DNA of 42,933 nucleotides from Candidatus Chisholmbacteria bacterium. GTDB lineage: Bacteria; Patescibacteriota; Microgenomatia; UBA1400; JACOWY01. Every line of letters begins with the position of its first letter. Positions within the stretch are counted from its first letter, which is position 1. Shown here one piece after another: positions 1 through 42,933 of this stretch. The stretch covers positions 1 through 42,933 of the forward strand of contig JACOWY010000005.1 in NCBI GenBank assembly GCA_016176555.1, given 5' to 3'. Made by a program: the position numbers and the translations under genes. The notes under the pieces were generated by a model that was given only the letters and a program-made list of their open reading frames with translations, was not told where the DNA came from and did no database searches.

Positions 1-9078: not shown

Positions 9079-9843
9079 CTAATCTTCTAGTCGTTCAACC
9101 GACAAAACATCTCCTGTTTTGACTTGGAATTTCTCCACCGCCGAACCAAGGCGTTGGGCAACCTCCAAAGTTTGATGACTTCCTTCATAAATTAGTAGCT
9201 CCCCTGGACCAACATCTTCAAAAGTTTTGCAAAATGGTATAACCGCTTCAAAAACTGAACTTCCAACTAATACCCTATCTCCCGCACTAAAATTTGTCGC
9301 TTCTGAGCTTAATTTAATATTCCCATAGGGATCAACGTGTACCACTTGGTAGGGAGAAAACTCCAGTGGAATAATTTCCGTTGTCTCCAGTGGCACGCAA
9401 AATTCTTCCAGCCTCACTCCTCGCGTTAATAACCCTGCTGCCCGAGCAAAAACATCTCTGCCATGGAAAGTGTTTGATCTAATCGGAGCAATCCTGTCTT
9501 CTTCTAGTCGATAGGCTTGAATAATGCCATCGTCTCTCGCCGCCGGGTACAACAACCCATTATTCGGTCCAATAAACCAGTGATTTCTTGATCGAATTAA
9601 TAATCCAGACCTTTCCGAACCGACTCCAGGATCCACCACTCCTAAGTGTATTGACCCAGGTGGAGCCAATCTATAAACCTTAGACAGTACAAACGCCCCT
9701 TCAATAACTGAAAACGGGGAAACCGTATTTGAAACGTTAACAATCCGCGCTTCTCCGTTTAAGGCAGCAATAACTAGCTCTAGCTGTGCTAAAGCAAAGG
9801 CATCACCGAAATCAGTTGTGACCGTTATTACTTCTTTAGGCAT
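9079..9843 (-). CDS. DUF62 family SAM hydrolase (SAM hydroxide adenosyltransferase; chlorinase/fluorinase superfamily)
   Basis: TTDFG, VVDPGVGSER, GPNNG, TFHGRDVF and VDPYGN motifs; the Asp-Arg-His residues typical of the hydrolase branch are present. Confidence 0.9.
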   Translation of the reverse strand: MPKEVITVTTDFGDAFALAQLELVIAALNGEARIVNVSNTVSPFSVIEGAFVLSKVYRLAPPGSIHLGVVDPGVGSERSGLLIRSRNHWFIGPNNGLLYPAARDDGIIQAYRLEEDRIAPIRSNTFHGRDVFARAAGLLTRGVRLEEFCVPLETTEIIPLEFSPYQVVHVDPYGNIKLSSEATNFSAGDRVLVGSSVFEAVIPFCKTFEDVGPGELLIYEGSHQTLEVAQRLGSAVEKFQVKTGDVLSVERLED

Positions 9844-9868
9844 AAAAAACCTCCTGGGAAAGGAGGTT
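9844..9868 (-). terminator. Attenuator terminator that also sequesters the DUF62 Shine-Dalgarno
   Basis: Minus strand AACCTCCT-TTCCC-AGGAGG-TTTTTT-ATG. Confidence 0.8.
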
Positions 9869-9893
9869 AACTTTTGATCTTAAAATTTTAACT

Positions 9894-9980
9894 TTAAATC
9901 TCTTCCACTACCTCCTCTCGCCCATAATTTAATGCGCTCATCATCATTTCCATCATGGCGGAACGAGGCTGAATAATCAT
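9894..9980 (-). CDS. Met-rich leader peptide MIIQPRSAMMEMMMSALNYGREEVVEEI (28 aa)
   Basis: Hand translation; five AUG codons among codons 9-14; lies between a -10 box and a terminator upstream of two Met-related genes. Confidence 0.8.
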   Translation of the reverse strand: MIIQPRSAMMEMMMSALNYGREEVVEEI

Positions 9981-9986
9981 AGGGCT

Positions 9987-9995
9987 ATTATAACA
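9987..9995 (-). promoter_or_regulatory. Extended -10 promoter for a leaderless leader-peptide transcript
   Basis: TGtTATAAT ending 6 nt before the leader ATG. Confidence 0.7.
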
Positions 9996-10036
9996 CAACC
10001 TTACACAAGCTTTACTACCAAACACACTCTTTGTAT

Positions 10037-10405
10037 CTATCCTTTACCCACCATTGACTTAAACAAGTTGGCAATCTTATGTGACCACTTTTCCGCCCAG
10101 ACTTCTGCCTTCACTTTGCGCAATGCCGCTTGTATCCCTGGGTTTCCCATTTGCTCCTGCACCGTGGCCACCGTCGCCGAAGATACTTTCAAAGTTTCTT
10201 TGATATTTTCATACGATCTCCCTTTATCGAGAAACGCCACAATTGCCAGTTTTTTCGCCAAAGCGATGTGTTGCGTCTCGCCCAAAAGGTCTTTCAAAAT
10301 CAACCCCACCTCATCCGGATCTGTCGCATCCGCCAACATTTGGTGTAGCACCCAAAAAAGCTGTTTTTCAATATGCAGATTCAGTCTTCGCGTCGAAGCT
10401 TGCAT
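10037..10405 (-). CDS. TrpR/YerC-YecD-like helix-turn-helix protein
   Basis: DLL.ETQ.IALAKKLAI..FL.KGRSY.NI.ETLKVSSATVA matches the Trp-repressor-like HTH pattern. Confidence 0.8.
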   Translation of the reverse strand: MQASTRRLNLHIEKQLFWVLHQMLADATDPDEVGLILKDLLGETQHIALAKKLAIVAFLDKGRSYENIKETLKVSSATVATVQEQMGNPGIQAALRKVKAEVWAEKWSHKIANLFKSMVGKG

Positions 10406-10441
10406 GGGAAAATGACACTTTAATTAATTAAAGTAAAGCCT

Positions 10442-10462
10442 CTCCGACCTACTAGGTCGGAG
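10442..10462. promoter_or_regulatory. Perfect palindrome upstream of the TrpR-like gene (possible operator or small repeat)
   Basis: CTCCGACCT-act-AGGTCGGAG. Confidence 0.4.
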
Positions 10463-10563
10463 CCTCTTTAAGTTTACAGACTGAAACTACGTACCGAAAG
10501 CCCCAAAACAAAACTCCTCAAGTACCAACCCGTATCACGGGCTTTCTGGTACCGTAGTCCACC

Positions 10564-10896
10564 TTAGCGGCTCTGAAAATAAAAATCAATTGCTACCGTC
10601 AAAGCCAACAAGAGTGCCACGTTCACCACATTCCCGAGCCGCACCAACCGCAAGATTAAAATTACCGTCAAAACCAAAGCGTAGAGAAGCCCTCGCCGAC
10701 TGTTGTTTAAAACTAGTGTGATTAAAAAAAACCAGGCTAAAAAAAAGACCCCAAAAAAAGGCACATAAACCCCAGCCCAAATAAAATCTCTCACCACTAA
10801 GGGATCAACCTGCCACAGCAAAAACCCCAAGCCCCCGAAACTCAGACAGGTTAACACCAAAAGGGGCAACGTCGTTTTTTTCTCTCGTCTCCTCAT
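10564..10896 (-). CDS. Small four-TM membrane protein
   Basis: ORF track 10564..10911, ATG at 10896 preferred; four hydrophobic segments. Confidence 0.75.
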   Translation of the reverse strand: MRRREKKTTLPLLVLTCLSFGGLGFLLWQVDPLVVRDFIWAGVYVPFFGVFFLAWFFLITLVLNNSRRGLLYALVLTVILILRLVRLGNVVNVALLLALTVAIDFYFQSR

Positions 10897-10941
10897 CTTT
10901 CCAAGTATCAATTCTAGAAGCCAGGATGTTAAAATGCCAGC

Positions 10942-11061
10942 ATGGCCGAAACCGAACCCAAAGACACCGCTACTCGCATCAAAGAAATCGCTTGGACTGC
11001 CTTAAAAGCCCTTATCGCTGCTGTCGGCGCTCTTACTCTCGTCAACTGGTTCGCTCAATAA
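10942..11061 (+). CDS. Small membrane protein MAETEPKDTATRIKEIAWTALKALIAAVGALTLVNWFAQ (39 aa); below the ORF-track cutoff
   Basis: TGtTAAAAT 6 nt before ATG; codon style like other + strand genes; one C-terminal hydrophobic helix. Confidence 0.65.
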   Translation: MAETEPKDTATRIKEIAWTALKALIAAVGALTLVNWFAQ

Positions 11062-11086
11062 AATGAACCTATTTCAAAAGTCACAT

Positions 11087-11172
11087 TGTCATCCTGCCTG
11101 CCCGCCTCTGGAGGGAGCAGAGCGAAGGATCTCAACAGATTCTTCTCCCACCTTGGCGGGATCAGAATGACA
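11087..11172. repeat. GTCATCCTG...CAGAATGAC REP-like element with nested CCCGCC/GGCGGG palindromes
   Basis: Ends tgtcatcctg / cagaatgaca; internal agcgaaggatctc...gattcttc. Confidence 0.75.
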
Positions 11173-11201
11173 GTTTTGAAACTTATTCAATATCTTTACC
11201 T

Positions 11202-12234
11202 ATGATCCCCGAGCTCTATTTAATCTCTGCCCTTGTCATCATCGGTTTTGCCCTGCTGGCTTGGTATCTCAATCGTCGCCTGAAAGATCTAAAGGATAGC
11301 AACAAAATGGATACCGCCCTCACCGAATGGTTAAAAAGTATGCAAGCCTCGATTGAAACGGCCTCCAAAACCATCAACCAATCACTCCATGCATCTAATA
11401 AAAATGTCACCGACAGCCTGATGAAATCGTCTCGCGATCTCAACGTCAGGCTTGATAAAGCCGCCGAAGTCATCGGCAAACTCCAAAAAGAAGCCGGCCA
11501 ATTCTCCTCTGTTTCCGAATCCATGCGCGATCTCCAAGCCTTTCTCAAAAGCCCCAAGCTCCGCGGCAACATCGGCGAGCAAGTTCTCCAAGATCTCATC
11601 TCGCAAATTTTCCCCAAAAATTCTTTTCACCTCCAATACAGCTTCAAAGGTGGCGCCAAAGTCGACGCCGCCATCAAAACCGACGCCGGCATTTTGCCCA
11701 TCGACTCCAAACTTCCCATGGAAAACTTTCAACTCTTAATGTCCGTCACCGATAAGACTGAAAAAAAAGCTCGCCCAACGTGCCTTTGTTCACGACGTCA
11801 AAAAACACATCGACGACATCGCTAGAAAATACATTCTTCCCGAAGAAGGCACCATGGATTTCGCCCTCATGTACCTTCCCTCCGAGCCGGTCTACTACGA
11901 AGTCGTTTCTGACACCGAGCTGACTGACTACGCTCGCCGCCGCCGCGTCTACCCCGTTTCTCCCACCACCCTCTACGCGCACTTGCAGATGATCCTCCTC
12001 ACCTTTGAGGGTAAAAAAATCGAATCCACCAGTCGCGAAATCCTTAACTTAATGCGGGGGGTGCGCAAAGACTATGAAAAAGTCGAAGTCCATCTCACTA
12101 CCCTCGGTTCCCACATCGGCAACGCCTACAACAAGTTCTCCGAAGTCGACCGCTCTTTTACCCTCATGGGTCAAAAACTCTCTTCGTCCACCCAACTCGA
12201 AGCCAAGGAAAAACAGCTCAAACTGGAGGAGTAG
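11202..12234 (+). CDS. rmuC: DNA recombination protein RmuC, split by one extra A in a poly-A tract (11761-11768)
   Basis: PKLRGNIGE, IDSK.P, then in the shifted frame HIDDIARKYILPEEGTMDFALMYLPSE and VSPTTL. Removing one A joins the two track ORFs. Confidence 0.85.
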
Positions 12235-12237
12235 TCA

Positions 12238-12780
12238 ATGGTTCAAAGTTTCACTTCTAAGTCAGGTCGACACATCAATCTCCGGCCGCCGAAGGCAAGC
12301 GACGTTATGATTCTCCAAAACTACATCAACGCTCTCGTCGCCGAAGACGCGCCAATTTTGATTAATAGACAACAAACCATCTCCCAAGAAAAAGAACACG
12401 TTGCCAATATCATGAAGGCCATCAAAGCAGGGGAAAGAGTTCAGCTCCTCGCCTTTCACGGCCCAAAGTTAATCGCCAACGCCCAAGTTGTCAAAGGCAA
12501 ATACCGTATGTCCCACGTCGGCACCTTTGGCATTTCTGTGGCCAAAGACTATCGAGATGATGGTATCGGTAAAAAGCTCGCCGCAGCCATCATTAAGCTC
12601 GCTATTAACAATCTAAAAACTAAACTATTCGAGTTAACCGTTCATGATGACAACCCTCGCGCCCTTCATCTCTATGAGAAATTAGGTTTTAAAAAAATCG
12701 GTGTCTTACCCAAAGCCACTCAGTATAAACAAGATCTCGTCGACTTAGTTTACATGTACCGTTGGATAGGGAAGTCCTAA
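12238..12780 (+). CDS. GNAT family N-acetyltransferase
   Basis: GISVAKDYRDDGIG and NPRALHLYEKLGF motifs. Confidence 0.9.
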   Translation: MVQSFTSKSGRHINLRPPKASDVMILQNYINALVAEDAPILINRQQTISQEKEHVANIMKAIKAGERVQLLAFHGPKLIANAQVVKGKYRMSHVGTFGISVAKDYRDDGIGKKLAAAIIKLAINNLKTKLFELTVHDDNPRALHLYEKLGFKKIGVLPKATQYKQDLVDLVYMYRWIGKS

Positions 12781-15668
12781 TGGTTCGCTCAGTTTCTCCG
12801 AATTTCCAACAGTTAAAAGCCATCAAGCACCCTAAAGGCGCGCTGCTCATCGTTGCCGGTGCCGGTACCGGCAAAACCACGGTTATCACCGAGCGCATCA
12901 AGTTCCTCATCCATAAAAAAAACATTGCTTCCCATAACATCCTCGCCGTCACCTTCACCGACAAAGCCGCCGCCGAAATGCTCGAGCGCCTCGACGTCGT
13001 CATGCCCTTAGGTTACGAAGAACCGTGGTTATCAACGTTCCAAAGCTTCTGCGATCGCCTCCTCAAGGTCGAAGGGCTAGAGATTGGCCTCGATCCCAAC
13101 TATCGGATTCTTTCCCCCCCCGAGCAATGGATTCTCATCCGCAAAAACCTCTTTGATTTCCAGCTTTCCTACTACCGCCCCCTCGGTAACCCCACTAAAT
13201 TTATCTCCGCTCTGCTCACCTTTTTCTCCCGCGCCCAAGACGAAGATGTTAGTCCAGAAAAACTTATCAAATATGCAAAAAACCTTTCAGTGCCCTCAGC
13301 CAAACTCAGTGCCCTCAGTGGCTCAAAAACCCATTCGGAGGGTAAAAAAATCTTTCGAGAAGAAAAGGCCAAGCTTCTCGAAGTCGCCCAAGCCTACCAA
13401 ACCTACACCGACCTCAAACGAAAAGAATCTCTCCTCGACTTTGGCGATCTCATTACTGGCACCATCGAACTGTTTAAAAAAAGGCAAAACGTCTTAAGCA
13501 AATATCAACAACAGTTTAAGCATATCCTCGTCGACGAATTCCAAGATACCAACTACGCCCAATACGAGCTCCTCAAACTCCTCGCTCCCGCCACAACCAA
13601 TCCCAATCTCATCGTCGTCGGCGACGACGATCAATCAATTTACAAATTCAGGGGCGCCGCCATCAGCAATATTCTAGAGTTTAAATCCGATTACCCCAAA
13701 GCCAAAACTGTTGTCCTCACCCAAAACTACCGTTCCACCCAACCCATCCTCACTGCCGCCCATAGCCTCATCCAAAACAATAACCCCGACCGGCTGGAAA
13801 TCAAACTCAAGCTCAACAAAAAACTCGAGCCCACCAGAAAATCCAGAGCCACAGAAAAACCCCACATCATCTCTCTCTCCACCGAAGAAGAAGAAACCGA
13901 ATGGGTCACCCAAAAAATCCTCGAACTCACCGCCCGTGAGCCATATACTTACAAAGACTTTGCCATTTTGGCTCGCTCTAATAACCAACTCGATCCGTTT
14001 GTCAGCGTCTTCCGCCGCCACGGCCTTCCCTACCAACTAGTCGGCAATCGTGGCCTGTTTGATCGCGCAGAAATAAACTTCCTCATCCACTTTCTCAAAG
14101 TCGTCGTCGACCCCACCGATTCCACCTCCCTCTTTCATTTACTTTCGCACCCTAGCCTCAAGTTTAATGCCGCCGATATTCTTGATCTCTTAAGAGAATC
14201 ACGCCGCCACCGCACCTCCTTGTGGCACCGGTTGCGGCAAAAATCAGCTGCCAAAAATCAGAAAGTTGTCGATCTCATTGAGGGTTTCAGCCGCCAAGTC
14301 TCCTCTACCTCTCCCACCAAAATCCTCTACAGTTTCCTCCAGAGAACCGACCTTTTAAAAGAGTTAACCCAAATCCCAACTTTAGAAAACGAGCTCCAGA
14401 TCAAAAACATCAATCTCTTTCTCTCCCTTGCCAAAAAGTTTGAAGCCGAAAATCCCGCTCCCACCGTCATCGAATTTGTCGATTACCTCGAGCTTCTTCT
14501 CGAAGCCGGCGACAACCCCGCCCAAGCCGAAATTGAAGACGTCGACACCGTCAGACTCATCACCATCCATTCTGCCAAAGGCTTAGAATTTCCTGTCGTC
14601 TTTATTCCCGGCCTCATTACCGGCCGCTTTCCCTCTGTTTCCCGTCGTGACCCCATCGAGTTTCCTGAGAGACTCATTAAAGAAACGTTGCCGAAAGGTG
14701 ACGAGCACCTCCAAGAAGAACGTCGCCTTCTTTACGTCGGCCTCACTCGAGCGCGGGATTACCTCTATCTCACCTGGGCCAAAGACGTCGGCGGAGTCAG
14801 AAAAAGATATCCTTCCGGTTTTCTCCATGAAACTCAACTACCTTCAATTACCCCCGAAACTTCTCCCCAAAAATCACTCTTGGCCATTGCCCCCAAAACC
14901 CCACTTCGCATTACTCGCCTCGCTCGTGGTCGAATTGATCTCAAATTCGTCAGCTACTCCCAAATCGACACTTTTAAAACCTGCCCCCTCAAATACAAAT
15001 ACCGCTACGTCCTTCAGGTGCCCGCCAAACCGCACCACGCCCTGACTTTCGGCCAAAGCCTCCACGACACCCTCCGCCATTTTCATCAATTCGAACTAAA
15101 GGGCCAAAAGCTCGGTCTTCAAGATCTTCTCTCCATCTATAAACACTACTTCCGTTCCGATGGTTATGAGTCAGAAACCCACAAGAAAGCCCGCTTTCTC
15201 GCCGGCCGAAAAGCTCTTAGACAGTACTTCAAGGTCTATCAAAAAAAACTCGGCCAACCCATTGAACTAGAAAAAAGCTTTCGCCTCAAAATCGCCGGCA
15301 TTCCCCTCATTGGCCGCATCGACCGCATCGACAAAATTGCTGGCGAGCATGAAATTGTCGACTACAAAACCGGCGCCAGCCAAGACAAGAAAAAAGTCGA
15401 CGTCGACGAACAATTAAGCATTTACGCCTTAGCTGCCAGAGAATCTCTGCATCTTAGCCTCAAAAGCTTAAGCCTCTATTTTCTCGATTCCAACGAAAAA
15501 GTCTCTACTACCCGATCCAATCAGGATATGGATAGTACCCTCACTCGTCTTCAAACCACCATTAAGGCTATGAAAAACTCAGATTTTCCCCCCAAACCCG
15601 GCTACCCCTTCCCTTGCGGCTTTTGCGAATACAACCGTATTTGCCCCTTTGCGGCCAAGCGAAAATAA
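12780..15668 (+). CDS. UvrD/Rep family helicase with C-terminal PD-(D/E)XK nuclease domain
   Basis: AGAGTGKT, DEFQDTN, VGDDDQSIY, TIHSAKGLEF and EERRLLYV; then GRIDRID...VDYKTG with CP...CxxC..C cysteines. Start at ATG 12780 overlaps the GNAT stop. Confidence 0.92.
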   Translation: MVRSVSPNFQQLKAIKHPKGALLIVAGAGTGKTTVITERIKFLIHKKNIASHNILAVTFTDKAAAEMLERLDVVMPLGYEEPWLSTFQSFCDRLLKVEGLEIGLDPNYRILSPPEQWILIRKNLFDFQLSYYRPLGNPTKFISALLTFFSRAQDEDVSPEKLIKYAKNLSVPSAKLSALSGSKTHSEGKKIFREEKAKLLEVAQAYQTYTDLKRKESLLDFGDLITGTIELFKKRQNVLSKYQQQFKHILVDEFQDTNYAQYELLKLLAPATTNPNLIVVGDDDQSIYKFRGAAISNILEFKSDYPKAKTVVLTQNYRSTQPILTAAHSLIQNNNPDRLEIKLKLNKKLEPTRKSRATEKPHIISLSTEEEETEWVTQKILELTAREPYTYKDFAILARSNNQLDPFVSVFRRHGLPYQLVGNRGLFDRAEINFLIHFLKVVVDPTDSTSLFHLLSHPSLKFNAADILDLLRESRRHRTSLWHRLRQKSAAKNQKVVDLIEGFSRQVSSTSPTKILYSFLQRTDLLKELTQIPTLENELQIKNINLFLSLAKKFEAENPAPTVIEFVDYLELLLEAGDNPAQAEIEDVDTVRLITIHSAKGLEFPVVFIPGLITGRFPSVSRRDPIEFPERLIKETLPKGDEHLQEERRLLYVGLTRARDYLYLTWAKDVGGVRKRYPSGFLHETQLPSITPETSPQKSLLAIAPKTPLRITRLARGRIDLKFVSYSQIDTFKTCPLKYKYRYVLQVPAKPHHALTFGQSLHDTLRHFHQFELKGQKLGLQDLLSIYKHYFRSDGYESETHKKARFLAGRKALRQYFKVYQKKLGQPIELEKSFRLKIAGIPLIGRIDRIDKIAGEHEIVDYKTGASQDKKKVDVDEQLSIYALAARESLHLSLKSLSLYFLDSNEKVSTTRSNQDMDSTLTRLQTTIKAMKNSDFPPKPGYPFPCGFCEYNRICPFAAKRK

Positions 15669-15672
15669 TTCC

Positions 15673-15737
15673 TACAACCGCATCTGTTTACCCTGTAGCG
15701 AATCTTTACGGGCCCCTTCGCTGTCAAGAAAAGGTAA
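15673..15737 (+). repeat. Second copy of the helicase-nuclease 3' end (YNRICPFAVKKR*) interrupted by a short TTTACCC...TACGGG element (15687-15712)
   Basis: tacaaccgcatctg[insert]ccccttcgctgtcaagaaaaggtaa versus tacaaccgtatttgcccctttgcggccaagcgaaaataa. Confidence 0.85.
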
Positions 15738-15778
15738 TACTCTTGACAACAAGTAACAGTGATAAACTGATAAATCAT

Positions 15779-15931
15779 ATGAAGCAAAACAAATCCGCAT
15801 CAAAACCCGACTTCTTTTCTTTCCGGGGCTCTCTTAAGGACAAAAAACTTCCTTCTGAGAAAACTATAGACAAAATCTCTCAACAATTTGCTGTTAAGCG
15901 CTACTTAAGAAGCCTCAAATATTCTCAATGA
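15779..15931 (+). CDS. Small antitoxin-like protein (50 aa)
   Basis: KPDFFSFRGSLK resembles VapB/AbrB-type antitoxin tails; ATGA overlap with a following MTSFIDT start. Confidence 0.45.
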   Translation: MKQNKSASKPDFFSFRGSLKDKKLPSEKTIDKISQQFAVKRYLRSLKYSQ

Positions 15932-15950
15932 CTAGTTTCATCGATACCAA
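15928..15950 (+). pseudogene. N-terminal remnant of a PIN-domain (VapC-like) toxin
   Basis: MTSFIDT resembles the PIN start motif hhDT(N/S); similarity ends just before the third helicase-end copy. Confidence 0.35.
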
Positions 15951-15981
15951 AATAGAGTTAAGGATATCACCCGCCGCAAAC

Positions 15982-16126
15982 CCTAACCCTGGCTTCTCTT
16001 CCCCTGCAGCTTCTACGAATCAACCGCATCTGTTTACCCCGTTGAATTTCCGAATATGAATCCGGCACAGCCGGAGAATAAGTCGAAAATTCTCTACGGG
16101 GTCCTTTCGCGGCCAAGAAAAAGTAA
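15982..16126 (+). repeat. Third copy of the helicase-nuclease 3' end, interrupted by a TTTACCCCGT...TACGGGG element (16033-16101)
   Basis: PNPGF-FPCSFYE-NRIC[insert]PFAAKKK* versus PKPGYPFPCGFCEYNRICPFAAKRK*, with two 1-nt deletions. Confidence 0.85.
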
Positions 16127-16169
16127 GTCTTGCTGTTAATTGTTACCAAATTCTATTGGTAGACGAATA

Positions 16170-16592
16170 CTACTCATTAGAAAGTTTTCTAAATTCCCTT
16201 ATTTTTTTATAATTTCCGGCCGAAAGCCTTAACCTATCAGCTCCCACAGATATCCCTACAGGAGGGATAAACATTCCTGTAACAAGCACAACACTATCGA
16301 TAAATAGTTGGTTATAACCATGCAGATCTTTTGATGTAGACTTTTGAGGTAATGTGGGATTCAGTTCTGTAGCGCCTAAATTCAAGCCCACTTCAGTTAT
16401 TTTTATATCAGCCAACGTACCTAAGATATAAATTCCTGCTGAAACAGCTGCCGATTCCATCACAAACTCAGGTCCTATCAGATATAGTCCCCCAAACCAT
16501 ATTGCAAAGGAACCAATACCCACCGCAGTCAACAACCCAATTCTACTTCGAAAATTAGCAAAATATTCCGCCCTTCTGTCCAACTCATTCAT
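16170..16592 (-). CDS. Hypothetical membrane protein
   Basis: Three to four hydrophobic segments, D...T..GL..GA.ELNP motif; TATACT 7 nt before ATG. Confidence 0.7.
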   Translation of the reverse strand: MNELDRRAEYFANFRSRIGLLTAVGIGSFAIWFGGLYLIGPEFVMESAAVSAGIYILGTLADIKITEVGLNLGATELNPTLPQKSTSKDLHGYNQLFIDSVVLVTGMFIPPVGISVGADRLRLSAGNYKKIREFRKLSNE

Positions 16593-16700
16593 AACCTATA
16601 GTATACATTATTAGGAAAAACTTTATTTGGTCATCAGATGATTAGATTCCATCTCTTGTGGTTTCACGCTTATCATTTCGTCACACTAAGAAAAATAACA

Positions 16701-17645
16701 TTACAGAAAACGCCAAACAGCAAATTGAGGAGAGAACACTACTTTCTTTCCCCCAAACCCCTCTTTAAATCGACTAAATCCCTTCCATCGTTTCAGCTCC
16801 CGACTCCCATCGTCAACCCCATCAAAATCAAAAACCTTTAAACGCCTTCGCCTTGCTTCTCGAATCCCTTCCCACGCACACAACGTCGGCGCCATCAGTT
16901 TTCGCCCGAGATCGGTCGAACCATTATGCGAATAAAAACAAGCATTCTCACTCGTCATAAAAAAATTCCCCGCCACCAGGTGATTAATCCCGGGATTAAA
17001 TTTGAAATCCCGGGATTTATGGTCGGTAGAATAAGCCAGCACCACAAAACACTTTTTCCCAAACTCAGCCAATTGCGCCTCATACCACTTCCGCGGCATG
17101 GCAAAAATCCCCAGTCGCCGCGCATTCTGCCGCAACAATCCATAAAAGTCATCTCCAAGGGCCGAACCTTTAAGGACTAACCTTTTAAGAGTGTCCCCAT
17201 CTATTACTTTAATCTTTATACCTCTTCTCTGCGCCAGCCCAATGTTATACCGCGTCTTCGGCTTCATCGCCGCCAGCAGTTGCCTTTCGCTCTTTTTAAG
17301 ATCCAGCCAAATGGTTTTCCGCGGCAAATAGGAAGTCTTCGTTGGAGAAAACCCCCTCAGCTGCAGTTGCCTGACAAGCGAAGCTGTCGTCGGTTCAACA
17401 TACAACCGCACCACTCGATGTTTTCGACACACCTTGTCTAAACGAGCAAACATGGCTTGCCCCGTTCTACGGGGTCGCTGCAACTTCGCAATCGCCCAAG
17501 GGGTAAGGGGAATTTTCTTAATGTATAAGTAATTTTTAATCTTTGATTTTTGATTCTTGATTTGCTCAGTTTCCCAACCAATCGATTGCAAATACGCCGC
17601 CCACTCACCAGCTTGCCTCAGATCTATAAACGTCGTCCGTCTCAT
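16701..17645 (-). CDS. FemABX family peptidyl/aminoacyl transferase with three in-frame repeat insertions
   Basis: RQAGEWA, MKPKTRYNI, FDFDG and GFSRFKEGFGG motifs. Confidence 0.9.
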   Translation of the reverse strand: MRRTTFIDLRQAGEWAAYLQSIGWETEQIKNQKSKIKNYLYIKKIPLTPWAIAKLQRPRRTGQAMFARLDKVCRKHRVVRLYVEPTTASLVRQLQLRGFSPTKTSYLPRKTIWLDLKKSERQLLAAMKPKTRYNIGLAQRRGIKIKVIDGDTLKRLVLKGSALGDDFYGLLRQNARRLGIFAMPRKWYEAQLAEFGKKCFVVLAYSTDHKSRDFKFNPGINHLVAGNFFMTSENACFYSHNGSTDLGRKLMAPTLCAWEGIREARRRRLKVFDFDGVDDGSRELKRWKGFSRFKEGFGGKKVVFSPQFAVWRFL

Positions 17646-18712
17646 CGTTTACCCTGAGCTTTGTCGAAGGGCCCGATCACCCGGCGCAAAAAAGCTTGCG
17701 CTCGCAACGCCTTCCACCGCAAATCATCTGCCACTCGATAAAGAGGGTACAGCCTCGGCTCCAACACCAAATCATACGAGCCGACAAATTCAACCAACCT
17801 CCCCCCATACCCCTCTTTAAACCGATGAAAGCCATACCACGGGTCTTTGGTATCGGGGTTAGGCCCGAGCGCTCCCCACATATCAAACGTGGTACAGCCT
17901 TGGGTTTTGCCATAGCGCATCACTTCCCACATCATCAAGTTCGAGGCCATCATCTCCCGTTTCTCGTTGCTGCTCGCGCCATACGGATAGTAAAGCCAGT
18001 TGTTAAACACAAACACCACCCAGGCCACGAGTAACGTCTTCTCATGCCCCGCGGTCAAAAGCCGCGCCACGCCCGCTTTATGCAGCTCCCGCCACATTTT
18101 TCGGTGATAGTCTTCTCCATGAGCAAAAAACTCTTGCCGCTGTGTCGTCTCCTTAAGGAGTTTCAAGTACCCCTCAAACGCTTCCACCGAGTTGTCTTCC
18201 TTCACTACCACGCCACTGCGTTGAGCCACACGCACGTTATACCGCGTCTTCGGTTTCATCTGCGCCAAAAGATTCTCTTCAGAACTCCTCAAATCAAGCT
18301 GGAAACTATAGCGCGTAAATAGCGGCCGACCTTCTTGGCAACCATTACCCAAAAGAAACTGTTTCACTTGCGCAAACTCCGTCGTCGGTGTTTCCACTGG
18401 TTTATACACACATGGCTCGAGTTTAATAAATAGGGCCTGGTGTTTTTGACCCAGTTCCCTCAGCGCCTGAAGCTGGGTTAAATCAGGCTTTGCTCCTTTA
18501 GGAAAATACCCCACCGTATAACTCGTTTTAGGAATCGGATGAAAAGTTACCTGAATGCCTTGGTGAAGTGTGCTGCCCGCAAATACTCCCACCCGTTCTA
18601 CTGCCACCCCCGTTTTTTTGCGGAATTCTCCCCACGCCACACTCTGCAGCGGGTGGGGCGCCACTGCGTCAAAACTCGCATAATCAGCCGGCGTAATCGC
18701 TCGAATTAACAT
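17642..18712 (-). CDS. FemABX family peptidyl/aminoacyl transferase
   Basis: HPLQS..WG.F, MKPKTRYNVR, YPYGAS, FDMWG and GFHRFKEGYGG motifs; last codons derive from a ccctgagc..gtcgaaggg repeat (17651-17671). Confidence 0.92.
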   Translation of the reverse strand: MLIRAITPADYASFDAVAPHPLQSVAWGEFRKKTGVAVERVGVFAGSTLHQGIQVTFHPIPKTSYTVGYFPKGAKPDLTQLQALRELGQKHQALFIKLEPCVYKPVETPTTEFAQVKQFLLGNGCQEGRPLFTRYSFQLDLRSSEENLLAQMKPKTRYNVRVAQRSGVVVKEDNSVEAFEGYLKLLKETTQRQEFFAHGEDYHRKMWRELHKAGVARLLTAGHEKTLLVAWVVFVFNNWLYYPYGASSNEKREMMASNLMMWEVMRYGKTQGCTTFDMWGALGPNPDTKDPWYGFHRFKEGYGGRLVEFVGSYDLVLEPRLYPLYRVADDLRWKALRAQAFLRRVIGPFDKAQGKR

Positions 18713-18880
18713 CAAAAACTATCCCCACGTAATAATTATGCGTCGTCCCGCCTTTGGCGGTACTTCCAATAATCTCATCAGCTTTACTATTTCGATTATA
18801 CTTAAACATAATTAAACGTGGTTGGAACGTTGAATTGTGTAGCAATTCTTACGTTCCTAACACAAGCCTGGAACACTTAG

Positions 18881-19423
18881 TTACTCAGCCAAAACATACA
18901 CATCCACATATCGCGCGCTCCATTGCCCCTCGAGCTTGTCGTAGCCAAGATCAATTATCTTGCCCTTAACTGCCCCGCCCACATCTCCCGCCACTCCAAT
19001 CCCATATCCTGGCACATAGACGCGGGTGTATAAAGGAATCACTTTGGGGTCGACGGCAACTACTCCATAACCTTGTCGCATCCCCGTCGCCGTCGTGGCG
19101 TTGCACCCCAAACAGGATGAATCGTAGCTCACTGCCCAAACGTCTTTGAGAATCTTAGTGTAGGTAATCGGGCCGTAAGGAGTATCCATCGTCGCCGGAA
19201 TCACTACCTCTTCCACCAATGGCAAAGGCGTCGCCGTCGCCGATGGCGTTGCCGTCGGCGTCGCTGTAGGAGCAGATGTCGCCGCTCCTAACACAACTTT
19301 AGCTTCAGCAACTACCAAGGGTCGATCATACTGAGCTGGAGTAAAGTACGTTGGCGAAGCCACAAACAGCGCCGCCCCGATGAGATTCAAAGTCACAACC
19401 AGTTGAGGCAAAGAAGCAAACAT
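18881..19423 (-). CDS. 3D-domain (MltA-like lytic transglycosylase) protein
   Basis: TATG...VVAVDPKVIPL...AGDVGGAVKG.IIDL; Pro/Thr linker after an N-terminal hydrophobic segment. Confidence 0.88.
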   Translation of the reverse strand: MFASLPQLVVTLNLIGAALFVASPTYFTPAQYDRPLVVAEAKVVLGAATSAPTATPTATPSATATPLPLVEEVVIPATMDTPYGPITYTKILKDVWAVSYDSSCLGCNATTATGMRQGYGVVAVDPKVIPLYTRVYVPGYGIGVAGDVGGAVKGKIIDLGYDKLEGQWSARYVDVYVLAE

Positions 19424-19447
19424 AGAAGGGCGAGTCGAAATTGTATC

Positions 19448-21246
19448 CTAGAAATCCAAAAGATCAAACCGCCTCTCCGCAAATTCTATCAATTCCTCAG
19501 GTATTTCCCCCACAAATCTGGATACCAAATTGCGATTACGCGACCCAAAGTACAGCCGCTGCTGCGCATAGGTCAAATACAACCGCTCCTTCACCCGCGT
19601 CATGCCTACATAAGCGAGCCGCCTCTCTTCCTCGAGCTCTTCTTTATCGAGCATTGCCCTCGAATGGGGGAAAAGTCCTTCTTCCATGCCGATTAAAAAT
19701 ACTACCGGAAACTCTAAGCCCTTGGCCGCGTGCATCGTCATCAGCGTCACTCTGTTATCGTCATCACCAGCTTTATCCCTAGCATCGCGCAACCGATCGT
19801 TTTCCACCAAGGCCACGTTTTCCAAAAACAACACTAGATCAGGGAATTCCTTCGCCACCGACGCTAATTCTTTAATGTTCTCTATCCTCATCGCATCTTC
19901 TTCATCCTCCTCATCATAAAGCTCCAAGTATTTGGTGATTTCCAATATCCGCTCTAACAGCACCACGGTCGCTTTTTTCCTCAAAGACTCACCTAAGTTC
20001 TTCTGCCATTCGAGAAACTTCTCCAGTCGCCTCGCCCCTACCTTCAAAGCCCGCTCTTGGCTCACCGCATCCTCTGGGTTAACTACCAATCTTAAATAGG
20101 CCAAAAGATCCTTAATTTCTTTGCGCTGATAAAATCGCGTTCCGCCCACCAGTTGATAGGGGATACCCTCTCGCACCAACGCCTCCTCAATCGGCCGGGA
20201 TTGGGCATTAGTCCGATACAAAATCGCAAAGTCTTTATATTGCCGTGACCCTCCGCCATTAACGCCTTCTTTAATCGTAGCCACCACAAATCTGCTCTCA
20301 TCCCGCTCGTTCATCGCTTCAAATACCTGTACCTTGCCCCCTTTTCCTTGGCTCGTCCATAGCTTTAAAACAGGATGAGTTGTGTTCCGCGCGATCAGAC
20401 TACTCGCCGCATCTAAAATCGTCTGCGTCGAACGGTAATTCTGCTCCAGGTGATACACCGTCAATTCCGGAAACGCCTGTTCTAGCCGTTTTAAATTGCG
20501 AAAATCCGCCCCTCTCCATTTGTAAATACTCTGCGCTCCTTTGCTAGCAGGGTGGTCAAGGTAAATTGAGCCTGGTTGGTATCTTGATACTCATCGACCA
20601 GAACATACTGCCATTGTCTCTGATACCGTGCCAAAATATCCGGGTGTTTTTGCCATAGCCTCACTACCTGGAATAGCAAGTCATCAAAATCCAGGGCTTG
20701 GGCGGCACGCAAGATATTTTGGTACCGCGCATACACATTGGCTACCATTTTTTGCCATTCACCGCGCGCCAGCTCCGAAAACTGACTTACTCCGATGAGC
20801 TCGTTTTTGGCTGACGATATGGTTGAGAGCACCGCCCGCGCCTTTTTAACCTCACCCCCATAACCCAAATCACTTAAAGCTTTTTTCACTGCCTCCACTT
20901 GATCATCCTCATCATAAATTACAAAGCTCGGTGCCATGCCTATTGCCTGGCCCGCTTGCCGCAATATCCTCGCGCATAAACTATGGAACGTCCCCGCAAA
21001 AGCCGGCGCTTTCCCTACCAGTTTTTCTACCCGCTGCCGCATCTCCCCAGCAGCTTTGTTGGTGAAGGTCAAAAGCAAAACCTCTTCCGGCCTTGCCGTC
21101 TGAGTCTGGATCAGCTGTGCCACACGGTAGGTAATGCATCGAGTCTTGCCGCTCCCCGCCCCCGCCAAAACCAACAGTGGGCCGTTGAGGTGTGTGACCA
21201 CCGCTTGTTGTTGCGTGTTCAAGTCTTTGAGTAAGTCCTGCCCCAT
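19448..21246 (-). pseudogene. pcrA: PcrA/UvrD helicase broken by a short frameshifting deletion near 20535
   Basis: AGAGSGKT and DEYQDTN in the first ORF; QSIYKWRGAD continues in the frame of the second ORF, but the VVGD segment before it is absent. Confidence 0.75.
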
Positions 21247-21247
21247 G

Positions 21248-21436
21248 CTAGAATTAAATCCTAAATCCAGGAAAATTCTAAACTCTAATTTCTAAATCTT
21301 AGACAATCATAAAATTCAAAGATCAAATTTCAAAACGGTTTTAAATTTTGGATTTTTAATCTTAAGAATTTGTTTAGAATTTAGGATTTAGTGCTTGGGA
21401 TTTGTTTAGAAATTAGAAATTAGGAATTAGAAATTT
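21248..21436. repeat. Inverted array of AT-rich heptamer-like repeats between divergent pcrA and tpiA
   Basis: Left half ctaaatc/ctaattt/caaattt units, right half atttaga/aattaga/atttagg units. Confidence 0.85.
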
Positions 21437-21457
21437 ACGGACTCCATCTTCTCAAAA

Positions 21458-22186
21458 ATGACTCCATCTTTAAAGCACCATCTCACTTACCTCATCGCTA
21501 ATTGGAAAGCCAACAAAACACCTCAAGAAGCCCAACATTGGCTGAAGACAGTTTCAGCCCTTCTGCCGTCACCTTCCTCTCACCTCAAACTCATCCTTCT
21601 CGCCCCATTCATCCACCTAGGCTCGCTCGCTAGAACCCTTCCTCGCCATCTCCTCGGCGTCCAAAACCTCTCTCCGTTTCCCGACGGCGCCTACACCGGC
21701 GAAATTTCCGCCCGCATGGTCGCCCCCCTCGCCAGTTTCGCCCTCTTGGGCCATTCTGAACGCCGCCATTATTTCCACGAAACCTCTGCTGAGATTGGCC
21801 GTAAAGTCACCTTAGCTCTAGAAGAAGGCATCACCCCTATCCTCGCCGTGAGCCACACTACCTGGCGTGAGCAACTCAACCAACTCTCAGAAGCTGAAAA
21901 ACAATCCACCATTATCATGTACGAACCCCCAGAAGCCATTAGTCGTCAAGTCGGCCCCATCGGCCAAGGTAGCGCCGCCCCCCTCGACGAAGTCATTACC
22001 ATGATTAAAGAAATTAAAAAATCGACTCCCCAAAGCCCAGTGCTTTATGGTGGTAGCGTCAAACATACCAATCTCGCTGACTTTCTCAAATCTAAGGTAA
22101 TCGACGGGGTGGTCTCGGGTTCGGCCAGCCTAAATGCCGAGGAGTGGCTCAAACTAATCGAAATTACCCAAAGGTTTCGTGGCTAA
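21458..22186 (+). CDS. tpiA: Triosephosphate isomerase
   Basis: ANWK, GAYTGEIS, GHSERR, YEP, LYGGSV and GSASL motifs. Confidence 0.95.
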   Translation: MTPSLKHHLTYLIANWKANKTPQEAQHWLKTVSALLPSPSSHLKLILLAPFIHLGSLARTLPRHLLGVQNLSPFPDGAYTGEISARMVAPLASFALLGHSERRHYFHETSAEIGRKVTLALEEGITPILAVSHTTWREQLNQLSEAEKQSTIIMYEPPEAISRQVGPIGQGSAAPLDEVITMIKEIKKSTPQSPVLYGGSVKHTNLADFLKSKVIDGVVSGSASLNAEEWLKLIEITQRFRG

Positions 22187-23252
22187 ATCACACCACTTTT
22201 TCACCAAAGTCAAACGAAAAGTGGCAGTCTATCTGCCCTTCTTAAGTCGGGCAGCCCTCGTTGTCATTGGCCTTATCGCGGTCGCCCTCGTCGCTCTGCT
22301 GCTGCTTCGGCTCTTGGGTTATATTCAAAGCCCCACCAAAACCGCCTTATCTCTTTTCCAAAGCCCAAAATCAGTACTCAAATCTACCCTCGGTCGCACC
22401 AACGTCCTCATTCTCGGCAAAGGCGGTGCCGGTCACGAAGCTCCGGATCTCACCGATACCATCATCTTCCTTTCCTATAACCACGAGACAGGCACCGCCC
22501 TCATGCTTTCCCTTCCCCGCGATATTTGGGTTGACTCCCTCCAAGCCAAAATCAACACCGCCTATTACTATGGCGAAGAGCGCCAACCTGGGGGTGGGGG
22601 CCTCATTTTAGCTAAATCTGCTGTCTCCGAAATCGTGGGTCAACCAGTGCACTATGCCGTGGCCCTCGATTTTACTGGCTTTACTCGCCTCATCGATGCC
22701 TTAGGTGGCGTGGACATCGACGTTCCAAGATCCTTCAATGATTTGAAGTACCCCATTCCCGGCAAAGAAAACGTCCTCCCCGAATCAGATCGCTACGAAA
22801 AGCTTCACTTTGATTCTGGCCTCCAAACCATGTCCGGCGAACGCGCCCTCAAGTATGTTCGCTCCCGCAATAGCGAGGGAGAAGAGGGGACCGACTACGC
22901 CCGCGCCGTTCGCCAACAACAAGCACTCTTAAGCCTCCAAGACAAGCTGTTATCATCAAAAGTCCTGCTCAATCCTAGAAAAGTCAGTGAACTCATGGGT
23001 TTGGTCTCTACGAGCATCACTACCGATATCAGAAACGGCGAATACACCGGTTTCCTCAAAATCGCTCTCGGGTTTGATCGCGCCAAACTCCGCAGTGAAA
23101 CTATTGATCAAGGGGACAAAGCAGCCAACCGCCCCGGTTTATTAACTAACCCCCCTCCAGCAGATTTTCAAGGTCAATGGGTCTTAGTCGGGGAGAATAA
23201 TTCCTGGGACAAGGTTCAAGAGCACGTCACCTCTTTACTTGATGCTCAGTAA
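22179..23252 (+). CDS. LytR-CpsA-Psr (LCP) family protein
   Basis: One TM; NVLILG, TDTI, SLPRD, KINTAY, RSR and D..R..RQQ motifs. Confidence 0.93.
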   Translation: MAKSHHFFTKVKRKVAVYLPFLSRAALVVIGLIAVALVALLLLRLLGYIQSPTKTALSLFQSPKSVLKSTLGRTNVLILGKGGAGHEAPDLTDTIIFLSYNHETGTALMLSLPRDIWVDSLQAKINTAYYYGEERQPGGGGLILAKSAVSEIVGQPVHYAVALDFTGFTRLIDALGGVDIDVPRSFNDLKYPIPGKENVLPESDRYEKLHFDSGLQTMSGERALKYVRSRNSEGEEGTDYARAVRQQQALLSLQDKLLSSKVLLNPRKVSELMGLVSTSITTDIRNGEYTGFLKIALGFDRAKLRSETIDQGDKAANRPGLLTNPPPADFQGQWVLVGENNSWDKVQEHVTSLLDAQ

Positions 23253-23363
23253 CAAGATAAAAGAACCACTCCTATTATCGGAGTGGATGAATCCTTAAAA
23301 TTTTCGGCGCCAGCCGAAAAGCGTTACCTCGCCTGAGCGAAGCGAAGGGTAGAGATAATTTCA
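23253..23363 (+). mobile_element. 111-nt miniature IS605-like element between the LCP and PMT genes
   Basis: Begins CAAGATA, hairpin CCACTCC-tattatc-GGAGTGG-atgaa, ends ...gtagagataaTTTCA; related copy at 32771-32839. Confidence 0.6.
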
Positions 23364-25966
23364 TGGCCAAAAGTAAGTTGTCACTTTTTCCTGCCACTGA
23401 ATCCAAATCCTTGTGGCTTATCCTCGCCGCGGGCCTAGTCCTCCGTATCATCCTTACCCCGTATCTTACCTATTTTCTCGATCTTTACACCTACATCGCC
23501 TGGAGCGATAGCCTAAGAGACGTCGGCTTCAGGGAGTTTCTTACTTCCAATTGGGTCGACTACCTCCCTGGCTACCCCTACATCCTCTTTCTTCTCGCCC
23601 ATATAAAGCAGACATTCGCCTTGACCACCGACCCCGCTCTGCGCCTTGTCTATAAGTTTCCCTCTATCCTCGCCGACATAGGTACCGCCTCCGTCATTTA
23701 TAAGTTAGTTTGGCACTTTACCAAGAAAAAACTCTCAATTTTCCCCGTAAAGCTTCGCCACGGGGCAAGTAATTTTCAATTTTCAACTGCCTTTATTGCC
23801 ACTGCTCTGTATCTCTTTAACCCCGCCATCTTTGCCAACTCCACTCTTTGGGGCCAGACAGACAGCTTCACCGCGCTCGCTGCCACCTTTGGGCTTTACG
23901 CCGTGTGGGTACTGTCATCGCCCATCGTCGCCGGCTTGAGCCTCGGCTTAGGCGCTCTCGTCAAACTCAATACCCTCCTCATCGTTCCGCTCCTGGTAGT
24001 GGGCTGGCTTAAAACCAAAAACTTCAAAAAAATTATCATCTTTGCCGTTACCACGGGCATAATTTTCGTCGCCGGCTTCATCCCCTTTAATAACCAACCC
24101 GAGCTTCTGCCGTTTATCGTCGATCGCATTGCCATCACCGCTAATCAATATCAATACACGTCGTTAAATGCCCTCAACTTTTGGTTTCTCCTCCACGGCT
24201 CCTGGCAAAAAGACACCCCCACCTTTGTCGGCCTCGAGCTTCACACCTGGGGTAATCTCCTTTTTCTCTTCGTCAGCGGGGTAGTCTTGTCTGCTTTGCT
24301 GCGTCGTCGCCTTACCCTCGAATCAGTCACCCAGACGGGAGCCTTAATTTTTCTTGCCGCCTTCCTCTTTCTCACCCGCATGCACGAACGTCATCTTTTA
24401 GCCGCTCTCCCATTTTTTCTTCTCACGGGAACGCTCACCACAAAATGGCGCTGGTATGTCAGTATTAGTCTTATTTATCTCGTTAACCTCATCTTTGGCT
24501 TTCAGCAAGGTCCCGGCAATCCTCATATCTTAAATCTTCCCAGCTGGCTGCCTCGGCTGACCAGCCTCGCCTCTCTCGGGCTATTTTTTGTTTTGTTGTC
24601 TAAGTTCGTTAAAGACATCGCCTGGCCCAAACTTCATCTGGATCTGCCCCGCCTTCCCACCTCTCCAAAAACACGCCTAATTATCATCATTCTTGTTCTC
24701 TCCCTCACCATTCGTCTCATTCGTCTCGGAATTCCGGCCACTTTCTATTTCGACGAAGTCTATCACGCCTTCACCGCCCAAGAAATGCTCAAAGGTAACC
24801 CCAAAGCTTGGGAATGGTGGCACACGCCTCCAGAAGGTGTTGCCTACGAGTGGACCCACCCGCCGCTCGCCAAGCAGTTTATGGTTTTGGGCATGACCAT
24901 TTTTGGCCCCACCGCCTTTGGTTGGCGCCTCTTTAGCACCCTCTTCGGCACCGCCAACATATTTTTGGTCTACTTGTTAACTAAAGAATTATTTTCTGCT
25001 AAAAGCTATAAGCTAAAAGCTATAAGCTCATTGCCGCTCCTAGCGGCCACTCTCTACTCTGTAGAGAGCTTGTCCTTTGTCCAAAGCCGCATCGGGATGA
25101 ATGACACCTACATGCTCTTTTTTGTCCTCCTCAACGTCCTGCTAACTTTAAAGCACAAATATCCTGCTGCGGCCTTAAGCCTCGGTTTGGCTCTCGCTAC
25201 CAAATGGTCAGCCATCTACATTCTGCCAGTATCGGCTCTAATATTTATCCAAAGCCACAAACCAAACTTCAAAAAGTATTTAGCCTTTGGCATTTGGCAT
25301 TTGCTCATTCCGGGAGTCATCTACTTAGTTGCCTATCTTCCATTCTTTCTCAATCACTCTTGGTCAACCTTTATCGAGCTGCAAAAACAAATGTACTGGT
25401 ATCACACGAGATTAGTCGCCACCCACGACTATAGTTCGCCTTGGTGGTCGTGGCCGCTGCTCCTTCGCCCAGTCTGGTACTACGTCGATTACGCTGAAAA
25501 TCAAATTGCCAATATCTACGCTCTCGGCAATCCCATTATTTTTTGGGGCGGCCTGGTAGCGGTCCTCTACGTTCTTGCAACACTGTTGAAAGGGATTCTC
25601 ATTAAAAGGAAATTTTCAATTTTCAATTTTGAGCTGGCGAAAAACGGCGGCCGAGGAGAACCGAGGCGTAGCCATTTTCAATTTTCAATTTTACTAGCTG
25701 GCTATCTTGCTTTCTTATTGCCCTGGGCTCTCTCGCCCCGCATTATGTTTCTCTACCACTATCTCCCCTCTATCCCATTCATGGTCATTCTTCTCTCTTG
25801 GTCGCTCACCCAACTCTGGCACTCGGGTGTGCTCGGTAAACGCTTAACTATTGGCTATTGGCTATTGGCTATTGGCATCTTTATCTTCTTCTATCCTCAC
25901 CTTACCGGTTTACCCGTGAATACCTCTTGGGCTCAAAACTTTTTCTGGCTCAAAAGTTGGAAGTAG
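23363..25966 (+). CDS. Tandem GT-C glycosyltransferase: mannosyltransferase-like domain fused to a PMT (GT39-like) domain
   Basis: N-half DYLP, WGQTDS, RMHERH; C-half FDEVYH, HPPLAK, SRIGMND, KW, HDYSS.WWSWP, FLYHYLP; many TM helices; five repeat-derived segments. Confidence 0.88.
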   Translation: MAKSKLSLFPATESKSLWLILAAGLVLRIILTPYLTYFLDLYTYIAWSDSLRDVGFREFLTSNWVDYLPGYPYILFLLAHIKQTFALTTDPALRLVYKFPSILADIGTASVIYKLVWHFTKKKLSIFPVKLRHGASNFQFSTAFIATALYLFNPAIFANSTLWGQTDSFTALAATFGLYAVWVLSSPIVAGLSLGLGALVKLNTLLIVPLLVVGWLKTKNFKKIIIFAVTTGIIFVAGFIPFNNQPELLPFIVDRIAITANQYQYTSLNALNFWFLLHGSWQKDTPTFVGLELHTWGNLLFLFVSGVVLSALLRRRLTLESVTQTGALIFLAAFLFLTRMHERHLLAALPFFLLTGTLTTKWRWYVSISLIYLVNLIFGFQQGPGNPHILNLPSWLPRLTSLASLGLFFVLLSKFVKDIAWPKLHLDLPRLPTSPKTRLIIIILVLSLTIRLIRLGIPATFYFDEVYHAFTAQEMLKGNPKAWEWWHTPPEGVAYEWTHPPLAKQFMVLGMTIFGPTAFGWRLFSTLFGTANIFLVYLLTKELFSAKSYKLKAISSLPLLAATLYSVESLSFVQSRIGMNDTYMLFFVLLNVLLTLKHKYPAAALSLGLALATKWSAIYILPVSALIFIQSHKPNFKKYLAFGIWHLLIPGVIYLVAYLPFFLNHSWSTFIELQKQMYWYHTRLVATHDYSSPWWSWPLLLRPVWYYVDYAENQIANIYALGNPIIFWGGLVAVLYVLATLLKGILIKRKFSIFNFELAKNGGRGEPRRSHFQFSILLAGYLAFLLPWALSPRIMFLYHYLPSIPFMVILLSWSLTQLWHSGVLGKRLTIGYWLLAIGIFIFFYPHLTGLPVNTSWAQNFFWLKSWK

Positions 25967-26002
25967 ATTGTTCTGAATGACAAAATCAACCTATGGTAAT
26001 CG

Positions 26003-26087
26003 GTCATCCTGAGCGTTAGCGAAGGATCTCTTAATAACCTTATGTAGTCTTGTAGAGATCCTTCGGTCGTACCTCCCTCAGGATGAC
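26003..26087. repeat. Complete REP-like element between convergent genes
   Basis: GTCATCCTGAG-cgttag-CGAAGGATCTCT ... AGAGATCCTTCG-gtcgtacctcc-CTCAGGATGAC. Confidence 0.88.
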
Positions 26088-26134
26088 ACCACCGAAACAA
26101 GAAGTAAGTAATTTTGTAACTCGAGTCAGACAAA

Positions 26135-27043
26135 CTAGAGTAGAAGCACTAAAACTCCCAAAAGCACAGTCACGATTCCTGCTCCCAAAAGCCCCACCGT
26201 CGGTCCACTCACCCCAGCTTCAGGCAAATTATCTCCACTCGTTGGCTGCGACACTCTTGGGGCAGCAGAAGGCGTTGGTGTCGGCGATGCGCCACCAAGA
26301 TCACACGTGCAGTCCCCATCGTTGGGGCACAGCGAATTGACACACGAACCACTGACACACACCAGCGCCCCTACGCAATCGTTATCTACCGTGCAACTCC
26401 CTTGACACGCCGTGGCCGTCGGCGACGGTGATGGCGATGGCGAAGCCGTTGGACTTGGCGACGGTGAAGGGCTGGGGGAAGCAGAAGGTGAAGGTGAAGC
26501 GCAGCTTAATAAGGACTCTTCAATCGAAGCTACCAACTCATTTTTCTTCTTCTCTTTCTCAAAAACCCTGATTCTCACCTTTTTTACTCCAGCAGGAGGC
26601 AGAGGTTGATAAGTAAAAGTAAACGTGCCCTTTTCTTCGTCTGGGTGATCAAAATTTTGCTCATTATCCCAACCACTACTTGTCTCAGAAAAATCGGCAG
26701 TTACCGTAAAACTCTCCCGCTCCGGCACAGTCACTGTAAACCCATTACAAATTTGGGCTATTGGCCAAGGTTCTTCTTTCGCCGGAGCCGGAGCAGGTGC
26801 CGTCGGCGCCACCGGCTCTGGCCCAATTTCTTGAAGTCTTAACGCCGTGATAATCGCCACCGTCCCCAATAACAATACTGCCAACACCACGCCCACAATC
26901 AGGAGCGTCCGCCGTTTTTTCCCGCCGCCATTGCCCACATCACTCGAAGTAAAAGACGTTCCTGCCGTCGCTTCCGGGATTGGGCTGGGAGGAGGTGGTG
27001 GACTAGAAGGTAATGGTGGTGGAGCAATAGGTGGAGTACTCAT
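26135..27043 (-). CDS. Surface protein with N-terminal TM, Ser-Pro linker, Cys-rich module and LPEAG plus C-terminal TM
   Basis: Paralog of the adjacent gene: shared TALRLQxIGPEPVAPTAPAPAPAKE, eight-Cys module and LPEAGVS.PT.GLL.AG tail. Confidence 0.8.
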   Translation of the reverse strand: MSTPPIAPPPLPSSPPPPPSPIPEATAGTSFTSSDVGNGGGKKRRTLLIVGVVLAVLLLGTVAIITALRLQEIGPEPVAPTAPAPAPAKEEPWPIAQICNGFTVTVPERESFTVTADFSETSSGWDNEQNFDHPDEEKGTFTFTYQPLPPAGVKKVRIRVFEKEKKKNELVASIEESLLSCASPSPSASPSPSPSPSPTASPSPSPSPTATACQGSCTVDNDCVGALVCVSGSCVNSLCPNDGDCTCDLGGASPTPTPSAAPRVSQPTSGDNLPEAGVSGPTVGLLGAGIVTVLLGVLVLLL

Positions 27044-27086
27044 AGGTAAAAGGTGCCATGTCTATCACGGCTACTTTCTAAAAAAT

Positions 27087-27671
27087 CTACAACAGCAGTA
27101 CCAATATTCCGAGTAACACCGTTGTCAACCCTGCACTCAAAAGCCCCAAAGTCGGCAAACTCACTCCCGCTTCAGGCAGCTCCACCGTTTCCACCGTCTC
27201 CGGCGTCGGCTGAGGCCCACCCACCGCACAAGTGCAATCTCGCTCGCTCGGGCAGCTAGCATTCACACATACTCCGTTTGAGCAGATGAGGCTGCCAGCG
27301 CAGTCGGCATCCACTACACAATTGTTGTAGCAACCAGTGGGCGGAGAAGGCGAAGGAGTCGGAGTCGGCGTTGGTGAAGCCGATGGCGAAGGTGACGGAG
27401 ACGGAGAAGGAGACGGCGAAGGCGAGGCGGATGGGCTAGGTGATGGTGACGGTTTTGCCGATGGCGAAGGCGAAGGTGACGGAGACGGGCTCGCCTCAAC
27501 CGTAAACACCAACGTACAGACTGATTCCTTTGCCGGCGCCGGCGCCGGCGCAGTCGGCGCCACCGGTTCTGGCCCAATTTGTTGCAGCCTCAATGCCGTC
27601 ACCACCGCCACCACTGCCAATACCAGTGTAGCGATCGACAGTAAAACAACTAGCGCTGTTTTATTTTTCAT
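27087..27671 (-). CDS. Surface protein with N-terminal TM, Ser-Pro linker, Cys-rich module and LPEAG plus C-terminal TM
   Basis: Same architecture as 26135..27043 without its central domain. Confidence 0.8.
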   Translation of the reverse strand: MKNKTALVVLLSIATLVLAVVAVVTALRLQQIGPEPVAPTAPAPAPAKESVCTLVFTVEASPSPSPSPSPSAKPSPSPSPSASPSPSPSPSPSPSPSASPTPTPTPSPSPPTGCYNNCVVDADCAGSLICSNGVCVNASCPSERDCTCAVGGPQPTPETVETVELPEAGVSLPTLGLLSAGLTTVLLGILVLLL

Positions 27672-27679
27672 GAAAGTTT

Positions 27680-28666
27680 CTAATCACTTTTACCCCACTC
27701 AGTACAACGTGACTTTGAACTATCAGTGCACACCCGACACTGCACTTGCCAGCCTCCTGCCTTATCAATCATTATTTTTGCCGTGGCTTTCGCCTTGTTG
27801 TCGCTCCGCGTGCCCGCTACTTTGGTGTAAGCACCACTACCCACTTTGTAGCGGAACTCATACGCTGGATCAGCCGCCGAAAATTCTGCCTCACACGTAA
27901 ACGTCACTTCCTGGTTAAGTTTAGGGTGATCGACATTTTTACCCAAGCCCTCGCACTCCAGCTTCTCTTTTTTCTTTTTCTCACCTGGCTTATCAGTTTC
28001 AGTTACTTCCCGGTTACCCCCCGGCCCGCTACACGATGGGTCACACAAGCTCACCGCCTGCCACCCACCATTTTTATCTGTCGACCGTCTTCTATCCACT
28101 TGGGCGCAGGGGCTACTACTCGTACCGAAGGAAAAACTCGGACTTTCACCTACCCCGGACTCACATTTTCTGTCTGCACTGCAGCGGTCGCAACTAAAGA
28201 AGATATAATCCCAGCCGCTCTCTTGAATAATATTGTTCTTATCCACTTCGTCCCCGCCTGCTTTCTGTTTTTCCTCCCAAGAGTGCGAAGCATCCGCCGT
28301 CGGCACTACCTTACCTTCCTCATTCACAAACACCGCTAGGCCATCCCCCTTTGCATCGGTAATGGGTGCGTCTTTATATTCTTCTGTCTTTTTTAATTCT
28401 TTATTCCGGTCTTTTATACTGTCTTGCTCTTTGTCCCAATTTTTATCACTTCTTGTTGTCTGGTTTTCACCTGGCTTGGGCGGCGCATCCGGGTGATGCC
28501 CTCCCGGAATTTTGGCACACCAGGACTTTAGATGATCGTCAGGTTCGTTGACGCACTCCATCGCCCAAGCTTTAGTGGCCAAGATACCGAAAGCGACACT
28601 CATCGCCACTACACTCAAAACCGCCATACCCTTCCTGATGATTGCTAGAGAGAAATGTTCTTGCAT
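27680..28666 (-). CDS. Secreted Cys-containing hypothetical protein
   Basis: Signal peptide (..KAWA), paired cysteines, C-terminal beta-rich domain; tight operon spacing. Confidence 0.7.
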   Translation of the reverse strand: MQEHFSLAIIRKGMAVLSVVAMSVAFGILATKAWAMECVNEPDDHLKSWCAKIPGGHHPDAPPKPGENQTTRSDKNWDKEQDSIKDRNKELKKTEEYKDAPITDAKGDGLAVFVNEEGKVVPTADASHSWEEKQKAGGDEVDKNNIIQESGWDYIFFSCDRCSADRKCESGVGESPSFSFGTSSSPCAQVDRRRSTDKNGGWQAVSLCDPSCSGPGGNREVTETDKPGEKKKKEKLECEGLGKNVDHPKLNQEVTFTCEAEFSAADPAYEFRYKVGSGAYTKVAGTRSDNKAKATAKIMIDKAGGWQVQCRVCTDSSKSRCTEWGKSD

Positions 28667-28674
28667 AACACCAC

Positions 28675-29637
28675 TTATTCGCTCGTCAGAGTAGTGCTCA
28701 CCTTAACCACAATTGACTGCGGCATATCTTCCTCCTCGGGCGAGTCATAGGAAATAATTAGCCAATCAAATGCCATGATAGTGGGATCGTCATAGTAAGC
28801 TGTGAAATAACTCACGGTACCTTCTGGCTCACTCGTCAGCGCCATCTCGCCCAACAATATATATTCACTCTCTCCTAATAATTTGTACTCGCTCCCCCTT
28901 TGGATCCATAACTTCGGCACCGTCTCGCTCTCACTAGTCAACCCGGTGACTCGCGAGAATACAAAAACGAGTCCTTCTTCCGGATCGTACTTGAAGTAAG
29001 CCGAGCCCGAGACACCACTGTCTGGTTCAGCCATAGTCACTGCTTTAATAGACAAATCCACTGGTGCAGTCGGATCTTGAGATACGTACTTTTGCACTAA
29101 GTATTGGTACATATCGGGCATAATCTCCTTATTGTCAATCACCCCACTGGCTTGGAGTGCCGGAGCCCGCGTTTCTGTTGTCTCTTGTGGTGAACTCAAC
29201 CTCGTCACCCCCACTCCTATCCCTCCCCCGATCACCAACATTAAAGCCACTAAACCGACGACTTTCAGTGCTTTCGAGCCTTTTTTAACATGCTCTTGTG
29301 GTGCTTGAGGTGCCTCTACTTCAGGAGGGACCTGAGCCTCATCTTTGCTATCACTAGGGTCAGGCCCACTCGCCATTAACGTCGTTTTTGTCTCCGCTGG
29401 TTTGGCTGCTTTTGCCGGCTCTTCTTCCTTTAGTAAAGCCTCAGCTTTAGCCTTGGCCGCTTCCAGTTCCGAAGGTGTGGGTGCCTGAGTAGAATAGGGA
29501 GACGTCGTAGTTTGAGGTTCACTCGGAATTTCTGTCTGGGGGGTAGCCGAAGATTCTTGTGGGGAAGAACCGGCAGTAGTCGCAGGTGATTTTTGGGTAT
29601 CTGTTGAAGTAGGCGAGTCGGTCATGGGCAACACCAA
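28675..29637 (-). CDS. Single-TM protein with disordered N-terminus and acidic extracellular domain
   Basis: Ser/Thr/Pro/Glu-rich first third, one TM, beta-rich C-terminus; start may be ATG 29625. Confidence 0.7.
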   Translation of the reverse strand: MVLPMTDSPTSTDTQKSPATTAGSSPQESSATPQTEIPSEPQTTTSPYSTQAPTPSELEAAKAKAEALLKEEEPAKAAKPAETKTTLMASGPDPSDSKDEAQVPPEVEAPQAPQEHVKKGSKALKVVGLVALMLVIGGGIGVGVTRLSSPQETTETRAPALQASGVIDNKEIMPDMYQYLVQKYVSQDPTAPVDLSIKAVTMAEPDSGVSGSAYFKYDPEEGLVFVFSRVTGLTSESETVPKLWIQRGSEYKLLGESEYILLGEMALTSEPEGTVSYFTAYYDDPTIMAFDWLIISYDSPEEEDMPQSIVVKVSTTLTSE

Positions 29638-29662
29638 TAATTCGGACCATCATCTGAGTGTT

Positions 29663-31069
29663 TTAAACTTTGAGTCTCAATTGCCAAAACACTCCCGCAC
29701 CAAAGAGGCCCAGACCCAGTATGAAGAGGGCTAAGGTTGGTGTCAAGTTTCCCGCCACCGGCACCCCGCTCGCCGTTGAAGGTTGCGACACTCGTGCTGA
29801 ATCAGTCGCCGTCGGCGCAGGTGAAGGCGAGGGGCTGGCCGTCGCCGATGGCGTTGCTTCAAATGCCGGCAAACTCGAATTCCCCTCTGCCGCCAGCACT
29901 ACAAAAGACCGCGACAATCTTTGCAAAATCCCGTTCTCGTCAGTATAGGACACCGTCACCGTATGCTCTCCCGCAGTCAGGTCCGCTGGCGGCGACCATT
30001 GCCAAAAACCATCATTTCCCACTTCAATGGTATCCGTGTATGGCGTCGGCGACTCCACCGTAATCGTCAAGGTGACGTTTTTGGGGCTGGTGCCAAATAT
30101 TTCTGGCCTGGTAGTCGCTACTTGTTCGCCTTCCGCCTCAGGATTAACTATGCCTAGCTCATAAGACGAACTAGCTTCTTGAGCTGGCCCCAAAGACTGC
30201 AACGAAAACTTACTTTGCTCCAAAGTAGCCTCCGCAGTCTCACTGGTATCACCATCCAGTTCCGCTCCAGGGGGCACGCTAGTTTCCTCCTGATCTCCAC
30301 CCCCGCTTGAGCCGCGGAAATCCAAGGTTTGTCCCATAGTTATCGGCGGCACCGGCGCATCGTTAGCCGTGGTCGTCACCGCCGTCGCTGTTTGCCCTTG
30401 GCCATCTTGCACAAACAATTCCACCAAAGTTGCTTGGCGGTCGTAGTCAACATATTGAGCTAAATCTCGTGTTCTCGCCGTCGACAATGACACCGCCCAG
30501 TTGCCTTCAGCCTTAGCCAGAGCCGACAGCGGAGTTGAATTAGGCAAAGTCACATACACTAGCGCCCCCGAAGCTGGGCCACCTTGAGAAGTTTGGATCG
30601 TGCCGTAGACAGTATCAGCTGGCGGCGGCGTCCCCAACACCGCTGGCGTTTGCACCGAATAAGCTTGGCCGCCATTATCGAACAACACTCGTTGTGCCCC
30701 CGACCCTAGCTTAAAGTAATAGGTCGTCTCCGGCTTAAGCCGAGTCATAGTCACGTGATGCGTCAGATACGAGCCCACCGATCCCGACAACTGATCTCGA
30801 TCATCACTCACCGTTTGATCTAAGCTTCCCGCCGCCGTCCCATAACGCACAAAGCCCACCGTGACTTGGTCAGTAATCCAAGACACCGAAAACGAATTTT
30901 CCGAAATATTGGTAATTTTTATTTCTTTGGGTGTTTCCTCCGCTGCCGCCCGGGGAATGAGCGTCGCCCGTCCCACCAAAAATAAACCCGTCCCCAAGCC
31001 CGCAATCAAAAGCAGTAAGCCCAACAACGTGGGTATTCGTTTAGATAGAAGGTTGCTAAATACTGCCAC
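29663..31069 (-). CDS. Fibronectin type III / Ig-like surface protein with VPVAG plus C-terminal TM
   Basis: ITNISENSFSVSWIT...HHVTMTRLKPETTYYF (FN3-like); Ig-like TTRPEIFG..W.W.PP..L..GEHTVTV; start moved to GTG 31069. Confidence 0.82.
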   Translation of the reverse strand: MAVFSNLLSKRIPTLLGLLLLIAGLGTGLFLVGRATLIPRAAAEETPKEIKITNISENSFSVSWITDQVTVGFVRYGTAAGSLDQTVSDDRDQLSGSVGSYLTHHVTMTRLKPETTYYFKLGSGAQRVLFDNGGQAYSVQTPAVLGTPPPADTVYGTIQTSQGGPASGALVYVTLPNSTPLSALAKAEGNWAVSLSTARTRDLAQYVDYDRQATLVELFVQDGQGQTATAVTTTANDAPVPPITMGQTLDFRGSSGGGDQEETSVPPGAELDGDTSETAEATLEQSKFSLQSLGPAQEASSSYELGIVNPEAEGEQVATTRPEIFGTSPKNVTLTITVESPTPYTDTIEVGNDGFWQWSPPADLTAGEHTVTVSYTDENGILQRLSRSFVVLAAEGNSSLPAFEATPSATASPSPSPAPTATDSARVSQPSTASGVPVAGNLTPTLALFILGLGLFGAGVFWQLRLKV

Positions 31070-31403
31070 TGGTGGTTGCCTCCTCCGTGTCAGAAGTTGT
31101 ATCGATAGTAACACTTCCGCTTGCCTCAGGAGCCTCAACAGGCGCCAGCTCAATCGGCGTTACCTCTAGCGCATTAAGTTCAGCTGACTCAATGTGCAGT
31201 CGCCCCCGAATGAGCTCTAGCGCCTCTTGGTCCAAGCTTTCTTTTATGGGCTCCTGTTCCTCAGCTGATACCTCAATCTCCGCAGGTCTGGCCAAACTCC
31301 GAAACACTTCAAAACCTACCCATGCCAACACCGTGATCGTCGTAAATATCGCCAGGTAAAGATAAGAAACGGACAAATGATCAACATCAAGAGGCTGCTT
31401 CAT
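31056..31403 (-). CDS. Single-TM protein following pilO
   Basis: N-terminal TM, acidic tail; coupled to the pilO stop by an ATGA overlap. Confidence 0.7.
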   Translation of the reverse strand: MKQPLDVDHLSVSYLYLAIFTTITVLAWVGFEVFRSLARPAEIEVSAEEQEPIKESLDQEALELIRGRLHIESAELNALEVTPIELAPVEAPEASGSVTIDTTSDTEEATTSGSI

Positions 31404-32170
31404 CTGGAACCTCCTCCATTCGAGCCTGGCAGGGTACCATGGGCTTTAGCCCCATGGAGGAATGCCAGGCAGAACGAACTCCGACAGGCGAAGCCCGAGG
31501 ATACCACGGGCGTTAGCCCGTGGTTGTTCATAATCTCTGAGGCTGGCAACATCAGCGCCGCCCCTGTCAGCTCTGCTATTATAGGAAACCCCTGCCGCGA
31601 CACACCCTGGCTACTCGAAAGTAGCATCACTTCGTCAAGGATAATAATTCGATCCAGTCGCTCGATTGTCTCCAAAAACGCTTTGACATCAGCAAAATTT
31701 CCCCCCACCGTCAAAGACACCGGTACCCCTACTACCTCTTGTTCCCCCAAACTTTGTCGTCCCTCTTCTCCCTCAGGATCAATATCCGTGGCCACCAGAG
31801 TGACATTATTTTGCGCTGCCAGATATTCAAATGTCAAAAGCAATCGATCTGCTGCGGCATCGGCTGGCAGGACATTCTCCACCAAAACTAGCTCTTCCGA
31901 GAGATTCCCGAGCTCACCTTGGAGTACATTCAAGGCCGCAATCTTGGTATCCAACGCCGCATCGACTTTACGTTTATCTTCTATCTCCCGCACCAAAAGC
32001 CCAATCGTAGTCAACGTCGGTCGAATCGCCAAAAGAGAAAAAAAGGTCACCGTCATAAATGACAACAACACAAAAAACGACACTTTTACGATCGGTCGCT
32101 CGTAAATTTTCCGCAAATTCCCGTAGTATTGTCGATAGCGGTAATATTCCCGCCGATAATCAAAGACCAT
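31400..32170 (-). CDS. pilO: Type IV pilus assembly protein PilO-like, with element-derived C-terminal extension
   Basis: TM, coiled coil, LP...LL...LA and V.G.F..V..FL..IE.LDRII patterns; follows pilN; start moved to ATG 32170. Confidence 0.75.
   Translation of the reverse strand: MVFDYRREYYRYRQYYGNLRKIYERPIVKVSFFVLLSFMTVTFFSLLAIRPTLTTIGLLVREIEDKRKVDAALDTKIAALNVLQGELGNLSEELVLVENVLPADAAADRLLLTFEYLAAQNNVTLVATDIDPEGEEGRQSLGEQEVVGVPVSLTVGGNFADVKAFLETIERLDRIIILDEVMLLSSSQGVSRQGFPIIAELTGAALMLPASEIMNNHGLTPVVSSGFACRSSFCLAFLHGAKAHGTLPGSNGGGSR
31420..31530 (+). mobile_element. 111-nt miniature IS605-like element inserted in frame near the pilO 3' end
   Basis: Twin hairpins CCATGGG-ctttagc-CCCATGG and CCACGGGC-gtta-GCCCGTGG followed by ttgTTCA; removal restores ...SEINGGGSR*. 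Confidence 0.7.
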
Positions 32171-32768
32171 CGTTTCCTTCCGCCGCTTGTTGTCGCGGTA
32201 CCTCTTGGCTTTGCGCCGTCTTCGCTCCTGACCTTTGCGCCTCAATCTCAAAATCAAGCCCATTGCCCTGGCTCCCGGCGCTACTGATTCGTTTGACCGT
32301 CACCTTGGAGAATCCTTTTTCTGCCCGCATCGTGGAAAGGAGCGTCTGTAAACCCGCTTCAGAAAAAGCTATTCCTTGGAATGTCACCGCCTCGGGGGTA
32401 TAAGTTAAACTGGTATACACGAGATCTATCGGCGTTAACCGCGCCGTCGTGGTCATTAAAGTGGCCATACCTAACTGCTCCGAAGTCAATTCTTTGACTA
32501 AATCAAGCCTCGCTTGTAGCACCCGCACCCTAGACTCTATCGTCGCATAGGAAGCGAGGACATTCTGTTTTGCCGCCATGGCTTCATTAAGATCCGTCAT
32601 TTGCCGATCCAAAGAAAACCGCGCTAAAAATGAGCTAATCACCACGAGCTCCGTGCCGATGACAATGTACCTTCCCACCGTCAACGCCCATTTGAGAAAC
32701 TTGCCTAAAAAGCTTCGCTCAAATTCGTCTTTAGGGAGTAGATTAATGGTCAATGTCTGGGCAGTCAT
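32160..32768 (-). CDS. pilN: Type IV pilus assembly protein PilN-like
   Basis: INLLP motif, TM, coiled coil, P.D....SL....G.A domain. Confidence 0.8.
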   Translation of the reverse strand: MTAQTLTINLLPKDEFERSFLGKFLKWALTVGRYIVIGTELVVISSFLARFSLDRQMTDLNEAMAAKQNVLASYATIESRVRVLQARLDLVKELTSEQLGMATLMTTTARLTPIDLVYTSLTYTPEAVTFQGIAFSEAGLQTLLSTMRAEKGFSKVTVKRISSAGSQGNGLDFEIEAQRSGAKTAQSQEVPRQQAAEGNDGL

Positions 32769-32770
32769 AG

Positions 32771-32839
32771 CAAGATATTCCTTTAAAAATCTAAATCAGC
32801 GCTTCCTCGGCCCCGCTTAGCGAGGCGTAGAGATGCACA
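32771..32839 (+). mobile_element. Internally deleted copy of the 23253-23363 element, immediately upstream of pilN
   Basis: Shares CAAGATA, tcctt(t)aaaa(a)t, agcg.t.cctcg and gcga.g.gtagagat blocks in the same order. Confidence 0.55.
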
Positions 32840-32948
32840 ACCAACCTCTCTCTATTCGAAAAGAGGTCCTTAACTCCCAGTATAACAAGAGATCCTTATC
32901 AGCGCGATACTAACTGAATTCTAAAAGCAAAAGAGGCAATGCTGATCT

Positions 32949-33272
32949 CTAAGCAATTTTCTTCTTCGCCCGACCCGATTTTGTTTTTTTACTTACAGTT
33001 TTCTTTGCCGCAGCAGTTGACGTGGCCGCCTTGCCCATTTTCCGCGCTGCTTTTATCAATCGAGACTTAAGTCGCGCCGCCGTGTTGGGGTGAAGCACTT
33101 TCTTTTTGGCCGCTCTATCCAGCGTTGCCTGGGCTTTTTTCAAGCTATCCGAAGTTGGTCGCCATCGAGCCTGCTTTACCGCCAGACTCACTTGCTCCCG
33201 AATGCGCCGCTTAAATACCGTTCTCCTGATATCACGTCTTAAAGCTTTTCTCGCTGAAGTAGTTATTGGCAC
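32949..33272 (-). CDS. rpsT: 30S ribosomal protein S20 with Lys/Ala-rich tail
   Basis: PITTSARKALR...LDRAAKKKVLHPNTAARLKSRL; start moved to GTG 33272. Confidence 0.93.
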   Translation of the reverse strand: MPITTSARKALRRDIRRTVFKRRIREQVSLAVKQARWRPTSDSLKKAQATLDRAAKKKVLHPNTAARLKSRLIKAARKMGKAATSTAAAKKTVSKKTKSGRAKKKIA

Positions 33273-33332
33273 GGCGCTAATTTTAACAAAAACCTCTGGC
33301 AAAAACAATTCTTCTGGGGTACACTAGTCTAA

Positions 33333-35204
33333 ATGGTCAGCCATCTATTACAAGACAGCCGAATACCGTCCCGCTTAGCGGGGCGGATGAACCTGCCTGC
33401 CGGCAGGCAGGGGCGATCTAAAAGGAATGATCCGGCGAAGCCGGAGAATTCAAAGCGGCCCGTCAAACGGGCCAGCCACGTTCGACTGTGGCGTAACAAA
33501 CTGTTTTCTCTACAGAGAGAAAACCCCGGCCTATTAGGCCGGGGAAGTTTATTTCGTAATGGTTCTCGTTTGTTCTCCAGGGAACAAACCAATATTCTTT
33601 CTGCCGCCACGGTCATCACCGGGGCGGTATTTCTCGCGGCCATTGTCGGGGTTATTAGAAACAGGCTTTTAAACGCCTATTTTTATACCCCCGAGTTGTT
33701 GCCCCAACTTGACGCCTATTGGGCTGCCTTCCGTATCCCCGATACCATCTTCCAACTTCTCGTCATTGGCGCTCTCTCTGCTGCCTTTATCCCCGTTTTT
33801 AGCAAATATATTAACGCAGACAAAAATGAGGCGTATCACGTTGCCTCTGCCACCGTCACCGTCATAGTCTTCATTTTTGCCCTGGTCGCTACCCTCATTG
33901 CCATTTTTGCTCATCCCCTTTCCTCTTTCATCACTCACGGATTTTCCCCTAACCAAATCGACACCATGGCCAACCTCACCCGCATCATGATTTTTGCTCA
34001 GGTATTTTTTGCTGTTTCCAACTTCCTCACCGGCATCATTCAAGCCCAAAAACGCTTTCTCGTTCCCGCTCTCGCCCCCATTATGTACAACGTCGGCATC
34101 ATTTTAGGCACCGTGCTGTTGAGCCGCAGCATCGGCATCTATGGTCCAGCAGTTGGTGTCGTCCTCGGCGCCTTTCTCCACTTCGCCGTCCAGTTACCCT
34201 TAAGTCGAGAACTGGGTTTCCGGCTTCATTTCGTCTGGGATCCGTTACACCAAGGGGTCAAGCAAATCGCCCGCCTAATGGGACCCCGAACACTTGCTCT
34301 CTCTATCACCCAACTCGAACTTACCGTCATGGTGTATATCGCTTCCGCGCTCACTGCCGGCAGCCTTACCATTTTTTATCTCGCCCAACAACTCATGAAT
34401 CTCCCTGTTCGCTTAGTCGGTCTGCCCATCGGCCAAGCTTCATTCCCGTTTTTGGCTAAAGAAACTGCCGCCGAGGAAAAAAAAGAATTTACTCAAACCT
34501 TAACCCACTCCCTCCTCCAAATTCTCTACGTTGCCCTCCCTCTAAGTGCCATCCTCATCGTCTTGCGCATTCCTCTCGTTCGTCTTGCCTACGGAGTCAA
34601 AAACTTTCCTTGGGCTGCCACTCTCCTTACTGGTAAAGTTGTCGCCATTCTGGTTCTCTCCACCTTTGCCCAAGCTATTGCCCAAATTCTCGTCCGCGCC
34701 TACTATGCCAGACACGATACCAAAACACCACTCATTATCGGCATCGTCAGCGCGGCCGTTAATATCACCGCTGCCTTCCTCTTTGTCTTCCAGTTTAATC
34801 TGGGCATTATTGGCTTGGCCTTTGCCTTAACGCTCGGCAACATTGTTCATGGCGTCGGCCTATTAGTAGTCATGTATCAAAGACTTGGCAGCATCACCCA
34901 TCGGCAACTTACTGTCCCCATCGCCAAAATGGCCCTTTCCACTTTCCTCACCGGCATTTCGCTTTGGATTCCCCTCCGTCTTTTGGATCAACTTGTCTTC
35001 GACACCACCCGCACCCTCCCTCTGGTTGCCTTAACCGGCACCGTTGCTATCATCGGCACCGGCTTCTATCTGCTCTTTTCAAAACTTTTACGTATTAAAG
35101 AGCTCGATACATTCAAGGAGCTCATTCACCGAGTCGGTAACTGGCGCCACCTGTTAAGTCAATCCCAAGAAACCATCGGTCCCGTCCCCCAATCCCAGGA
35201 GTAA
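33333..35204 (+). CDS. murJ: Lipid II flippase MurJ (MviN) with a ~67-codon N-terminal insertion
   Basis: DAYWAAFRIPD, GALSAAFIPVF, ALAPIMYN and RAYYARHDTKTP motifs; many TM helices. Confidence 0.93.
   Translation: MVSHLLQDSRIPSRLAGRMNLPAGRQGRSKRNDPAKPENSKRPVKRASHVRLWRNKLFSLQRENPGLLGRGSLFRNGSRLFSREQTNILSAATVITGAVFLAAIVGVIRNRLLNAYFYTPELLPQLDAYWAAFRIPDTIFQLLVIGALSAAFIPVFSKYINADKNEAYHVASATVTVIVFIFALVATLIAIFAHPLSSFITHGFSPNQIDTMANLTRIMIFAQVFFAVSNFLTGIIQAQKRFLVPALAPIMYNVGIILGTVLLSRSIGIYGPAVGVVLGAFLHFAVQLPLSRELGFRLHFVWDPLHQGVKQIARLMGPRTLALSITQLELTVMVYIASALTAGSLTIFYLAQQLMNLPVRLVGLPIGQASFPFLAKETAAEEKKEFTQTLTHSLLQILYVALPLSAILIVLRIPLVRLAYGVKNFPWAATLLTGKVVAILVLSTFAQAIAQILVRAYYARHDTKTPLIIGIVSAAVNITAAFLFVFQFNLGIIGLAFALTLGNIVHGVGLLVVMYQRLGSITHRQLTVPIAKMALSTFLTGISLWIPLRLLDQLVFDTTRTLPLVALTGTVAIIGTGFYLLFSKLLRIKELDTFKELIHRVGNWRHLLSQSQETIGPVPQSQE
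33351..33551 (+). mobile_element. 201-nt miniature IS605-like element in frame in the murJ 5' end, with nested CCTGCCTGCCGGCAGGCAGG palindrome
   Basis: CAAGA start, left hairpin ccgtcccgc-tta-gcggggcgg-atgaa, right hairpin CCCCGGCCT-att-AGGCCGGGG-aagTTTA; length is a multiple of 3. Confidence 0.7.
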
Positions 35205-35207
35205 ATT

Positions 35208-42933: not shown

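What the first reader, a model, noticed from the sequence alone, without database searches (positions are those of the whole stretch)
9844..9995. Candidate methionine-sensing ribosome-mediated attenuator with a leaderless MMEMMM leader peptide
Seen in the sequence (minus strand): TGtTATAAT, 6 nt, then a 28-codon ORF (9980-9894) with five Met codons in positions 9-14. Segment 1 CCUCGUUCCGCC (9968-9957, just before the Met run) can pair with segment 2 GGCGAGAGGAGG at 10 of 12 positions. Segment 2 (9923-9910, GGG-CG-AGAGGAGGU) can instead pair with segment 3 ACCUCCUUU-CCC (12 bp with a 2-nt bulge). Segments 3:4 form AACCUCCU/AGGAGGUU with a U tract, and segment 4 is also the Shine-Dalgarno of the next gene. 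Established: this is the 1:2, 2:3, 3:4 logic of the trp, his, leu, thr and pheST attenuators, whereas Met genes are usually controlled by T-boxes, SAM riboswitches or MetJ. Inference: stalling on the AUG run masks segment 1, frees segment 2, opens the terminator and RBS, and induces the SAM hydrolase and metG. I do not know of a characterised Met-codon attenuator or one in CPR bacteria, but cannot search to confirm novelty.
Basis: partly seen in the sequence, partly recalled or inferred. Interest (0 to 1): 0.92.

Follow-up and report, generated by a model that had tools for sequence, protein, structure and literature searches.

The report
Methionine-codon leader attenuator before metG
A tiny upstream reading frame packed with methionine codons, followed by switchable RNA hairpins and a terminator, probably lets this small-genome groundwater bacterium make more methionyl-tRNA synthetase and a SAM-splitting enzyme when charged methionine tRNA runs low, a classic control mechanism not previously described for methionine.

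Summary
On the minus strand there is TGtTATAAT, then 6 nt, then a 28-codon ORF (9980-9894) with 5 ATG in codons 9-14. Three mutually exclusive helices follow, then a terminator whose 3' arm is the SD of a SAM hydrolase (DUF62) gene, followed by metG. This is the only 5-of-6 ATG window in the 1.0-Mb genome. Masking the RNA up to a ribosome stalled at the Met codons drops the terminator probability from 0.87 to 0.00. A ribosome at the stop restores it to 0.95. Only 3 of 200 shuffles do this. Homologous leaderless sORF-plus-terminator leaders stand before metG operons in five other genomes of the same order, in four families in all. Each carries 1-4 internal Met codons, and Met is at codon 9 in five of the six. 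Five of the six show the computed switch. The same genome has Phe-rich and aromatic-rich leaders of the same build before pheST and chorismate mutase. Three Saccharibacteria carry Met-containing leaders before metG, and a Flavobacterium has one before Met-biosynthesis genes. There is no RNA or experimental evidence. The element is rare (5 of 91 metG loci examined). My literature searches found no Met-codon attenuator. Verdict: a probable Met-tRNA-sensing ribosome-mediated attenuator, a new variant of a known kind.

The parts
9987..9995 (-). Extended -10 promoter element TGtTATAAT; predicted transcription start at or next to the A of the leader ATG, giving a leaderless mRNA
   Evidence: The same TGnTAnAAT plus 6-9 nt plus ATG arrangement occurs in all five related leaders. 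A TAnnnT hexamer lies 5-10 nt before the first ATG in 121 of 727 long ORFs of the genome, against 48 of 727 at a control offset. Strain contigs that diverge upstream still carry TATAAT 8 nt before the ATG (loose ends).
9894..9980 (-). Leader ORF, 28 codons plus stop: MIIQPRSAMMEMMMSALNYGREEVVEEI*
9939..9956 (-). Met run: ATG ATG GAA ATG ATG ATG (codons 9-14), the proposed sensor
   Evidence: It is the only 5-of-6 ATG window in the genome.
9957..9973 (-). Segment 1 (UUCAGCCUCGUUCCGCC), which pairs with segment 2 in free RNA
   Evidence: Pairs listed. The population variant at 9964 falls on the one unpaired bulge base of this helix.
9904..9923 (-). Segment 2 (GGCGAGAGGAGGUAGUGGAA), which pairs either with segment 1 or with segment 3 (antiterminator)
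   Evidence: 1:2 at -17.4 and 2:3 at -18.9 kcal/mol. The switch is shown.
9876..9900 (-). Small A/U-rich hairpin that spans the leader stop codon and forms in both states
9856..9868 (-). Segment 3 (AACCUCCUUUCCC): 5' arm of the terminator and partner of segment 2
9844..9855 (-). Segment 4 (AGGAGGUU), the 3' arm of the terminator, which is also the Shine-Dalgarno of the next gene; followed by the T tract
   Evidence: AGGAGG at 9855-9850 lies 6 nt before the ATG at 9843.
9079..9843 (-). First regulated gene: SAM hydroxide adenosyltransferase (DUF62, SAM hydrolase), 254 aa
   Evidence: Pfam PF01887 (4.5e-43) and PF20257 (8.1e-17).
7630..9054 (-). metG, methionyl-tRNA synthetase, 474 aa, 24 nt after the DUF62 stop
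   Evidence: Pfam PF09334 (4.5e-94); ORFs.
6595..7596 (-). TatD-family gene following metG, possibly in the same operon
   Evidence: Pfam PF01026. The same metG-tatD order occurs in L080 and in G048.
10037..10405 (-). Upstream neighbour: TrpR-like (YerC/YecD-type) gene. It is not part of the attenuator but is a conserved neighbour of metG.
   Evidence: Pfam PF01371. It lies directly upstream of metG on the same strand in 47 of 91 loci of the order.

Best explanation
This is a ribosome-mediated (leader-peptide) transcription attenuator that reads the supply of Met-tRNA(Met). An extended -10 promoter starts the RNA at or next to the AUG of a 28-codon leaderless leader ORF. In free RNA, or once the ribosome has run to the stop codon, segment 1 pairs with segment 2 (or segment 2 lies behind or under the ribosome). 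Segments 3 and 4 then form an intrinsic terminator that also buries the Shine-Dalgarno of the first gene, so the operon stays low. When charged elongator tRNA-Met is scarce, the ribosome stalls in the AUG run at codons 9-14. The stalled ribosome covers segment 1, which leaves segment 2 free to pair with segment 3. The terminator and SD hairpin cannot form, and RNA polymerase reads on into the SAM hydrolase (which yields Met plus adenosine from SAM), metG and probably tatD. Shown by sequence and computation: the anatomy, the rarity of the Met run, the alternative helices and their switch under a masked ribosome, the recurrence in relatives, and sister leaders for Phe and aromatic amino acids in the same genome. 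Inferred: the transcription start, translation of the leaderless ORF, stalling at AUG, termination efficiency, and the physiological response.
For: (1) Anatomy as described.
(2) Rarity: this is the only 6-codon window with 5 ATG in both strands of the 1,000,486-base genome. There are 13 other places with 4 of 6. Of these, 12 lie inside or across other frames or annotated-size ORFs, and one lies in a Met-rich small protein next to copper-type genes.
(3) Switch, measured as the mean pair probability of the terminator stem. It is 0.87 in free RNA, 0.00 with the ribosome front at any of the five Met codons, and 0.95 at the stop. Only 3 of 200 dinucleotide shuffles give such a three-state switch. 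Helix energies are 1:2 -17.4, 2:3 -18.9 and 3:4 -12.0 kcal/mol.
(4) Relatives: 5 of 91 metG loci examined in the order carry an extended -10, then 6-9 nt, then an ATG sORF of 14-28 codons, then a hairpin with a U tract (G000, G048, G020, G036, G023). A sixth (G063) came from an order-wide pattern search. The six lie in four families.
(5) Switch values in relatives (free / at the best Met codon / at the stop): G048 0.99/0.07/0.99 (1 of 200 shuffles); G020 0.94/0.01/0.94 (0 of 200); G036 0.99/0.02/1.00 (4 of 200); G063 0.77/0.02/1.00 (0 of 200). In these, 2:3 is stronger than the 3:4 hairpin although the segment sequences differ.
(6) Met codons: a Met-blind scan gave 8 hits. Four were followed by a hairpin and U tract, and these hold 8 Met in 59 non-start codons. 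The genome background is 1.58%, giving a binomial P of 4e-6. The other four hits hold 1 Met in 97 codons. Met is at codon 9 in G000, G048, G036 and G020, which were found without requiring it, and in G063, which was found by requiring it. G000, G048 and G063 share M-E-M.
(7) The same genome has two more leaders of the same build. MKQFNHFTTFFYFFTNSKSRGVNRA* plus a terminator lies between rplT and pheS-pheT. MHQATFSFYYFWAHINAGRVVA* plus a terminator lies before an 81-aa ORF and chorismate mutase. Their computed antitermination windows fall on the F/Y/W codons.
(8) Outside the order, a GTDB-wide pattern scan gave 94 stretches. Among them are G048, a Saccharibacteria contig with MIAILSVMTRRMMPMGA* about 60 nt before metG-tatD, and Flavobacterium amnicola with MKKEFKNMMAFMMMWRNSAEDVML* plus a terminator before two Cys/Met PLP-enzyme genes, divergent from a SAM-II-controlled metK. 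Two more Saccharibacteria share the metG leader.
(9) Gene logic: both regulated products act on Met supply, and the genome has metK.
(10) Strain variation: the one well-supported variant in the leader (9964) hits the unpaired bulge of helix 1:2, and contigs that diverge upstream keep TATAAT 8 nt before the ATG.
Against: There are no RNA data (no RNA run holds the stretch) and no experiment, so the transcription start, leaderless translation and termination are all inferred.
The element is rare. It occurs at 5 of 91 metG loci examined in the order. Most loci have only a promoter next to the metG start. A strict pattern found none in a class-level sample of 401 genomes, a sample that held no known positive.
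The Met run is strong only in G000 (5), G048 (4) and G063 (3). G036 has 2 internal Met codons, and G020 and G023 have 1 each.
G023 shows no computed switch (1.00 throughout).
In G048, Met 9 and Met 11 lie outside the computed window (0.90 and 0.89), and only Met 13 and 14 lie inside it.
In G000 the computed antitermination window is broad (codons 2-17), so specificity for Met rests on codon content alone.
The native G063 free value (0.77) is just under the 0.8 threshold that I applied to the shuffles.
G020 has a further promoter-like TGGTAAAAT between the terminator and metG.
Segments 2 and 3 are purine-rich and pyrimidine-rich (SD and anti-SD like), so some pairing comes from composition.
The plain MFE z-score is weak (-1.74).
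The folding model is at equilibrium and ignores kinetics and the coupling of RNA polymerase and ribosome.
The initiating fMet-tRNA is charged by the same enzyme, so severe starvation could abolish leader translation and cause termination instead.
Confidence: 0.72

Rival explanations
1. The element is mainly a translational attenuator. The 3:4 hairpin acts chiefly by hiding the Shine-Dalgarno of the SAM hydrolase gene, as in the mycobacterial polycysteine leaderless sORFs. Stalling in the AUG run opens it, and transcription termination is minor or absent.
For: The 3' arm AGGAGG at 9855-9850 is the SD, 6 nt before the ATG at 9843. SD-like motifs are uncommon in this genome (82 of 727 long ORFs), so a strong one inside the hairpin looks purposeful. 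A precedent exists in bioRxiv 10.1101/834739 (passages read).
Against: The hairpin is followed directly by T6, like a canonical intrinsic terminator. In G048, G020, G036, G023 and G063 the homologous hairpin has a U tract but lies about 24-45 nt (or one whole gene) before the next start and does not hold its SD. Both modes may act together in G000.
Confidence: 0.12
2. There is no regulation by the sORF. The hairpin is just the terminator of the upstream TrpR-like gene (or of other upstream genes), the promoter-like box and ORF are chance, and the ATG run is a trinucleotide-repeat accident.
For: The hairpin lies downstream of the TrpR-like gene (stop at 10037). ATGATG..ATGATGATG looks like a short (ATG)n repeat that slippage could make. 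There are no expression data.
Against: The hairpin is about 170 nt past that stop. The promoter-ATG-sORF-hairpin unit recurs before metG operons in six genomes of four families with diverged sequence but kept pairing. Met enrichment has P = 4e-6. The single 5-of-6 ATG window of the genome sits before the metG operon. GTDB-wide pattern hits include two further metG leaders and one Met-biosynthesis leader among 94 stretches.
Confidence: 0.06
3. The leader RNA is a target of a trans factor, not a codon sensor. The factor could be the neighbouring TrpR-like protein, another RNA-binding protein, a small molecule (riboswitch) or uncharged tRNA. It would set the 2:3 versus 3:4 choice, and the sORF would be incidental.
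For: The TrpR-like gene is a conserved upstream neighbour of metG (47 of 91 loci) and its function is unknown. Met genes elsewhere use T-boxes and SAM riboswitches (established knowledge).
Against: Rfam gave no match to any T-box, SAM or other family at the gathering score. The best matches on the leader were 25.1 bits (ohsC, cut-off 50) and 20 bits (Phe_leader, cut-off 55). The leader is too short and too variable for a known aptamer (alignment A1, 58% mean column identity). Most loci with the TrpR-like-metG pair have no leader. f7 leaders have other upstream genes. What is conserved is the ORF frame, the position of Met and the stop next to segment 2.
Confidence: 0.07
4. The Met-rich nascent peptide itself arrests the ribosome, perhaps in response to a ligand such as SAM or an antibiotic, as in ermCL- or TnaC-type leaders, rather than through tRNA supply.
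For: M-E-M is shared by G000, G048 and G063.
Against: Peptide sequences are otherwise not conserved (MIIQPRSA.., MNQTPQTT.., MRAKPSPL.., MTTPTPFP.., MNLKTLA..). A low-depth strain contig carries a 1-nt deletion that would end the peptide right after the Met run. The sister leaders in the genome follow the cognate-codon rule.
Confidence: 0.03

Closest known systems
E. coli pheST attenuator (pheM leader peptide) and the Streptomyces trpS/leuS attenuators
   Same: Each is an aminoacyl-tRNA synthetase gene controlled by a short leader ORF rich in the cognate codon, followed by alternative hairpins and an intrinsic terminator. The window's own genome has such a Phe-rich leader between rplT and pheS-pheT. 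Attenuators before aaRS genes are stated in PMC1262725 (passages read).
   Different: The sensed amino acid is Met, for which I found no described case. The leader mRNA appears leaderless. The first regulated gene is a SAM hydrolase. The host is a Patescibacteria-type organism. The E. coli pheM sequence and details are recalled, not taken from a call.
Classical trp, his, leu, thr, ilv and pheA operon attenuators
   Same: They share the 1:2, 2:3, 3:4 logic. A ribosome stalled at regulatory codons masks segment 1, and a ribosome at the stop favours the terminator.
   Different: Those control biosynthetic operons and use SD-led leader ORFs. Here the targets are a synthetase and a salvage enzyme, and the terminator arm doubles as the SD. 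The weak Rfam Phe_leader match (20 bits, cut-off 55, E 3.3) is not significant.
Mycobacterial polycysteine leaderless sORF attenuators (Ms5788A; bioRxiv 10.1101/834739)
   Same: A leaderless short ORF with a run of cognate codons serves as sensor for downstream operon genes, and stalled ribosomes keep an inhibitory fold from forming (passages read).
   Different: Those act on translation by SD occlusion within a very stable duplex, not through an intrinsic terminator, and they sense Cys. There is no sequence relation.
Met T-box leaders and SAM riboswitches (S-box, SAM-II)
   Same: They serve the same physiological purpose, which is to tie metG/metS, Met transport and Met synthesis genes to the Met-tRNA or SAM level by premature termination.
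   Different: Those bind tRNA or SAM directly and need no translation. No such family matches here. A SAM-II riboswitch was found only at the Flavobacterium locus, on the divergent metK (67.5 bits).

Membership tests
Ribosome-mediated (leader-peptide) transcription attenuators | Short leader ORF between the promoter and the first structural gene, with a usable start | tested here: met
   A 28-codon ORF at 9980-9894 starts 6 nt after TGtTATAAT. Leaderless-type starts are common in the genome (121 of 727 against 48 of 727 at a control offset). Translation itself was not tested.
Ribosome-mediated (leader-peptide) transcription attenuators | Leader ORF enriched in codons of the amino acid tied to the regulated genes | tested here: met
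   There are 5 Met in codons 9-14, a window unique in the genome. Related leaders found blind to Met hold 8 Met in 59 codons against 1.58% background, P = 4e-6. The targets are metG and a SAM hydrolase.
Ribosome-mediated (leader-peptide) transcription attenuators | Intrinsic terminator between the leader ORF and the first gene | tested here: met
   An 8-bp stem with 4 G-C pairs, a 5-nt loop and T6 lies at 9868-9844.
Ribosome-mediated (leader-peptide) transcription attenuators | Mutually exclusive 1:2, 2:3 and 3:4 helices placed so that a ribosome at the regulatory codons favours 2:3 and a ribosome at the stop, or no ribosome, favours 3:4 | tested here: met
   Terminator probability is 0.87 free, 0.00 at the Met codons and 0.95 at the stop, a pattern seen in 3 of 200 shuffles. 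The model is at equilibrium only.
Ribosome-mediated (leader-peptide) transcription attenuators | Conservation of the ORF, regulatory codons and alternative pairings in relatives | tested here: met
   Six genomes in four families carry the leader. Five of the six show the computed switch. Met is at codon 9 in five of the six, one of which was found by requiring it. G023 fails the switch. No formal covariation statistic was possible with six diverged sequences.
Ribosome-mediated (leader-peptide) transcription attenuators | Read-through rises when the cognate charged tRNA falls, and this depends on leader translation | not testable with these tools
   No RNA run holds the stretch. The organism is an uncultured metagenome-assembled genome.
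T-box leaders | Specifier loop, T-box sequence and antiterminator bulge recognised by the Rfam model | tested here: not met
   There was no T-box match up to E = 10 in 9000-11200 on both strands.
SAM riboswitches (SAM-I/II/III/IV/V/VI) | Aptamer matched by the Rfam models | tested here: not met
   There was no match.
Mycobacterial leaderless polycysteine sORF translational attenuators | The leaderless sORF cognate-codon tract pairs with the SD region of the downstream gene, and regulation is translational without a terminator | tested here: not met
   Here the SD pairs with segment 3, not with the Met tract, and a U tract follows. The element works in a like manner but is not a member of this family.

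The most novel reading that the evidence does not exclude
[quoted passage not shown] Seen here are metG plus SAM hydrolase or DUF2000, pheST and chorismate mutase. The Met member would be the first attenuator keyed to AUG codons. It would also be a two-input device. It needs fMet-tRNA to start on a leaderless AUG and Met-tRNA(Met) to pass the run, and both are charged by the enzyme it controls. Mild shortage would therefore induce MetRS and release Met from SAM, while extreme shortage would shut the operon off by super-attenuation.
Probability: 0.3. Interest if true: 0.82.

Novelty: new variant of a known kind. Interest (0 to 1): 0.68.

Why it matters
Leader-peptide attenuation is a textbook mechanism known for Trp, His, Leu, Thr, Ile/Val, Phe and, more recently, Cys. 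Methionine was thought to be handled by T-boxes, SAM riboswitches and MetJ-type repressors, and my searches found no Met-codon attenuator. A Met version is conceptually interesting because AUG is also the start codon, and because the controlled enzyme charges both the initiator and the elongator tRNA. It would also be one of the first concrete cis-regulatory mechanisms proposed for candidate-phyla-radiation bacteria. It points to leaderless translation there. It also links a DUF62 SAM hydrolase to Met rescue in organisms with minimal biosynthesis. The six natural variants, carrying 1 to 5 Met codons, give a ready-made series for testing how many regulatory codons such a switch needs.

Tried and rejected
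Rfam at E up to 10 on 9000-11200 gave only sub-threshold matches.

A metagenome scan with the DUF62 protein returned only two distant loci at 30% identity (L056, L057).

DUF62 is rare in the order. Four of 61 genomes have a match including G000, and the other three are weak. It was therefore no route to relatives.

A search for relatives of the Saccharibacteria genome by 'family of G286' returned only that genome.

No RNA holder was listed for the stretch. Only Logan contigs from four DNA runs of one groundwater study could be laid. They may include the source sample and are not independent support.

The class-level pattern ATG-N21-ATG-N{120,150}-CCNTAYGTNAAYGC matched 0 of 401 genomes. That sample did not contain G048 or G020, so it had no positive control. 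The pattern also misses G036, G023, G000 and G063 by design.

My first version of that pattern test used the wrong spacing (N24) and found nothing. It was corrected.

False leads in G000 were these:
- The Trp-rich MNISVLAWWLWGQWCF (C50) and MLYFLWWMFFLR (C56) lie within or at the end of longer genes.
- The other 4-of-6 ATG windows lie in other frames or in long ORFs. One lies in a Met-rich small protein beside copper-type genes.

The order-wide pattern search listed 150 of about 210 matches. Most are N-termini of true leaderless genes. I read them, from the shown residues only, as MnmA-like and GluRS-like starts. I inspected 30 loci and fetched 4 more (G177, G110, G179, G230). All four are long ORFs. 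Sixty matches were not listed and were not examined.

Of the 94 GTDB pattern stretches I looked at downstream genes for only 13, which I chose for Met-rich peptides.

Seven loci with longer TrpR-like-to-metG gaps showed no further leader.

The Saccharibacteria leaders (L080, L195, L200) have a different build. The last Met-Pro codons form the 5' arm of the hairpin and the stop codon abuts it. I could not derive a consistent switch for them. I use them only as evidence that Met-containing sORFs associate with metG.

The MAFFT alignment A1 is poor 3' of the ORF, so I did not run the count of structure pairs or build a covariance model.

Supplementary files of papers were not consulted. The literature library holds only open-access papers, so an older description in a subscription journal could have been missed.
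Full report
**Observation.**
- TGTTATAAT lies at 9995-9987, followed by six bases and then ATG at 9980.
- The 28-codon ORF MIIQPRSAMMEMMMSALNYGREEVVEEI ends with TAA at 9896-9894. Met codons are at positions 9, 10, 12, 13 and 14.
- The hairpin AACCTCCT-TTCCC-AGGAGGTT lies at 9868-9848 (8 pairs), followed by a T run up to 9844 and the ATG of the next gene at 9843.
- The hairpin's 3' arm AGGAGG (9855-9850) is a well-spaced Shine-Dalgarno for that gene.

The downstream genes are a SAM hydroxide adenosyltransferase (DUF62; PF01887 and PF20257), metG (PF09334) and a TatD-family gene. Upstream lies a TrpR-like gene. Rfam gives no T-box, SAM or other family at its threshold.

**Is it more than chance?**
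- In the whole 1,000,486-base assembly, on both strands and in any frame, this is the only six-codon window with five ATG.
- The 13 other places with four ATG lie in other frames, in long ORFs, or in one Met-rich small protein next to copper-type genes.
- The plain folding energy is not striking (z = -1.74). The arrangement of the helices is. The minimum-energy fold of the free leader has helix 1:2 (9973-9957 with 9922-9904) plus the terminator.
- If the RNA up to the front edge of a ribosome sitting on the Met codons is made unavailable, segment 2 (9919-9910) pairs with segment 3 (9867-9858) and the terminator disappears.
- Duplex energies are -17.4 (1:2), -18.9 (2:3) and -12.0 kcal/mol (3:4).
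- As pair probabilities, the terminator stem stands at 0.87 in free RNA, 0.00 with the ribosome at any of the five Met codons, and 0.95 at the stop codon. Only 3 of 200 dinucleotide shuffles of the upstream part give such a three-state behaviour.
- A caveat is that the computed antitermination window in this leader is wide (codons 2-17). Specificity for Met therefore rests on codon content.

**Relatives.** The genome is about 1 Mb, 80% complete, and the only member of its family among the held genomes. It belongs to the same phylum as genomes whose MetRS is close to that of a contig titled Candidatus Saccharibacteria, so it is Patescibacteria.

I examined the region upstream of metG at 91 of the 277 loci found in the 286 genomes of the order. 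Five carry the same unit: an extended -10 (TGnTAnAAT), 6-9 bases, an ATG-started sORF, a purine-rich segment, and a hairpin with a U-rich tail. An order-wide pattern search added a sixth (G063).

| Genome | Leader peptide | Source |
|---|---|---|
| G000 | MIIQPRSAMMEMMMSALNYGREEVVEEI | the window |
| G048 | MNQTPQTTMEMSMMYHN | |
| G020 | MRAKPSPLMCKVRI | |
| G036 | MTTPTPFPMALSMTPLA | |
| G023 | MTTKLLSTISMISPL | |
| G063 | MNLKTLAMMEMNAI | |

- G063 has the same TrpR-like-leader-X-metG layout as the window, but X is a DUF2000 gene.
- The six genomes lie in four families.
- Met is codon 9 in five of the six (G063 was found by requiring it). G000, G048 and G063 share M-E-M. The rest of each peptide is not conserved.
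- A Met-blind scan for an extended -10 plus an sORF gave 8 hits. The four followed by a hairpin and U tract hold 8 Met in 59 non-start codons against a genome background of 1.58% (P = 4e-6). The other four hold 1 Met in 97 codons.

Terminator probability in the relatives (free RNA / ribosome at the best Met codon / ribosome at the stop):

| Genome | Free | Best Met codon | Stop | Shuffles showing the switch |
|---|---|---|---|---|
| G048 | 0.99 | 0.07 | 0.99 | 1 of 200 |
| G020 | 0.94 | 0.01 | 0.94 | 0 of 200 |
| G036 | 0.99 | 0.02 | 1.00 | 4 of 200 |
| G063 | 0.77 | 0.02 | 1.00 | 0 of 200 |
| G023 | 1.00 | 1.00 | 1.00 | no switch |

In G048 only Met 13 and 14 fall in the window. In the five leaders that switch, 2:3 is stronger than the 3:4 hairpin although the sequences of the segments differ.

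**The same genome uses the mechanism elsewhere.** A scan of G000 for sORFs with amino-acid runs before terminators found two more leaders of the same build.
- Between rplT and pheS-pheT, within a thrS-infC-rpmI-rplT-pheST cluster, lies MKQFNHFTTFFYFFTNSKSRGVNRA plus a terminator. I recall this as the position of the E. coli pheST attenuator.
- Before an 81-aa ORF and a chorismate mutase lies MHQATFSFYYFWAHINAGRVVA plus a terminator. Its segment 2 (GGGAGGGTAGTGG) resembles that of the Met leader (GAGGAGGTAGTGG).
- Their computed antitermination windows fall on the F/Y/W codons: 0.36-0.62 for pheST and 0.00-0.03 for the aromatic leader.

These act as internal positive controls for the method and for the biology.

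Leaderless-type starts are common in this genome. A TAnnnT hexamer lies 5-10 nt before the first ATG in 121 of 727 long ORFs against 48 at a control offset, and SD-like motifs occur in only 82. The order-wide promoter-ATG pattern matched about 210 times against about 45 for its reversed control.

**Beyond the order.** A GTDB-wide scan for TGTTAWAAT-N5-8-ATG-N18-24-ATG-N9-ATGATG returned 94 stretches, roughly the number expected by chance. Among the 13 whose downstream genes I inspected are:
- G048.
- A Saccharibacteria contig with MIAILSVMTRRMMPMGA about 60 nt before metG-tatD.
- Flavobacterium amnicola, with MKKEFKNMMAFMMMWRNSAEDVML and a canonical terminator before two Cys/Met PLP-enzyme genes and cysH. 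These lie divergent from a metK that carries a SAM-II riboswitch.

Of 24 Saccharibacteria-type metG loci, three share a leaderless Met-containing sORF. In these the last Met-Pro codons form the 5' arm of a conserved hairpin. I could not derive a clean switch for that build.

**Strain variation (Logan contigs of four DNA runs from one study).**
- The one well-supported variant in the leader (9964) changes the single unpaired bulge base of helix 1:2.
- Contigs that diverge upstream of 9980 or 9974 still have TATAAT eight bases before the ATG.
- A low-depth contig has a 1-nt deletion at 9933 that would end the peptide right after the Met run (..MMMSA*). This suggests that the C-terminal peptide sequence is not needed.

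**Mechanism.** The best reading is a Met-tRNA-sensing, ribosome-mediated attenuator. With ample Met-tRNA the ribosome clears the run, the terminator/SD hairpin forms, and the operon is low. With scarce Met-tRNA the ribosome stalls at codons 9-14, covers segment 1, 2:3 forms, and transcription (and SD access) proceeds into the SAM hydrolase and metG.

The gene logic fits. The genome has metK, no MetE match (the genome is 80% complete) and only partial PLP-enzyme matches. Splitting SAM back to Met and raising MetRS would therefore both relieve a Met-tRNA shortage.

The transcription start, leaderless translation, stalling and termination are all inferred. No RNA run holds the stretch.

**Against the reading.** The element is rare. 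Three of the six leaders have only one or two internal Met codons. G023 does not switch. G020 has a second promoter-like box after the terminator. The class-level pattern search was negative (without a positive control). The purine and pyrimidine bias of segments 2 and 3 inflates their pairing.

**Comparison with what is known.** The element works like the pheST, trp, his and leu attenuators and meets every sequence-level defining feature of that class. It is not a T-box or a SAM riboswitch. It resembles the mycobacterial polycysteine leaderless sORFs in being leaderless, but it uses a terminator.

PMC1262725 (passages read) reports classical attenuators before trpS and leuS in Streptomyces, and no RNA element for methionine in Actinobacteria.

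Five full-text searches found no Met-codon leader-peptide attenuator. The library covers only open-access papers and preprints.

I therefore rate this a new variant of a known kind. It has a new amino-acid specificity, a leaderless leader and a new phylum.

Noticed in passing
G000 contig C48 (locus L193), minus strand: leader ATG at 3562, terminator ending about 3434; rplT 3575-3931, pheS 1418-3139, pheT 3-1421: A Phe-rich leaderless-type leader, MKQFNHFTTFFYFFTNSKSRGVNRA*, with TTGACA-17-TAAAAT and the terminator CTCCCCACCAAGGGGAG plus T7. It lies between rplT and an 85-aa ORF followed by pheS-pheT, within a thrS-infC-rpmI-rplT-pheST cluster. This is a pheST-type attenuator in a Patescibacteria genome. 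PheS carries an N-terminal Ala/Thr-RS editing-like region (PF01411, PF07973).
   Followed up: partly
G000 contig C27 (locus L194 3040-3594), plus strand: An aromatic-rich leader, MHQATFSFYYFWAHINAGRVVA*, with TTGACT-17-TGTTAAAAT and the terminator CCCTCCTCGGAGGG plus T7. It precedes an 81-aa ORF with no Pfam family and a chorismate mutase (CM_2, 27.1 bits, cut off by the contig end). The computed antitermination window falls exactly on the YYFW codons.
   Followed up: partly
L105 4298-4436 (+), Flavobacterium amnicola NZ_SBKO01000001.1: A Met-rich sORF, MKKEFKNMMAFMMMWRNSAEDVML*, with the terminator CACCTCTGC-TTTT-GCAGAGG plus T9. It lies before two Cys_Met_Meta_PP genes and a PAPS reductase, divergent from a metK that carries a SAM-II riboswitch (4014-4074, 67.5 bits). 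It is a possible Met leader-peptide attenuator of Met biosynthesis in Bacteroidota. The equilibrium switch is weak in my model (minimum 0.28).
   Followed up: partly
L080 6331-6411 (-), L195 and L200 (upstream of metG): Three Saccharibacteria-type genomes share a leaderless sORF before metG-tatD: MIAILSVMTRRMMPMGA*, MTLNTYSRLVMMPLGAYMFFS* and MQRYTLVTMCTMPPRA*. The codons AUG-CCC form the 5' arm of a conserved hairpin (AUGCCC-loop-GGGCAU) followed by a U-rich stretch. This occurs at 3 of 24 loci examined. The mechanism is unclear.
   Followed up: partly
window 10037-10405 (-) and 47 of 91 metG loci of the order: A TrpR-like (PF01371, YerC/YecD-type) gene sits directly upstream of metG on the same strand in about half of the loci examined (median gap 54 nt). 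This is a conserved gene pair of unknown meaning.
   Followed up: partly
L224 1623-2039 (+), genome G063: In G063 the gene between the Met leader and metG is a DUF2000 protein (PF09391, 8.6e-35) rather than the DUF62 SAM hydrolase. This suggests that DUF2000 has a Met- or Met-tRNA-related role.
   Followed up: no
G000 genome-wide; order-wide pattern search: Leaderless-type gene starts (an extended -10 placed 5-10 nt before the ATG) are common. They occur at 121 of 727 long ORFs against 48 at a control offset, and about 210 pattern matches against about 45 reversed controls were found in 286 genomes. SD-like motifs are rare (82 of 727). In several relatives metG itself looks leaderless (for example L006, TGTTAAAAT-6 nt-ATG).
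   Followed up: partly
G000 contig C54, minus strand around 4397-4500: A small Met-rich protein ending ..YGMMRMMGMGRGV* lies next to a Met/His-rich ORF that I read by eye as DUF305-like, and to genes that I read by eye as heavy-metal ATPase-like. I did not test either reading against Pfam. This looks like a copper-handling Met motif, not a leader.
   Followed up: no
L013 around 1475-1500 (G020): A second promoter-like box (TGGTAAAAT) lies between the leader terminator and the metG start. It would give attenuator-independent expression if active.
   Followed up: no
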